Part shown: positions 1 through 64,000 of the stretch, piece after piece
Layout of the letters: each line of letters begins with the position of its first letter
Numbering within the stretch: position 1 is the first letter of the stretch
The notes under the pieces: generated by a model
Database searches by the model: none
Told to the model about the DNA's origin: nothing
The model's input: only the letters and a program-made list of their open reading frames with translations
NCBI GenBank assembly: GCA_031362565.1
Contig: JANLSU010000006.1
Span: 33,605-97,604 of the forward strand
DNA: 64,000 bases
Direction of reading: 5' to 3'
DNA from: a bacterium
GTDB taxonomy: Bacteria; Krumholzibacteriota; Krumholzibacteriia; G020349025
Translations under genes and position numbers: made by a program

Positions 1-1206
1 ACTACCGTGGAGGCGGGACACGGCTTCGACGATATGCGACCCCTCGACAAGCTCGTCGGGGGTGCGCGCATCGTGGCGCTCGGCGAGGCGACACACGGCA
101 CGCGCGAGTTCTTCCAAATGAAACACCGGATGCTCGAGTACTTGGTCGAGAAGAAGGGATTTCGCATCTTCGCCATCGAAGCCAACTTGCCCGAGGCGCG
201 GCGCGTGAACGAGTACGTGTTGCACGGTACGGGCAGCGCCACGGCCGCACTGTCGGGGATGTACTTCTGGACCTGGGACACCGAAGAAGTGCTGGCGCTC
301 ATCGAATGGATGCGCGCCTACAACATGGACCCCGCGCACGACGCCCCGGTGCAGTTCATGGGGTTCGACATGCAGATCGCCCGCGTCGCCCTGACGAACG
401 TGCGTACCTTTTTCGCCGAGTACGATTCTGCATTCATCGACACCTTGCCGGCACGCCTCACACCCTTCGCCTTCGACGGAGCCGAGGGGTGGAAGAACCT
501 CGACCCGGCGAAGCGATCCAAGCTGCGCACGACGGCCGGCGCTATCGTCGCGCGGCTCGATACGGAACGCACGCGCTACTCGAAAATGGCGGGTGCCGCA
601 GCGTGGCGCGCCGCGCGGGAAGACGCGCGCGTCATTGCGCAAGCCGCGGCGAAGTGGGACGCACAAAATGACCAAGGTTTCACGAGCGGATTCAATATTC
701 GTGACGCTGCAATGGCCGAAAATGTTGCCTGGATGCTCGAACAGGCTGGCCCGAAGAGCAAGATCGTGTTGTGGGCGCATAACAGCCATATCGCGTTCGA
801 AATGCCGGAGTTCATCAACATGGGTTCGCAGCTGCAGGCGAAATACCATACTGATTACCTGACCATGGGCTTCGTTTTCGCCGCGGGAAGTTTCCAAGCT
901 AACGGCGGGGACGCGTCGCCAGCGTTGCAAGTCTTCGACCTGGGTCCGGCGCCGGTGACCGACGTCAGCGCCGCCTTCACGCGCGCCGGCGAAGCGCTCT
1001 GCATCGTCGACCTGCGCCATGTCCCCCCCGGTCCGGTCGCTCGCTGGTTCGAAGCCGCGCATCCGATGCGTGAGCTGGGGGCGGGGTTCGCCGGCGAGGA
1101 ATTCGCCACACACGATCAATCACTGGCGCGTCGATTCAGCGCCGTCATCTTCGTCGCCCAAACCACCGCCGCGCGGGCCAATCCTAGCGGCCGGCGGGAC
1201 CACTGA
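1..1206 (+). CDS. Erythromycin esterase (EreA/EreB-like) family protein, 5'-partial
   Basis: Motifs IVALGEATHGTREF, FAIEA, FMGFDMQ, RDAAMAENV, VLWAHNSHI. The frame is open from base 1. Confidence 0.88.
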   Translation, partial: TTVEAGHGFDDMRPLDKLVGGARIVALGEATHGTREFFQMKHRMLEYLVEKKGFRIFAIEANLPEARRVNEYVLHGTGSATAALSGMYFWTWDTEEVLALIEWMRAYNMDPAHDAPVQFMGFDMQIARVALTNVRTFFAEYDSAFIDTLPARLTPFAFDGAEGWKNLDPAKRSKLRTTAGAIVARLDTERTRYSKMAGAAAWRAAREDARVIAQAAAKWDAQNDQGFTSGFNIRDAAMAENVAWMLEQAGPKSKIVLWAHNSHIAFEMPEFINMGSQLQAKYHTDYLTMGFVFAAGSFQANGGDASPALQVFDLGPAPVTDVSAAFTRAGEALCIVDLRHVPPGPVARWFEAAHPMRELGAGFAGEEFATHDQSLARRFSAVIFVAQTTAARANPSGRRDH

Positions 1207-1386
1207 TGGCGGGAACCGCGACCGCGAGTTACGCGCCATGCGGAACGCGCTTCAGCCACGTGTCTCTGCCCGCCCAGCGGAGTGGACAAGCAAAGGACAA
1301 GCAGGGAATTCGGGACGGCTTCGATCGCTATCGGTCCAGGAGACCGGCCTTGTTGTCGGGGGCTACTTGGGTGCATTGTGTCGACC

Positions 1387-1760
1387 GTGAAGCGCAAGAA
1401 GACCACCGCAATGCGAACTGAACTGGGCTATGACGCCGTGCTCGCGGACGTGGTTCGTCTCGGTCAGGACGCTCGTCGTGTCGCTGCACGGTCAGTCAAC
1501 AGCGTCATGACGGCCGTGTATTGGGAAATCGGGCGTCGCATCATTGAACACGAGCAGGGCGGCTCCAAGCGCGCCGCGTACGGTGCGGCGCTACTTGCAC
1601 GGCTCTCCGTCGACCTCACGAACCGTTTCGGGCGGGGCTTCTCCGTGGACCGGCTCGAGACCGCCCGTCTTTTCTACCTGGCATACTCGGCCCCCTCGAT
1701 TTCCGCGCCAATGTCGCGGAAATCGCTGGCCGGCAATTCCGCGACGCCGTCGCGGATTTT
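1387..1760 (+). pseudogene. Truncated YhcG/DUF1016 N-terminal domain; PD-(D/E)XK nuclease half missing
   Basis: ARSVNSVMTAVYWEIGRRIIEHEQGG..RAAYG..LLARLS.DLT.RFGRGFS is the typical DUF1016_N signature. Similarity is lost after about 1760. Confidence 0.8.
1697..1759. repeat. Two related palindromic units (period 36 bp) in the YhcG linker
   Basis: CGATTTCCGCG-N7-CGCGGAAATCG (1697-1725) and TCCGCGAC-GCC-GTCGCGGA (1738-1756). Confidence 0.85.
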
Positions 1761-2390
1761 GCTCAGTCTGCCCGCGACCCGTTTTGCGATACCTACTACA
1801 CCGAGAAAATCGAAGTGCGACGGACCGTCACATTTCCGATTCCGTTCCAGAGCACCCCGTACGTCTGGGGCCGCGGGGAAGCGACAGTCGGGTACAATCA
1901 GGACGCGGCTCAGTATGCTCTGGGCTTCTGTGAGGCTGTGCCCGGTACGACTACATCAACGGGGGCGACGCTTCGAACGTACGTCTACCGGTATGTGACC
2001 GCCGGAGGTGGTCATATCGCCTGGTTCCCGGTGAATCCAGGCAGCGTACAGTTCGCGTACACGGCGCTGGGGCAGCTCCGTCCGACGGATGCTGGTGACC
2101 AAGACGATGTTGCATCGTCCGCAGTGCAGTTCTCCGTTGGGAACCCACTGCGTAGCGATGGCGTTCTATTCGTATCGGTACCGAACAATATGGTGACCGC
2201 ACTGCGGGTCTACAACGTCGTCGGCGCTCATGTCGCCACATTGCAGCAAGGCGAACTTCGTGCCGGGCGGCACGAGATTCGCTGGAGCGGACACAGTAGC
2301 AACGGGGCCCCGCTGCCCTCCGGGATCTACCTTGCGAAGCTAGAGACGCCACTGAGAACGATCATGCGAAAGCTGCTGGTTCTCCAGTAG
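1761..2390 (+). pseudogene. C-terminal fragment of a secreted protein with FlgD-Ig/T9SS-like C-terminal domain (5'-truncated)
   Basis: Ends in LRVYNVVGAHVATL..G.HEIRWSG....G.PLPSGIYLAKL. No signal peptide. The frame runs upstream into the YhcG sequence with no proper start. Confidence 0.65.
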
Positions 2391-2402
2391 CGAGCACTGG
2401 AT

Positions 2403-2437
2403 GGCTGGAGAGGGCGAGTGCTTCGCCCTTTCCAGCC
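2403..2437. terminator. Strong intergenic hairpin (possible terminator or processing stem)
   Basis: GGCTGGAGAGGGCGA-GTGCT-TCGCCCTTTCCAGCC forms a 15-bp stem with one G-T pair. No U tract. Confidence 0.4.
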
Positions 2438-2456
2438 GACATATTTGAAGGGGTTC

Positions 2457-3461
2457 ATGCGATCAGGTCGGCGCCGAGAGCACCGATTGTTCCTGCTCCT
2501 CGCGGCAGGCGTCGTCCTTTCCTGTGACGACAATACCCGCCCGCCGCCACCCGGTGACTCTTCGGAATGCGTGCCGGGGCACAACGAGTTCGACTTCCCG
2601 ATGCATCACCAACACCCTGCGTGGTCTCGGCAGGGGCTCGTTGCGTTCCAAGATGCGGGTATCGTCATGGTTGACTCGTCTGGCGTCTATGACACCGACT
2701 CGTCGTTGGCCGGACTGTGGGTGCTCAATCCGACCACCGGAGTACGGCGACGCATTACTCCCTATGGACGCGCACCGACGTGGTCGCCGGATGGGACGAA
2801 GATCGCGTTTTCCGTCGGGCAGATTTTCACGGTGAATCCCGATGGGACCGCGCTTCGGCAACTCACCTTTCTTGGTGCTCACCACTTTCCTTCGTGGAGT
2901 CCTTCTGGGGACTTGATCGCGTACGACGACGCACAGCATCTGTGGATCATGCGCGGGGACGGCACGAACCCACAGAATATTGGACTGGTGGAACAGCCGC
3001 AAGGTTCGCGAATGCCGAGTTGGAATCCCAACGGGACGAAGATCGTTTACATCGGGTATGTCGACGCAACGTTCCCTACGTCGCGCGCGGAGGTTTTCGT
3101 GATGGATGCGTCGGGCACCAACGCGGTGCGGATAACCACCAACGAGACCGATGACACGTTCCCGGTGTTCTCACCAGATGGGCGAAGTATTGCATACAGC
3201 GGCCAGTTTCTTGATGGCACCATCCCCGACTATCTGCTTCCGCAGATCTGGGTAGTGAGTGCTGATGGTGGCGGCGTCCGGCAACTTACCGCTCACGGCG
3301 GCTATCATCCTTCCTGGTCCTCGAACGGCTTGATGATTGTCTACACTCGAGAGAATGCCATTTGCGACATCCCGGGAAATGGCGTTCTGTGGACGGTCGA
3401 TCTCCGAACGGGTGTCGAGACGCAGCTGACGACGAAATGGCCCGAGCAGTCCCTGCAGTAG
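2457..3461 (+). CDS. TolB-like PD40 beta-propeller lipoprotein
   Basis: Lipobox VVLSC and repeated P.WSPDG..IAF/Y (PD40) motifs. Confidence 0.85.
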   Translation: MRSGRRREHRLFLLLAAGVVLSCDDNTRPPPPGDSSECVPGHNEFDFPMHHQHPAWSRQGLVAFQDAGIVMVDSSGVYDTDSSLAGLWVLNPTTGVRRRITPYGRAPTWSPDGTKIAFSVGQIFTVNPDGTALRQLTFLGAHHFPSWSPSGDLIAYDDAQHLWIMRGDGTNPQNIGLVEQPQGSRMPSWNPNGTKIVYIGYVDATFPTSRAEVFVMDASGTNAVRITTNETDDTFPVFSPDGRSIAYSGQFLDGTIPDYLLPQIWVVSADGGGVRQLTAHGGYHPSWSSNGLMIVYTRENAICDIPGNGVLWTVDLRTGVETQLTTKWPEQSLQ

Positions 3462-3826
3462 GGACGAAATCCCCGGCGGCAAGGAAGCACTGCCGGGGAC
3501 TCGCCGCTGCGAACGAGGGGCGATCGTTCTCTGGAGCCTCGGGTACGATGCCTCCCGACATCACTGATGTCGAGCGCTGTCGCAGCGGCGGCGATTCTAC
3601 CACCGCCCAATCGGCCTCGCCAAGGACTGGCGTACAAATGACTCGATGCGACGTGGATCTCAATCGGGCCCCGTAGGGACCTTGAGCAGATCATGAATCG
3701 CTCGATGATCTGGATATTGAATCGCCCCGGGATCGCCGGAGACTCCAATCCTTGAGAGGACGCTCCTATTGTCCGTAAGCGGTCTATAGTCGGAGCCTAG
3801 CTCCCGGTCCGGACTTGGGATAGAAG

Positions 3827-3850
3827 AGCCGACGCGAGTCCGGTTTTTTT
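3827..3850 (+). terminator. Intrinsic terminator-like stem-loop
   Basis: AGCCGAC-GCGA-GTCCGGT stem (one bulge, GNRA loop) running into T7. Confidence 0.5.
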
Positions 3851-3991
3851 CGCGGAGGTCCGGAGCGTACTCCGTTAGACGCGGCTAGCGTCTGCTGAAT
3901 TACATCCACCTAGCGCAGCGCCATACGCCAGAACGATGGCGCAGATCTTGGACCCAGCACGGCGTGGCCGGTAGCTGAGCCACTGCGTTGG

Positions 3992-4077
3992 TGGTGCCGG
4001 GGCCGGGACTCGAACCCGGACACCCTTTCGGATAGAGGATTTTAAGTCCTCGGCGTCTGCCATTCCGCCACCCCGGC
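3992..4077 (-). tRNA. tRNA-Leu (anticodon TAA), CCA encoded
   Basis: Reverse complement GCCGGGGTGGCGGAATGGCAGACGCCGAGGACTTAAAATCCTC...GGTTCGAGTCCCGGCCCCGGCACCA, with a long variable arm. Confidence 0.97.
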
Positions 4078-4215
4078 TACCGGAGTGGATGCTAGGAAGT
4101 GGGGAGGCGCGAGGCAAGGTGTCTTCGGTTTGCTGCCGCCGCAGCCGCGTCGCCAACCGTGGCTATCGAGCGGGGAACGACACTGGTGCGACCGCGGGAC
4201 TCATAGGGCCGGCCT

Positions 4216-6177
4216 CTACCGCTTGATCTTCCACCGCGACCAGCGTCCCGGGGTAGGCCCGGCGGGTTCCAGCTCCTCGAGGGCGGTCGCTAGGTCCTGC
4301 ATCGTCTGGTAGCGCTCCGCCTTGTCCTTCTGCAGGGTCTTCGTGACGATTGCCGCGAGTGCTTCGGGCAGATCGGGGTTCGCCTTGCGGATCGGCGGTG
4401 GCTCTTTGTTCACGATGGCGTACAGCACTGACATCTGGGTGTCGCCCTCGAAGGGCCGCCGGCCCGAGAACAGCTCGTACAGAACGATCCCGAAGGAGAA
4501 AATGTCGGTGCGGTGGTCGATGGTTCCGCCCTTCGCCTGCTCCGGGGACATGTACGCGGGGGTGCCGAGGGCGATCCCTGTCCGGGTGAGTTTCTCTTCG
4601 CTTTCGAGCTGCAGTTGCGCCAGGCCGAAATCCATGACTTTCACGACGCCTTCGTCGGTGATCATGATGTTGTCCGGCTTGATGTCGCGATGGACAATCG
4701 AATTGGCGTGAGCGGCTGCGAACGCCCTTCCGGCCTGGATCGCAGCGCCAACCTGCGCATTGAAATTCTTAGGATCGTCGTGCCGCCAGACCTTCAGGGT
4801 GCGCCCTTGCACGAATTCCATGGAGATGTAATACCGGCCGTGATCTTCTCCGACCTCGTACACCGTCGCGATTCCGGGGTGGCTCAAACTCGATGCGGCC
4901 TGGGCCTCGCGCATGAATCGCTCCACGTACCGCTCGTCGGCCGACAGCATCTTTGGCAGTAGAACCTTCAGTGCCACGATCCGCTTGAGCTTGACGTCGC
5001 GCGCCTTATAGACCACGCCCATTCCGCCGGCGCCGATCTTGCCGAGAATTTCATGATGGCCGAGCGTTTCGCCAGGTTCCGGCAGGCCTTTGAGCGCGAC
5101 GGTTCCGCCGCTGCTATGGGTCCCCGAAGGTGCGGGATCGAAATCCAAGACCTTCGACAAGCCGTCCGACTCCCGCCGCAGCCATCTCTCGAAGAAGAAG
5201 TTGGAGATGCTGTAACCCGTACCCACCTGCTTGACGCAACCCAACTGTCTCAGTTCGTAGAGGAGTGCGCTGACGCGATCACCGCCGACGCCGACGCGCG
5301 TTTCCAGAGCCACCGTGTCCAGATTCTCGCCCTGTACGAGGAGCAGGAGGATCTTCTTTTCGGCTGGATCGAGTGACTCGTAATCCACCGCAAAGAAGTG
5401 TGAGACCATGTCATCGGCGCTCGCTTCCTCGATCACTTCACCCAGAGTTCGGCCATCGAAAAGGCGCTCGCACAACAGTTGAACGAGGTACGGGTGATTG
5501 TTGGTCTTCTCCATGACCGCCTGAACGTCCTCGGGCCTGAAGCCGCCCGGTTGGATCAGTGTCCTCGCTTCCTCATCGCTCAACCTCGAGAGATACAACG
5601 GCGGAACGAACCCGTTCAGGAACGGCGACGTGTCGGTGAGTGCGCTGCGCTCGAGCTGGCCCAAACGCCGGGTGGCCGTGAGCACCGTGCGCAACGCCTC
5701 GCCCTGCTGCAGCACCCGCCGGAGTCGAGGCAGAGTCTCGGGCGCCGCCTTCTCGATGTTGAGGAGTTCCTCGCATTCGTCACAGAGCAGCATCAGGCTG
5801 AGGTTCTTGTCCCGCGCCTTGCGCTCCAGGTGACGCAGGATCTCGAACACGGTCATCCCGGCAAGCTCGTCGCAGCCGACCCCGATCGCCTCGAAGCGCT
5901 CGTCAGCGGCCTCGACGCTCTCGATCAAACTCTCCTTGAGGCCGGCCAGATCTCGGCTGCCCTGCAGATCCCACAAGAGAACGATGTATTCGCCGGCGTA
6001 AGGCGGGGACTGGCTCAGATGCTCGAGCTGCTTGAGTAACGACGTCTTGCCCAAGCGGCGCGTGCCGGCGACCCAAACGTAGTTCCGGCTTCCGTGCAGC
6101 ACTTTCTCGAGCAGATCCTGGCGGCCGATGAACTTCTCACCACGCACCCATTTTCCCGCCGTGAAGGGATTCTTCAT
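4216..6177 (-). CDS. STAND/AAA-type P-loop ATPase fused to winged helix and C-terminal Hanks-type Ser/Thr kinase
   Basis: NPFTAG..FIGR, Walker A GTRRLGKTS, Walker B LLCDECE. Kinase motifs GAGGMGVVY, VALK, HRDIKPDN, DFGLA, GTPAYMSPEQ. Confidence 0.92.
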   Translation of the reverse strand: MKNPFTAGKWVRGEKFIGRQDLLEKVLHGSRNYVWVAGTRRLGKTSLLKQLEHLSQSPPYAGEYIVLLWDLQGSRDLAGLKESLIESVEAADERFEAIGVGCDELAGMTVFEILRHLERKARDKNLSLMLLCDECEELLNIEKAAPETLPRLRRVLQQGEALRTVLTATRRLGQLERSALTDTSPFLNGFVPPLYLSRLSDEEARTLIQPGGFRPEDVQAVMEKTNNHPYLVQLLCERLFDGRTLGEVIEEASADDMVSHFFAVDYESLDPAEKKILLLLVQGENLDTVALETRVGVGGDRVSALLYELRQLGCVKQVGTGYSISNFFFERWLRRESDGLSKVLDFDPAPSGTHSSGGTVALKGLPEPGETLGHHEILGKIGAGGMGVVYKARDVKLKRIVALKVLLPKMLSADERYVERFMREAQAASSLSHPGIATVYEVGEDHGRYYISMEFVQGRTLKVWRHDDPKNFNAQVGAAIQAGRAFAAAHANSIVHRDIKPDNIMITDEGVVKVMDFGLAQLQLESEEKLTRTGIALGTPAYMSPEQAKGGTIDHRTDIFSFGIVLYELFSGRRPFEGDTQMSVLYAIVNKEPPPIRKANPDLPEALAAIVTKTLQKDKAERYQTMQDLATALEELEPAGPTPGRWSRWKIKR

Positions 6178-8315
6178 GTCGTGTCACCTCCCTCGACCAC
6201 GCTCAGAACGACCTCCCGCACGGCTTCCACGTCGCCCACCGTGACTCGGCGGCGCTTCTCTTCGATGATCCGGTTGATGACGTTGATGCAGAATCTCTGG
6301 ATGAGGTAAGGCTTGCGCTCGCTGTACTCGAGGATGCTATCGATGGCGCGGGCGTCGTAGCTGAAGATCCCCTTCACGGGCTCGCAGATCAGGTTCGTCG
6401 CGTCATCGGCTTGCAGCGGCGGAATCTCCATCTCCTGGAAAAAGTTGTACCAAGGGCTGCCTTCGCTCTCCCAGTTCTTCCGGATATAGGCACCTGACAT
6501 CACCGCGACGAGGTTGTCGGCAAAGGACTTCATGAACACACTCCGGAGCCGTTGATTGACTTGCTCGGAGTACTTGTTCAGTTCGTCGACCTCATCGATC
6601 AGGAGCACGAGCTTGAGCTGCTTCTCGGTCGTCTTCTTCAGCGCGTCGATCAAGGTCTTGAGATCGCGCGAGAACTCCCGCCCGGAATAATCGTTCTTGT
6701 TCCTCTGAAGCTCGAAGGACAGCACGTCTTTCAGTCTGGGCCTGCACGCCTCCAAGATGTCTTCTATGAGCGTGTTGAAGAAGCGATCCTCCGACGTCCC
6801 TTGCAGGTCGATCATCACCGGGATGTAGAGGTAGTCGGGGTCCTTGAGGGTTTCGAGCCGGCGCTTGAGTTCATGCTGCAGCGACGTCTTGCCGATCCGG
6901 CGCGGTCCGTAGAGCATGAGGCTGTTGTTGTGCAATGTGTTCAGGATGCGGGTCAGGAGTTGTTCGCGCCCGAAGAGCATCTTTTCGTTACGGATCGGCG
7001 ATCCTGCGATATACGGGTTGTACTTGTTGATGATGGCGATGCGGTACTTGATCGCCTTCTGCAGCAGCACGGCGCCAAGTCCGAGCAGGGCAATCGCGGC
7101 CAGGGAAATCCGAAAAACCGCCGTTTCGTACACCGCGGGCTTCCGGAAGATTCTGAACGGCTCGGGAGTCCAGTGTTGCGGCGAGTCCACGTCGTACGCC
7201 GTGACGACGATCTGGTTCTCGCCCTTCTGGAGTGGAATGTCGGTGGCGAAGGCGATGCGCTTCGGGTCGTCGGTTGGACCTGGTCGAATCATGACTCGCA
7301 CGCCCGATGCATCGAGCAACGGCGCGCCGTTCAGAGTGAACTCGATGTGATCGATGCCTTGGTCGTCCCCGACCTGGCCGGCCAGCCGCGCGTTGCCGGA
7401 TCGCACCTGCGTCACTGAACCCGCGGGGGTGGAGATCGCGAAGAGTGGGGCAATGCTCTGCGGCATCGCCGGATCGGGCGGCTCGACGATCTTCTCGTCG
7501 GTCTTTTGTTTCAATCCCGCCAGATCGGCCTGGGTCTTGCGCACCCATGCCGCGGCAACGCCGAGATTGGGATCCTGCTGCAGGGCCGCCGTGAACTCTT
7601 TGAGCGCCAGCTGGTACTCACCCAGCAGGTAGTGATTGAGCCCAGCTTCGAACCTCTCCCGACCCATCGGCGCCACCGGTGGCGGTAGTAATGGCCTAGG
7701 GATGTCGGGTTCCTGCCTCATCAAGCGGATGTATTGTTCGAGACTGTTCCAGCGCCGGTCACCAGGACGGCGAGTCTTCAGCTCGTCGATCTTGGCTTGC
7801 GCCTGGATAAAGTCCTCCGCGTCGATCAAATCGAGTGTCGCCGACAGCGTCGAGAGCGTCGAGTCGCGAGAGTCCGGCGCCGCTGGGCGCGGCTCGGCAG
7901 GAAGAACGAGCTGCTCGGCGATCTTCTTCAAACGTTCGAGATGATGCTGGTGGGTAGTTTTCGCAACCTCGCCCGCCTGTTCTTCCTTGCGAAAATTCTC
8001 CAACGCCAATCGCGAGTCACCGGAGTAGAGATACGCCTGTCCAAGATAGTAATACGGCAAGTACTCGACGAGTTTGAGGCCGGCGGTCATTGCTTGACGG
8101 TCGGGGTGCGAGCGATCTGCGACAGCGGCTTGAAAGCTCGCAACGGCCTTGTTCCAGTCGCCGTGGTCGAGCGCGCTCTTGCCGTTCTCGTAAGCCTCGT
8201 TCCAAACCTCGGCGTGCAGCGCGGATCCCGAGAGGCAGATGGCAAGGAATACAACACAGGTCGAGATGTGCCATCGGTGTTCAGGCGCGAGACCCGACAT
8301 TTTGATCAACCGCAT
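6174..8315 (-). CDS. Membrane-anchored protein: signal peptide, TPR repeats, Ig-like domain, TM helix, cytoplasmic STAND/AAA ATPase
   Basis: Hydrophobic N-terminus ending LHA, TPR-like helices (YYYLGQAY; G..HYLLGEY..A), Ig-like GENQIVVTAYD, TM segment ISLAAIALLGLGAVLL, then NPYIAG..LFGRE, GPRRIGKTS, LLIDEVD. Confidence 0.88.
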   Translation of the reverse strand: MRLIKMSGLAPEHRWHISTCVVFLAICLSGSALHAEVWNEAYENGKSALDHGDWNKAVASFQAAVADRSHPDRQAMTAGLKLVEYLPYYYLGQAYLYSGDSRLALENFRKEEQAGEVAKTTHQHHLERLKKIAEQLVLPAEPRPAAPDSRDSTLSTLSATLDLIDAEDFIQAQAKIDELKTRRPGDRRWNSLEQYIRLMRQEPDIPRPLLPPPVAPMGRERFEAGLNHYLLGEYQLALKEFTAALQQDPNLGVAAAWVRKTQADLAGLKQKTDEKIVEPPDPAMPQSIAPLFAISTPAGSVTQVRSGNARLAGQVGDDQGIDHIEFTLNGAPLLDASGVRVMIRPGPTDDPKRIAFATDIPLQKGENQIVVTAYDVDSPQHWTPEPFRIFRKPAVYETAVFRISLAAIALLGLGAVLLQKAIKYRIAIINKYNPYIAGSPIRNEKMLFGREQLLTRILNTLHNNSLMLYGPRRIGKTSLQHELKRRLETLKDPDYLYIPVMIDLQGTSEDRFFNTLIEDILEACRPRLKDVLSFELQRNKNDYSGREFSRDLKTLIDALKKTTEKQLKLVLLIDEVDELNKYSEQVNQRLRSVFMKSFADNLVAVMSGAYIRKNWESEGSPWYNFFQEMEIPPLQADDATNLICEPVKGIFSYDARAIDSILEYSERKPYLIQRFCINVINRIIEEKRRRVTVGDVEAVREVVLSVVEGGDTT

Positions 8316-8317
8316 GG

Positions 8318-9679
8318 TTAGAACTCGATATGAGCGGAGCCGGTGACCGAATTGACCTCTCGCGACGCCAACAGGCCCAAGTCCAACTTGAAGTTACCGA
8401 TCGGTACGATGCCGATTCCTCCAGCGAAGTAGGTCCGATCCTTGGCCTCGGGATAGAAGCCCTGCAGATTCACATTGCCTTCACTAGCATGAATGCGATG
8501 GCCGGGGTTGGTGAAGGCGCCAGCTCGCACCGGCACGATGCCCAACCAAGGCAGGTCGGCGATGAACTCCACCCCGACGTGAAACTCGTAGGCGTCAGTG
8601 GCCACCAAGTCCGGCTGTCCGTCGGGGTCCCGGTAGGTTCCGCCGGCGTCCGGCGTGTCGTCGGCGATCGCATTGCGGCTGTTGCCATCCAAGAGGTCGG
8701 AGTACTCGATCCGCGCCACGTCGAAGGCGAACCGCAGTCGATCCATCATCACATAGTAGAAGCCCAGGCCTTGGGAATCGGGAATGTGGAAATCGAACGG
8801 CACATTCCGCAACAAGCTGGCGGGAAGCACCTCCGCGCCGACCGTGTACTCGGGAAGGAAAACATCGCTGTGGAACGTGTACTTGGGACGGACGTGCGCC
8901 ACAGCGCCAAGGAACAGTTTATTCCGGAAAAGGGTGGCCAGCATCCCGAGATCATAGGTCGGGGCGACGTCAGTCTGGTCCAGCGTCGTGACGGAGTACA
9001 TGGTTTCTACGGAGTTCCGCCTTGGCGCACTGCCATTGGCAACCTCCGGATCCAAGAAAAGGTGCTCGCTCGCGCTGATCCTGAGGAAGGACAACCGGGT
9101 ACACGCGCCGAAGCTGATGCGATTCGACGGCGCATAAGCCATCGCAACGCATTCGTCGACGAGCGTCAGGTTCAGAGTGACTCGGCGTCCGGGAAAGTTG
9201 CCCAGGCCCCCGAGCACCTGACGAGCGTTGAGGGGCGACCGGGTCGTGAGGAATTGCTGGGTCTCGAACTCGAAGCGCGAATCCATCTGGACCTGGCGAA
9301 ACATCGAAAAAGCGAACTTCTTCATCGGATAGACGAGGCTGACCAGGCTTTGTTCGAAGTTGGATGAGCGGAAACGCTTCGTGCCCGTTGGGTTGTCCGG
9401 GGAGCCTTCAGGCTCGTCATAGTTGAGTTGTGACCAGCGTTGGTGCGTGGACGCTCCGGGTTTGTCGAGGCGCGTCATCCCAGCCGGATTGACGCTGGAC
9501 GAGATCTCGTCTTGGGCCGCCGCGATGAACGCGCCAGCCAGTCCGCTCGGTCGCGCGCCGGGGACAATGAAGTCGACCCTGAAATAGCGCGGATCCAACG
9601 CCGCGACGGGAGGGCGCTGCGCTTCGCAGTCCCAGGCGACGAGCAAGATGAGAACACCGGCGCAGTGCGACAGCCGCAT
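8318..9679 (-). CDS. Outer-membrane beta-barrel, FadL/PorV-like
   Basis: Signal peptide, GARPSGLAGAFIA..D...NPAG plug motif, amphipathic strands and C-terminal Phe (AHIEF). Confidence 0.8.
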   Translation of the reverse strand: MRLSHCAGVLILLVAWDCEAQRPPVAALDPRYFRVDFIVPGARPSGLAGAFIAAAQDEISSSVNPAGMTRLDKPGASTHQRWSQLNYDEPEGSPDNPTGTKRFRSSNFEQSLVSLVYPMKKFAFSMFRQVQMDSRFEFETQQFLTTRSPLNARQVLGGLGNFPGRRVTLNLTLVDECVAMAYAPSNRISFGACTRLSFLRISASEHLFLDPEVANGSAPRRNSVETMYSVTTLDQTDVAPTYDLGMLATLFRNKLFLGAVAHVRPKYTFHSDVFLPEYTVGAEVLPASLLRNVPFDFHIPDSQGLGFYYVMMDRLRFAFDVARIEYSDLLDGNSRNAIADDTPDAGGTYRDPDGQPDLVATDAYEFHVGVEFIADLPWLGIVPVRAGAFTNPGHRIHASEGNVNLQGFYPEAKDRTYFAGGIGIVPIGNFKLDLGLLASREVNSVTGSAHIEF

Positions 9680-10030
9680 GACTTGGTTTCCCCCGATGGC
9701 CGCGAGTTTTGTCATCGTACCGGATCCGGGGTCGCGTTGCACGGCCGGGTCCCTGGGGCTTCCCACGGCCCCCGGCTCTTTTTTCACTCGACCGATCCTT
9801 TCACCCGGTCGCGCGTCTGGGCGCACCCCGGTCGCATCACACTCCGTTCCGTCCTCCTGTCACGCACGGGAGGTGCCCATGGTCTCGCCAACTCGCACAC
9901 GATCGCATAGGGTTCTGGGCGCCGCTGCGGCGGCACTCCTCCTGCCGTCTTCGGAGGCCTGCCTGGACGCCGTTCGCGCCGCATGCCATCATGCGGCTTC
10001 TATCAGATGCCACACCCACGGAGGTCTCGC

Positions 10031-11014
10031 GTGGCGGACGCCATCGTCCTGCACAACGTCACGAAAACGTTCGGCTCGAAGGTCGCGGTGAGCGAACTGG
10101 ACCTGGTCGTACCGACCGGTGCGCTCTACGGCGTTATCGGACCGAACGGCGCCGGAAAGACGACCAGCATCCGGATCATCCTGTCGATCCTGTTTCCGGA
10201 TCGCGGTGACGTCCACGTGCTGGGACACAAGTCGGCGCTCGAGGCCAAGGACCGCATTGGGTACCTGCCCGAAGAACGCGGCGTCTATCGCAAGATGAAG
10301 GTGGGCGACTTCCTCACTTACATGGCGCACCTGAAGGGCTTGAGCGGCTCCGACCTGCCGGCGCGCATCAACCGCTGGCTGGAGCGCGTGGGGCTGGGTG
10401 GCACGGCGCAAAAGCGCTGCGACGAACTCTCGAAGGGTATGCAGCAGAAGGTGCAATTCGTAGCGGCGGTCATTCATGAACCGGCGCTCGTCATCTTGGA
10501 CGAACCGTTCAGTGGTCTCGATCCGGTGAGTTCGCGGCAGTTGCGTGAACTCGTGCTGGAGGAACACGCGCGCGGCGCGACGGTCATTTTCTCGACCCAC
10601 GTCATGGAACACGCCGAACAACTCTGCGACCACATCGTCATGATTCACGGTGGGCGCAAAGTGCTCGACTCGAACATCCGGCAGATCCGCAATTCGCAAG
10701 CCGTGCGCGGTTTGTGGTTTGAACCGCTTGAACCGAATGCGCCGGTGGATGACGTGCGGCAAGTGCCGGGGGTGCTACGCGTCGAGCGGAATGGCGGGGC
10801 TTGGGAAGTGACTCTCGCGAGCGGAGTCGATCCGGCAACCGCGCTGCGCGCGGTCGCGACTTCAGTTCCCTGTGCGCGCGTCGAATTGCGCCGGCCCACT
10901 CTGGAGGATGTCTTCGTGAGCATTGTGAGCGGCTCTACGGATGGTGCGTCGCAGGATGCGGCCCAGTTACGCGATCAATTGCGTGCCGGCTCGGCGGGGG
11001 AGGTGCGGGCATGA
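10031..11014 (+). CDS. ABC-2 exporter ATP-binding subunit (NatA/YhaQ-like, DUF4162 C-terminus)
   Basis: GPNGAGKTT, LSKGMQQK, ILDEPFSGLD. GTG start after a GGAGG RBS. Confidence 0.92.
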   Translation: MADAIVLHNVTKTFGSKVAVSELDLVVPTGALYGVIGPNGAGKTTSIRIILSILFPDRGDVHVLGHKSALEAKDRIGYLPEERGVYRKMKVGDFLTYMAHLKGLSGSDLPARINRWLERVGLGGTAQKRCDELSKGMQQKVQFVAAVIHEPALVILDEPFSGLDPVSSRQLRELVLEEHARGATVIFSTHVMEHAEQLCDHIVMIHGGRKVLDSNIRQIRNSQAVRGLWFEPLEPNAPVDDVRQVPGVLRVERNGGAWEVTLASGVDPATALRAVATSVPCARVELRRPTLEDVFVSIVSGSTDGASQDAAQLRDQLRAGSAGEVRA

Positions 11015-12393
11015 AAAAGATCTGGTGGGTGGCGCGGCGCGAATTTCTGGCGACGGTCACGACCAAGGGATTCATCGTTGGCGTGCTCCTGACCCCGGCG
11101 ATGATCGCCATGATGATCCTTCTTTTTCCGCGCTTGATGAACGAGAAGACACCGCGCGTTGAAGGCGAGATCGCGATTCTGGATTCGACGGGCGAAGTCG
11201 CGGACGGCGTCAAAACCTTCCTGGCGCCGGAGGCGATGGCCGAGCGCCGCGCCGCGGACCAAAAGGCGTTCAAGGCGATGGCGGATGCCAAGCTAGGGCC
11301 AGCAGCGAAAATGCCGCAGGCCAAGCTCGGCACGGACATGATCGAGGCCCAGTTAGGCGAGGTGCCGAAGTTCGAAGTCGTGATCCTGCCGGCGGGAACC
11401 AACCTCGACCACGAGAAGGAACCGCTCAAACTGATCGGCGACCCCAAGAACCGCTTGGCGGTCGTCGTCGTGCATCCGGACGCCGTCGTGCCCGCGGCTG
11501 GCAGTTCGACGTTCGGCAGCTACGACCTGTTCGTGCGCGGCAAGCTCGACGACCGGATCGAGGACGATATCCGCGAGGGGCTCAAGCACTCGATCGTCGA
11601 TGCGCGCGTCAAAGGCCAAGGCATGAACCGGGCGCAGATCGAAGCCCTGACACAAGTCAAGCGCGTGCCGTCGACGAGTGTCACGACGGGCGGCGAGCGG
11701 CAGACCAACGAAATCGTCAATGCGCTCTTGCCGATGGGCTTCATGGGGCTCCTGCTCGTCTCGGTCTTGATGAGCGGCCAGTACCTGATGACGAGCACCA
11801 TCGAAGAAAAATCGAACCGCGTCGTCGAAGTGCTGCTCTCGGCCGTTTCGCCCAAGGAACTCATGGTGGGCAAGGTGTTGGGCGGCATGGCCATCGGCTT
11901 GTTGATCCTGGCGCTCTACATGGGCCTCGGCGTGTGGGCGCTCTTTACCTTCGCTGTGGCCGGCATCGTCGACATGCATTTGTTCATCTACCTGATCGTC
12001 TTCTTCTTCATCTCGTACTTCGTGATGGCGAGCATGATGGCGGCCATCGGTTCGGCCGTGAACGAACTGCGCGAAGCGCAAACTCTCATGATGCCGCTGA
12101 CCATGTCGCTCATGATTCCATGGATCCTGTGGGCACCATTGAGCCGCAACCCGAACTCGGCATTTGCGGTGGCCCTCAGCATGATTCCGCCGATGAACAG
12201 TTTTGCGATGATGCTGCGGCTGACCTCGACCTCACCGCCGCCGCTCTGGCAGGCGCTGCTTTCGATCGGCATCGGGATCGTGTCGGCCTACGTGGCCATT
12301 TGGTTCGCGGCCAAGGTTTTCCGGATCGGCGTTCTCATGTATGGCAAGCCGCCGAATTTCGCGACGCTGGTGCGCTGGGCGCGCATGGCATGA
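11011..12393 (+). CDS. ABC-2 exporter permease (NatB/YhaP-like)
   Basis: N-terminal TM, large extracytoplasmic loop, EEKSNRVVEVLLS motif and several C-terminal TMs. ATGA overlap with the previous gene. Confidence 0.9.
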   Translation: MKKIWWVARREFLATVTTKGFIVGVLLTPAMIAMMILLFPRLMNEKTPRVEGEIAILDSTGEVADGVKTFLAPEAMAERRAADQKAFKAMADAKLGPAAKMPQAKLGTDMIEAQLGEVPKFEVVILPAGTNLDHEKEPLKLIGDPKNRLAVVVVHPDAVVPAAGSSTFGSYDLFVRGKLDDRIEDDIREGLKHSIVDARVKGQGMNRAQIEALTQVKRVPSTSVTTGGERQTNEIVNALLPMGFMGLLLVSVLMSGQYLMTSTIEEKSNRVVEVLLSAVSPKELMVGKVLGGMAIGLLILALYMGLGVWALFTFAVAGIVDMHLFIYLIVFFFISYFVMASMMAAIGSAVNELREAQTLMMPLTMSLMIPWILWAPLSRNPNSAFAVALSMIPPMNSFAMMLRLTSTSPPPLWQALLSIGIGIVSAYVAIWFAAKVFRIGVLMYGKPPNFATLVRWARMA

Positions 12394-12406
12394 CAAGGAG
12401 TGACAG

Positions 12407-12856
12407 ATGAACTGGAAATGGATCGGGATTCTGGCCTGTGTGAGCCTTTTGACGGCGCTGCTGACGGTGTTCGGCGTCATGCCGGAAGGCCCGATGGGCA
12501 TCGTGATCGGCATCGTCGAGGGCCTGGCGCTGAGCTATGTCTTTGCGCGGAACACGGATGAGAGGTTTTTCCGGAACGGGTTCACACTTGGGGCGGTGAG
12601 TGGGCTGGTCGCCTCGCTCGTGCAGATGATGTTCTTCAACACGATGGTCGAAAACAATCCCCAGATGTCCGAGCGCATGTCGAAAATGCCGAGCAGCGTG
12701 AATCCGGTCGTGTTCATGGCGATCAGCGCCCCGATCACGATCGCCGTGAGCGGTGCGCTGCAGGGGCTCTTCACCTTGGGAATGGCGGCGCTTTTGGGCA
12801 AGCGCAGCGGCCGGCGTGCGGTCCCACCGCCGTCGTCACCGCCGTCGCCCGTGTGA
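12407..12856 (+). CDS. Small 4-TM membrane protein (DUF4199-like)
   Basis: Four hydrophobic segments and an AGGAG RBS. Confidence 0.65.
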   Translation: MNWKWIGILACVSLLTALLTVFGVMPEGPMGIVIGIVEGLALSYVFARNTDERFFRNGFTLGAVSGLVASLVQMMFFNTMVENNPQMSERMSKMPSSVNPVVFMAISAPITIAVSGALQGLFTLGMAALLGKRSGRRAVPPPSSPPSPV

Positions 12857-12866
12857 TGTTGCAGCC

Positions 12867-13664
12867 ATGACGGTACGCGCCCTCATCGTGGACGACGAGG
12901 ACATCGCGCGCCAGCGCTTGCGCGCCATGCTGGCGGCGCTACCGGGCGGGCCGGTGGATGTCACGGGTGAGGCCGCGAACGGCGCCCAAGCCCTCGAACG
13001 CATCACTGAGCTCGAGCCCGAACTCGTTTTTCTCGATCTCCGCATGCCCGACATGGATGGCTTCGAGGTGCTGCGGCTCGTTCCTGAGGGCCAGTTGCCG
13101 CACATCATCTTCGTCACCGGCCACGATGACTTCGCGCTGCAGGCGTTCGAAGTGAATGCCGTCGACTACTTACTGAAGCCCGTCAAGGCAACGCGTTTGG
13201 AAGAAGCCGTGCAGCGGGCCTTGGTGCGTCTCGGGGTGCGCGCGCAGGAGAGAGCTGCAACGCTTGACCCGGCCATTGCTGCAGACGTTGGAATCGAGCA
13301 AGTCCTGGAAGCCCTCGCCGCCCGCGAGTCCCGCTGGTTCAAACGCATTCCGCTCCAGTACGCGCGCTCGACGCGCATCGTGCCCGTCGACCAGATTCTC
13401 TGCGTGCGCGTCGCCGAAGGCCTCGTTCGGGTCCGCATTGCCGACGCTGAAATGCGCACCGGCCTCACGTTCCGGCAGCTCGAAGAGGGCCTCGATCCGG
13501 CGCGTTTCCTGCGCGTCCATCGCTCCGGCATCGTCAACCTGGACCACGTGCACGAATTCAAGACCTTCCCCAACGGCACCGCCATCCTGACCCTGGGCGC
13601 CGACCTCCAAATCGAAGTCAGCCGCAGCCACGTCCCCGACGTCCGGCGCGCCCTCAGTCTGTAA
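12867..13664 (+). CDS. LytTR-family response regulator
   Basis: REC domain (IVDDE, FLDLRMP, YLLKP) plus LytTR domain (FLRVHRSGIVNL, VSRS). Confidence 0.93.
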   Translation: MTVRALIVDDEDIARQRLRAMLAALPGGPVDVTGEAANGAQALERITELEPELVFLDLRMPDMDGFEVLRLVPEGQLPHIIFVTGHDDFALQAFEVNAVDYLLKPVKATRLEEAVQRALVRLGVRAQERAATLDPAIAADVGIEQVLEALAARESRWFKRIPLQYARSTRIVPVDQILCVRVAEGLVRVRIADAEMRTGLTFRQLEEGLDPARFLRVHRSGIVNLDHVHEFKTFPNGTAILTLGADLQIEVSRSHVPDVRRALSL

Positions 13665-13683
13665 TCGTGCGAAGGAGAATCCT

Positions 13684-14085
13684 TTGAGCAGCAATGCATG
13701 GCGGGTGTCACCCGTCGTCGGGGTCCGGAATGTGCGTCAGGCAGCGGAGTACTACCGGGATGTCCTGGGTTTCAGCCTCGATCCGGTGGATGGTGTGTTC
13801 CAACCCTCGGCGGACGAGCCGGGCGGTGTGTATGCGATCGTCAAACGCCCTGGAGTCTGGATCCATTTTCAAATTCGCCGCGGTGATTTGCCGGAGCGCA
13901 AGCGGCAGTCCATCGAGCGGGATCTCTACTTCTATGTCGACGGCTTGGATGCTCTCTATGCCGACCTTCAACAACGCGGCGCGGCGATCAAACACGGGCC
14001 GCAAATGGCGCCCTATGGCATTCGCGAAATCGAAGTCGAAGACCTGAACGGCTATCGGTTGACGTTCGGCGAGATGGCCTCGTGA
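13684..14085 (+). CDS. VOC/glyoxalase (bleomycin resistance) family protein
   Basis: YYRDVLGF and YGIREIEVEDLNGYRLTFG motifs. AAGGAG RBS before a TTG start. Confidence 0.85.
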   Translation: MSSNAWRVSPVVGVRNVRQAAEYYRDVLGFSLDPVDGVFQPSADEPGGVYAIVKRPGVWIHFQIRRGDLPERKRQSIERDLYFYVDGLDALYADLQQRGAAIKHGPQMAPYGIREIEVEDLNGYRLTFGEMAS

Positions 14086-14191
14086 ACCCAAGTCGCGGCG
14101 TGATTCAAGCCGTCCCAGAGTGATCCGCGCCTCGTCGCCCGGGGCCTGCAGGGGCCATTCGGGGCGGCGCGAGCTTTGCGTAGAAAAGTAC

Positions 14192-14220
14192 TTGACGACG
14201 TGTCGGGCCCCGCCTACCCT
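14192..14220 (+). promoter_or_regulatory. Sigma70-type promoter for the ankyrin gene
   Basis: TTGACG-17 bp-TACCCT. Confidence 0.6.
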
Positions 14221-14321
14221 CGGAGGAGCCTGCCCGCCTGGCCTGGTGCTCCGGCCCGGTCCTCGCCCCGGCAATCGGCGGAGCACCCTAGGCACGGGCG
14301 AAACCTACGAAGGACGGAATC

Positions 14322-14978
14322 ATGGTCTCCATCGCAGCCATCCTCGGCGCGACCGTGTTGGTCGCAAGCGTGACGCATCATGGACCACAGCCACGTACCT
14401 CGCCGCTGGCGGTCGCCGCGGTCGCGGGCGATGTTGCGGCGGTGCGCGCCCGGCTCGCGGCCGGCGACGACCCGAACGCGTTCGCCGAAAGCTTCCTGCC
14501 GCTCGACTGGGCGGCGCGCTTTGGACAAGTGGATGCGATGCGCGCTCTCGTCGACGGCGGCGCCAAGCTCGACCTGATCGACGACGGGCCGAATGGTTGG
14601 ACACCCATTCAACACGCCCTACACAAGGATCAAACCAAAGCGGCGCTGGCGTTGCTCGAGTGGGGAGCGGATCCTAACTCGCGGTCGCGGAATGGCGAGA
14701 CGCCTCTCATGCGTGCCGCCTGTCAGAGCAATCTCAAGGTCGTGCGTTACTTGCTCGCGCACGGTGCCGACCCGCGCGCCGAAACGCAGGGACATCGCAA
14801 CGCCTTGCACTACTGTTTGAATGGCGGCAACGCCGTCATCGCCAAGGCGATTCTCGACAAAGCTCCCGACCTGCGTGTAGCGAACGATCTGGAAGTCTTC
14901 GTCTCATGTCTCGCGGCGCGCCTGCGCGGCGACACGGAACTGGTGCGTGCCGTCCACGGACAGCCGGCACACGAGTGA
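14322..14978 (+). CDS. Exported or membrane-anchored ankyrin-repeat protein
   Basis: Hydrophobic N-terminus and repeats TPL..A...G...V..LL..GADP. Confidence 0.88.
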   Translation: MVSIAAILGATVLVASVTHHGPQPRTSPLAVAAVAGDVAAVRARLAAGDDPNAFAESFLPLDWAARFGQVDAMRALVDGGAKLDLIDDGPNGWTPIQHALHKDQTKAALALLEWGADPNSRSRNGETPLMRAACQSNLKVVRYLLAHGADPRAETQGHRNALHYCLNGGNAVIAKAILDKAPDLRVANDLEVFVSCLAARLRGDTELVRAVHGQPAHE

Positions 14979-15029
14979 TTGAGCGCGGCGAGCGCCGGTA
15001 GCGGTTGCTCCCGAGCGCACCTGGCCCGC

Positions 15030-15184
15030 ATTCCCGATCGGGAATAAATCGACCTAATCTCCAGCTCTGGGGCGAAATCCACGCCTGGGGACAACGCTCT
15101 ATTCCCGATCGGGATAAAAATTGTTCCAAAGCCTCGATCGGGGCGATACACTATCGCCTGCGCTTGATTTGATCCCGATCGGGG
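15030..15184. promoter_or_regulatory. Four CCCGATCGGG-type palindromic operators overlapping the hip promoter
   Basis: ATTCCCGATCGGGAAT (15030-45), ATTCCCGATCGGGATA (15101-16), CCTCGATCGGGG (15132-43), ATCCCGATCGGGG (15172-84). Promoter TTCCAA-17-TACACT at 15124-15152. Confidence 0.8.
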
Positions 15185-15190
15185 TTCCAC

Positions 15191-15433
15191 ATGGTTCGCG
15201 AAACGCCAGCCACGACCGCATCGACCATCGGTGATTTCGTAAGCGCGCGCCGCAAGGCCGGGCGATTGACCCAACGCGAGTTGGCCGAGCTGGCGCAGGT
15301 TGGAACTCGCTTCGTGTCCGAGCTCGAACGCGGCAAAACGACCGCACGCATGAGCGAAGTCAATCGCGTGCTCGCAGTTTTCGGGCGCGCGCTGGGAGTC
15401 GTCGACGCAACCAAACAAAGCGGTAAGGCATGA
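15191..15433 (+). CDS. hipB: HipB-like XRE HTH antitoxin/repressor (y4mF family)
   Basis: LTQRELAELAQVGTRFVSELERGK helix-turn-helix; first gene of the hip operon. Confidence 0.85.
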   Translation: MVRETPATTASTIGDFVSARRKAGRLTQRELAELAQVGTRFVSELERGKTTARMSEVNRVLAVFGRALGVVDATKQSGKA

Positions 15434-15768
15434 AGAACCGCCAAGGCATCGTTCGGTTGGACGGCCGGGTCGCGGGTACGCTTGCGGAATCGGGCCGGCA
15501 GATCGTGTTTCAATACACGCCTGCCTGGTGCGCCGATCCCACCGCCGTTCCCGTGTCGCTGACGATGCCGCTGCGCGCCGAACCGTATGTCTCCGAAGGC
15601 TTGCATCCGTTCTTCGAAAACCTCTTGCCCGAAGGCTGGCTTCTGGAGCTTGCAACCCGCAAGCTCAAGATCGCCAAGGACGATGCGTTCGGTTTGCTGC
15701 TCGCGACGTGCGCGGACTGCATCGGCGCCGTCGAAGTCGTTCCAATGACGACGGACGCCCCGCCATGA
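15430..15768 (+). CDS. hipS: HipA N-terminal (Couple_hipA) domain protein, HipS-like
   Basis: VSLTMPLR.EPY....LHPFFENLLPEGW and DCIGAVEV motifs. Confidence 0.82.
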   Translation: MKNRQGIVRLDGRVAGTLAESGRQIVFQYTPAWCADPTAVPVSLTMPLRAEPYVSEGLHPFFENLLPEGWLLELATRKLKIAKDDAFGLLLATCADCIGAVEVVPMTTDAPP

Positions 15769-16706
15769 CAACGGTCTGCCGCGCTTGTCTCGGCGATCTG
15801 CGGGAGCCGGGTGAGTATCACGCGCGTTGCGTCCGCCGGCTCTTCGGCTCCACGAAAGTCCCCCGGCTCGACATCGAGCTAGCCAAGCTGCACACGGCAG
15901 CTCTGGCGATGGTTGGTCATACTTCCTTGTCCGGCGTTCAGAAGAAGATCTCGCTCAATCTTTCGACGGACCGTGAGACGTTGCAAGTCGCGGCCGGCAA
16001 GAGTCGCTACATCCTCAAGGTGCAAAGCGATCCGTATCCCGCGCTGCCGGAGAACGAGCATCTGACGACTCGTCTCGCGCAACTCGTGGAGATCCAGGTT
16101 GCGCCGTTCGGACTCGTGCCGCTCAAGGACGGCTCGCTCGCCTATGTCGTCCAACGGTTCGACCGGCTGCCGGACGGCCGCAAGCTGCGCCAGGAGGACT
16201 TCTGCCAACTCGCCGAGCTGTCGCCGAAGGAGAAATACGATTCGACCGCTGAGCGCTGCGTGAAGCTGGCCCAGCGATTCGCTTCGGAACCGCTCATCGC
16301 AACGCTCGCGCTGTACCGGCTCTTGGTGTTCACGTGGTGGTCGGGCAATGGCGACATGCACCTGAAGAATTTCTCGCTGCTGACCGATGAGCAGGAGACC
16401 ATTCGTCTGACGCCCGCCTACGATCTGCTTTGTACCCGGCTCGTCATTCCGAATGACCCGCTAGCCCTGCCAGTCTGCGGCAAGAAGGACAACCTCGATC
16501 GCGACACGTGGCTGGAGTTCGCAAAGTACGCCCGGCTTTCCGACAAGGCGGCATCTCGCGTTCTGGACCGGCAGTCGGCAGTCAAGACGGACGCAACGGC
16601 GCTCGTCGACCGCAGTTTCTTGCCGGCCGAAATGAAAACGCAGTACCGAAGTCTAATTGACGAGCGAACAAAGCAGCTCGGTCGCCCTATCGGTAAATCT
16701 GCTTGA
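15765..16706 (+). CDS. hipT: HipA-family Ser/Thr kinase toxin, HipT-like
   Basis: N-terminal CxxC..HxxC, SLSGVQKK loop, RFDR, QEDFCQ, GNGDMHLKNFS, LTPAYDL. Confidence 0.88.
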   Translation: MTTVCRACLGDLREPGEYHARCVRRLFGSTKVPRLDIELAKLHTAALAMVGHTSLSGVQKKISLNLSTDRETLQVAAGKSRYILKVQSDPYPALPENEHLTTRLAQLVEIQVAPFGLVPLKDGSLAYVVQRFDRLPDGRKLRQEDFCQLAELSPKEKYDSTAERCVKLAQRFASEPLIATLALYRLLVFTWWSGNGDMHLKNFSLLTDEQETIRLTPAYDLLCTRLVIPNDPLALPVCGKKDNLDRDTWLEFAKYARLSDKAASRVLDRQSAVKTDATALVDRSFLPAEMKTQYRSLIDERTKQLGRPIGKSA

Positions 16707-17226
16707 CGACGCTCCAAGGACGCGACTCGATGGCGACGTTGATGTCGTCGAGTGCCGGGCAAGGCGTCGGGCAAACATTGCGGCCGGCGGGGTCGAAGAG
16801 CAGGAGTTCGACGAGCGCGCAGCTCGACGAACGAAAGGCGATCGTGAGGTCGAAACCGCGGTGGAACGGCGGTGCGCAGACTTCGAAGTCATGCACGATG
16901 CACTCGGGCAGGCCGGCGCCGGCGAGCGGTTTGCCCGGGGCCCAGCGGCGCTCGAGCACGTAGCGCAGCGGTGAGGTGCAATTGGTGCCGTTGACGACGA
17001 TGCGCACGCTGTCGACGGCGGCGCCGTTGGCGCCGATCCAAACTCGCACACTGTCGTTGCCCGCGGTGCCGGACCAAACACCAGGAAGGCCCGCGCAGGA
17101 ACCGGATCCCGGCGGCGAGCATCCCAGGCGCGTGCCGATCTCGGGCTGAATTGGAATGGCCGCGTGCGCGGTTGCGCACCGGCAGAAGACAATCCACGCA
17201 GAAAGAAAACCGAGCCGCCGCCGCAT
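16687..17226 (-). CDS. Secreted Cys-rich hypothetical protein with C-terminal W..VK.IYR motif
   Basis: Signal peptide ending TAHA, multiple Cys, and C-terminus VAIESRPWSVVKQIYR. Confidence 0.65.
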   Translation of the reverse strand: MRRRLGFLSAWIVFCRCATAHAAIPIQPEIGTRLGCSPPGSGSCAGLPGVWSGTAGNDSVRVWIGANGAAVDSVRIVVNGTNCTSPLRYVLERRWAPGKPLAGAGLPECIVHDFEVCAPPFHRGFDLTIAFRSSSCALVELLLFDPAGRNVCPTPCPALDDINVAIESRPWSVVKQIYR

Positions 17227-17385
17227 CCCCACACCTCACATCCGAAGCACCACTGGAAATACGGCAGCAAGCGATGTGCCGCGCGCGAGTTGCGCGCGGG
17301 TATCCCAAGCGCCTCACACAAATGCACGAGACACGGTGTCGAACTTCGAGCCCCGGCCTGGACCCACGCCTCGATTGGAGCATCC

Positions 17386-17414
17386 TTGGAAAGCCCCGCG
17401 GCGCGGGCTACCAT
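17386..17414 (+). promoter_or_regulatory. Sigma70-type promoter upstream of the exonuclease operon
   Basis: TTGGAA-17 bp-TACCAT. Confidence 0.5.
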
Positions 17415-17546
17415 GCAGGGAGGGGGCGCCGGCCGCGCGTGTGGACGCCGCGTCTCCAGGCATGCACCATGCTGCCAAGCGGTTACGGCTTCCGGCACCG
17501 GTCGCCCCAAGCCGCCCCGTTCGATCTCGTAGGAAGGAACAGGCTG

Positions 17547-18494
17547 ATGCCGCAGGATGACGTTTCCGGTCCGCTGTTTGATTCGCGCCCGGGGGGCGCC
17601 GGGGCAGGTACCGGATCTTCCGGCGCGCCGCGTCCCAACGCCGCCGCCGCGCCCGATCCCGCGGACGTGCCGGACTGGGTCTCGGAGCTGGTGCCGCTCG
17701 ATCGCCCGCTCGCGGTCCTCGATCTCGAAGCCACCGGCACCGCGCCGCACCGCGACCGGATCGTCGAGGTCTGCGTTCTGAAACTGTTCCCTGATGGCCG
17801 CAAGATCGTCCGCCACCGGCGCGTCAATCCCGGCATGCCAATTCCGCCGGACGCCACCGAAGTGCACGGCATCAGCGACCAAGACGTCGCGAACGAACCG
17901 GAATTCAAGTACATCGCCGCCGCCCTCGCGGAACTCTTGGAAGGCTGCGACTTGGGTGGCTTCGGCATCGTGCAATACGACATGCCGCTTCTGCGCGCCG
18001 AATTCGAACGCGCCGGCGTCGATTTCCCGGTCGAGGGCCGGCGCATCATCGATGCGAAATCCATCTACCACGCGATGGAACCGCGCAACTTGGCGGCCGC
18101 GCACCTGTACTACTGCGGCAAGTCGTTCGAAGCAGCACATTCGGCCGAGGCCGATACGCTGGCGACGTACCGCGTGTTGGTTCAGCAACTCCGCCGCTAT
18201 CCGGAGCTGCCGCACTCCTTCGACGAATTGCACCGCATGTCGAATCCGCGCCAGGCGGATTTCGTCGACAGCGAGGGCAAGCTCATCTGGCGCAGTAACG
18301 AGGTGCATTTCAACTTTGGAAAGCACCGGGGCGTGCCGCTCCGCGAAGTGATTCAAATCGACCTCGAATATGTGCGCTGGCTCATTGCCAAGGACTTCCG
18401 CCCCGATCTAAAGAATGTGCTCGCGTCGGCGCTCGAAGGCCGCTATCCGCTCCAGCGCCTGCAAACGCAGGTGGGTGATTTCTCGAGCCGCTGA
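17547..18494 (+). CDS. DEDDh 3'-5' exonuclease (DnaQ/PolC-like)
   Basis: VLDLEATG, YD..LL, AHSAEAD and C-terminal FNFGKHRG. Confidence 0.9.
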   Translation: MPQDDVSGPLFDSRPGGAGAGTGSSGAPRPNAAAAPDPADVPDWVSELVPLDRPLAVLDLEATGTAPHRDRIVEVCVLKLFPDGRKIVRHRRVNPGMPIPPDATEVHGISDQDVANEPEFKYIAAALAELLEGCDLGGFGIVQYDMPLLRAEFERAGVDFPVEGRRIIDAKSIYHAMEPRNLAAAHLYYCGKSFEAAHSAEADTLATYRVLVQQLRRYPELPHSFDELHRMSNPRQADFVDSEGKLIWRSNEVHFNFGKHRGVPLREVIQIDLEYVRWLIAKDFRPDLKNVLASALEGRYPLQRLQTQVGDFSSR

Positions 18495-18530
18495 CCGCGG
18501 GGTTTGGTGCCGGTGGGTAGGGAGGGGACG

Positions 18531-19610
18531 ATGAGCGACGTGCTGCTGCAAGTCCGCGACCTTTGCGTGCACTTTCCGGTGCGCGGCGGCGGCCTGCGCC
18601 CCGGTCCGACGCGCTACGTGCGCGCTGTCGACGGCGTCAACCTGGAGGTGTCCAAGGGGGAGACACTGGGGCTTGTTGGCGAGTCGGGCTGCGGCAAGTC
18701 GACGACCGGCCGCGCCATCCTGCAACTCGTTCGGCCCACTTCGGGATCGGTCGTCTTCCGCGGCGAGGAACTGACCCAGCTTCGGAGCCGCGCGCTCCGC
18801 AACATGCGCCGCCACATGCAAATGGTGTTTCAGAATCCGTATGCGTCGCTCGACCCGCGCATGACGGTGGGTGGCATCATTGCCGAGCCGCTTCGCCTGC
18901 ACGGCCTGCTCCGCGGCAAGGCGCTCCAAGATCGCGTCCTGCAGCTCATCGAAATGGTGGGCTTGAATCCCGCCCATGTGCGGCGTTTCCCGCACGAGTT
19001 TTCGGGCGGCCAGCGCCAGCGCGTTGGCATCGCGCGTGCGATCGCGCTCGAGCCGGAGTTCATCGTCGCCGATGAACCCATTTCAGCTCTCGACGTGTCG
19101 ATTCAGGCGCAAGTGCTGAATTTGCTCAAGGATTTGCAACAGCAGCTCGGGCTGACGTACTTGTTCATCGCCCACGACTTGGCGGCGGTGCAGCATGTGA
19201 GCGACCGCATCGCCGTCATGTACCTGGGCAAGGTGGTGGAGGTCGGCGCAGCGCGCGATGTCGTGCGGCGGCCGCTGCATCCGTATACGCAAGCCTTGCT
19301 CTCGGCGGTGCCGGTGCCCGATCCCGAGGCGGAAATGCGCCGCCATCGGATCGTCTTGCAAGGCGATCCGCCGAGCCCGCTCGATCCGCCGTCCGGGTGC
19401 CGCTTCCGTACCCGCTGTGCCTATGCCATGGACCGGTGCGCAAGCGAAGAACCGGTGCTGCGCGATTGGGAGACGAGCCATGGCGTCGCTTGCCACGCGC
19501 TCGATCTCGTGCCGCCGCCGCATCTCGCGGAGCCGCTGTCGCGGCACCAGGTTGTCGAAACGCCCGGCGGTTCGCCGCCCACCCTCGTGACGCGTGACGA
19601 GCGCTCGTGA
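18531..19610 (+). CDS. Oligopeptide/dipeptide ABC transporter ATP-binding subunit (OppF/DppF-like)
   Basis: GESGCGKST, FSGGQRQR, HPYTQALL and GCRFRTRC C-terminal domain. Confidence 0.93.
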   Translation: MSDVLLQVRDLCVHFPVRGGGLRPGPTRYVRAVDGVNLEVSKGETLGLVGESGCGKSTTGRAILQLVRPTSGSVVFRGEELTQLRSRALRNMRRHMQMVFQNPYASLDPRMTVGGIIAEPLRLHGLLRGKALQDRVLQLIEMVGLNPAHVRRFPHEFSGGQRQRVGIARAIALEPEFIVADEPISALDVSIQAQVLNLLKDLQQQLGLTYLFIAHDLAAVQHVSDRIAVMYLGKVVEVGAARDVVRRPLHPYTQALLSAVPVPDPEAEMRRHRIVLQGDPPSPLDPPSGCRFRTRCAYAMDRCASEEPVLRDWETSHGVACHALDLVPPPHLAEPLSRHQVVETPGGSPPTLVTRDERS

Positions 19611-20485
19611 ACCATCGCATCGCCTTCGCAACCTGTCGCGACATGCCGGAGCTGCGGCCTGACGAGTGCCTGCCGATCGCGCCACTGGCGCGGCTCGGCA
19701 TCACAGCCGAGCCGGCAATTTGGGACGATCCCGCGGTGCGTTGGGAGAAATACGGCAGCGTCATTCTGCGCACAGTTTGGGACTATCACCTGCGCGCCGC
19801 GGCATTCCTGGAGTGGGTGCAGCGGCTCGAAGAACGTGGTGTGCGGCTCTGGAATTCAGCGCCACTCGTGCGTTGGAATATCGACAAACGTTATCTCCTG
19901 GATCTCGCGGCCGGCGGTGTGCGCATCATTCCAACGGTGGTGTTCGAAGAGGGCGCCCGTGTGGATGTGAAGCGCGAACTCGAGCAGCGCGGCTGGCCGC
20001 GCGCCGTCGTAAAACCGGCCGTGTCGGCTTCGGCGTACCGGACCGTTGTCGTGGAAGCGCACGACGCGGTGGCGGCGGGACGAGCGCAGGCGGAAGTCGA
20101 TGCACTCCTTGCAACCGGCGCTTGTCTCCTGCAGCCGTTCGTGGCTGAGGTCGTCGAGCAGGGCGAATGGTCTTTTGCCTTTTTCGATGGCCGCTTCAGC
20201 CACGCAATTCTGAAACGGCCGCAGCCGGGCGATTTCCGCGTCCAAGAAGAGCACGGCGGCATCATCCGCGCCGCGATTCCGCCGCCCGCCCTCTTGGAGC
20301 AAGCCCAACAAGCCCTCGAGTGTATCCCCGGGCCGTGGCTCTACGCGCGCGTCGACGGCGTCGAAACAGCAGGCGCTCTGTCGGTCATGGAACTCGAGCT
20401 GATCGACCCGGCCTTCTATTTCGACCGGGACCCGGCGGCGGCGGAGCGGTTTGCGGCTTGCGTGTATCATCGGAGCTTGGAGTAG
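19607..20485 (+). CDS. ATP-grasp (RimK/glutathione synthetase-like) ligase
   Basis: WDY, RWNIDKRYL, VVKPAVSA, DFRVQEEHGG, YARVD, MELELIDP. Confidence 0.85.
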   Translation: MNHRIAFATCRDMPELRPDECLPIAPLARLGITAEPAIWDDPAVRWEKYGSVILRTVWDYHLRAAAFLEWVQRLEERGVRLWNSAPLVRWNIDKRYLLDLAAGGVRIIPTVVFEEGARVDVKRELEQRGWPRAVVKPAVSASAYRTVVVEAHDAVAAGRAQAEVDALLATGACLLQPFVAEVVEQGEWSFAFFDGRFSHAILKRPQPGDFRVQEEHGGIIRAAIPPPALLEQAQQALECIPGPWLYARVDGVETAGALSVMELELIDPAFYFDRDPAAAERFAACVYHRSLE

Positions 20486-20509
20486 ACGATCGCCTGGGAG
20501 GCCGAATCC

Positions 20510-20746
20510 ATGCAAACGCCGCAGCGCCCGGATGCCAACACCAGCATTCGCGGCCTGCGTACCGTGGTGTACAAAGTGACCGATTTGGCAGCCGCGACCC
20601 GCTTCTACTCGAGCGTCTTAGGGATCGCGCCCTATTTCGAAGAGCCGTTCTATGCCGGCATCAAAGTCGGCACCGTCGAGGACCCGTTCGGCAACTGCTT
20701 CGGCGTCATCGAGAACCCGCATTTCTCGCTGGCGGATGTAAAGTAG
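20510..20746 (+). pseudogene. VOC/glyoxalase family gene with apparent in-frame internal deletion
   Basis: The N-terminal half (LRTVVYKV.DL...FYSSVLG..PYFEEPFY) joins directly to the C-terminal GIKVGTVEDPFGN. Only 78 aa. Confidence 0.6.
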
Positions 20747-20780
20747 GCGGCGCGATCGCACCCCGCGGGAGGCGCTAAGC

Positions 20781-21377
20781 GTGACTTTGGACTCGTTGCT
20801 CGCAGCCGCCATCGGCATCGGCCTCGCTGCCGCATGCGGGTTTCGTGTCTTCGTGCCGCTGCTCGTCGCGTGTGTTGCGGCGCGCACCGGCCACTTGCCA
20901 CTGTCGCCGGATTTTTCATGGCTGGCGAGTACGCCGGCACTCGTAGCGCTTGCGACGGCGACCGCTCTCGAGATCGGCGCCTACTCGGTGCCGTGGCTCG
21001 ATCACCTGCTCGACATCGTCGCGACACCTGCCGCCGTCGTTGCCGGCATGGTGGCGAGTGCCTCGATGCTGACGAGCCTGCCGCCGGTCGTAAAATGGGG
21101 CGTAGCGCTCATTGCCGGCGGCGGTGCAGCCGGCATCGTGCAGGGCGCGACCGTGCTCACGCGTCTCAAGTCGGCAGCAACCACCGGCGGCCTCGCGAAT
21201 CCGTTCGTCTCAGCGATCGAACTCGTAGGATCCCTCGCGACCTCGCTCCTCGCGATCGTCGTCCCAGCAGTCGTGCTTCTGGCGGTCGTCGCCTTCTGTA
21301 TCTTCGCCTTCCGCGCCACCGGCCTCGTCTTTGGCCGCCGCGCCGCGGAGTCGGCCAGCCGGGGGCCGCAGCCCTAG
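20781..21377 (+). CDS. DUF4126 membrane protein
   Basis: GIGLAAACGFRVFVPLL, EIGAYSVPWLDHLLD, TTGGLANP.VS.IE. Confidence 0.88.
   Translation: MTLDSLLAAAIGIGLAAACGFRVFVPLLVACVAARTGHLPLSPDFSWLASTPALVALATATALEIGAYSVPWLDHLLDIVATPAAVVAGMVASASMLTSLPPVVKWGVALIAGGGAAGIVQGATVLTRLKSAATTGGLANPFVSAIELVGSLATSLLAIVVPAVVLLAVVAFCIFAFRATGLVFGRRAAESASRGPQP
21310..21377 (+). repeat. Direct repeat copy 1 (68 bp; 3' end of the DUF4126 gene)
   Basis: 64/68 identical to 23000-23067. Confidence 0.93.
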
Positions 21378-21390
21378 GCCTGTGAGGGCA

Positions 21391-22080
21391 ATGATGCGCG
21401 CGTCTCTCGTGCTGACCTGTATCGTCACCTTTCTGTGGTCTAGACCAGCCCAAGGGTCGAGTGAGGAAACGGCCTGGTGGGTGCGTTTCCAGATTTATTC
21501 GAATTCGGTCGAGCCCGACTCCTCGATGGTCGAGGTGGGGTCGTGCCCAGTCGCACCCGAGTTGTATCGCGTTCAGAGCGCCTCGGTGGTGGGGTTGATC
21601 TCGGTCTTGACGATGGGACAGGGGGAAGAGTCGCTTACAAGCCTCATGCAGTTGAGCGATGACGTGCACATGTCCTTTTCCGACGGCGCGTGGGACATCA
21701 AGGTCTACATCCCGGATGGGCGCTTTCGAGTCGTACTGTTGCCAGATCCATTTTTTTGGACCCCGAGCATTGTTACGCAAAGGAAGGTTCTGAAGGACGA
21801 CGACAAGTTCAGGATCACGGGTATCTTGAATCTGGTCGATCGAACCGGCAATGTGACTTTCCCGCCGGAAGTCTCACCCAGCACCGTCATTCGCTTCGAG
21901 CGGGTCAAGGCCGAGGGATCCGAAATCGCCCTTGGGTTTTCTGCCTACGTCGACTTCGAGATCGCCGGGGGACGACTCCTGTCTCGGGACCTCAACCTTG
22001 TTGTGGATTGTGACGGGGACGGCAAACAGGACCAGGTCATCACAGGTGGGCCGTATGTTCCCACGCCGCGGAAGAAGTAG
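21391..22080 (+). CDS. Secreted hypothetical protein
   Basis: Signal peptide (MMRASLVLTCIVTFLWSRPAQG) and C-terminal DCDGDGKQD calcium-loop-like motif. Confidence 0.6.
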   Translation: MMRASLVLTCIVTFLWSRPAQGSSEETAWWVRFQIYSNSVEPDSSMVEVGSCPVAPELYRVQSASVVGLISVLTMGQGEESLTSLMQLSDDVHMSFSDGAWDIKVYIPDGRFRVVLLPDPFFWTPSIVTQRKVLKDDDKFRITGILNLVDRTGNVTFPPEVSPSTVIRFERVKAEGSEIALGFSAYVDFEIAGGRLLSRDLNLVVDCDGDGKQDQVITGGPYVPTPRKK

Positions 22081-22101
22081 CGGCGTCGCCTTGAAACCTC
22101 G

Positions 22102-22959
22102 GTGAACGTTACGACCGGCAGCTTGTCCCTCGCGGTGCACGGCGGGGACTTCGATGGCGACGGGGATGTCGATCTTGCGGTCGCCCGGTCGACGGCGCGG
22201 ATTGTCACCGTGCTCTGGAACGATGGCGGCGGAGGTTTTCCCGACCGCTCGGAGTACGGCGTACACGACGCGCCGCTGATGCTCCTGGGCGCCGACCTTG
22301 ACGAGGAGGGCGACGAGGATCTCGTGTCGGCGAACTATTACCTCGGGACCTACGCCTTGCAGTTCGCCGCGGTCACGATTCTCTGGAACGCGAGCGACCG
22401 CACGACCCCGGTCGCCGAGTTGACGGGAGAGGCGAGCAGCGACGGTGTTGTCCTGTCGTGGTCGTCAACGCCCGATGTTGCTGAAGCGCTGGTGGTGGAG
22501 CGCGCGCCGGCGGGCGATGGCCTCTGGAGCCAGCTCGCGATCCTGGAAGCGACGTGCGACGCGTCCACTTACACCGATTCGCCTGCGCCCCCGGGACGCG
22601 AGGCGTGGTATCGCGTCACCTTTGTCGCATCGAACGGCGAGCGGACGATTCTGGGGCCGGTGCGCGTCACCCTGAACCCCGCAGCCGGAGCCACGATCGT
22701 GCTCGACCCGGTGCCGCCCGCAATGCGAAGCGGGCCCGTGCAAATCGCCTACTCCATCGGCCTCGAAAACGTACGCAGCCGCCTCGCGATCTACGATGTG
22801 CGCGGCGCCCGGCTCTGGGCAACCCCGTGGGGCGTTCACGGTCCGGGGTCGTACGTCGAGCGCTGGGATGATGCGCGTGCCGCGAGCGGCATCTACTTCG
22901 TGCGCCTCGAGACGAGCGTCGGCCAGCGGACGGAGCGACTGGTGCTGGCGCGGCCCTAG
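22102..22959 (+). CDS. FG-GAP/VCBS repeat plus FlgD-Ig/T9SS-like C-terminal domain protein, probably 5'-truncated
   Basis: GDFDGDGDVDLAV, ADLDEEGDEDL and C-terminal IYDVRG...ASGIYFVRL. No signal peptide. Confidence 0.7.
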   Translation: MNVTTGSLSLAVHGGDFDGDGDVDLAVARSTARIVTVLWNDGGGGFPDRSEYGVHDAPLMLLGADLDEEGDEDLVSANYYLGTYALQFAAVTILWNASDRTTPVAELTGEASSDGVVLSWSSTPDVAEALVVERAPAGDGLWSQLAILEATCDASTYTDSPAPPGREAWYRVTFVASNGERTILGPVRVTLNPAAGATIVLDPVPPAMRSGPVQIAYSIGLENVRSRLAIYDVRGARLWATPWGVHGPGSYVERWDDARAASGIYFVRLETSVGQRTERLVLARP

Positions 22960-22999
22960 TCGATACTGAGCGAGCTTGTTCTCGTGAGATCACTGGAGG

Positions 23000-23067
23000 T
23001 CCGCGCCACCGGCCTCGCCCTCGGCCGCCGCGCCGCGGAGTCGGCCAGCCGGGGACCGCAGCCCTAG
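23000..23067 (+). repeat. Direct repeat copy 2 (68 bp)
   Basis: Duplicate of the DUF4126 3' end. Its CTAG also supplies the stop codon of the convergent ATPase gene. Confidence 0.93.
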
Positions 23068-24227
23068 CCGGCCTTGCCGCTCAGTAGATCGCCCGACCAC
23101 AACAGCTCCAAGAAGCGGCGGTACGGGATGAATCGGATCCCGTTGTTGAGCCGTTCGATCGGGTCCTGCGAAACGAGGAAGAATGCGGCAATCTTCTTCT
23201 CGTCCTGGAGTCGCCGCAGCGATGTCGCATCTCGATCGGACGTGCGTTGCGTCGCCTTGACCTCGATGGCGCAGATGTCGTCGATCACGAAATCGACCTC
23301 GTCCTTGTCATAGGTGCGCCAGTAAGCGAGGCGCGCGGGAGATCGCTGATAGCTGATCGCGGCACGCAGCTCCATGGCGATGAACTGTTCGAAGGCCCGC
23401 CCATACAGATTGGAGTGACGCTCGAGCGTCCGGATGCGGGCCAGCGCATTCGTCACTCCAGTGTCGAATAGATAGAACTTCGCCGCGGTGACTTCTTTGC
23501 GCTTCTTGGATTGTCCCCAGGGCTCGACAAAAAAACCAACGAGCGTGTCCTCGAGAATCCGATAGTGCTCGATGACCGTCGATGGCGATATGCCGATGTC
23601 ACGTGCGACGTTGGCAAAGTTCAGTACCTCGCCCGTTCCGAGGGCCGCCAAGGTCAAGAATCGACCGAAGCGCGGCACGTTGCGCACCGCTGCCTCAGCC
23701 TGAATCTCCTCGCGCAGGTAAGTCCCGACATAGGCGTCGAGTTCTTCGTGCGGTTCCGCGGCGCCATAGACCTGAGCGAGGCCGCCGACGGTGAGGTATT
23801 TCTGGAGATCGAAATCCGGAATTTCAGGCGACACGAGGGGAAATAGATTCGCCTGCCAGGCGCGCCCAGCCAACAAATTCGCGTGCCCGTGCCGAAGCTT
23901 CCTCGCGCTGCTTCCAGTGAGCAGGAAGCGCGTCGGCGTCTCCTCGATCAACCGGTGCACCTCGTCGAGTATCGGCGGCAGCTTCTGAACTTCGTCGATG
24001 ACCACGATGCTTCGAGCACTGGCTTGGATCATGTCCGCCAATTCGCTCGGCCGGTTGCTGAGACGCAGGAAGTTGTCGGACTTCAACAAGTCGATGACGA
24101 AGGCATCGGCGTGGAGCTGTTCACGGATGAGGAAGCTCTTCCCCGTGGACCGTGGTCCGAGGAGGAAGAACGACTTCCGCCGGAGGAGTGGTGCTAGCTG
24201 GAGGATGCGAGAATAGATCATGGCCAA
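23064..24227 (-). CDS. AAA_14 ATPase with DUF4143 / PD-(D/E)XK-like C-terminus
   Basis: GPRSTGKS, IDEVQK, LTGSSA, LAGR, KFYLFDTG, YWRT...EVDF...AIEVK. Confidence 0.9.
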   Translation of the reverse strand: MAMIYSRILQLAPLLRRKSFFLLGPRSTGKSFLIREQLHADAFVIDLLKSDNFLRLSNRPSELADMIQASARSIVVIDEVQKLPPILDEVHRLIEETPTRFLLTGSSARKLRHGHANLLAGRAWQANLFPLVSPEIPDFDLQKYLTVGGLAQVYGAAEPHEELDAYVGTYLREEIQAEAAVRNVPRFGRFLTLAALGTGEVLNFANVARDIGISPSTVIEHYRILEDTLVGFFVEPWGQSKKRKEVTAAKFYLFDTGVTNALARIRTLERHSNLYGRAFEQFIAMELRAAISYQRSPARLAYWRTYDKDEVDFVIDDICAIEVKATQRTSDRDATSLRRLQDEKKIAAFFLVSQDPIERLNNGIRFIPYRRFLELLWSGDLLSGKAG

Positions 24228-24450
24228 ATATATAGTTCGTTATCGAATAAATTCACCTAAAATATTCGATTCACATGGTCCGGGAGGCTGAGGACCGCCT
24301 CCAGGCGGTTCCGGGGCACTTCCAGGGGGGCCCGGTGAGGCTTCTGCCCAGGTCCCGCCTCTCGCCCTCGCTTCTTTCCAGACCTCTCCCTCCGCGTCCC
24401 TCGGGGCAAGTGTTACTCCTCTTGGGAGCCCATCCAAAATGGAGGTCGCA

Positions 24451-24825
24451 ATGCTCGCCTCAGGCAGGATCTGCGGGTTCGTCACGACGCGGGACTACGA
24501 TCAGGCGCGCGTTTTTTATGAAACGAAGTTGGGGTTTCAGTTCGTCAGCGTCGATCCGTACGGGCTGGCGATGAAGGCCGGCGCGCACTCGATCCGAATC
24601 GTGAAGATCACCGATTTCGCGCCGGTACAACGCACGGTTCTCGGCTGGGATGTCGACGACATCGAAGCAATCGTCTCCTGGCTCGAGAAACGCGGCGTCG
24701 GGTTCGAGAAATATCCCTTCGCACAGGATCAGGTACACGGCATCTGGACCGCCCCAACCGGCGACCGCATCGCCTGGTTCAAAGACCCCGACGGGAACGT
24801 GCTTTCGGTCGCGCAGCACGTGTAG
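24451..24825 (+). CDS. VOC/glyoxalase family protein
   Basis: FYETKLG and IAWFKDPDGNVLS motifs; GGAGG RBS. Confidence 0.88.
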   Translation: MLASGRICGFVTTRDYDQARVFYETKLGFQFVSVDPYGLAMKAGAHSIRIVKITDFAPVQRTVLGWDVDDIEAIVSWLEKRGVGFEKYPFAQDQVHGIWTAPTGDRIAWFKDPDGNVLSVAQHV

Positions 24826-24880
24826 ACTTGGCGCGTGGCCCCGACACGTGAACCCAGGCGCGAAGCACGAAGGAGATGCG

Positions 24881-25411
24881 ATGTCGATTCTCAAGTTCCT
24901 GGGCGTGACGCCGAAGACGGCGGCACCGGATGCTGATACCGAAACCGTGCGGCGCATCGTCGTGCAGTTGGAGGCCCTGGAGCCGCATCAGGCACGCTAC
25001 CTGGCGGCCTTCGCCTACATTTTGGCGCGGGTCGCGTACGCCGACGAACAGGTGAGCGACGACGAAACGCAGCGCATGGAACAGATCGTCACGCAGTTTG
25101 GTGGGCTCACTCAGGCGCAGTCCGTGCTGCTGGTGCAGATCGCCAAGTCGCAGGCGGGGCTGTTCGGCGGCACCGAGGATTTCCTGGTGACCCGTCAGTT
25201 CCGCGACTTCTCGAAGCTCGAAGAGCGCGTGCAGTTGCTGCATTGTCTGTTCGCGGTCTCGGCCGCAGACGACTCGATTTCGAGTGTCGAAGAACAGCAC
25301 ATTCGCGAGATCGCGTCCGAGCTTGGGTTCTCGACCAACGACTTTGTCGCCGTGCGTCTCCAGTACAGCGACAAGCGCGCCGTGCTCCGCAACCTGCCCG
25401 GCGGCAGCTGA
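24881..25411 (+). CDS. TerB/DjlA N-terminal family tellurite-resistance protein
   Basis: RVAYADEQVS..E and AVSAADDSIS..E..IREIA..LG duplicated TerB motifs. Confidence 0.85.
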   Translation: MSILKFLGVTPKTAAPDADTETVRRIVVQLEALEPHQARYLAAFAYILARVAYADEQVSDDETQRMEQIVTQFGGLTQAQSVLLVQIAKSQAGLFGGTEDFLVTRQFRDFSKLEERVQLLHCLFAVSAADDSISSVEEQHIREIASELGFSTNDFVAVRLQYSDKRAVLRNLPGGS

Positions 25412-26101
25412 TCAATTGGTAATTTCCACGCTCGCCATGATCACCATGCCGCGAATGACGAGCGTCTTGGTGGGAACCGCCGGGCGCACGGTGTGATCTT
25501 CGTAGCTTCCCATCAGCGGCGTGCCGTGCACAACCACGGTCCAATCGGCCGGCACCTTGAGTTCGATGTTGCCCCACCACGCGAACGTGTCGATGACGGC
25601 CTCGCCGGAGGTGATCGACGCCGGCCGCAAATCGACTTCACAGTTGCCCATGACGGCGGTCAAGTCACCGCCCTTGAAGTCCGGCGAGTTGCAGCCGCGC
25701 TCGACGTGGCCCAGGAAGGCAAATCCATCGACGCGCTGTCCCAAGGAAACGCCAGCAGCGGTTGCACGGCCGCGCGCCAGTACACCCATGACCATGCTGG
25801 CTCCGACCAAGATGAGCGCCACCGGCCACAGGTCCCAAAGATGGAACCGAATGTAGTCGAGGTTGTCGAGTAAGAGCAGCGCGCCTACGACCGCAATGGC
25901 GAGCCCGACGCCGCGCCCCGTGCCCTTGCCACCGGCGGCTTTGGCGAGCCCCACGAGGATGAGCGCCACCGGCCAGTAGTCCCACAAGTGCCGGATGCGA
26001 ATGACGTCCATATTCTCGAGCGTGAGCAACGTCCCGGCGGCAATGATCAGAAGTCCGAAGACGAGCCGCGGCGTGAATCGCTGCGGGTGCGTGGTTTGCA
26101 C
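25412..26101 (-). CDS. LiaF-like envelope-stress membrane protein (DUF5668 + DUF2154)
   Basis: Duplicated LL.N.D.I...LWD.WPVALILVG TM unit and C-terminal VDLR/VPADW beta domain. Confidence 0.85.
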   Translation of the reverse strand: MQTTHPQRFTPRLVFGLLIIAAGTLLTLENMDVIRIRHLWDYWPVALILVGLAKAAGGKGTGRGVGLAIAVVGALLLLDNLDYIRFHLWDLWPVALILVGASMVMGVLARGRATAAGVSLGQRVDGFAFLGHVERGCNSPDFKGGDLTAVMGNCEVDLRPASITSGEAVIDTFAWWGNIELKVPADWTVVVHGTPLMGSYEDHTVRPAVPTKTLVIRGMVIMASVEITN

Positions 26102-26122
26102 GGTGACCCCCTTTGTCCACCC

Positions 26123-26221
26123 ATCCTACGTCAGACCCGCACGCGCGGGTTCGCCGGGTGCTGGCGAGCGAGCGAATCAGGCCGTCGAACGGAGGATTAG
26201 CGCCGTCCGCCGGACGAACCG
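26123..26221 (-). promoter_or_regulatory. LytTR-type direct repeats upstream of the liaF-like promoter
   Basis: Minus strand CGGTTCGTC ... CCGTTCGAC-N12-TCGCTCGCC, then TAGGAT (-10) 34 bp downstream. Confidence 0.55.
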
Positions 26222-26236
26222 CAGCGCCTCGGTCCT

Positions 26237-26848
26237 TCAGAAACGGACGCCGACCCGAATCGGGACGAAAGACAGCGGATCCGGATCGGTCCAGGCGATG
26301 CGCCACATGGCATCGGCGAAGAGATACGTGTTGGGCGTCAGGATGGTGCGCACCCCGAACCCGAGTCCAATCCCGAAGCCGTCGTCGAGTGCATCGGGAA
26401 ACGTCAGCGCGTTGGCGTTCGGGCCGCTGGCGTTCGCTTTGCTGACGCCGGTGTGCGTCCAGCCTAAGTCGGCGCGCGCGTACGGCCGCGTGTTGCCCCA
26501 AGACGTGAGCAAGAATTCGGCGCCGGCAGTCACCGGCACCACATAGAGATCGTTACCCGTCACGTTGACATTGGGGAACTGATCGTCGATCGACAGTTCA
26601 TATGCTGTGGCGTCGAACCCGAAGCGCGCGTAGCCGACGTCGAGCGTCACCGCGAGCCGCGAGTTGGCCGGTACGAGCACCCCCGCCGACAACGTGAAGC
26701 CGGGGTTCCAGCGGTCCGCGATGGCCGTCGATCCGGTCGGCACCGCGAGGCCACCGCCGAATGCGAGGCGATAAGGCGGCAGCGCGGCCGCCGGACGTCC
26801 CGCCAAGAGCAGACCGGCGACGATGGACCACACGATCGCACGCTGCAC
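26237..26848 (-). CDS. Small outer-membrane beta-barrel (OmpA/OmpW-like)
   Basis: GGAGG RBS and GTG start, signal peptide, RPY motif, amphipathic strands and terminal Phe (VGVRF). Confidence 0.8.
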
Positions 26849-26984
26849 GACGACCTCCACGGCTCCGCGCCCGCGCCATGATGGCACGTGCGCGATGGTT
26901 GTGAAACCCTCCCGCCCGGGCCTGCACTCTTGTAGATTTCGATTCGGTACGGCTTCGCTGGGCGCCAAGACGAAAGGGGGAGAG

Positions 26985-29339
26985 ATGCGCGATCCAATCT
27001 GCGGAATGACGGTCGATCCCGCGTCGGCCGCCGGGGAATCGGCGTTCGAAGGCACGCGCTATTTTTTCTGCGGCGTGTCGTGCAAGGCCAAGTTTGACGC
27101 GAACCCGCGGCAGTACTTGAACGGGGAGGCTGCTTCGACATCCGCGCCCACACCGCCGCGAGTCGCGTCACTCCAATTTGTGGCGCGCCCCGCGCCGGCG
27201 CAAGCCGCCGCGCCACGGCCACCGGCATCGCCACCGCCGCCCGCGGCGGAATACACCTGCCCCATGCACCCCGAGGTGGTGCGGCCCGGGCCGGGGGCGT
27301 GTCCCAAGTGCGGGATGGCGCTCGAACCGCGGGTGATTGTCTCGGCCGAGGAGCCACCGAACCCTGAACTCGTGCGCATGACGCGCGCCTTCGTCGTGTG
27401 TACGGTGCTTGCCGTTCCGCTCGTTGCTGTTTCCATGACGCACGGTGGTGCTGCCGGCGGCTCGCGTGCCTGGATCGAATTCGCCCTCGCCACTCCGGTC
27501 GTCTTGTGGGGTGGCGCGCCATTCTTCGCTCGAGCCTGGGATTCGTTGCGCTCGCGCACTCCCAATATGTTCACGCTCATCGCACTCGGCACGGGCTCGG
27601 CGTACGGGCTCAGTCTTGTCGCTCTCGTGGCACCGCAAGTTCTGCCGGCCACATTCCGCGGGCAAGCGGCGCGCCCGCCGACGTATTTCGAATCGGCCGC
27701 GGTCATCACAACGCTCGTCTTGCTCGGCCAAGTGCTCGAGCTGCGCGCCCGCCGGCGGACGGGTGCGGCTATCCGCGCCCTTCTCGGGCTCGCACCGCGC
27801 ACTGCCCGCCGGGTCCGCGCCGACGGCAGCGACGAAGACGTCGGGCTCGAACTGATCGCCGTGGGCGACGTGCTGCGGGTGCGCCCTGGCGAAAAGATTC
27901 CGGTCGACGGTGTGGTCGTGGAAGGCACGAGCGCCGTTGACGAATCGATGTTGACGGGTGAATCGCTGCCGGTCGTGAAGGCGTTGCGCGACGCGGTCCT
28001 GGGCGGCACTCTCAACGGCTCGGGAAGTTTTCTCCTGCGCGCCGACCGCGTCGGCGCCGACAGTGTGCTGTCGCAAATCGTCCGTCTCGTGGGTGAAGCA
28101 CAGCGCAGTCGCGCGCCGCTCCAGCGCGTTGCGGATCGTGTCGCCGCGTGGTTCGTGCCGGCCGTCGTCGTGGTCGCACTTCTCACCTTCGCAGCCTGGA
28201 GTCTTTGGGGCCCCGAACCGCGCCTTGCGACCGCATTCGTGAACGCGGTCGCGGTTCTCATCGTCGCCTGTCCTTGCGCCTTGGGGCTCGCAACCCCGAT
28301 GGCGATCATGGTCGGCACCGGGCGTGGCGCACAGGCGGGCGTTCTCGTGCGGCATGCCGAAGGCCTCGAAATGCTGGCTCAAGTCGACACGCTCGTCATC
28401 GACAAGACGGGCACGCTGACCGAGGGCAAACCGCGCGTCGAGGCGTGTATCGCGGCCCCGGGCCACACCGACGAAGAAGTGCTGCGGTTCGCAGCGGCAC
28501 TCGAGCGCGCCAGCGAGCATCCGCTCGCGGCCGCCGTTCTGGATGCCGCACAAACGCGCCAACTCAAAATCCCCGCCGCCGGTGCCTTCGAATCATTGGC
28601 AGGAAACGGCATCCGCGGCACGGTGGAGGGACATCGTGTTCTCGCCGGCACGCCCGAGTTTCTGCAAAGCGCCGGCATCGACATCGACGCGCTCGCGGCT
28701 CGCCTGGCGGATTCACAGTCGGCGGCGCGTTCGATCGTGCTGGTCGCAATCGATGGCGTCGCCGCCGGCTTCCTGAGCATCGCCGACCCCATCAAAGAGT
28801 CGGCCGCCGAGGCACTTGCCGAACTGCGCCGCGAAGGCATCGCCGTCGTCCTCGCAACCGGCGACAATGAAGGCACCGCGAACGCCGTCGCCAAGGCGCT
28901 CGGCATCGACACCGTTCATGCGCGTGCTTTGCCGCAGGACAAGGCCGAGATCGTGGCGCGCTTGCAGGCGGCCGGTCACCGGGTGGCGATGGCGGGCGAC
29001 GGCGTCAACGATGCACCGGCCCTGGCGCGCGCCGATGTCGGGATCGCCATGGGCACCGGTACGGACGTCGCGCTGCACACCGCCGCTGTGACACTCGTCC
29101 GCGGTGACTTGCGCGGCATCGTCCGGGCGCGCCACCTGGCGCGGGCAACGGTGCGCAACGTGCGCCAAAATCTCTTCTGGGCCTTCCTCTATAATGTGCT
29201 GGGTGTGCCGGTCGCGGCCGGCGTGCTCTACCCATTCACGGGTTGGCTTCTGAGCCCCATGCTGGCAAGTGCCGCCATGAGCCTGAGTTCGGTGTCGGTC
29301 ATCGCCAATGCGCTACGCTTGCGGCGCACACCGCTCTGA
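26985..29339 (+). CDS. copA: P1B-type copper/silver-translocating ATPase with YHS and heavy-metal-binding domains
   Basis: RDPICGM/YFFC YHS domain, [42 protein letters not shown]. Confidence 0.95.
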
Positions 29340-29360
29340 TTCCCAAGGGGAGGCGCCACG

Positions 29361-30128
29361 ATGAGCCCCAAGGTGCAGATCGAAACCGAAGAAAACGGCG
29401 CGCTGTTCCGGCTCGGGCTCGATGCGCCGCCCGGCAACGTGTTGGATGTCGAACTCATCGATGCCCTGCGCGCCGCACTGGCGCGTGCCGCTCGGGACTC
29501 GCAGGTGAAAGCCGTCCTCATCGAAAGTGCCGGGGAGCATTTCTCCTACGGCGCGAGTGTTCCGGAACACCAGGCCGGCGAGATCGAACGCGCCTTGCCG
29601 AGGTTTCACGACCTCTTTCGCGATCTCTTCGATCTGGGCCGGCCGCTGGTGGCGGTCACGCGCGGCCAATGCCTGGGCGGCGGACTGGAACTTGCGCTAG
29701 GCTGTAACTGGATCTTTGCATCGCTGGAGGCGCGGTTCGGGCTGCCTGAAATCCGGCTCGGCGTCTTCCCGCCTCTTGGCTCGCTCCTGCTGCCGGGGCG
29801 CGTCGGCCGTGCCCAGGCCGAGATGTTGTGTTTGACCGGGAACATCCTCGCGGCAGAGGATGCACTGGAATGCGGCCTCATCGACTTCATGGCTGAAGAC
29901 CCGGCCATGGCCGCGCGCGAATGGATCCGCACCCAGTTGCTGCCGCACAGCGCGACCGCGTTGCACTACGCGACGCGGGCCGTACGAACGCTGGCGCGCG
30001 AGGAACTCGAACGCGGGCTCGAAGTTCTCGAACGCATGTACCTGCGCGAACTCATGCGCACCGAAGATGCACGCGAGGGAATTGCTGCGTTCTTGGAAAA
30101 ACGTCCGCCGCGCTGGAAGAATCGCTGA
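29361..30128 (+). CDS. Enoyl-CoA hydratase, cyclohexa-1,5-dienecarbonyl-CoA hydratase (Dch)-like
   Basis: PPGNVLD, HFSYGASV.EH, CLGGGLEL, PEIRLGVFPP, EGIAAFLEKR.P.W. Confidence 0.85.
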   Translation: MSPKVQIETEENGALFRLGLDAPPGNVLDVELIDALRAALARAARDSQVKAVLIESAGEHFSYGASVPEHQAGEIERALPRFHDLFRDLFDLGRPLVAVTRGQCLGGGLELALGCNWIFASLEARFGLPEIRLGVFPPLGSLLLPGRVGRAQAEMLCLTGNILAAEDALECGLIDFMAEDPAMAAREWIRTQLLPHSATALHYATRAVRTLAREELERGLEVLERMYLRELMRTEDAREGIAAFLEKRPPRWKNR

Positions 30129-30139
30129 AGGAGGCCGTC

Positions 30140-30556
30140 ATGCATGTCGAAGTAGGCTGGTCCTGGGTCGAGGACGAAACATCGCCCGAGTGGAACACGA
30201 CCGACTGTCTCTATGCGTTCACGGATCCCGAGAGCGACGAAGTTTTGTATCTGGGCACCGCCGCCGGCGCCACATTGAAAGCGGCGTGTGAAGCCACCGA
30301 GCACGAGGATCTCTGGAGCCGGTTGCGCGCCATCGAGGTCGACAATGTGGGCGTCATGGTGGGGCGTCCGAAAGTAGAAGGCGGCGCTAAATTGGATGCC
30401 GAGTTGCTCGGCGAGATTACGCGCCTGCTGATTTTCGAGATCGATCCGAGCGGCAATGACGACAACCAACCGTGGGTCGAGATTCGGTCGGGCCTTGAAG
30501 TCAAATGCAGCGGTGAGTGGCCGTACGAAGAAGCGGTGTTTCTCGCCACGGACTGA
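30140..30556 (+). CDS. Acidic hypothetical protein with GIY-YIG-like fold signature
   Basis: GGAGG RBS; CLYAF..VLYLG.A and LLI....PSGN patterns. Confidence 0.6.
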   Translation: MHVEVGWSWVEDETSPEWNTTDCLYAFTDPESDEVLYLGTAAGATLKAACEATEHEDLWSRLRAIEVDNVGVMVGRPKVEGGAKLDAELLGEITRLLIFEIDPSGNDDNQPWVEIRSGLEVKCSGEWPYEEAVFLATD

Positions 30557-30572
30557 AACGCAGCCCGTTCGC

Positions 30573-31553
30573 TCAGGGCTGCGTGAACAGACGCAGCACT
30601 GCACGCAATCCGAAGCCGTCGAGCCGGTGCTCGATCCGTAGCCACCGGCTCGGGGCCCCTTCCGGTCCCAAGAGCCAGCGCGACACGTGCTCCCACGCAT
30701 GCAGAATCGCCGGGAACGGCAATACGCTCGCGGTGCGGAAAATGGCGTGCTCCGACACCGCGGTGTCGATCACGGCGTTGACGGCGAGTGGCACGGGCGG
30801 TGACGTATCCTCCGACAAGGCCAGAACTGCAGCGGCCGGCGTCGAGCGCCGGGCTTGCAGGAGTTCGCTGAACCGCGGCGTTCCAAACGTCGTCGGCATT
30901 GCCACCCCGGTAAAGCGCGTCCACGCGTCGGGCAATGAATCCAGCAGCGTGATCTGCACCGCCGCAAAGCCTTGGCTTGTGAAGTCGAGCGCCCGCGCGA
31001 TCGCCAGGCTGCAGTCGACGATACGGCCGCGCGCATAGGGACCGCGGTCGTTGACGCGCGCCAAGACGCTGCGGTCGTTTTCGAGATTGTGGACGCGAAT
31101 GACCGAGCCGAGCGGCCAGGACGGATGCGCGACCGTGAATGCGTACATGTCGAAGATCTCACCCGAAGCGGTCGGCAGCCCCGCGAAGTCGGCGCCGTAC
31201 CAGGAGGCTTCGCCTTGGTCCGTGCGACAGCCGTTGGCGTCGTGGTGGCGAACCGCGGGCTCAAAGCTTGGGCCGGTGTCCCAGTGGATAGTCGCCGCGG
31301 AAGTCGCCGCGGCGTCAGCCGCGGCCTGGGAAGGGTCAGGATGGGGCGCGACCACCGGCGCCGCAACGGGACTCGCGACCGGCGCCGCAGAAGGATCCAG
31401 AGTCGGGCTCAGATGGAAGGGGCCAGGTTCGGTCAGGGGTTCTAGGTCGGCCGGAACCGGCGCCACAGTCGCATCTGTTGCCGTCTCGACTCCAGCGACA
31501 GTGGCTGGAGCAATGATGGCGAATGCCGCGACGGCGACTAGAATTCGGCGCAT
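30573..31553 (-). CDS. rlpA: RlpA-family (DPBB) lytic transglycosylase, no SPOR domain
   Basis: GEASWYG..F.G..TASGE.FD, VNDRGPY..GRIVDCS; signal peptide and Pro-rich linker. Confidence 0.85.
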   Translation of the reverse strand: MRRILVAVAAFAIIAPATVAGVETATDATVAPVPADLEPLTEPGPFHLSPTLDPSAAPVASPVAAPVVAPHPDPSQAAADAAATSAATIHWDTGPSFEPAVRHHDANGCRTDQGEASWYGADFAGLPTASGEIFDMYAFTVAHPSWPLGSVIRVHNLENDRSVLARVNDRGPYARGRIVDCSLAIARALDFTSQGFAAVQITLLDSLPDAWTRFTGVAMPTTFGTPRFSELLQARRSTPAAAVLALSEDTSPPVPLAVNAVIDTAVSEHAIFRTASVLPFPAILHAWEHVSRWLLGPEGAPSRWLRIEHRLDGFGLRAVLRLFTQP

Positions 31554-31796
31554 ATCCAACGACCCCTGGGGCGAGCCAACTCATGTAGCAGCCGGCGTGT
31601 GGGACCAGCCGATCTTACGGGCCGGGCTGGAAAGCCCGCAACCACCCTCTCGCGCCTTCCGGACGCCCCACGCGGAACGAAGCGCAACGGACGGGCCCCA
31701 TGCGGACCCCAGCGAGCGGCGCGCCAGCCGGCAGTCCGGACCCGCGTCGAGTTATGCAAACATAAATTTTACAACGACTTAAAGATGAGGATCAGG

Positions 31797-32474
31797 CTAG
31801 GGAACCGTCGTGACGGAGCGTGCATCCAGGACCACGATGGTGCCTTGGAAGCCAGCCTCCTGGAGGCGGGTGAGTGCTTTTTCGGCCTGCCGGCGCTTTT
31901 CAAAGGGGCCCGCGTGGACCCGGACGAAGTCTGGATGGCGGTGCACGGCGACGGAATCGTCGACCGGCGCCACCCGGGCGCGCAGGCGCCGCGCATTCTT
32001 GACGCTGTCGAAGGCGCCGAGCTGCAACCAGTAGTCACCGTCGTGCGGTTCGACGGCGCGCGGCGCGTCGGGCCAGTCGATCGCCACCTCGGCGGTGCCA
32101 CGGCGGCGGAAACCGAGGCTGCGGGCCGCCGCCTCGCTGCAGTCCAAAATCCGGGCGCCCGCGAACGGGCCACGGTCGTTGATCCGCACCAGCACCGACC
32201 GGCCGTTGCCGAGGTTGGTGACGCGCACCATCGATCCGAGCGGCAGCGTCCGGTGCGCCGCCGTCATTTTCAACGGGTCGAAGACCTCGCCGGATGCGGT
32301 CGCCCGCCCCGCGAACTCGGCGCCGTACCACGATGCCGAACCCATCGCAATGTGGGCGGGTCCGAGGGACTCGTGGACATCGCGCCGCGCCGCGCCGCAG
32401 CCCGCCGCCACGATCGCGACTGCCACCCACGCGGTGTGGCGCGCGACCGGCGCTGAAACAATGCGACGCAGCAT
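31797..32474 (-). CDS. rlpA: RlpA lipoprotein with C-terminal SPOR domain
   Basis: Lipobox VAAGC, ASWYG, TAAHRTLPLG, INDRGPF; SPOR motif LQLGAF..RV..GPF. Confidence 0.9.
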   Translation of the reverse strand: MLRRIVSAPVARHTAWVAVAIVAAGCGAARRDVHESLGPAHIAMGSASWYGAEFAGRATASGEVFDPLKMTAAHRTLPLGSMVRVTNLGNGRSVLVRINDRGPFAGARILDCSEAAARSLGFRRRGTAEVAIDWPDAPRAVEPHDGDYWLQLGAFDSVKNARRLRARVAPVDDSVAVHRHPDFVRVHAGPFEKRRQAEKALTRLQEAGFQGTIVVLDARSVTTVP

Positions 32475-32782
32475 GGACGTTCGCTCCTCAGGCCCTGCCG
32501 AGGTCGATCGAACGACACCCGGCGCGGCCATGACTTGGCCTTGATCTCGTACCGGCCATTGAGCAATTGCCGTGACCAGGCTGCGATCGCGGTCTGGAGC
32601 GTTCAAGGTCACTACCGAGAACGACTTGCGGCGCCGCACCCGTGATCGGATCGCGGCCGGAACGCAACACCGCACGGGCCCGCGCCGGGATCCGATGCGG
32701 TCGAGCGCGGCAGGATGAGGCTGCAATGGGGCGGCGCGACTTGCAGTTCGACAGCGCGCGGACGCCACCTCTAAGATGAGGC

Positions 32783-33811
32783 ATGCTGCAAGTGGGCTTG
32801 GTCGGACTCGGGATGCATGGCCGGCGTTACGCGAAGCACCTCGCCGAAGGCGTGGAGGGCGTGCGGCTCGTTGCTGTCTGCCAGCGGCACCGGAACGAAC
32901 TCGAGCGCGTCGCAACCGAACTCGGGGTGACGCCCTACACCGAGGTCGAAGCGCTCGTCGACGACGCGGAAGTCCACGCTGTCCTGGTCGTCACGCCGCC
33001 GCCGGCCCACTTGCCGGTCGTGCGCCTGGCGCTCGATCGCGCCAAACCGGTGCTCGTCGAAAAGCCGCTGACGCAGACACTCGCCGAAGCGATCGAGATG
33101 CAAGCGATGGTGGCGCGCAGTGGCGTGCCGCTCTTTTTGGCGCAGACGCTGCGTTACAACGAAGCTCTCTTGGCGGCGCGGCGCGAGTTGCGGCGCATCG
33201 GCCCGGTGCGCTCGATTACCGCGTCACAACGCCTGCCGCATGCGGACTTGCAGTGGCAAAACACCGAATCCACGAGCCCGCTCGGCTCGATTCTGAATAC
33301 CGGGGTGCATCTCTACGATCTCGTGCGCTGGATCTTAGGCGCCGAGTTCGAGCGCGTGTATTGCCAAGCGCGCCGGGTGCAGAATCCCTTTCACGAGGAT
33401 CTTTTCAAAGTGCAGGCAACGTTGCAGGGGCACGATGCCCTCGTGGCGCTCGAAGTCGCCAAATGCACCGGATCGCGCTCCTCGAACCTGGAGATCGTCG
33501 GCGCCCAGGGCCAGTTGTGGGTCGACTATCAGGTGGACTCGGTGACTTTGCTGCAGGGCGGCGAGCGCACCGTGCTCCGGCCGCCGGGATCCACGCCCAC
33601 CATTCCGCAAATGCTCGCCGACTTCGCCCAGCACTTGAGCAACGGCCAACCGATGCCGATCACGGTGTTCGACGGCGTTCGCACGCTGGAAATCGTCGAG
33701 GCGTGCTATCGTTCTCTGGCGGAAGACCGCGCCGAAACGGTGGCGCGCCCGCACCTGGTGCCGCCGCCGCGCCTGGTGACCCCCGCCGAACTCGATCCGC
33801 CGCAGCGCTGA
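32783..33811 (+). CDS. Gfo/Idh/MocA family oxidoreductase
   Basis: GLVGLGMHG Rossmann motif, VLVEKP and GVH..D. Confidence 0.9.
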   Translation: MLQVGLVGLGMHGRRYAKHLAEGVEGVRLVAVCQRHRNELERVATELGVTPYTEVEALVDDAEVHAVLVVTPPPAHLPVVRLALDRAKPVLVEKPLTQTLAEAIEMQAMVARSGVPLFLAQTLRYNEALLAARRELRRIGPVRSITASQRLPHADLQWQNTESTSPLGSILNTGVHLYDLVRWILGAEFERVYCQARRVQNPFHEDLFKVQATLQGHDALVALEVAKCTGSRSSNLEIVGAQGQLWVDYQVDSVTLLQGGERTVLRPPGSTPTIPQMLADFAQHLSNGQPMPITVFDGVRTLEIVEACYRSLAEDRAETVARPHLVPPPRLVTPAELDPPQR

Positions 33812-33824
33812 CCGAGGAGTTCAG

Positions 33825-34172
33825 ATGAACGACTCGCCCGTGATCCTCCCCGATGCCATTCGCCGGCTCTTCTGGGAGCACGGCGAGGGAGATGTCTCCT
33901 GGGAAGCGCACCGTGACTATGTCGTCCAGCGTGTTCTGGCGCGCGGGGATTGGGATTCGATCTGTTGGGTGCGCCGTACGGCCGGTGATCCTGTCCTGCG
34001 CGAAGTCCTCGTTCGAACGCGCGGCCGCTGGCTCAGCCCACCACAGCTGCGCTTGTGGCAACTCGTCATCGATCTTCCCGACGCCCTCGTCGACGAGTGG
34101 CTTCGCGCCCCGGGCCGGGCAATCTGGGACCGGCGCACGGCACCGACATCGCACATGTTCTGGCCGCGCTGA
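33825..34172 (+). CDS. DUF6922-like putative antitoxin (C-terminus probably altered by deletion)
   Basis: RRLFWE......HRDYVVQRVLARGDWD...W pattern. Confidence 0.7.
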   Translation: MNDSPVILPDAIRRLFWEHGEGDVSWEAHRDYVVQRVLARGDWDSICWVRRTAGDPVLREVLVRTRGRWLSPPQLRLWQLVIDLPDALVDEWLRAPGRAIWDRRTAPTSHMFWPR

Positions 34173-34282
34173 CCTACTTCGAAGATGCAGAACGCGAGCC
34201 CATGCCGGCGATGCTCTGGCCCGAGGATTGGCCGACGGTCCAACGCACGGTTCGAGATTGGGTCAAAGCCTACGCGACGTAA
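34140..34282 (+). pseudogene. C-terminal remnant of an AbiEii-like nucleotidyltransferase
   Basis: HVLAALTYFEDAEREPMP.ML...W..V resembles the conserved AbiEii C-terminus; the rest of the gene is absent. Confidence 0.6.
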
Positions 34283-34325
34283 CCGGTTCGTATTGTCGGC
34301 GGCCCTCGGATTCATCGCCCGAGTC

Positions 34326-35207
34326 CTACGAATCGATCGCCCCCATGCGGCCTTCTTGGTAGTCGCGGACGGCCATCAGGATTTCGTCCTGGGTGTTCAT
34401 GACGAACGGGCCATAGCGCGCGACGGGTTCGCGGAGCGGTACGCCGGCGATGACGAGCGCTCGCGCCGGCATCTTGGCGTCCGCGGCGCACGTCAAACGG
34501 AGCGTGTCGCCCGGACCGAAAACCCCGATCTGGCCATCGCCGACCGCCGTCGCCTTCGAGCCCGCCTGCAACTCGCCTTCGAACACATAAACGAAGCCTT
34601 CGAAGTCGGCGGTGAGGGCAGTTTCGACGATGGCTCCCGGCCGGAGCGTCCAGTCGTGATAGGCGATGGGCGTGCGGGTTTCGATCGCCGCCGAAACGCC
34701 GAGCGCCTGCCCAGCCAGAACCCGGGCGCGTGCCAGACCGTCGGCGCTTTGCGCTTCGGGAATGCGATCGCGCGCCAGCTCCTGATAACGCGGCGCCATG
34801 AGTTTGTCGCGCGCCGGCAGGTTGACCCACAGTTGGAAACCGTGGATGCGGCCGCCTTCCTTTTGGATGCGGCGTGATGGCATTTCGGAGTGCACGACAC
34901 CCGCGCCGGCAGTCATCCACTGCACATCGCCAGGTCCGATCGCGCCGCGGTGGCCGGCCGAATCCTTGTGTTCCATTTCACCGGCCAGCACGTAGGTCAC
35001 GGTTTCGAAACCGCGGTGCGGGTGATCCGGTGCGCCCACGGCGGCGCCGGGGGCGTAGTCGACCGGTCCCATTTCGTCGAGCAACAGGAACGGGTCGACG
35101 AGCGGCACACCCTGGGTCGGAATGGCGCGGCGCACGATGAAGCCGCCGCCTTCTTGCTGCCGGTGCGAGGTCGCGACGCGCGCGATCTCGCGGATGAGCT
35201 GGCTCAT
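34326..35207 (-). CDS. Pirin family protein
   Basis: DPFLLLDE, DHPHRGFETVTY, QWMTAGAGVVHSE, QLWVNLP, YGPFVMN. Confidence 0.95.
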   Translation of the reverse strand: MSQLIREIARVATSHRQQEGGGFIVRRAIPTQGVPLVDPFLLLDEMGPVDYAPGAAVGAPDHPHRGFETVTYVLAGEMEHKDSAGHRGAIGPGDVQWMTAGAGVVHSEMPSRRIQKEGGRIHGFQLWVNLPARDKLMAPRYQELARDRIPEAQSADGLARARVLAGQALGVSAAIETRTPIAYHDWTLRPGAIVETALTADFEGFVYVFEGELQAGSKATAVGDGQIGVFGPGDTLRLTCAADAKMPARALVIAGVPLREPVARYGPFVMNTQDEILMAVRDYQEGRMGAIDS

Positions 35208-35521
35208 GGGAACTCCTTGCGGAACGGCCCTCGCCGGACTCGCGGCCGAAGGCAGCCAGTCCGGGTCTGCGAACTCGCCGCTGATTGAAGCACGGCGCGG
35301 GCTCGCGCACCAGCGCCTGTGGGTGAAGCGCACCAGCGCGTCTGTGTCTGAAAACCCGCTATTGCGTCGCGGAACCGCTGCGCCTGCCTCACGGTGCCGC
35401 GTCGCTTCGCGGCGCTCCGCCGCTGCGTGGCCCGCTGGTTGCGTTGTCCAGAGCGACCTTCCCGAGTCGGCACGACTTCCTGGGATCGAGTCGTGACGAT
35501 CCGTGTTCGCTGGAGGCACGA

Positions 35522-38272
35522 ATGCAACGGGCTCCGAACACCAAGGCAAGCTGGCTGCGCACCACCGCAGTCGCCCTCGCCGCCCTCGCAGGCGGCGTGC
35601 GCCCAGCGCATGCCTTCGGGCCCGATCCGACGACGGCCGCCACCCGCTTCCGCTTCGTGGTGCTGAACGACGTGCACCTCACGGTGGAAGATTTGGGCGT
35701 GTCGCGCGCCCAACTGCACGCCGCGGTCGATGAAATCAACTCGTTCGCGCCGCAAATCGCGTTCGTGCTGGTTGCCGGCGATCTCGCGCAATCGGTGGAC
35801 CCGGCGGCGCTGCAGACGGAACTGCAGGCGGCGCGCGATGAACTGAACCGCCTAGCGGTGCCCTACCACGTGGCTATCGGCAACCATGACGTCACGAACG
35901 CCGGCGACGACACGGCATTCCGGTCCCTCTTCGGGCCGACGTCGTATCGCTTCCAGTACAGCGGCATGCAATTCATCGCCTTGCGCACCGTGCAGACTCA
36001 GAACTCGATCACGATCAGCGGCGCGGCGCTCGACTCATTGCAGGCGCGCCTGACCGAGATCACACCCACCGATCCGCTCGTCGTCTTCGGACACCACCCA
36101 CTGAGTCCGGTGGCACCACTCGTCGTGACGAACACCGGTGATTTTTATTCGCGGGTCGATCCGTACAACTTGAAGGGGGTGTTTTCCGGGCACTGGCACG
36201 GTGTCTTCGAAGAACAGCGCCTGGGCGCCTGGTACTGCACGTCGGCGGCATTGGCGGTGCACCGCACCAATGACGATGACACGTTCGAAAAAGGCTACCG
36301 TCTCGTGACCGTCATGCCGAACTATTCGCTGGCGTCGCGTTTTTACGCTCTCGGCCATCCACCGGCGTTCACGCCCGAAGCGCCGCAGATCGCCGCGACC
36401 GGCAACCGCTATGCGCTGCCCGGCCGCACGCTGCGCCTGACAATCGCGGCCACGGACAACGACGGGGATGCAATCACGTATGCGGCATCGGGATTGCCCG
36501 CGGGTGCCGCCTTCGACCCGGCAACCCGGGTGTTCAGTTGGAAGCCCACGGCGACACAAGCCGGCTGGTATCCCAACCTGCAGTTCAGTGCATCGGCTGC
36601 CGACGGCACGACGGCGCGAAGGCTCGGCGTGCGAGTGCTGCCGAGCGCCTGCGTGTTCGACGACTTCGAGCCCATGCAGGCATTGTGGGAGACATACGGC
36701 GGTTTCTGGACGGTCTCCGGCGGCACGCTCGTGCAGTCGTCGAGTTCGAGTGGCGGTTCGTACTACGACGTCGTCAAGGGCGCGTGGGGCGACATGTATC
36801 TGGAAGGCGACGTGCGCCACGATGGCGGCAGTGGCTATGCAGGATTCGTGTTCCGCTACGTGGATCAAGACAACAATTACTACGTGTGGAGTGATGGCGC
36901 CCGCCTGCAAGTGCGCAAGCGAGTTGCCGGCACCGCGACCCCGGTGGGCGGCCACGTGCACGTCGGGTCCGTCGCCGGATGGCATCACATGCGCATCGAA
37001 GCTGTCGGCACGAGCATCAAGGTGTTCTGGGACGGTGTACAGAAGCTCGATGTCGTCGACGCGACGTTCCCTTTGGGCGGCATCGGCGTCGTCTGTTCCC
37101 AAGCGACAGCGGCCTTCGACAATGTGGTACTTGCCGGATGCGGCGGGCTGCCGGACCGCGCTCCAGTCCTGCAGCCGGTCGGCGATCGCACGGCCTATGT
37201 CGGTACGCCTTTCCTGGTGCAGTTGGCGGCGACCGATCCGGATGGCGCTGTGCCGCTTACCTACAACGCAACTGGATTACCGCCCGGCGCGTCGTTCGAC
37301 GCGGCGCTGCATCGCATCAATTGGACACCCACACCGGCGCAAGCCGGCCCATGGCAAGGCACGACGGTGGGTGTTACGGACGGCGAATTGAGCGACGCCG
37401 AAACCCCGTCGTTTTCGGTGTTCGATCCCACCGCGACGTGCATGCACGCGGACTTCGGCACCCCGAGTGCCGGCTGGACGTCGAGTGGCGGCACCTGGAG
37501 CACGGTGGCCGGCGAATACCAAGGCACAACCGGAGCGACACCCGCGATCAGCCGCTACATGGCACAACTATCGGAGAACTTCACGCTGCAAGCCCGGATT
37601 CGCGTCGAGGGAAGCGGTACGGGTGGCATCGCTTTCCGCGCCGTCGATGCGACGCACTATGACTACTTGTCGTTCTCTTCGACTCTGGACGTGGTGGAGC
37701 TGCGTAAGATGAACGGCACGACGAGTGTCAAGCTGGCCGGCGGCGCCGAAATGTTTGGCGACGCGAACACCTGGCATCTATGCCGTATCGAGGCCCAAGG
37801 CGCCCACGTGCGTGTGTGGGTGGATGGCGTTCAACAGTTCGACTATACGGACACGGGCGTCACGAGCGGCGGGCGGGTGTATGCCGCCGGCGTGCCCGGA
37901 GCATTCGTGCAGAACGCCACGGTGCACTTGGATGAAATTCTGGTGTCGAAGTGTGCGACCATCGTGTCGGACACCGCACCGGACGCCGCGCCGACGCGCG
38001 TGGTGCGAATTACGGCGGCGCCGAATCCCTTCAATCCCACCACCCAGATCCGTCTCGAGTTGACGCGCGGTGCGCACGCCTGCGTCACGGTTCTCGATGT
38101 TGCCGGCCGCCGGGTGCGGCGGCTCGCCGACGGAGAATTCAGCGCCGGGTTCCATGTGCTGCCGTGGAACGGCACCGGCGACGCTGGCAACGTGCTGGCG
38201 AGCGGCGTGTATTTCGTGCACGTGCAGACGGACGCCGCATCGCAGACGCACCGGCTGGTGATGCTCAAGTGA
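35522..38272 (+). CDS. Secreted metallophosphoesterase with duplicated Ig (He_PIG) + ConA/DUF1080-like modules and FlgD-Ig/T9SS-like C-terminal domain
   Basis: D.H, GD, GNHD, GHH and GH.H calcineurin-like motifs; ATD.DG..Y.A.GLP.GA.FD twice; PNPFNP C-terminal domain. Confidence 0.88.
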   Translation: MQRAPNTKASWLRTTAVALAALAGGVRPAHAFGPDPTTAATRFRFVVLNDVHLTVEDLGVSRAQLHAAVDEINSFAPQIAFVLVAGDLAQSVDPAALQTELQAARDELNRLAVPYHVAIGNHDVTNAGDDTAFRSLFGPTSYRFQYSGMQFIALRTVQTQNSITISGAALDSLQARLTEITPTDPLVVFGHHPLSPVAPLVVTNTGDFYSRVDPYNLKGVFSGHWHGVFEEQRLGAWYCTSAALAVHRTNDDDTFEKGYRLVTVMPNYSLASRFYALGHPPAFTPEAPQIAATGNRYALPGRTLRLTIAATDNDGDAITYAASGLPAGAAFDPATRVFSWKPTATQAGWYPNLQFSASAADGTTARRLGVRVLPSACVFDDFEPMQALWETYGGFWTVSGGTLVQSSSSSGGSYYDVVKGAWGDMYLEGDVRHDGGSGYAGFVFRYVDQDNNYYVWSDGARLQVRKRVAGTATPVGGHVHVGSVAGWHHMRIEAVGTSIKVFWDGVQKLDVVDATFPLGGIGVVCSQATAAFDNVVLAGCGGLPDRAPVLQPVGDRTAYVGTPFLVQLAATDPDGAVPLTYNATGLPPGASFDAALHRINWTPTPAQAGPWQGTTVGVTDGELSDAETPSFSVFDPTATCMHADFGTPSAGWTSSGGTWSTVAGEYQGTTGATPAISRYMAQLSENFTLQARIRVEGSGTGGIAFRAVDATHYDYLSFSSTLDVVELRKMNGTTSVKLAGGAEMFGDANTWHLCRIEAQGAHVRVWVDGVQQFDYTDTGVTSGGRVYAAGVPGAFVQNATVHLDEILVSKCATIVSDTAPDAAPTRVVRITAAPNPFNPTTQIRLELTRGAHACVTVLDVAGRRVRRLADGEFSAGFHVLPWNGTGDAGNVLASGVYFVHVQTDAASQTHRLVMLK

Positions 38273-38379
38273 GGTTTGTTTCGCCTGGAAGTCCTACCGT
38301 CTCGCCCCACGCTTGGCGCGTTCTCGCGGCGCCAGGTTCCTCGTAGCCCCCGCTTGAATCCACAGAATCTGCGTCGAAA

Positions 38380-38405
38380 GGCCGCCGGAAGTCATTCCGG
38401 CGGCC
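38380..38405. terminator. Hairpin between convergent genes
   Basis: GGCCGCCGGAA-GTCA-TTCCGGCGGCC, a perfect 11-bp stem followed by a T-rich tract. Confidence 0.65.
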
Positions 38406-38459
38406 CATCTCTTTTTCAGGACTTCTTTTGACTGCGGGGCCCTCGAAGGGCAGGCGCGG

Positions 38460-39113
38460 TTAGAACTCGCCGCCGTCGTCACCATCGTCGCCGTCGCCAT
38501 CGCCGTCGTCACCCGCATCGACCTTGTCGCCGTGGCCGCCGCCGCCGGGCATTTTCATTCCGGGAGCGCCGCCGTGGCGCAGATGTTCACGCATCGTGCT
38601 GTGTACTTTGTCGCGTTGCTCGGGCGTCAAGACGTCGCGGACTTGCAAACGGAGGTCGAACGTCGCGGCGGCGAGTTCGCTCCGCGACTTCAACACCTTG
38701 TCGTTCGCACGGCGCAGCTCGGCACTGTCGGCCTTGTTCTTCTCCATCAGGTCGCGCAGATCCATTTGTGCTTCGACCACCGCTTGCTTCTTGGGCATCA
38801 AGAGGCTGGGCGCGCGCCGGCGCACCTGGCGCAACTGTTCTTGCTGCGCATCGCTGAGCCCGACTTCGGAGGCGTTGGCGAGCAGATGCTCCACCGCTCC
38901 CCCGCCCATGCCGCCACCCCGGCGCATGTGCCGCATCTCGCCCATCGCCTTGCCGCCGCCGTGCATGCGGGCCATCGGGCCGCCGGCGGGGCCATTCGGC
39001 GGCGCATCAACCGGCCGGCCCGGCTGGGCAAAGGCTGATGCGCTGAGTGCAGTCAACGTCGCGAGCGTCGCGGCAGCCACGGCGGCGCGACGCAACAGAG
39101 TCTTGGAATTCAC
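38460..39113 (-). CDS. Spy/CpxP/ZraP-family periplasmic chaperone
   Basis: Signal peptide, GLSDAQQEQL, VLTPEQR, Met/Gly-rich N-terminus and Asp-rich tail. Confidence 0.85.
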   Translation of the reverse strand: MNSKTLLRRAAVAAATLATLTALSASAFAQPGRPVDAPPNGPAGGPMARMHGGGKAMGEMRHMRRGGGMGGGAVEHLLANASEVGLSDAQQEQLRQVRRRAPSLLMPKKQAVVEAQMDLRDLMEKNKADSAELRRANDKVLKSRSELAAATFDLRLQVRDVLTPEQRDKVHSTMREHLRHGGAPGMKMPGGGGHGDKVDAGDDGDGDGDDGDDGGEF

Positions 39114-39236
39114 GATGCATCCTTTCGAACGAGACCTCGCGCGCGTGATGCAGGCGGCAACCAAATCACGCGCGTTCGCGGCACCCGAGGTGCCGGCAAA
39201 CCTGTCTTCCGGCGCACGCCCGCGCCGGACAATCTC

Positions 39237-39818
39237 TCAATGTGCGGGCGGCGGCTTGTCGCCGCCGTGGCGTAGCCCGCGCCCAAACGGCCCCGGACCG
39301 AACGGTGAACCGCCACGGCCCGGCCCGCCGCGGAACATCCAGCGGACGTAACGGGCGCGTTGTTTGGGTTCCAACGTGCTGGCTTCGCCCGCCATGGCTT
39401 CGGCGCACACGCTATCGATTCGGGCCTGCGCCCGCGAAACTTCCGCCGCGGTGCTGCGCACTGCGTCTGCGTCACCGCGCAAGAGCGCGGTGCGATAGGC
39501 GGCGCGTGCCGCCATGGCGCGCTGGTGCAACTCCGGCAGCGCCGGCGCGATGCGCGCGAAGTTGGCGTCCCAAGCGGTTTGCTGTGCGGCGTCGAGATCC
39601 AACGCCTTCGCCACCATGTGGTGCCGCTGCTCGTGCCAGCGCTGCAGCATCGGACTGTGGCGCGGCGGCTTTTCGGGCCGCATGTCCGGCGCGGCGCTGC
39701 CGGCGTCGTTGTCGACGTCCGCGTCACGGTTGCGGATCACGTGCGTCGCCGCCAGGCTCAAGAAAGCCACATTGAGTGCCATGGAGAAGACGAGCAACGG
39801 GCGCTGCCAGCGTGTCAT
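39237..39818 (-). CDS. Periplasmic heavy-metal sensor (Spy/CpxP-like, Metal_resist)
   Basis: SMALNVAFL anchor, LDLDAAQQ and LEPKQR motifs. Confidence 0.8.
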   Translation of the reverse strand: MTRWQRPLLVFSMALNVAFLSLAATHVIRNRDADVDNDAGSAAPDMRPEKPPRHSPMLQRWHEQRHHMVAKALDLDAAQQTAWDANFARIAPALPELHQRAMAARAAYRTALLRGDADAVRSTAAEVSRAQARIDSVCAEAMAGEASTLEPKQRARYVRWMFRGGPGRGGSPFGPGPFGRGLRHGGDKPPPAH

Positions 39819-40360
39819 GGCTGGCCCCCCGGTGCGGAGTCGTCCGGCGTTGCGATTGGGGTGTCGGCAGCGGTCGCGTCGCTGGCATCAAAATAGGACG
39901 TTGAGAGACCGGCGCTCGCCGCATCCAGGAGATTCGACGTGTCGTACATCTCCGCCGCCGCGGCCGCGACCGGGCTGCGATCGACGGTCACGGCAAGCCA
40001 AGTTCCGGCGGCAAGTCCGGCGACCATCGCGACCGTGGCGCCGGCGAGGGCCGGATGCGCCGCGGCCGCGAGATCGCGCACGAATCCCGCAACCCGCAAC
40101 GGCAGTCGCGTTGCAAGCGCCGGGCGTTCCGCTGCAAGTTGAATGCGATTCCAAGTGCCTAGTGAAGTGGCCTGGGCGCGAGCGTGTTCGGCCGCGCCCA
40201 AAGCCGCGAGCTCGGACTCGGTGGCCCGAATCCCGTCCAGTTCCAGCCGGCACCGCTCGCAGCGCCCGACATGCACCCGCCAGGCCGCCGTTTCCGGCCC
40301 CGCGACGGCCTCATCGGCCAGCCGCGCCAGCATCCAGAACTCGAGACAACGATCCGTCAC
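39815..40360 (-). CDS. Zinc-finger (ZAS) anti-sigma factor with TM helix
   Basis: HVGRCERC (HxxxCxxC), a TM segment, and position downstream of an ECF sigma. Confidence 0.78.
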   Translation of the reverse strand: MTDRCLEFWMLARLADEAVAGPETAAWRVHVGRCERCRLELDGIRATESELAALGAAEHARAQATSLGTWNRIQLAAERPALATRLPLRVAGFVRDLAAAAHPALAGATVAMVAGLAAGTWLAVTVDRSPVAAAAAEMYDTSNLLDAASAGLSTSYFDASDATAADTPIATPDDSAPGGQP

Positions 40361-40456
40361 GTTCCACGCCTCCCAGTGCCTTCCAAAAAGCCCAATCCCC
40401 GACCCCGGAGTTTCCGTCGCAGAAAAAACATGGGACCGGCGTAACGCAAAAAGCGG

Positions 40457-41020
40457 TCACCCCAGGATTTCCCGCAAGCCGCGCATGCCGCGCGCCACCA
40501 AGGATTCGGCGGCGTGCTCGCTGACGTCGAGCGCGGCCGCGACATCGCGGAGCGGCAATCCTTCGAAATGGCGCAGCAAGACTGCGAGGCGTTGGCGATC
40601 GGGAAGGCGCGCCAGCGCGCGGGCAAGCGTGGCGCGGGTTTCGGCGGCGCGGAGCGGACCATCGGCGTCGAAGTGTTGGGGCGCGGGCAGGGACGCGAGG
40701 ACGCTTTCGTCGCTCACGGCGGGGTTGCCGGTCAACCAACCACGGACGCGGCGGCGGCGCAGCTCTTGCCGTACGAGATTGCCGGCGATGCGAAAGACCC
40801 ATGCCCCGAAGCGGCCCGACGGTGTGTAGCGGGCCGCGGAACGATAGACGCGCACAAAGGTTTCCTGGACGATGTCTTCGGCGTCGGTGCGCCGGCCGAG
40901 GGCGCGCGCGGCAAAGGCTTCGATGCGCGGCGACCAGCGTTCGACGACGAGCCGAAACGCCGTCGCGTTGCCGCCGGCTACAGCCACCATCAAAGCATCG
41001 TCGTCGCGATCGTCCGGCAT
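40457..41020 (-). CDS. ECF RNA polymerase sigma factor
   Basis: DAEDIVQETF, WVFRIA.N and region 4 LPDRQR...EGL...VA. Confidence 0.92.
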   Translation of the reverse strand: MPDDRDDDALMVAVAGGNATAFRLVVERWSPRIEAFAARALGRRTDAEDIVQETFVRVYRSAARYTPSGRFGAWVFRIAGNLVRQELRRRRVRGWLTGNPAVSDESVLASLPAPQHFDADGPLRAAETRATLARALARLPDRQRLAVLLRHFEGLPLRDVAAALDVSEHAAESLVARGMRGLREILG

Positions 41021-42229
41021 TCAACTCTTCGCGGCTTTGCGCGGTTCGAGTCCCAGCTCCTTGGCGGCGCGGGCCCACACCGGGAGCGAGCGTTCCAGCA
41101 TGTCGCGTTCAACCGAATAACTGATGCGAATGTATCCGGGTGTGCCGAAGCCGCTGCCGGGCACCGTCAAGATGTGATGCTTCTGCAAAGCTCGCACGAA
41201 GCCGATGTCGTCCGGCGTCGGCGTCTTGGGAAACAAAAAGAAAGCGCCTTCGGGCCGTTGCATTTCGAACCCAAGGGCGCGCAATTCGGTGTAGAGCGTG
41301 TCGCGGTTGCGGCGATAGAAATCGATGTCCACCGTCGAATCCAAGATCTGCGCCACCACCCGCTGCATGAGTGCCGGCGCATTTACGAAGCCGAGGGTGC
41401 GAATGGCAAATGCCATCCCGTTGACCAGCTCGGCGGCGTCGGCCGCTTCCGGCGACACCGCGATGTGGCCGATGCGTTCGCCGGGCAGACCGAGATCCTT
41501 CGAATGCGACGTGCAGACGATCGTGTTCTTGTAGTAAGTCGCGACCACCGGCAAGTCGATATCGTCGTAAACCAGGGCGCGATACGGCTCGTCGCTCAAA
41601 AGGTAGATCGTGGTCTTGAATTCGCGCTGTTTCATTTCCAGCACGTGCGCCAAAGAATCGATCGAACTGTGCCGGTAAATACGGCCCGTCGGGTTGTTCG
41701 GGCTGTTGACGAGAATGGCGCGGGTCTGCGGCGTGATGGCGGCGGCGATGGCTACCGTATCGAGATCGAATTCCGCGTCCGTCGGGACGATCTTCGGCAC
41801 ACCGCCGTGATTGTCGACGTAGAACTCGTACTCGGCGAAGAACGGCGACAGCAGAATGACTTCTTCACCCGGGTTGAGGATGGTTTTCAGCGCCACGTTG
41901 AGAGCGCCGGCAGCGCCCACGGTCATCAGGATGTGGTCGGCGGTGTAGTGGAGGCCGCTCTCGAGGCAGTACTTGTCGGCGAAAGCCAGTCGCGTGTCCT
42001 CGAAGCCGGCATTGGTCATGTAGCGATGCTGTCCCGGCGCCCGGTCGCTGGCGACCGACTCCAGCGCCTCGAAAAATTCATCCGGCGGTTCAACGATGGG
42101 ATTGCCGAGCGAGAAATCGAACACCGCGTCGTTGCCGACCCGGGCTTTGAGCGCCCGGCCTTCCTCGAACATGCGGCGAATCCACGAGGCGCGGCCGATC
42201 TGCTCGGTGACTTTGCGTGCAACGGGCAT
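41021..42229 (-). CDS. PLP-dependent class I/II (aspartate) aminotransferase
   Basis: FDFSLGNP, NSPNNPTG, SDEPY, SHSKDLGLPGERIG, IRISY. Confidence 0.93.
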   Translation of the reverse strand: MPVARKVTEQIGRASWIRRMFEEGRALKARVGNDAVFDFSLGNPIVEPPDEFFEALESVASDRAPGQHRYMTNAGFEDTRLAFADKYCLESGLHYTADHILMTVGAAGALNVALKTILNPGEEVILLSPFFAEYEFYVDNHGGVPKIVPTDAEFDLDTVAIAAAITPQTRAILVNSPNNPTGRIYRHSSIDSLAHVLEMKQREFKTTIYLLSDEPYRALVYDDIDLPVVATYYKNTIVCTSHSKDLGLPGERIGHIAVSPEAADAAELVNGMAFAIRTLGFVNAPALMQRVVAQILDSTVDIDFYRRNRDTLYTELRALGFEMQRPEGAFFLFPKTPTPDDIGFVRALQKHHILTVPGSGFGTPGYIRISYSVERDMLERSLPVWARAAKELGLEPRKAAKS

Positions 42230-42614
42230 AGCACTCCCCCAAGGAGCAGGCGCGGACCTGTGGCTCGGCAGGAGAGTCCCGGCCCGGCGAACGGCCTCAA
42301 GAGTAACGCGCCCGCACCCCGAGGGTCGAGGACTGTGGCCACGGGCCCACACGGCGGGAGCCATCCGTTCAGGAGATTGGCGGCGAAATCCGCGACCGGG
42401 GCTTGCCAGCGGCCCTTGGCTCGGCGGGGGTTCCGACCCCAAGGGGGAGAGGCCGCTTGCGACCCGTTGGCATTGCATGCACTCGCGTTCTATTATGCGC
42501 CCCGCCCGCCGGGAGGTCCGTCTCGCACCGGTTAGGGCGAAAGAACATGTGCGCTCGTGACCGCACACGACCGAACGGGCACGAAAACGGTTCGTGCATT
42601 TTCAAGGAGTCCCA

Positions 42615-42818
42615 ATGGCACCGCGTCTGGCGTTGGAGTCGCTGCTCGAGGAGAAACTGTTCATCCCGGTGGCGAAGAGCAAGGGCGATGACGACGACGT
42701 CGATGAAGAAGACGATTTGGAAGGCGCCGACGAACTCGTCGACGAGGACGACGAGGATTTCGATCCGGATCTCGACGTAGAGGACGAAGGGTTCCTCGAA
42801 GACGACGGCGAAGTGTGA
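42615..42818 (+). CDS. Small hyper-acidic protein (67 aa)
   Basis: AAGGAG RBS, upstream TTGGCA-18-TATTAT promoter candidate (42467-42496), and 28 of the last 43 residues are D/E. Confidence 0.7.
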   Translation: MAPRLALESLLEEKLFIPVAKSKGDDDDVDEEDDLEGADELVDEDDEDFDPDLDVEDEGFLEDDGEV

Positions 42819-42921
42819 CCGGTCGATTTACGGACGGGGGCTTGCACCGCCGCTGGGCGGGGCGCATCCTCTTCGGCGCACTCATCCCGTCCGGTTTGAT
42901 CGCTCCGCCGCCGCCGCGATC

Positions 42922-45900
42922 GTGAATTCTCCGGCAGGAATGGGAGCGGCGCTGCCGCAGCGTCTTCCTGACGTCGAGAGACAGCCGTCGATGCGCATCT
43001 CGCGCGCCAAAACGATCTTTGCGAACGGCTTAGTCCCGGCCGCGGTTGCCGCGGCCGGAATGCAGGCCGTCGTCATGCCGCCGACGGCTGTGTACGCGTC
43101 TACGCACGTCTCCGTGTCCGTCTCCGAATCCGCGCCCGCATCCACCTCCGAATCATCCGAGGCCGCCTGGACCCCCGCGTTCGTCGTCATTCCGCCCGGC
43201 GAACGCGCCGTGCAAGTCCACGCCACGATCGCCGGGCGTGGTCCGGTGCGCGCCGAGATCACCGGCACGGCCGGTTATCGCGGCTATTCCGTGGCGCTCG
43301 TTCGCATCGCGCCTTTCGCGCTTGGTTCGCCTCCGGCGCCCGTCGTGCTCCAAGTCGACACTGCGCCGGCGCGGCGCGAGCTGCAGCCGCTCGTGCGGCT
43401 GCGCCCGGACATGGTGCAGAGTCAGCGTGCGAGTGCCGATGTACGGGCCCTGGTCGCGAACGACGCGGATGTCGATCGATTCGCGCCGAGCGCCCTGCAG
43501 ATGAGTTCGATTCACCCTGCCGTCAGGGCCGACCGGCCACGTGGTTTCCAACCGACCAGTGACCCGTCCCTCGACGGCAGCGGCGTGCGCTACTTGATCG
43601 TCACGACCGAAGCTCTCGTGCCGTCCTTTCAAATACTTGCCGACTGGAAAACGCGGCGTGGCGTGCCGACCGCGATTCGCAGCATCGAGTGGATCGAATC
43701 CCGCACGCGGCATGGCGTGGATCGCGCCGAGACGCTGCGCAATTTTCTCGTCGAGGCCTATCAGTTGTGGGGCGTCGAGTATGTCCTGCTGGGCGGCGAC
43801 ACCGATCTGCTGCCGGCGCGGTTCGCTTATTCGAATGTGTTCGGCGGCGGTACAGCGCCGGCGGACATGTACTTCGCGTGCCTTGACGGCACGTGGAACG
43901 CCGACGGCGATTCGAAGTGGGGCGAGGGCGGCCTCGGGGCGGTGCCGAGCGAAGCCGACATTCTGCCGGAACTCGCGGTGGCGCGCGCCCCGGTCAACGA
44001 CGCCACGCAAACGGTAAATTTCGTGCTGCGCGTCGTCGGCTACGAAACCCCGCTCTTCGCCGACTATCAAACCCGTGCCGCGTTCATGACCGAAGTCCTG
44101 GTGCCGGCGAACTGGGACAGCGGCCAGTCGATTTCGTACAACGGTGCTCCGACAACCGAGCTGATCATCTCCCAGAGCCTGCCGCCGGCATTCACTTCCG
44201 ACCGATTGTACGATACGTATTGGCAGTACCCCGGTTCAGAGAAGCTGCTGCGGACCTCGTCGGTTGCGGCGATGAACAGTGGCGTCGGGATCGTCAATCA
44301 TCTCGGCCACGGGTTCCGCTACACCATGTCGTGCGGCAACGGCAGCCTGGTGAACGCCGATGCGGATGCGCTCACGAACGGCGGCCGCACGTTCGTGATG
44401 TGCATGGCGAATTGCGCCGCCGTGTCCTTCGACTACAACTGTTTGGCGGAGCGTTTTCTGCTCAATCCGGGCGGCGGTGCCGCAGCCGTAATCGGCGCGG
44501 CACGCAGCGTCTCGGCGAGTCTGGTCACGGTGTATGACCGGGCCTTCTTCCGGCAGCTCTTCGAGCAGGGACACGTGCACGTGGCGGACTTGCTGAACGC
44601 GTTGCGCTTGGAGCGCGCGTCGCTCGCCGAACTGGATGGCGGCGACCGCTGGATTCAGTTTTCGTTGAATGCACTGGCGGATGCCGAAATGAGTGTCTTC
44701 ACGGGCGCGGTGCGCTTTGCCGACGTGGCCCACGCCCCGTCGGTACCCGTCGGGCCGAGCACTCTGGCGGTGACCGTACAGGTGGGCGGCGTCGCCGTGA
44801 CCGGTGCCACGGTTTGCGCGATGAAGGGCAACGAGGTGTATTCGACCGCCATCACGAATGTCGCGGGCCAGGTGCAACTGCCCATGATGCCGGCGACCCC
44901 CGGGGCCATTGCGGTGACCGTCTCGGGAGCCAACCTGGCGCAGCACGTCGACTCGGTGCAAGTGGTAGCGGCGGCCGGGCCAGCGGTTGCACTCGGCGGT
45001 TTCTCCGTGGATGACGACGCCGTTGCCCCGAGCGCCGGCAACGGCGACGCAGCCATCGATGCCGGCGAGACAATCGAACTCACCCTGGCCGTCGTCAATC
45101 ACGGTGGCGCTCTTGCAGACAGCGTCTCCGCGGCGCTTTCATCGGGCGACCCGCGGGTCACCGTCTTGCAGCCCGATGCTTTCGCGGGTGCGGTGGGGCC
45201 GGGTGCGACGGCACTCGCGGCGCCGGCTTGCGTCGTACAGTTGGCCGGGAGCATTCCCGACGGGACGACGTTCGACCTGCCGGTCCACTACACCGATCGG
45301 ACCGGTGCGACTTGGGACGATCGTGTCCATCTGTTGGTCGGCGCGCCGCGGACGGAAATCGTCCGCGTCGAAGCAGTGCACGACATCGACCCGTTGCACG
45401 TCTTCGTGAACGTGAGCTTGAAGAATTATGGCTCGGGGCAGCAACCGGCGCTCGCCGGCACTCTGACCTGTTCGGATCCAAGCGTGACCATCGTGTCGGG
45501 ATCGGCGCTCGCCGGCCCGCTCGCAGCTCTCGGCGGTGGGGATGCAGCGCCGCGGTTCGAACTGCAAACACCGACCCCCGGCGTGCCACCGGTTGAACTG
45601 ACATTCGCCGACGCCTATGGGCGCACGGTGGATTTGCACTGCGACCTCAAACCGCCGGCGGCCCCGGCCGCGCCGGTTGCGGATCTGGCGTGGGCGCCCG
45701 GTACCGTGCGCCTGACTTGGACACCGTCGACGGCCAGCGACCGGCTCGGCTACCACGTGTTCCGTTCGAGCGCCGCGCCGGCCACGCCCGCCGCGGCGAC
45801 ATTCGACCAGTTGACGCCCGACGTCATTCATCACGCCGATTTCTACGACACGGGCGTGGCCGCCAATTCGCACTACGACTACTACGTCGTGGCCGTCGAC

Positions 45901-47562
45901 TCCTCCTGCCAGTGGAGCGCCGCGTCGCCGGTGGTGGGTGTGAACACGACGGCGGCCAGTCTCGCAGGATGGCCGCTCGACATGATCGATCCGACGGCGA
46001 GCAGTGAGGCGGTCGGTGACATCGATGGGGACGGCAGTCCGGAGGTCGTGACCGGCGACCTCGGGGTGTATGCGTGGCACGCCAACGGCCAAGAGGTACG
46101 CGATGGCGACGCCAACGCCACGACCGACGGCGTGTTCAGCCCGCTCGTCGGCACCATGAATGCGAGCGTGGCGCTGGCGGAGATCGATAACCAACCGGGG
46201 CTCGAGATCGTCGGTGCGAGCTGGGCCACGAATCGCATCTACGCGTGGAACAACCACGGCGATGTGCTGCCGGGCTGGCCGCGCGAACCGTTTCACGGCG
46301 GCAATCAAGGCTACTGGGCGAGCCCGGCGGTGGCGGATTTGGACGGCGATGGTGTGCCGGAGATTGTCGCGATCAGCAAGGACGGCAATCTGTACGCGTG
46401 GCATGCGAACGGCACGGGGATCTTGCCGGGGTACCCGGACGGCTTCGTACGCACGGTTGGGGCATGGACACAAACGACGCCGGCACTCGCAGACTTGGCC
46501 GGCAATGGCCAGCGCGAGATCATCGTCAGTGGCGCCTTGGCGCAGGTGTTCGTGATCCGCCCCGACGGCTCCGACTTCCCGGGGTGGCCGCAGAGTCTCT
46601 ACGCCCTCGGCAAGGGTTCGCCGGCGGTCGGCGATGTGGATGGCGACGGTGACTTGGAAATCGTTCTCACGTCCGAGAGCGATCACATGTACGTCTTCAA
46701 TGCCGACGGCACGCTGCTGCCGGGGTGGCCCCAGATCATTGCCGGGGATTCGCCCGACCTTGGACCGTCACCGGCGCTCGGCGATCTGGATGGCGACGGC
46801 AAGCTCGAGATCGTCGTCTGCTCGGTCAAGAACCCATTCACGTTCAGCAAGATTTACGTCTTGGATTCGACCGGAAACATTCTGTTCACCAAGCAACTCG
46901 AGACCAATTCACAGTCGTCACCGATTCTGGCTGACTTGGATGGCGATGGCGGCATCGACATCGTGCACGGGGGCGAGGCGGGCGTGCTGCACGCGTGGAA
47001 TTTGGCCGGCAACGAGTTGCCCGGATTTCCGATTCCGGTTGGCGACTACATTCGCGCCACGCCGCAGTATTGCGATCTCGACGGCGACGGCAAGGGCGAC
47101 TTGGTGCTCGCGGGTTGGAACAAGAAGGTCTACGCGTGGAAGATGACCGGTGCGTACCGGCCCGAGCGCGCGCCCTGGCCGATGTTCCACGGGAACGTCG
47201 CGCGCACCGGGTTCTTGCCGGGCAACTTCCCGACTGCGACGCTGGAAGTGCCCGTGGCGCGACGGCTGCGCGCCGAGTGGGCGCCGAACCCGTTCAATCC
47301 GAGCGTGACGTTGCAGCTCACAGTGCCGCAGGAGCGTCAGCCCCTCGGCACCGCCGGGCTCGTGGCCGTACGCGTCGAGGTGTTCGACGCCCGCGGCCGG
47401 CTCGTGCGCCGTTTGTTCGACGCCGCGTTGCCGCCCGGCTTGGCGCGCCTCACCTGGGACGGCCGCAATGACGCCGGTGCCAGACTCGGCAGCGGCGTGT
47501 ACCTCTACCGCGTGCGCGCCGGCACGCAAGCAACCTCCGGCAAGCTCGGCCTCGTGCGCTGA
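42922..47562 (+). CDS. Gingipain-like C25 cysteine peptidase with FN3, FG-GAP repeats and FlgD-Ig/T9SS-like C-terminal domain (start uncertain)
   Basis: YLIVT, YVLLGGD, ADMYF, catalytic NHLGHG and ANC; repeated GDLDGDG..EIV; PNPFNP C-terminal domain. Confidence 0.9.
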   Translation: MNSPAGMGAALPQRLPDVERQPSMRISRAKTIFANGLVPAAVAAAGMQAVVMPPTAVYASTHVSVSVSESAPASTSESSEAAWTPAFVVIPPGERAVQVHATIAGRGPVRAEITGTAGYRGYSVALVRIAPFALGSPPAPVVLQVDTAPARRELQPLVRLRPDMVQSQRASADVRALVANDADVDRFAPSALQMSSIHPAVRADRPRGFQPTSDPSLDGSGVRYLIVTTEALVPSFQILADWKTRRGVPTAIRSIEWIESRTRHGVDRAETLRNFLVEAYQLWGVEYVLLGGDTDLLPARFAYSNVFGGGTAPADMYFACLDGTWNADGDSKWGEGGLGAVPSEADILPELAVARAPVNDATQTVNFVLRVVGYETPLFADYQTRAAFMTEVLVPANWDSGQSISYNGAPTTELIISQSLPPAFTSDRLYDTYWQYPGSEKLLRTSSVAAMNSGVGIVNHLGHGFRYTMSCGNGSLVNADADALTNGGRTFVMCMANCAAVSFDYNCLAERFLLNPGGGAAAVIGAARSVSASLVTVYDRAFFRQLFEQGHVHVADLLNALRLERASLAELDGGDRWIQFSLNALADAEMSVFTGAVRFADVAHAPSVPVGPSTLAVTVQVGGVAVTGATVCAMKGNEVYSTAITNVAGQVQLPMMPATPGAIAVTVSGANLAQHVDSVQVVAAAGPAVALGGFSVDDDAVAPSAGNGDAAIDAGETIELTLAVVNHGGALADSVSAALSSGDPRVTVLQPDAFAGAVGPGATALAAPACVVQLAGSIPDGTTFDLPVHYTDRTGATWDDRVHLLVGAPRTEIVRVEAVHDIDPLHVFVNVSLKNYGSGQQPALAGTLTCSDPSVTIVSGSALAGPLAALGGGDAAPRFELQTPTPGVPPVELTFADAYGRTVDLHCDLKPPAAPAAPVADLAWAPGTVRLTWTPSTASDRLGYHVFRSSAAPATPAAATFDQLTPDVIHHADFYDTGVAANSHYDYYVVAVDSSCQWSAASPVVGVNTTAASLAGWPLDMIDPTASSEAVGDIDGDGSPEVVTGDLGVYAWHANGQEVRDGDANATTDGVFSPLVGTMNASVALAEIDNQPGLEIVGASWATNRIYAWNNHGDVLPGWPREPFHGGNQGYWASPAVADLDGDGVPEIVAISKDGNLYAWHANGTGILPGYPDGFVRTVGAWTQTTPALADLAGNGQREIIVSGALAQVFVIRPDGSDFPGWPQSLYALGKGSPAVGDVDGDGDLEIVLTSESDHMYVFNADGTLLPGWPQIIAGDSPDLGPSPALGDLDGDGKLEIVVCSVKNPFTFSKIYVLDSTGNILFTKQLETNSQSSPILADLDGDGGIDIVHGGEAGVLHAWNLAGNELPGFPIPVGDYIRATPQYCDLDGDGKGDLVLAGWNKKVYAWKMTGAYRPERAPWPMFHGNVARTGFLPGNFPTATLEVPVARRLRAEWAPNPFNPSVTLQLTVPQERQPLGTAGLVAVRVEVFDARGRLVRRLFDAALPPGLARLTWDGRNDAGARLGSGVYLYRVRAGTQATSGKLGLVR

Positions 47563-47699
47563 CGAGCGCGCGTGTCCAAGCCCCCTTCGGTCCCATCGCC
47601 CCTCTGTAATGCCGGGGTGTTGTGGCAAGGCGCTCCGCCCCTTATCATTCAGGATCTACGGTCCGAACCTCGCCGCGGCCGGTCTCATGGGAGTTTTTC

Positions 47700-49694
47700 A
47701 TGATGGGCATCCGGAAGGCGGCATGGCGCCCGGGCGGCCTCGCGGTGGGGCCGGCGGCGGCGCTCGCGCTCTGGCTTTGGGCCGGGCTGGCGGCCCCGGT
47801 TCGGGCGCAGAACTTCGTGAACATGGAGTTGTTGAGCCAGACGAACGACTTTGGCGGTGGGCGCGCCGGTGGCTATGCCTCGTGCTGGGGGTATACAGCG
47901 CCGGACGGCACCGAACTGGCGATCATTGGCACCATCACCGGCACCGACATCTACGACGCCACGAATCCCCGGAATCCGGTCATGGTCGGCTCCTTCGAGG
48001 GACCGCATTCGACGTGGCGCGAGATGCAAACCTGGTCGCATTACCTCTATGTCGTGACCGAAGGTGGCCAGCCGCGCACCGGCATGCAGATCATCGATCT
48101 CGCCGTGCCGCGGCAACCGCGCTATGTGGGCAACTACGACTCGACGTTCGCGACCTGCCACACGGTGCAGATTCGCGATGGCTTCGCCTACATGAATGGC
48201 ACCAACAACGGGCTGCGGATTCTGGATCTCGCCGACCCGGAGCATCCGCGCGACGTCGGCAGTTGGCACGCGCGCTATGTACACGACAGCTTCGCGCGCG
48301 GCGATCGCCTGTATGTCGCAACCCTCGCCAGCGGCTTTGGGATTCTGGATATCAGCGACAAGACAAACCCGCGCGAGATCGGGTCCATGAACTACGGCGG
48401 CGCCTTCACGCACAACTGCGGCACGAGCCAGGACGGCAAGTACCTGTACACGACGGATGAAACCCCGGGCGGCCACCTCCACGTGTGGAATGTGCAGGAA
48501 CCCCTCAACATCGTCGAAGTCGCCGAGTGGACCGCGAATCAGAACGGCATCATTCACAATGTGATCGTGCGCGGCGATTCGGCTTACATCGCGTACTACA
48601 CCGAGGGTGTGCAGGTGCTCAATATCACCAGCCCCTCCAATCCGCAGCTCGTGGGCTACTACGACACGTATCCGGGCGCGTCGGGCGGGTTCCAGGGCAA
48701 CTGGGGCGTCTACCCGTTGGCGCGGAGCGGCAATATTTACGCCAGCGACATCGAAGGCGGCTTGTTCATCGTCAAGCTGGGTGGCGGCAGTAACCCCATC
48801 GTCGATTTCAACGTCGATGCGCCCGAGGCACAGCGGCTGCAGCCCGGACAATCGCAGGCCCTCTTGTTCTTCGACGTGTTCAACGGCTCCAGTGGGTTGC
48901 GCATTTTCGATCTCGTGGCGACCAGCACCAACGGCTGGCCGCTGACGGCACCCGCGTCCGTCAACGTGCCGCGGAGCGGCGTCGAGCCGGTTCTCGTCAC
49001 GGTGCAGGTGCCCAGCGGATTCACCGGGCCGGCGCGTACCGATGTCGAACTTTGCGTGACGCAGCGCACGACAGGGTTTCGAATTTGCAAGCGAACCAAG
49101 GTCGCAGTGCCGGTGACGCTGCAAGGGTTCACCGCGAACGCCACCGCCGGCGGCGTGGAGTTGCAGTGGCAATTGGCGCGCGAAGTCACCGACACCGGAA
49201 GCCTGTTGTTGCAGCGTGCGCCGGTGGATGAATCGGCCCCCGCCCTGGATGCGGCGTTCGAAACGCGCGCCACGCTCGGCCTGACGCCGGGCGCCGGCCG
49301 GTGGCTCGACACGGGCGTCGACTTGGGCGCCGCATACGAGTACCGGCTGGTGCTCGTGGGCACGGACGGCGGCAATCACGTTCTCGGTTCAACGCGCGTC
49401 GACTTGGCGGCCCCGGCGCACTCGCGGCTTCTGGGCACCGCGCCGAATCCATTCAACCCGTCGACGCGAATTCGCTTCGAACTGGCCCGGGCGGGCGATG
49501 TGGAGTGCGACGTGCATGACGCCCGGGGCCGGCTCGTGCAGCGGTTCACGGCGCGCGATCTTGGCGCCGGCGAACACGCGCTCGTGTGGGACGGCCGCGA
49601 TGCACGCGGGGTGCGGCAACCGAGCGGCGTGTATTTGTTCGAACTGCGGAGTGGCGCATGGACGGCCCGCGGGCGCATGACGTTGGCCAAGTGA
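47700..49694 (+). CDS. Choice-of-anchor B / LVIVD-repeat secreted protein with FlgD-Ig C-terminal domain (paralog 1)
   Basis: CWGY...G.E.AIIG, WREM.T, YVHD, THN, TTDE, HN, YYTEG, WGVYP, SDI; PNPFNP. Confidence 0.88.
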   Translation: MMGIRKAAWRPGGLAVGPAAALALWLWAGLAAPVRAQNFVNMELLSQTNDFGGGRAGGYASCWGYTAPDGTELAIIGTITGTDIYDATNPRNPVMVGSFEGPHSTWREMQTWSHYLYVVTEGGQPRTGMQIIDLAVPRQPRYVGNYDSTFATCHTVQIRDGFAYMNGTNNGLRILDLADPEHPRDVGSWHARYVHDSFARGDRLYVATLASGFGILDISDKTNPREIGSMNYGGAFTHNCGTSQDGKYLYTTDETPGGHLHVWNVQEPLNIVEVAEWTANQNGIIHNVIVRGDSAYIAYYTEGVQVLNITSPSNPQLVGYYDTYPGASGGFQGNWGVYPLARSGNIYASDIEGGLFIVKLGGGSNPIVDFNVDAPEAQRLQPGQSQALLFFDVFNGSSGLRIFDLVATSTNGWPLTAPASVNVPRSGVEPVLVTVQVPSGFTGPARTDVELCVTQRTTGFRICKRTKVAVPVTLQGFTANATAGGVELQWQLAREVTDTGSLLLQRAPVDESAPALDAAFETRATLGLTPGAGRWLDTGVDLGAAYEYRLVLVGTDGGNHVLGSTRVDLAAPAHSRLLGTAPNPFNPSTRIRFELARAGDVECDVHDARGRLVQRFTARDLGAGEHALVWDGRDARGVRQPSGVYLFELRSGAWTARGRMTLAK

Positions 49695-51334
49695 GACGGC
49701 TCTGGCGGGCCGCGCTCGTCCGCGGCTCCGTCGTCACATCGGTCGCATGGCTCGGCGCCGCCACGGCCCACGCCCACCTCAACGCCGATCTTCTCGCCCA
49801 TCTCCCGTACACCCAGTCGGCGGGAGTTTGGGGTTATTCGGCGCCGAATGGTGTCGAACTGGCCATCATCGGCACTTTGACCGGCACATCGTTCGTGGAC
49901 GTCACCGATCCGGCAACGGCGCACGAGGTGGCGTTCATTCCCGGGAACATTTCGCAGTGGCGGGAAATCCGCACCTGGTTGCACTACGCCTATATCACCA
50001 CCGAGGGCCGGCCGTCAGCACCCGACGGGCCGGCCGGCCTGCAGATCGTCGACTTGGCCGATCCCGCGCATCCGGTCCTCAGCGGGTACTACAACGAGAC
50101 GTTCACGACCGCCCACTCCATCGGGATTTACGAAGGCTACGCGTACATCAACGGCTCGAAGTACGGCAATCCGAGCGCCGGGATGCGCATCCTGAGTCTC
50201 GCGGACCCGGTGCATCCGGTCGACGTCGGCGCCTATACGCAGCGCTATGTCCATGATTGTTACGTGCGCGGCAACATCGGCTACTTGTGTTGCATCGGAG
50301 TCGGCTTGGCGATCGTCGATCTCACCGACAAGGCGCATCCGCACGAACTCAGTTTCAGCACCTATCTGACCGCCGCGACGCACAACGCCGCGTTGTCGCC
50401 CGACGGCAGGCTCTTGTACACGACGGACGAGACGCCCGGCGGGCGAGTGCGAATTTGGGACATCGTTCAGCCCACAGCACCATTCCAAGAGGGTGAGTGG
50501 TGGGCGCACCCGGTCGCTTCGGTCCACAACATCATCGTGCAAGGGGATTCCGCCTACGTGTCGTATTACACGGAAGGTGTCATGGTGCTCGACCTGCAAC
50601 AGCAGGATCTGCCGCGGGTCGTGGCGGCATACGACACGTATCCCGGCATTGCCGGCGGTTTCAACGGTTGCTGGGGTGTGTACCCGTGCCGCCGCACCGG
50701 CAACATCTACGCGAGCGACATCCTTGGCGGCCTGTTCGTGATCGGCTTGCGGCCGCAAGTTGCGACGACGCTGCAGTCCTTCGAAGCGCACGCCGTCCCG
50801 GCAGGTGTGACGCTGGATTGGACGCTGGCCCGCGACGCGCAGGATGCGGGTGCATTGGTCGTCCAGCGTGCCGAGCGGCGAACGCGGGACGCGCCGTTCG
50901 GCGCCGCGGCGTTCCGGGCCCGTTTGCCGTTCGAATCGGCTCGCTGGCAGGATCGCGACATCCAACCGGGTGGCCTCTATTCGTACCGGCTGCTGCTCGA
51001 CACCCGCGGGGCGTTGCGGTCGCTTGGCGAAGTGGCGGTGGAGGTAGCGGCGCCGGCCGTCTCGAGGCTCCTGGGCGCGGCACCGAATCCCTTCAATCCG
51101 CGCACCCAGATTCGTTTCGAGTTGGCGCGCGCCGGCGATGTTCGGCTGCGCATCTTCGATGCCCGCGGCCGGCTTCTTCGAACGCTGTGTGCGTCTGGAT
51201 TGACGCCCGGCGCACATGCGGTCGAGTGGGACGGGCGGGATGCGGCCGGGCGTGGCGTCCCGAGCGGGGCTTACGGGTGCGAGCTGGAAAGCGGCGCCTG
51301 GCGGGCGCGAGCCCGGCTCGTGCTCGCGAAATAG
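49691..51334 (+). CDS. Choice-of-anchor B / LVIVD-repeat secreted protein with FlgD-Ig C-terminal domain (paralog 2)
   Basis: Same motif series as the upstream paralog; GTGA start/stop overlap. Confidence 0.88.
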   Translation: MRRLWRAALVRGSVVTSVAWLGAATAHAHLNADLLAHLPYTQSAGVWGYSAPNGVELAIIGTLTGTSFVDVTDPATAHEVAFIPGNISQWREIRTWLHYAYITTEGRPSAPDGPAGLQIVDLADPAHPVLSGYYNETFTTAHSIGIYEGYAYINGSKYGNPSAGMRILSLADPVHPVDVGAYTQRYVHDCYVRGNIGYLCCIGVGLAIVDLTDKAHPHELSFSTYLTAATHNAALSPDGRLLYTTDETPGGRVRIWDIVQPTAPFQEGEWWAHPVASVHNIIVQGDSAYVSYYTEGVMVLDLQQQDLPRVVAAYDTYPGIAGGFNGCWGVYPCRRTGNIYASDILGGLFVIGLRPQVATTLQSFEAHAVPAGVTLDWTLARDAQDAGALVVQRAERRTRDAPFGAAAFRARLPFESARWQDRDIQPGGLYSYRLLLDTRGALRSLGEVAVEVAAPAVSRLLGAAPNPFNPRTQIRFELARAGDVRLRIFDARGRLLRTLCASGLTPGAHAVEWDGRDAAGRGVPSGAYGCELESGAWRARARLVLAK

Positions 51335-51611
51335 GGTGTCGTGCCGCTCGAGGCGGACGCGTTTCGGCCCGGGCAACGCCTCAAAATCGGGCCCCAGGGA
51401 CCACGGCGGACAAAGCCCGGAGACCCCAAATAAGGCCCACAACGGCGGGGCGGAACTTCGCGGCGCGGCGCAGTGTAGCACCCCTTGGGTAAAACCATCC
51501 GCGGCGCCACCTCATGCTTTGATCGCCCGGCGCTCCAGAGTATGCTAAGTGGTTGTTTTTTCGAGCCGCGCCGTGGCCGACGCGCCGCCGCGAAGTTTCC
51601 AGAGGAGGCCC

Positions 51612-52598
51612 ATGGATCCGCAGATCGCCGTCATCAACGAGCGCATCAAAGAAGAGTCGGCATTCGTCGACGAATTGCTGACCGAAATCGGCAAGGTCAT
51701 CGTCGGCCAGCGCTACATGGTGGAACGGCTCGTCGTGGGCCTTTTGGCCAACGGCCACGTGCTCCTGGAAGGCGTGCCCGGGCTGGCGAAGACCCTGACC
51801 GTCAAAACTCTGGCGCAAACCATTCAGGCGCGGTTTCAGCGCGTGCAGTTCACGCCGGATCTGCTGCCCGCCGACCTCATCGGCACCATGATCTACAGCC
51901 AGAAGGATGGCGCCTTCTCGGTGAAGAAGGGTCCGATCTTCGCCAATTTCATTTTGGCGGACGAAATCAACCGGGCGCCCGCCAAGGTGCAGAGCGCGCT
52001 CCTGGAAGCCATGCAGGAACGCCAGGTGACGATCGGCGAGAACACGTTTCCGCTCGACCATCCGTTTCTGGTCCTTGCGACCCAGAATCCCATCGAGCAG
52101 GAAGGTACGTATCCGCTGCCGGAAGCGCAGATCGACCGCTTCATGCTGAAACTGCGGGTGGGGTATCCGAACAAGCAGGAAGAGCGGCAGATCATGGATC
52201 GTGTCGCCACCGACTCGTTGCCGCAACTGCACCCCATCGTCTCGCCGGAGCGCATCACGCGGGCGCAAAAAGTCGTGACGCAGATCTACATGGACGAAAA
52301 GGTGAAGGACTACATCATCAATATCGTCTTCGCGACGCGCGACCCGGCTTCGTACGGCCTCGACATCAAGAATTTGATCGCCTACGGCGCCTCGCCGCGC
52401 GCCAGTGTGTACCTGGCGCTCGCGTCACGGGCGCATGCTTTCCTGCGCGGCCGCGGCTATGTGACGCCGGAAGACGTCAAGGCGATCGGCATGGACGTGC
52501 TGCGCCACCGCGTCATTCCCACTTACGAAGCCGAAGCCGAGTCGGTGACGTCCGAAGACCTCGTGAAGCGCATCTTCGATTTCGTCGAAGTGCCCTGA
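51612..52598 (+). CDS. moxR: MoxR family AAA+ ATPase
   Basis: EGVPGLAKT, QFTPDLLPAD, ADEINRAPAKVQSALLEAM, ATQNPIEQEGTYPLPEAQ. Confidence 0.96.
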   Translation: MDPQIAVINERIKEESAFVDELLTEIGKVIVGQRYMVERLVVGLLANGHVLLEGVPGLAKTLTVKTLAQTIQARFQRVQFTPDLLPADLIGTMIYSQKDGAFSVKKGPIFANFILADEINRAPAKVQSALLEAMQERQVTIGENTFPLDHPFLVLATQNPIEQEGTYPLPEAQIDRFMLKLRVGYPNKQEERQIMDRVATDSLPQLHPIVSPERITRAQKVVTQIYMDEKVKDYIINIVFATRDPASYGLDIKNLIAYGASPRASVYLALASRAHAFLRGRGYVTPEDVKAIGMDVLRHRVIPTYEAEAESVTSEDLVKRIFDFVEVP

Positions 52599-52627
52599 GC
52601 ATCGTGACACCTCAAGGAGACCTCGCC

Positions 52628-53431
52628 ATGAAATTCGCCGCGTGCACTGCGTTCTGCCTCGCCGGGTGGGTGACTGCCGCAAACGCCGACGTGGTGTATA
52701 CACTGCAGGCCAAGCAAATGCTCATGACCCCGCCGAGCACCAGCACGATCCAGTTGAGCCTTTCGGCCGATAAGATGGCGGTCGAGCCCGAGCCCGGTAC
52801 CAAGGGGCCGCACATGGTTTTCCGGGCCGACAAGAATCTCTTGTGGACCATGGATCCGTCGACCAAGACCTACGTCGAGATGAACGGCGAGATGATGAAG
52901 AGTCTGGCGGCGGAAATAGCGCCGGCGATGGCGCAAATGCAAGAGCAGCTCAAAGCCTTGCCGCCCGACCAGCGCGCCAAAGCCGAAGAGATGATGAAAG
53001 GGCAAATGGGCGGCAGTGCAGACGGCAAGGAGCCGGTGGTCGAAATCAAGAACACCGGCGAGAAGCAGACGATCGCCGGTTACACGTGCACGCATTGGGA
53101 CGTGTTCCGGGACGGCACCAAGTTGAGCGAGGTGTGGGCCGCGGATTGGAGCGCCGCGCACGTCAAGAAGGAAGACTTCGCGGTGCTGAAGTCGATGGGA
53201 AAGTTCATGGACGACTTGCGCAAGGCATCGCCGGTGATGCGCCGCAACAACGACGCGGTCATCGAAATGACCCGGGTGGACGGCTTCCCGGTGTTGGTGC
53301 GGCAGTACACGAATGGCAAGCTCACCGGCGAGACGGCGCTGCAAAAGGTCGAATCGAAGAGCATCGATGCCAGCACCTTCGAGCTGCCGAAGGACTACAC
53401 CGAACGCAAAATCGGGCGGCCGAAGGAATGA
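52628..53431 (+). CDS. DUF4412-like secreted protein
   Basis: Signal peptide, TGEKQTIAGYTC, GFPV, FELP.DY; AAGGAG RBS. Confidence 0.8.
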   Translation: MKFAACTAFCLAGWVTAANADVVYTLQAKQMLMTPPSTSTIQLSLSADKMAVEPEPGTKGPHMVFRADKNLLWTMDPSTKTYVEMNGEMMKSLAAEIAPAMAQMQEQLKALPPDQRAKAEEMMKGQMGGSADGKEPVVEIKNTGEKQTIAGYTCTHWDVFRDGTKLSEVWAADWSAAHVKKEDFAVLKSMGKFMDDLRKASPVMRRNNDAVIEMTRVDGFPVLVRQYTNGKLTGETALQKVESKSIDASTFELPKDYTERKIGRPKE

Positions 53432-53444
53432 GAAGGATCTTTTC

Positions 53445-54269
53445 ATGAAACACGCCTTCCTGTTCTTGGGTGCCGTCCTGTGCGTCGCGACCAGCGCGCG
53501 CGCCGATCTCGTCGTGGGTTTTCAGGAGCGCAAGCTCGCTGGCGATGTGACGACCGAGGCCACCGGTGAGATCACCATGGGCAAGGATCGCATGGCGGCT
53601 GGAATGGACGGCGTCAAAGGGGCGCCGGCGCCGGTGCGCTACGTGTATCGCGGCGACTTGCAAGTGCTCTGGACGGAGCAACCGCTCTGGAAGTGGTATT
53701 CGCAAGAGGACAGCGTGATGGCGGCGGCGGCGCGCTCCATTCACAAGGGCGACACGCCGGACGACGTGGAAGCGCGCATCCTGCAGCGTCCCGCCGCGGA
53801 GCGCGCCCAGGCCGAAGCCGACGAACGCGCGCGCCAGGCGGCGGCCACGGCCGCCACGGCGGCAGCTGCCGCAGTGCACTTCAGCGCCGCCAATGTCACT
53901 GAAACGATCGGCGGCTTCGCTTGCAGCCGTTGGGACGCAGCAGCCCTGCACGCCGCGGGCGCGCAACCCGAATGGCGCGTTGAACTGTGGGTTGCGCCGT
54001 GGAGCGCGGTGGGGATCACGCCCGAGGAATGCGCCGTGGCGTTGGACATGGGGCGGACCCTGGAACATTGGTGGGGAGGTACGCCGGCCGACGGCCGGCT
54101 GGTGTTCGCATTGCGGGCGTTGCCGCAGGTTGGCGGCTTCCCGGTCTGTCTCCGCCAGTTTCGCGACGGCAAGCTCGTCACCGAGTACACGTTCACGGGT
54201 GTACGGCGGCAGGATGTGACGCCCGGGCTGTACGTGCTCCCGCCGGGATTTGTCCGGCGCGAAGGATGA
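53445..54269 (+). CDS. DUF4412-like secreted protein (divergent paralog)
   Basis: Signal peptide, ETIGGFAC..W, GFPVCLRQ..DGKL, Y.LPPGF. Confidence 0.7.
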   Translation: MKHAFLFLGAVLCVATSARADLVVGFQERKLAGDVTTEATGEITMGKDRMAAGMDGVKGAPAPVRYVYRGDLQVLWTEQPLWKWYSQEDSVMAAAARSIHKGDTPDDVEARILQRPAAERAQAEADERARQAAATAATAAAAAVHFSAANVTETIGGFACSRWDAAALHAAGAQPEWRVELWVAPWSAVGITPEECAVALDMGRTLEHWWGGTPADGRLVFALRALPQVGGFPVCLRQFRDGKLVTEYTFTGVRRQDVTPGLYVLPPGFVRREG

Positions 54270-54423
54270 CACACACACCACGGCGTTCGACGCTGACTCG
54301 CGCGGAGGCTTCAAGGCTTTGACGCCGGCGTTCTGGACACGACTCACGGGCCGCAAGAACGGCCGCACCGGCCGCACCGCTGCGGGGCGCACCGATGCCG
54401 GTGCCGCATCGCCGCTCGCGACG

Positions 54424-55398
54424 ATGCCGCGCGGCAAAGCGGCGCGCGCCCGGGCGTTTCAAGATTTGCGCTCGGTGCGCCGCGCGCGTCTCGAGCAGAG
54501 TGCCGCAGGCGGCAGCGCGAAGCGCATCCCTCCCGAGGTGTTGCAGAAGGTGCAGCGGCTCGAAATCCAAATGAAACACCTCGTGAACGACGTGTTTTCA
54601 GGCGAGTACCACAGTGTTTTCAAAGGCCGCGGCATGGAATTCGCGGAAGTGCGCGAGTACATGCCGGGCGACGACATTCGGACCATCGACTGGAATGTGA
54701 CGGCGCGGCTCAATCTGCCCTTCGTCAAGAAATACGTCGAAGAGCGTGAACTCACAGTGGTGCTGGCCGTCGACCTTTCGGCGTCGGGCGTGTTCGGATC
54801 CGGCAGCCAGTTGAAGCGCGATCTGGCCGTCGAAGTGTGCTCCATCCTGGCGTTTGCGGCGATCAAGAACAACGACAAGGTCGGGTGTGCGCTCTTTACC
54901 GATGATGTGGAATTGTTCATTCCACCGCGCAAGGGCCGCCAGCATGTGCTGCGCGTGATCCGCGAGCTGTTGTATTTCAAACCGGACGGCTCCGGCACGA
55001 ACATGACGGCGGCGCTGCAAATGCTGGGGCGCGTCTTGAAGCGTAAGAGCGTGCTCTTCGTGGTGTCGGACTTCTTGGACCCCAACTTCGAGGCGCCGCT
55101 CTCGGTCCTGGCGCGGCGGCACGATGTCGTCCCGATCGTGGTGACCGATGCGCGTGAAGAAGATATTCGCAATGTCGGGCTCGTGGACCTGGTGGATGCG
55201 GAAACCGGCGAGACCGTGACCGTGGATACCAGCAGCGCGGCGGCCATCGAACGCTTCGCGCGGCGGGCGCGCCGGGTGAAGGCCTGGCGGGAGCGCATCT
55301 TCAAGAAGCAGGCGCTGGACGCCATCGAAATTCGCACCGACACGCCGTATGTCGTGCCGTTGATGCAGTTTTTCCGCCGGCGTGCACGCCGGCATTGA
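54424..55398 (+). CDS. DUF58 (VWA-like) protein of the MoxR operon (start uncertain)
   Basis: GEYHSVFKGRGMEFAEVREY.PGDDIRTIDWNVTAR, VDLSAS, SDF. Confidence 0.92.
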   Translation: MPRGKAARARAFQDLRSVRRARLEQSAAGGSAKRIPPEVLQKVQRLEIQMKHLVNDVFSGEYHSVFKGRGMEFAEVREYMPGDDIRTIDWNVTARLNLPFVKKYVEERELTVVLAVDLSASGVFGSGSQLKRDLAVEVCSILAFAAIKNNDKVGCALFTDDVELFIPPRKGRQHVLRVIRELLYFKPDGSGTNMTAALQMLGRVLKRKSVLFVVSDFLDPNFEAPLSVLARRHDVVPIVVTDAREEDIRNVGLVDLVDAETGETVTVDTSSAAAIERFARRARRVKAWRERIFKKQALDAIEIRTDTPYVVPLMQFFRRRARRH

Positions 55399-55410
55399 CG
55401 GAGGCTTCCC

Positions 55411-56589
55411 CTGGTCGACGCATTCCGGAATGGCTGGCGCGGCTGGATCGCGACCACGGCCGCACTCGCGGTGCTCGGCGTTGCGAGCGCGTGGGGTGCC
55501 GCAGCTCCCAACGTCGCGCCGGCGCCGGCGCCGCAGACGCTGTTCGGGCGCGAAGCGCCCGAACTACTGCGCGACGTGCACCTCGAAGCCCATACGTCCC
55601 CCGATTCGTTGACCGTCGGTGACCGGTTGATTCTCGAACTGTCGGTGGATGCGCCGCACGGGGTGGACGTCCGTTTTCCCGACACCGTACCCGCAAACGA
55701 CAAGTCGGACCTTCTCGAGCGCAGCATCACGAGCCCAGCGGACGCGGCCCAAAAGGGCGGCGGCAAAGCCGGCGCGAACGACACCGGACGCGCCGCCGAT
55801 GGCCGCGATCATTGGACGGCGCGTTATACGCTCGCGGTGTTCGGGGTCGGCGACGTGGCTTTGGCGCCGTGGCGTGTCACGGTGCGTGCCGATTCCCTCT
55901 ACGCCGTTGCGAGCACCGATTCCATTCGCATCACCGTCGATACCGTGCTCACCGACAGTTTGGCGCAAGCCAAGATCCGTGATCTGAAACCGCAAGAGGG
56001 ATTGCCGCTGTCGCAATGGCCGTGGATCGTGGCGGGCATCGCGGCCGTGGTGCTCGCCGTGGCCCTGGTCTGGTGGCTGCGCCGCCGCCGCCGGCCGCAG
56101 GCGGCAGTCATTCCCCTCGTTCGCCAGCGGCCGGCCGACGAGGTGGCGCTGGAAGCCCTGCGCCGTCTCGAGACGCAGCGCCTGACGCTCGATGGCAAGT
56201 TCAAGGAACACTACGTGGCGCTGTCGGAAATCCTGCGCCGCTACCTGGAAGACGGATTCGGTGTCGCGGCCCTCGAGGAAACCACCGCCGAAATGTGCTA
56301 CGACCTAGGCCGCCATGGCTTCGACCGGGCGCACGTGCAGCAGATCCGCGACTTGAGCGATGAGGCGGATCTGGTCAAGTTCGCCAAGTTCGAGCCGTCG
56401 ATCGAAGATGCGGTGCGGGCCATCGACCGCGGACGCGATGTCGTGAAAGCGACGTGCATGCGGATGACGGTGGGCGCTGCGGTAGTGCAGGCCGCTGCCG
56501 CCGGCAGTGGGGTTGCCGTTGGCGGGCCCGTCGTGGCTCTGCCGGCGCCGCCGGGCGACGGCGCGATGGCACAAGGCGGTGGCGCGTGA
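55411..56589 (+). CDS. BatD-related/DUF4381-like single-pass membrane protein, probable CTG start
   Basis: Signal peptide, IRDLKP, TM followed by RRRRR, YLE..FG..ALE.TT.E, ADLVKFAK. Confidence 0.8.
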   Translation: MVDAFRNGWRGWIATTAALAVLGVASAWGAAAPNVAPAPAPQTLFGREAPELLRDVHLEAHTSPDSLTVGDRLILELSVDAPHGVDVRFPDTVPANDKSDLLERSITSPADAAQKGGGKAGANDTGRAADGRDHWTARYTLAVFGVGDVALAPWRVTVRADSLYAVASTDSIRITVDTVLTDSLAQAKIRDLKPQEGLPLSQWPWIVAGIAAVVLAVALVWWLRRRRRPQAAVIPLVRQRPADEVALEALRRLETQRLTLDGKFKEHYVALSEILRRYLEDGFGVAALEETTAEMCYDLGRHGFDRAHVQQIRDLSDEADLVKFAKFEPSIEDAVRAIDRGRDVVKATCMRMTVGAAVVQAAAAGSGVAVGGPVVALPAPPGDGAMAQGGGA

Positions 56590-57602
56590 CCCGTTTCGCG
56601 AACCCATGGATCTTGCTCGCGTTGTTGGTGCTGCCGCTTTGCGCCTTCGTGTACCGGCGTTTTGTGGCACCGCGGCGGCCGCGCGTCCTGTTCTCGAATC
56701 TGCGCCTGTTCGAAGACGTCCAGCCGAGCCTGCGCCAACGGCTGCGTGCCGTGCCGCTGGTGCTGCGGTTCGCGTGTTTGGCGCTGCTCGTCTTCGCGAT
56801 GGCGCGGCCGCAGGCCGGCGCCAGCAGCACCAACGTCGAGACCGAAGGCATCGACGTCATCCTGACGCTCGATATCTCTGGCAGCATGATGGCGGTGGAC
56901 ATGACACCCGATGCGCGGGGCACCGCGGTGCGCGATGTGTCGCGGCTCGAGGTCAGCAAGACCGCGGCGCGCGAGTTCATCCAGGGCCGCAAGACCGATC
57001 GCATTGGGCTCGTCATCTTCGCGGGCCAGGCGCTGACCCAATGCCCCCCGACCCTCGACTACAACGTCCTGCTCAATTTCTTGGATCAAGTGCACACGGG
57101 GATGATCGAAGACAACACGGCGATCGGCACCGCGATTGCGACCGGCGTCAATCGCTTGCGCGAGAGTGATGCGAAGAGCCGGGTCATGGTGCTGCTCACC
57201 GATGGCGCCAACAACGCCGGCACCGTCGATCCGCTGACCGCCGCCAAGGTGGCCAAAGCCGTCGGCGTCAAGATCTACACGATCGGCGCCGGTCGCGAAG
57301 AGAATGCGCGCTTCCCGGTCGACACCTTCTTCGGGCGGCAGTACGTGCGCCAGTACAGCCCCATCGACGAAAAAACGTTGCGCGAAATTGCGCACATCAC
57401 CGGCGGGTTGTATTTCCGCGCCACGAGCCCCGAGAAACTGTCGGCGATCTATAAACAAATCGGCGACCTCGAACGCACCAAGGTCGAAACGAAGGAATAC
57501 GTGGAGTATTCGGAACTCGCGAGCCGGTTTGTACTGCCGGCGTTTGCACTCTTGGTGCTCGAAGGCTTGTTGGCGCAAACGGTGTTCCGGAGGCTGGCGT
57601 GA
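56586..57602 (+). CDS. batA: BatA-like VWA protein
   Basis: RFANPW N-terminus, MARPQ, DISGSM, DRIGLVIFAG, TAIG, LLTDG.NN.G. Confidence 0.92.
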   Translation: MTRFANPWILLALLVLPLCAFVYRRFVAPRRPRVLFSNLRLFEDVQPSLRQRLRAVPLVLRFACLALLVFAMARPQAGASSTNVETEGIDVILTLDISGSMMAVDMTPDARGTAVRDVSRLEVSKTAAREFIQGRKTDRIGLVIFAGQALTQCPPTLDYNVLLNFLDQVHTGMIEDNTAIGTAIATGVNRLRESDAKSRVMVLLTDGANNAGTVDPLTAAKVAKAVGVKIYTIGAGREENARFPVDTFFGRQYVRQYSPIDEKTLREIAHITGGLYFRATSPEKLSAIYKQIGDLERTKVETKEYVEYSELASRFVLPAFALLVLEGLLAQTVFRRLA

Positions 57603-58651
57603 ATCCGGAGACGGCGGCAGCAGCGGCGGTGGCCCAGCAGGCAGTGCGATTTGGGCATCCGGGATTCCTGTGGTTGTTGCTCGGCGTGCCGCTGGCGGTG
57701 GCCTTGGTGGTGCTCGGCTGGCGGGGCCGCGGCCGCGCCCGGTCGGCGTGGGCCGGCGGGTTGTTCGAGCGCCTGACGCCGGAACTCGACCGCGGCCGCG
57801 AGCGCTTGCGCTTGGCGCTGTACTTGGCCGGTTACGCGTGTGTGGTTCTGGCGCTCTCGCGCCCGCAGTGGGGCGGCGAGATGGTGATGATGAAGCGCAG
57901 AGGCATCGACGTCATGATCGCACTCGATACCTCGAACAGCATGATGGCCGAAGACATGCGGCCGAACCGCCTGGCGTCGGCCAAGCGCGCCATCGCCGAC
58001 CTCGTGCGGCGCATGGGGGGCGACCGCGTTGGACTGATTGCGTTCGCCGGCGAGGCCTACACCATCTGTCCGTTGACGCTCGACCACGGCACGGTGTTGC
58101 TACTGCTCGATTCCATGAATCCCAACTCGGTGTCGATCCAGGGGACGGATCTGGAGGATGCCATTCGCAAGGCGCGCGCCGCGTTCGTGCGCGAGGAGCA
58201 CAAGCACAAGGCGTTGATTCTGGTGACGGACGGCGAGTCGACAACCGGTGACGCCGTGCACCAAGCCAAGGAAGCCGCCGAGGAAGGCGTGCTGGTGTAT
58301 GCGATCGGCATCGGTTCGCCGGAAGGCCAGCCGATTCCGGAACGCGACGACGGCGGCAACGTTACAGGGTACAAACGAGACCGCGCCGGCCAAGTGGTGA
58401 ATTCGCGGCTCGACGAATCGACCCTGCGCAAAGTCGCCGCGGAAACGCATGGCAACTATTTCCGCGCCTCGCCGCAGGGCGTCGAACTGACCGCCGTGTT
58501 CAACGAGCTGCAGGCGCTCGAGAAGAAGGATCTGGAGGGACAGCTCGCCACCAACTTCGAGGAGCGCTACCAATGGCCGCTCGGGTTGGCGGCCCTGTTC
58601 CTGGCAGCGGAGATCGTGGTGCCGTACAGGCGGCGCCGGGAGGCAACATGA
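57599..58651 (+). CDS. batB: BatB-like VWA protein
   Basis: LSRPQWG, DTSNSM.AED..PNRL, TDGE, G.PIP, SRLDE. Confidence 0.92.
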   Translation: MNPETAAAAAVAQQAVRFGHPGFLWLLLGVPLAVALVVLGWRGRGRARSAWAGGLFERLTPELDRGRERLRLALYLAGYACVVLALSRPQWGGEMVMMKRRGIDVMIALDTSNSMMAEDMRPNRLASAKRAIADLVRRMGGDRVGLIAFAGEAYTICPLTLDHGTVLLLLDSMNPNSVSIQGTDLEDAIRKARAAFVREEHKHKALILVTDGESTTGDAVHQAKEAAEEGVLVYAIGIGSPEGQPIPERDDGGNVTGYKRDRAGQVVNSRLDESTLRKVAAETHGNYFRASPQGVELTAVFNELQALEKKDLEGQLATNFEERYQWPLGLAALFLAAEIVVPYRRRREAT

Positions 58652-59469
58652 ACAGGCTCCGGACCGGTCTCTGGCTTGGCGTCGCCGCGGCCCTCGCTCT
58701 TACGGGCGGGGTGCCACGCAAAGCGGCGGAACTCAATCGCGACGCCAACAAGGCCTTCGACGTCAAAAAGTACGACGATGCGGCCAAGCTATACGACGAG
58801 GCACAGACCAAGGCACCCGAATCGCCGGCGATCGCCTACAACCTAGGCAACACCCTGTACCGGGAGGGGAAGTTCGGCGATGCGGTCGCGCATCTCAAGC
58901 GGGGCGCGGAAAGCACCGATCCGGCGCTTCGCCAGCGCAGCTTGTACAACCTGGGGAACGCCTTGCACGACCTGGGCGAGTTGCAAATGGCGTCGCGCGC
59001 CTATCGTGACGCGCTGAAGCTGAACCCCGCGGATCTCGACGCCAAGGTCAATTTCGAGAAAACGCTGCAGGAATTGAAGGATCACCCCGAACAACAGAAG
59101 CAGCAGCAGAACAAGAGCGGTGATTCGAAGCAGGATCAGAAAAACCAGCAGGGCCAGAAGAATCAGCAAGGCCAGGATGAGCAAGACAAGCAGAAATCCG
59201 AGCAGGGCGAGCAGGACAAGGACCAGCAGGCCCAGAATGAGAAGGGCCGGGAAGAGAAGGACAAGCAGGGCGAGAAGCAGGAACAGCAGCCTGGCGACCC
59301 CAAGGATGATGCGCAACTGGCCGCCATGGACAGCGTGCCGGTCGAGGGGCTCAGCAAGGAAGAAGCGATTCGCATTCTCGAAGCGATGCGGGAGCAGGAA
59401 AAGGAACTGCAGAAGCAGAAGGCTCGCCAGGTGAAGGTCAAGTCGCGCCGGGTCGATAAGGATTGGTAA
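58648..59469 (+). CDS. batC: BatC-like TPR protein with Q/K/D/E-rich linker
   Basis: YNLGN TPR repeats, low-complexity QQ/K tail and terminal KDW. Confidence 0.9.
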   Translation: MNRLRTGLWLGVAAALALTGGVPRKAAELNRDANKAFDVKKYDDAAKLYDEAQTKAPESPAIAYNLGNTLYREGKFGDAVAHLKRGAESTDPALRQRSLYNLGNALHDLGELQMASRAYRDALKLNPADLDAKVNFEKTLQELKDHPEQQKQQQNKSGDSKQDQKNQQGQKNQQGQDEQDKQKSEQGEQDKDQQAQNEKGREEKDKQGEKQEQQPGDPKDDAQLAAMDSVPVEGLSKEEAIRILEAMREQEKELQKQKARQVKVKSRRVDKDW

Positions 59470-59471
59470 GT

Positions 59472-62090
59472 ATGAACCGAGTCTTTGTGCCCTTGGTTTC
59501 GCTCCTCGTACTGTTGGCGATGACGCTTGCGCCGCAGAGTGCGCGCGCCGACGAAATTCGGCTGCGCGCCGAGGTCGACCGCACCCACGCCACACTCGAC
59601 GAGCAGATTCAGCTTCAAGTGATCATAGAGGGCCGGCTGCGGTCGGTCGAAGAGCCCGAGCGCCCGGCGTTCGACGACTTCGATCTGTACGCCAACGGCC
59701 GGTCGCAGAGCATGCAGATCGTCAACGGTGAGGTGAGCGCGTCGAACATCTTTTCGTATGTGCTGGTGCCAAAGCGCGAAGGCAAGTTCGCGATCGGCGC
59801 ATTTACCGTGCATCTCGGCGGCAAGGATCTGAAGACCGAGCCGATCGCGATCACGGTCGGCGGCGGCCCCGGAATCCGTGGCGCCCCGGCGCCGGGTCCC
59901 GGGGAACCCGAAACCCGCGAAGATCGCGACATCTTCGTGCTGAGCCGCGTCGACAAGCAGAACGCCTACGTCAACGAACAGATTCTGTACACGTTTTATT
60001 TGTATCGCGCCGAGCGCGCCGCGCAGATCACCAACCTCAACTACACGCAGCCGAGCTTCCAAGGCTTTTGGGTGGAGAAGCTCAAAGATGGCGAAAAGCA
60101 GTCCTACAAAATGCTGAACGGCCGCCGCTACATCGTGCAGGAAGTGCCCATCGCGCTGTTCCCGACAACCTCGGGCAAGCTGACCATCGATCCCGCGAGC
60201 CTGCAAGTCGTCATGCTGTCGTCGCCCTTTGGGTTTTCGCTTTTCGACCGCGGCGTCGAAAAGGTGCTGCGCACGAAGCCGGTCGAGGTGAACGTCTCGA
60301 TGCTGCCGGTCGCCGGCAAGCCGGCCATCTTCGAGGGCGCGGTGGGCGAGGGACTCGAGCTTTCGGCCAAATTGGACCGCACCGAGGTGGCGGAAGGCGA
60401 TCCGGTGACGGTCAGCGCGCGGGTCGAGGGCGTCGGTAACGTCAAGACGTTTTCGAAGCCGCGGCTTGGTGAGTTACCGCAGTTCAAAGTGTACGACGCC
60501 GACTCCAAGACCGACGTGCAGTCTGTCGACCGGGTGGCAGGCAGCCGGTCGTGGGAAATCGTTCTCGTACCGAAGGACGAGGGCGAACACGACCTGGGAC
60601 CCATGCGCCTCGCCTACTTCGACACGCGCGAAGCGCGATATCGGGTTTTGGAAACGAAGCCCTTGCACGTGAGCGTCGTCAAGGGAACCGGCAGCGGCTC
60701 GACACTGGCGGGCGGCGCGCCGCTGCCGTCGCAGCAGGACATTCAGATTCTTGGCTCCGACATCGAGCACATTCGCACCGACGTCGCACTGTCCGATGAT
60801 TGGACGCCGCTCTACCGGCGCGGGTTGTTCGGTGCATTGGCGCCGCTTCCGTTGCTTGCCGCGTGCGGGATGTCGATCGTGCAGCGGCGGCGCAAACGCT
60901 TCGCGTCGGACGTGGCACTGGCGCGTTCCAGCCGGGCCCGCAAACTGGCCGCGAAGAGCCTCGGAGCCGCACGCCGAGCGCTCGACGCAAACCAAGGCGA
61001 AGTGTTCTACGCCGAAGTGCAGCGCGCCCTGCGGCAGTACGTGGGCGACAAGCTGAACGTGTCCGCCACCGGGATGACGCACGCGGAGCTGCGCGAGAAG
61101 CTGCTGCAAGCGGGGCTGACGGAAGAGTCGACGGCCGCCGTCTTGGCGACGCTCGAGCGCTGCGATGCCGCCCGGTTCGCCCCTGGCAGCATGGGCCACG
61201 AGCGGTTGCAGGAAGTTCTCCAAGCGACCGAAGGGCTCTTGGTGGGCCTCGAAAATCAGTGGGGCAAGAAGGGTAAGGCGGCGGCGGGCGCCGCCGGCGG
61301 ATTCGCACTCCTGGTGGGCGGCGTGCTGCTGGCGGCCGCGACGGCCGGTGTCGCCCGGGGGCAAGATCAAACAACAGCGATCACGCCGGTTGATTTCGCA
61401 CCGCCGGAGCAACTCTTGCAGCGTGGCCACCAGGCCTACGAGTCGAGCCGTTTCGCCGACGCGGTCGACGCCTATCGCCAAGCCGAACGGGCCGGAGTGC
61501 GCAACGGCGCTCTGTACTACGATCTCGGCAACGCCTATTTCAAGAGCGGCAATCTGGCGCAGGCAATCGCCAACTACCGGCGGGCCGAGATCTTGTCACC
61601 ACGCGACCCGCACGTGCGCGCCAATCTCGATTTCGTGATCGCGCATCGCGAAGACAAGGCGCTGCAGCCGCGCACCATGGTGCTCGTCGCGTGGATTCAG
61701 TCGCTCTTCAATGTGCTGAGCCCAAACGAGTGGGTCGCCGTGACGACGCTTTTGTACGCCTTGGCCTGTGCCCTGTGGATCACCCGGGCACAGTTCCGAT
61801 TGCGCGCCCGCGTGCTGCGCTGGATCCAACAGTTTGCAATCGGGCTGTCAGTTCTCTCGCTCGCCTTCACGCTCGCCAAGGTGCACGCCGTGCATGGCAT
61901 CCAACGCGGCGTCATCGCCGAATCGCGTGTCGCCGTCATGAGCGGCCCCGGCGCCGACTACACCGCAGAGTTTTCACTGCACGAAGGCGCCGAAGTACGC
62001 GTCGAAGCGCGCCGCACCGACTGGGTCCGCATCGCCGCCACCGACAAACTCCAAGGCTGGATCCCGTCCAAGAGCCTGATTTCGATTTGA
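59472..62090 (+). CDS. batD: BatD fused to BatE (TPR + SH3b) protein
   Basis: BatD Ig domains (S.QIVNG, G.GN.K, YFD...Y), TM, then YYDLGNAYFK TPR and LHEG.EV...W..I...GW.P SH3. Confidence 0.88.
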   Translation: MNRVFVPLVSLLVLLAMTLAPQSARADEIRLRAEVDRTHATLDEQIQLQVIIEGRLRSVEEPERPAFDDFDLYANGRSQSMQIVNGEVSASNIFSYVLVPKREGKFAIGAFTVHLGGKDLKTEPIAITVGGGPGIRGAPAPGPGEPETREDRDIFVLSRVDKQNAYVNEQILYTFYLYRAERAAQITNLNYTQPSFQGFWVEKLKDGEKQSYKMLNGRRYIVQEVPIALFPTTSGKLTIDPASLQVVMLSSPFGFSLFDRGVEKVLRTKPVEVNVSMLPVAGKPAIFEGAVGEGLELSAKLDRTEVAEGDPVTVSARVEGVGNVKTFSKPRLGELPQFKVYDADSKTDVQSVDRVAGSRSWEIVLVPKDEGEHDLGPMRLAYFDTREARYRVLETKPLHVSVVKGTGSGSTLAGGAPLPSQQDIQILGSDIEHIRTDVALSDDWTPLYRRGLFGALAPLPLLAACGMSIVQRRRKRFASDVALARSSRARKLAAKSLGAARRALDANQGEVFYAEVQRALRQYVGDKLNVSATGMTHAELREKLLQAGLTEESTAAVLATLERCDAARFAPGSMGHERLQEVLQATEGLLVGLENQWGKKGKAAAGAAGGFALLVGGVLLAAATAGVARGQDQTTAITPVDFAPPEQLLQRGHQAYESSRFADAVDAYRQAERAGVRNGALYYDLGNAYFKSGNLAQAIANYRRAEILSPRDPHVRANLDFVIAHREDKALQPRTMVLVAWIQSLFNVLSPNEWVAVTTLLYALACALWITRAQFRLRARVLRWIQQFAIGLSVLSLAFTLAKVHAVHGIQRGVIAESRVAVMSGPGADYTAEFSLHEGAEVRVEARRTDWVRIAATDKLQGWIPSKSLISI

Positions 62091-62539
62091 GGACGATGCA
62101 AGTTCGGAACGTCAGTCTCAGGCGAATCGATCGTGGATTAGGAAAGGCGCGCCGCGACTGAACAAACGGTTTTCGAGGCCTTGGTCGCGGCCGCCGCCGA
62201 CCGCCGCCGACCGCCGCCAAGCTTTGGATCCCCGCCAACACCCTCATCGCGCCGATATCACCCGCCCCACGAACGCTCGAAGCCTTCCACCGCGATCGCG
62301 CACGCGTCTTGCACGCCGGGCCACCGCGTGGCGTATTCGCCTGCCGCCGCGCGGCCCGCATGGCGCCACCCCGCTGTCATCGCGCCGCGCGATGCGCCTC
62401 GTCGCCGTCGCGCCGTTCTCCCCGCGCCTCGGTCGCGCCGTGCGGCATGTAAGCCCCGCCCCGCCACCCGGCAAACGTGAACGGCGTGTACGCCCCGGGG
62501 TTCCCAGAGTCGACATGTCACTGTAGGGGAGGCGTGAAC

Positions 62540-63754
62540 ATGGGATCCTTCGACGGACGCCGGCGCGATTTTGGCCCGACCGGCGGGCGTGGTTTCAGGC
62601 GCCAGTACCGGCCCCGACCGCGTGAGCCAATGTCCGAACCGGGACCCTCGACTCAACCCGCGGAGCCGCCGCCCGCTCCCCGTCTCCTCGATCGCGTCCG
62701 CGCCGAACTCCGGGTCCGCCGCTACAGCCGTCGAACCGAGCGAACCTATGTAAGGTGGATCCATCGCTTCATCGTGGCCAACGGCACACGCCATCCATCC
62801 GAAATGGGCGCCGCCGAGGTGAGCCGGTTTCTGTCCGATCTCGCGAGCCGAGACCGCGTCAGCGCATCAACGCAGAATCAGGCGCTTGCTGCGCTGTTGT
62901 TCTTGTACCGAGTAGTGTGCGGCGTCGAGCTTGCTTGGCTCGACAATCTCGTACGTGCCAAGCGCCCCACTCGTCTGCCCGTCGTGCTGCAGCGAGACGA
63001 GGTCGGATCGATCTTGATGGAGCTGCACGGTATCCCGCGACTCGTAGCTGCGTTGCTTTACGGAACCGGCATGCGAGTGCTCGAATGCGCCCAGTTGCGC
63101 ATCAAAGACCTCGATTTCCAGCGCAGTCAAATCATGGTGCGAAGCGGAAAGGGAGCGACCGATCGCGCGACAATGCTGCCGCTATTGCTTCGCCCCATGC
63201 TCGAGGAGCACCTGTGGCGCGTACGCCAAAAATGGGATGAGGATGTAAAAGCAGGCGGAGGCTGGGTGGAGACGCCCGAAGCATTAGCGCGAAAATATCC
63301 GAACGCCGGACACGAATGGGGCTGGCAGTGGGTCTTCCCCGCGACGCGAGGCTACATTGACCGCGACACGAACCAAAGGCGCCGACACCATCTGCACGAA
63401 TCCGTCATCCAGCGCGCCATGCACGATGCTGCATTCCGAGCCGGCATCCCAAAACACGTGACGTGTCACACGCTTCGGCATTCCTTCGCGACCCACCTCC
63501 TCGAAGACGGCTACGACATCCGGACGATTCAGCTCCTCCTGGGTCATCGCGACGTCTCGACGACGATGATCTACACCCACGTCCTAAGCCGTGGCCCCGC
63601 CGGCGTCCGCAGTCCCATGGATCGCCTCGGCGCCCCCCAACTCGCCCCACGCCCACCCCTCCCATTTCCAGGTTTCCCACCCGCGCTACCAAGCACCCCC
63701 CCGCAAGATAACAATCCCCCCCGCCGCCCCCCGCGCCCCCCCCACCCTCCATAA
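62540..63754 (+). CDS. intI: Integron integrase (tyrosine recombinase); start could be 62534, 62540 or 62630
   Basis: YS.RTE.TY..W, STQNQA, LYGTGMR, RSGKG, integron-specific insert [52 protein letters not shown]. Confidence 0.96.
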
Positions 63755-63819
63755 CAATCGCCGCTTTAACCCCCAATCCCCAAGGAGTAAGCTCTCTTCA
63801 CATCAACACCCCAAAGCGC

Positions 63820-63952
63820 GCGCAACAGACAAGCGCCGCCGGGGCGAATACCTGTTAGACGAACGCAGAGTCGCGTGCCATAGCGACGACTATCGCCATG
63901 AGCTGTTTTGTTGTTTCCTCGCTGCGGTTCGTAGCGGATTCGACCGTTAGGC
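63820..63952 (+). other. Candidate integron att region with two GTTRRRY cores downstream of intI
   Basis: GTTAGAC at 63854-63860 and GTTAGGC at 63946-63952; no complete canonical attC could be built. Confidence 0.45.
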
Positions 63953-64000
63953 GAATCTGCTGACTCGCCTTCGCTCGTGGCTCGCGCTGTGCAGCGGGCC

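Follow-up and report, generated by a model that had tools for sequence, protein, structure and literature searches.

The window analysed here is a 64,000-nucleotide stretch of bacterial DNA that carries three tightly packed genes on the minus strand, g1 (8318-9679), g2 (6174-8315) and g3 (4216-6177). The open reading frames of these genes run over 8318-9826 (502 aa from a GTG), 6174-8315 (713 aa) and 4216-6177 (653 aa). The junctions, read directly from the sequence, consist of a 2-bp gap between g1 and g2 (TAA-cc-ATG) and an ATGA overlap between g2 and g3 at 6174-6177, which together with the reading frames agrees with the original prediction of three closely spaced, co-directional genes. Both flanking genes lie on the plus strand, so g1, g2 and g3 form an isolated three-gene unit. 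The intergenic region upstream of g1 (9680-9982, minus strand) is the presumed promoter site; neither a convincing -24/-12 element nor a sigma-70-like site was found in it.

Architecture of the three gene products

The g1 start was placed at 9679, which is Met50 of the longest frame (GTG at 9826) and yields a 453-aa product. This Met opens a signal-peptide-like sequence, MRLSHCAGVLILLVAWDCEAQ, and the length of 453 aa fits the family because its homologs span 442-489 aa. We searched g1 against profile and structure databases. The results showed a match to the Pfam Toluene_X/FadL family (E 5.7e-6; 25.5 bits, under the cut-off of 29.7), 48 of the 51 family members listed carry a precomputed PF03349 assignment, and a PDB profile search gave weak matches to CymD (E 0.023) and TodX (E about 1). 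FadL-type transporters are 14-stranded barrels with an N-terminal hatch that carries an NPA motif. In the g1 family alignment, N64-P65-A66-G67 is invariant near the N-terminus, compatible with this motif. We tentatively assign g1 to the FadL/OmpP1/TodX family of outer-membrane barrels. The gene had been described as FadL/PorV-like, and the PorV half of that description is not supported: the PorV/PorQ model NF033709 scored 17.1 bits against a cut-off of 90, with residues 87-132 alone matching.

The g2 product is a putative membrane sensor ATPase of 713 aa, and none of its 72 family clusters bears a specific name. Hydropathy analysis revealed two hydrophobic peaks, at residues 15-35 (scan frames starting at 15-20) and 399-420. 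Residues 1-35 (8211-8315) form a signal peptide or N-terminal hydrophobic segment whose sequence reads ...SGSALHA/EV, and residues 399-420 (7056-7121) span the membrane as a single helix with KAIKYR next to it on the cytoplasmic side. The segment between them (residues 36-398; 7122-8210) is predicted to be extracytoplasmic. Its AF2 model (pLDDT 86.1) contained three TPR-like helical-repeat modules and one Ig/Fn3-like beta-sandwich, Foldseek matched this model to TPR proteins, including BamD, and to Fn3/Ig-like modules, and Pfam detected TPR_2 (5.2e-9). Residues 431-713 (6177-7025) make up a cytoplasmic P-loop ATPase with a nucleotide-binding domain and a helical lid. This part matched ATPase_2 at 39.8 bits, over the cut-off of 33.2, with Walker A (GPRRIGKT at 470) and Walker B (VLLIDE at 570) both intact, and all 23 ATPase family members matched both ATPase_2 and nSTAND1. 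Because the alignment of g2 433-686 to g3 3-251 leaves merely 27 residues beyond the helical lid, g2 appears to lack the winged helix that g3 has.

The g3 product has 653 aa. Its residues 1-345 (5143-6177) form a predicted STAND/ORC-type module, which in the AF2 model (pLDDT 86.9, pTM 0.83) has the NOD layout of STAND proteins, with nucleotide-binding, helical and winged-helix domains; Walker A (GTRRLGKT at 38) and Walker B (LMLLCDE at 128) are both intact. The best Foldseek matches of the module were 2qen (E 5.4e-12, TMq 0.69, where TMq is the TM-score over the query) and 2fna (E 1.2e-10, TMq 0.63), followed by NLR resistosomes (TMq 0.55-0.59), ORC/Cdc6, Apaf-1, CED-4 and Avs3. A PDB profile search placed 2fna_A best (E 0.0023) and matched wHTH proteins at residues 270-324, while nSTAND1 was matched by 20 of 23 g3 modules, all near or under the Pfam cut-off. 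Residues 377-627 (4297-5049) are a Hanks-type Ser/Thr kinase domain (Pkinase E 1.2e-47) with all catalytic motifs: GAGGMGVV at 382, VALK at 401, HRDIKPDN at 496, DFG at 516 and SPE at 544. It is closest to PknB, StkP and PknA, with PknB at 6e-72 in a search with the family profile. Thus, the domain compositions first proposed for g2 (exported TPR and Ig domains, one transmembrane helix, a cytoplasmic ATPase) and for g3 (ATPase, winged helix, intact Hanks kinase) are borne out by Pfam, motifs, hydropathy and the structural models.

Conservation of the g2-g3 pair and its relatives

To assess gene order, we searched with the barrel profile and found 16 loci, of which 14 held close barrel relatives and were used for synteny. 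The results showed that g2 lay directly downstream of the barrel in all 11 informative loci, the other 3 of the 14 ending at a contig edge, and that g3 followed g2 in 8 of the 9 barrel loci with at least 1 kb of sequence past g2. The GC content of these loci varies between 37% and 54%, and their metagenome-assembled genomes (MAGs) are labelled KSB1, Calditrichaceae or Caldithrix, Cytophagia, or unclassified; the full barrel > g2 > g3 order recurs across several bacterial phyla, in KSB1, Calditrichaceae and unclassified MAGs. One locus (L034) had barrel and g2 with no g3 within 5 kb. The genes next to the triad are housekeeping genes (ProRS, radical SAM, sigma-54 activator, PTPS, MOSC); no target, phosphatase or FHA gene was linked to it.

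Starting from g3, we drew loci from the best 80 of 367 metagenome relatives, 69 of which had 300 bp or more of sequence ahead of the g3 module. A g2-type ATPase gene lay directly upstream in 64 of these 69 metagenome loci, at a gap of 21-757 bp, and 2 further loci had partial g2 matches at a contig edge. The 2.4 kb and 0.8 kb upstream of two kinase-type g3 genes (L053 and L055, respectively) contained no g2. The g2-g3 pair is therefore the invariant core of the system, an almost obligate gene pair. The barrel stood beside the pair in 5 of 5 kinase-type loci and in 0 of 18 short-type loci, so that within the wider g2-g3 family it is part of the kinase-fused clade alone. On the question raised with the earlier proposal, whether the three-gene order is conserved across genomes, the triad order stands. 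These loci are non-independent lineages with near-duplicates among them (L123/L124, L087/L089 and L075/L084), and ORFs in the 70% GC loci were called by a simple custom script.

The distribution is broad for the ATPase and patchy for the triad. At E<=1e-30 the g2 ATPase profile reached 536 representative clusters, a number that rose to 4945 when the threshold was relaxed to E<=1e-10, and database names in the family are generic ('TPR repeat protein', 'ATP-binding protein', 'protein kinase'). Among 40 relatives, we found no full-length barrel homolog, and close g2 homologs occurred in G002 alone, a genome of the same family; neither of its two closest g2 homologs had a barrel alongside, and one was also without a g3 neighbour. 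In the best 150 of the 536 representatives at E<=1e-30, the g2-type ATPase is C-terminal in proteins of widely differing N-terminal length, a pattern that fits a putative receptor family. Across all 62 rows, the g2 sensor region remained alignable and was 25-51% identical to that of the window.

The output of g3 also varies. Across the family, g3 modules are joined to a kinase, to an ECF-sigma-like domain, to both sigma and kinase, to an OmpR-type Trans_reg_C wHTH, or to no further domain, which points to signalling rather than to a toxic defence effector. In the larger soil (short-type) clade, the gene order is amidase > actin-like (Volactin) > g2 > short g3; of the 18 loci with enough sequence, 16 have the Volactin-family gene immediately upstream of g2, and the amidase-gene product carries an Amidase_2 domain. 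These neighbours could be a sign that the system has a structural or morphogenetic role rather than one in signalling. In addition, six class-level relatives have a rearranged form, ATPase-TM-PEGA plus kinase-ATPase, in which the kinase-fused ATPase matches Pfam nSTAND2 (6e-40).

Pairing of the two ATPases

The g2 and g3 ATPases had been proposed to be homologous, and alignment of g2 433-686 with g3 3-251 (27% identity, E 4e-17) confirmed that they are paralogous. In 23 pairs, both partners invariably kept the lysine of Walker A and the acidic pair (DE) of Walker B. The pairwise distances of the g2 ATPase and of the g3 module correlated within each clade (Mantel r 0.85 and 0.90), values reached in 0 of 2000 label shuffles. 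We then modelled the g2 ATPase with the g3 module, ATP included. The median score was 0.35, compared with 0.00 for the best of three controls; the runs shared at least 71% of contacts, with partner pLDDT of at least 85, and no interface is reported. Among solved complexes, 116 of 157 passed the mark for this score, as did 2 of 215 mismatched pairs, and scores of 0.60 or less that passed it came from 18 of the 157 solved complexes and from both passing mismatches; for g2 and g3 these counts are a rough guide, since custom alignments and a co-modelled ligand were used. The predicted contact between the two ATPases thus beats its controls and gives weak support to a complex. Of the originally proposed paired complex, the gene pairing is supported together with co-divergence, and the predicted contact weakly so.

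We consider it somewhat more probable than the opposite that the triad is a conserved module for signalling from the envelope to the cytoplasm, based on paired, related STAND/ORC-type ATPases. In such a module, g2 would be the receptor, with its TPR/Ig region in the periplasm, one inner-membrane helix and a cytoplasmic P-loop ATPase, and it would be partnered in the cytosol by g3, a paralogous ATPase that has a winged helix and bears the output, here the Hanks Ser/Thr kinase. A periplasmic cue would shift the g2 ATPase to a different nucleotide or oligomeric state; in the barrel clade this cue is probably a hydrophobic molecule that enters through g1, the FadL-type channel, or else the state of g1 itself. 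The g2 ATPase would then bind the g3 ATPase through a homotypic contact, and clustering of g3 would gather the kinase domains for autophosphorylation and phosphorylation of targets. In the sister clades, the same pair would drive an ECF-sigma-like or OmpR-type DNA-binding domain, or act without a fused output.

The original prediction went further and read the locus as an NLR/Avs-like immune relay, in which g2 senses envelope breach or phage attachment and the g3 helper kinase triggers abortive infection. This anti-phage or conflict reading found little support, and we regard it as unlikely. The kinship of the g3 module fold to NLR resistosomes, Apaf-1 and Avs3 speaks for it, as does the patchy distribution among the relatives, and paired STAND operons were predicted to be conflict systems (PMC8195603). 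PADLOC-DB v2 and NCBIfam added further matches: g2 weakly matched PDC-S01 at 539-591 (E 1e-6 over 53 residues) and the anti-phage model DS41_1 (17.9 bits, where the cut-off is 370), the g3 kinase matched PD-T4-6, MAD6 and MkoA, and g1 matched nothing in PADLOC-DB v2. However, the PADLOC kinase matches are limited to the g3 kinase domain (366-651), where PknB-type models score equally well, and any Hanks kinase would probably score on them; no system-specific PADLOC-DB v2 model was matched over most of its length by g1, g2 or g3. A toxic effector is absent, and the other g3 outputs are sigma-like, OmpR wHTH or none. In 5 MAGs, g2 and g3 each occur as a single copy (G041 adds one distant ATPase), kinase-type loci share 62-73% identity in the g2 ATPase, the sensor in the 15 triad loci is 32-44% identical to that of the window, and the housekeeping neighbours included no mobile or defence genes that we could see.

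The family of g1 also raises the question of uptake, in that a FadL-type channel might import a hydrophobic nutrient (fatty acid or hydrocarbon) while g2 and g3 report its availability to catabolic genes elsewhere. Mechanistically, this would be a special case of the signalling module with a nutritional ligand. TodX-type channels sit alongside their regulators, and the tandem barrel copies at three loci (L037, L042 and L044), the regulatory g3 outputs and a divergent GAF-sigma-54 activator upstream of the barrel in 7 loci are consistent with such a regulator. Yet no catabolic genes are conserved beside the triad, whose downstream genes differ from locus to locus, no consistent -24/-12 promoter precedes the barrel, and most g2-g3 pairs have no barrel, so we hold a dedicated uptake regulator to be improbable. 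The least likely reading that we considered is an envelope-spanning structural or morphogenetic machine, in which g2 would use its TPR region to bind an outer-membrane or peptidoglycan partner, much as BamD binds BamA through its TPR domain, while the ATPase pair would organise or power envelope remodelling and the kinase would be a secondary regulator. The Amidase_2 and Volactin neighbours of the short-type clade, the BamD match of the g2 periplasmic model and the PEGA-domain versions in relatives fit this role, but the TPR matches of g2 are generic, sigma-like and OmpR-type outputs suit regulation better, and the triad clade shows no linked genes for transporters, secretins or synthases.

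Beyond the signalling module favoured here, we tentatively propose, with more doubt than confidence, that g2-g3 represents a widespread, unrecognised mode of transmembrane signalling, in which a STAND-like receptor ATPase with a variable extracytoplasmic sensor hands on its state to a cytosolic paralog with interchangeable outputs. In the clade of the window, the FadL-type channel would extend the pair to a three-tier trans-envelope relay of a hydrophobic cue; in soil bacteria, the pair would be coupled to a homolog of actin and to a protein with a peptidoglycan amidase domain. If true, this would be a new route for signals across the bacterial inner membrane, from receptor ATPase to partner ATPase by homotypic contact, and would rank beside two-component systems, sigma/anti-sigma pairs and receptor kinases. 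It would place the logic of sensor/helper NLR pairs, with a periplasmic sensor, in the service of ordinary regulation. The family would also inform the roles of FadL-type channels past nutrient uptake, and it hints at how sensorless Hanks kinases might come under control in little-studied phyla, among them Krumholzibacteriota, KSB1 and Calditrichota.

Comparison with known systems

The prediction that this architecture is not a named system agrees with our searches of PADLOC, NCBIfam and the literature, which returned none. The closest published concept is the computationally predicted nSTAND2 two-gene operon (Kaur, Iyer, Burroughs & Aravind 2021, eLife, PMC8195603). It comprises two adjacent STAND-type NTPases, proposed to form a hetero-multimer, with a variable output on one partner, which has eroded NTP-binding motifs and carries a GT4 or HEPN effector. 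Like it, g2 and g3 are two adjacent STAND-type NTPase genes; its defining features are otherwise absent from g2-g3. PF20702 (nSTAND2) matched 0 of 23 g2 ATPases and 3 of 23 g3 modules (best E 0.0021), and neither g2 nor g3 of the window at E<=0.01. In contrast to that operon, both g2 and g3 retain Walker A and B, the g2 partner is a predicted membrane receptor with periplasmic TPR/Ig domains, the g3 outputs are kinase, sigma-like, wHTH or none instead of GT4/HEPN, and the outer-membrane channel g1 is linked in the clade of the window. Within the literature searched, g2-g3 is therefore an undescribed variant of paired STAND-type signalling, most likely carrying an envelope-to-cytoplasm signal.

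The archaeal PF01637 (ATPase_2) proteins PAB2304 (2qen) and SSO1545 (2fna) combine an ATPase with a C-terminal winged helix, as the g3 module does, but they are single soluble proteins with no kinase, membrane partner or paired gene, and are 15-16% identical to the module. MalT, AfsR, Apaf-1, plant NLRs and Avs share with g3 the NOD-type domains and the arrangement of sensor and output round an NTPase switch. Unlike these classical STAND/NLR proteins, g2-g3 would split sensor and output over two paralogous ATPases, with the g2 sensor extracytoplasmic beyond a transmembrane helix and g2 without a winged helix by alignment. The pairing of the AfsK kinase with the AfsR STAND regulator offers a functional analogy to g2-g3.

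FecA-FecR-FecI links an outer-membrane barrel, an inner-membrane protein that crosses the membrane once and has a periplasmic domain, and a cytoplasmic regulator. The three tiers of g1-g2-g3 resemble it by analogy only, and some g3 relatives carry an ECF-sigma-like domain; however, g1 is of FadL type rather than a TonB-dependent transducer, an anti-sigma domain is absent, the components are non-homologous, and transduction would use an ATPase pair instead of proteolysis. Finally, the g3 kinase domain resembles those of PknB-type receptor kinases, with all catalytic motifs, but it has no transmembrane helix or PASTA sensor of its own and is attached to a soluble ATPase-winged helix module.

Gene layout and domain composition

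The three genes were called as ORFs on the minus strand of the window, with g1 (the FadL-family barrel gene) at 8318-9826 in its longest frame, g2 (the TPR/Ig-TM-ATPase gene) at 6174-8315 and g3 (the ATPase-winged helix-Hanks kinase gene) at 4216-6177. Direct reading of the junctions showed that the g1 stop codon TAA is followed by 2 bases and then the ATG of g2, and that the g2 stop and g3 start overlap in an ATGA at 6174-6177, confirming the closely spaced, co-directional genes of the original prediction. The genes on either side of this triad are on the plus strand. A start at 9679 is an internal methionine of the longest g1 frame and opens a signal-peptide-like segment; from there the g1 product has 453 aa, consistent with homologs of 442-489 aa. 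Judging by their translations, the neighbours at 9983-12393 (+) encode the ATP-binding protein and the permease-like protein of an ABC transporter pair, and 2418-3461 (+) encodes a PD40 β-propeller protein. Downstream of g3, two small minus-strand ORFs (3875-4156 and 3286-3663) gave no Pfam match.

The g1 product is a predicted barrel of the FadL/OmpP1/TodX family. It had been described as FadL/PorV-like, and the FadL half of that description is probable, with Pfam PF03349 annotated on 48 of 51 listed members of the g1 family and g1 itself scoring 25.5 bits, slightly below the cut-off of 29.7. The PorV half was rejected, since the PorV model gave 17.1 bits against a cut-off of 90.

The g2 protein begins with a hydrophobic segment and has one TM helix at residues 399-420. 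Between the two, an AF2 model (pLDDT 86.1, 63 aligned sequences) contained three TPR-like helical modules and a β-sandwich. Foldseek matched this extracytoplasmic model to generic TPR proteins, including BamD, and to Fn3/Ig-like modules, among them 3pe9_A (TM-score over target 0.73, rmsd 3.2 Å). In the ESM Atlas, the periplasmic part matched only TPR- and Fn3-associated clusters, with a top score of 0.81, below the level that counts. The cytoplasmic residues 431-713 form a P-loop ATPase (ATPase_2, 39.8 bits; AAA_16, 35.9 bits; both over cut-off), and alignment with g3 indicated that g2 ends just past the helical lid, without a winged helix. A profile of this ATPase retrieved 536 representative clusters at E ≤ 1e-30 among 1.84 billion proteins. 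Most of the 150 best-scoring of these 536 have the ATPase at the C-terminus or close to it, preceded by anything from a few to about 1,150 residues; the proteins are 238-1874 aa long, and some are probably fragments. As judged from these sequences, a C-terminal ATPase behind N-terminal regions of varied length fits a receptor family.

The first 345 residues of g3, hereafter the g3 module, were modelled as a nucleotide-binding domain, a helical domain and a winged helix (AF2, pLDDT 86.9, pTM 0.83). PAB2304 and SSO1545, both PF01637 proteins, were the nearest structures; plant NLR resistosomes, ORC/Cdc6, Apaf-1, CED-4 and Avs3 came after them. The Hanks kinase occupies residues 377-627, with all catalytic motifs present. 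Across 130 clusters, the output joined to the g3 module was a Hanks kinase in the majority, and otherwise an ECF-sigma-like domain, sigma plus kinase, OmpR-type Trans_reg_C, or none.

Conservation of the gene order and related arrangements

A barrel-family profile search of one-genome-per-species contigs yielded 16 loci, 14 of them close relatives. A g2 ortholog followed the barrel in all 11 loci that continue far enough, the other 3 of the 14 ending with the contig, and a kinase-bearing g3 ortholog came next in 8 of the 9 loci with at least 1 kb past g2. Locus L034 has no g3, and the contig of L035 stops 0.7 kb past g2. These results bear out the expectation that the three-gene order is conserved across genomes. 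The MAGs of these barrel-side loci bear the labels KSB1, Calditrichaceae or Caldithrix, Cytophagia, or plain "bacterium", and their GC content runs from 37% to 54%. Compared with the window, the loci showed 39-49% identity in the barrel, 36-41% in the periplasmic part of g2 and 67-74% in its ATPase; in g3, the module had 51-62% and the kinase 53-60%. The genes 3' of g3 differ from locus to locus, in every one. Insertions were seen between barrel and g2 (a GWxTD-domain gene, L032:3725-4816) and between g2 and g3 (a 23S rRNA-intervening-sequence/bAvd-like gene, L039:11557-11961), and barrels stand in tandem at L037, L042 and L044. In a Calditrichaceae MAG, the g2 ATPase is read in two frames (L036:10759-11552, also G045:C42:6414-7240), a frameshift or an assembly error.

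We also scanned metagenome contigs for the g3 module, and searched the best 80 of 367 relatives with HMMs built from our own alignments. Of the 69 loci whose upstream sequence spans 300 bp or more, 64 had a same-strand g2-type ATPase gene directly upstream. Partial g2-type matches occur at the contig edge in L113 and L115, and three loci with a kinase-fused g3 (L049, L053 and L055) have no g2 in that place, L049 having an opposite-strand barrel fragment upstream. Among the same best 80, 75 g3 ORFs were complete; 7 of them are fused to a kinase (about 638 aa) and 68 consist of the module alone (about 347 aa; short g3). The barrel was found in 4/4 kinase-type loci that extend 1.5 kb or more upstream of g2, plus L048, and in 0/18 short-type loci.

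On metagenome contigs of about 70% GC, the short g3 (~347 aa) closes a four-gene operon, after an Amidase_2-domain protein (~490 aa), a Volactin-family actin homolog (~355 aa; Pfam PF25216, E down to 8e-88) and g2 (~815 aa). In 16 of the 18 loci with enough sequence, g2 was immediately preceded by the actin gene (L068, L069, L070, L075, L080, L084, L086, L087, L094-L096, L098, L104, L105, L110 and L114; for example L075:1846-8041). Among the matches listed in a literature search, volactin appeared only in the archaeon Haloferax and other archaea.

Among 40 relatives of the window's genome, close g2 homologs were found only in G002, a genome of the same family, in two copies (L015:7887-13157 and L016:6548-9427; 57-60% identity), neither preceded by a barrel. 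Each of the two carries at its N-terminus a further extracytoplasmic domain, roughly 300 aa long, that no Pfam family matches. Directly after one copy comes an 897-aa ATPase-wH-sigma70_r4-kinase protein, and the other copy lacks an adjacent g3. By the names given to its proteins, G002 puts the family in Candidatus Krumholzibacteriia. With the window barrel as query, no full-length homolog was found in the 40 relatives. Six class-level relatives carry a rearranged triad, made up of a signal peptide-TPR-PEGA-TM protein (~250 aa), an ATPase-TM-4xPEGA protein (~735 aa) and a Hanks kinase-nSTAND2 ATPase protein (~650 aa), at L017:7554-12552, L019:7297-12275, L020:6825-11750, L021:431-5428, L018:7298-11950 and L022:126-4357. 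The start of such a PEGA-triad ATPase lies at a contig edge of the window's own genome (G000:C111:5-730, L024). In another genome, G001, a 631-aa protein has a g2-like extracytoplasmic region and TM helix without an ATPase (L023:7135-9030), and a 1038-aa PD40/DUF2268 protein follows it.

A divergent gene for a GAF-sigma-54 activator-HTH protein precedes the barrel in 7 loci, with 60-81% identity between loci (L032:2-1330, L033:2448-3989, L035:1516-3039, L038:142-1680, L039:6245-7771, L042:1462-3003 and L044:6251-8026). A scan of 13 regions upstream of the barrel revealed no consistent -24/-12 site, and the window has no sigma-54 activator neighbour; sigma-54 control of the triad was therefore rejected, and the activator gene is treated as local synteny.

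Pairing of the two ATPases

The g2 and g3 ATPases are paralogs, aligning over 270 columns at 27% identity (E 4e-17), and across 23 pairs neither partner varies in its Walker A or Walker B residues. By Pfam, both group with ATPase_2, nSTAND1 and AAA_16, and not with nSTAND2. Each of five triad-bearing MAGs has one g2 and one g3, with one distant extra ATPase in G041. The partner distances of g2 and g3 correlate inside each clade (r 0.85 and 0.90; 0/2000 shuffles), a result showing co-inheritance and not necessarily implying contact.

We predicted the complex of the g2 ATPase and the g3 module from row-matched alignments with two ATP. The median score was 0.35, against 0.00 for the best of 3 controls, at least 71% of contacts agreed between runs, and partner pLDDT was at least 85. 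In calibration, 116 of the 157 solved complexes passed the mark, as did 2 of the 215 mismatches; scores of 0.60 or less took in only 18 of the 157 solved complexes and both passing mismatches, and these counts apply only roughly to the g2-g3 complex because it used its own alignments and a riding ligand. The contact proposed between the two ATPases scored above the controls, with a verdict of weak support, and the model slightly raises the odds of contact without proving it.

A proposed signalling relay and its relation to known systems

The best-supported reading of the triad is a signalling relay. In such a relay, g2 would sense something in the periplasm, with its cytoplasmic ATPase as the switch. 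Beyond this step, we infer that the g2 ATPase may engage the paralogous g3 ATPase, which bears the output, and that g3 clustering could switch on the kinase in trans. In the kinase-type clade the operon always begins with the FadL-type channel, which may admit a hydrophobic cue or may itself be monitored.

The original prediction was of a paired, trans-envelope, immune-like relay. Its pairing and trans-envelope parts are kept; its immune framing is set aside, as the outputs are regulatory, the genes are single copy and strongly conserved, and their neighbourhoods are housekeeping. A defence role nevertheless keeps some weight because of the STAND fold, the patchy distribution, and matches in PADLOC and NCBIfam, both weak, and we consider it unlikely. 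Rival versions would place the triad in nutritional sensing, or give it a structural or morphogenetic role. By functional analogy, the signalling relay can be set beside Fec-type cell-surface signalling and AfsK/AfsR.

The nearest published concept found, in the portions of the source available, is the predicted nSTAND2 two-gene operon (PMC8195603), in which adjacent genes encode two STAND NTPases proposed to assemble into a hetero-multimer, the inactive one of them carrying GT4 or HEPN. The adjacency of two STAND NTPases is all that the g2-g3 pair shares with it. Other membrane-linked NTPase systems (PMC7159879) and the ParA-based receptor-like systems, which are also membrane-linked NTPases (bioRxiv 10.64898/2026.10.19.760177), are, as far as their accessible text goes, unlike the pair. 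No description matching the g2-g3 module was found in the literature searched, where the supplements and figure source data of these three sources could list related architectures. We rate the g2-g3 finding as belonging with STAND-type signalling and paired STAND operons.
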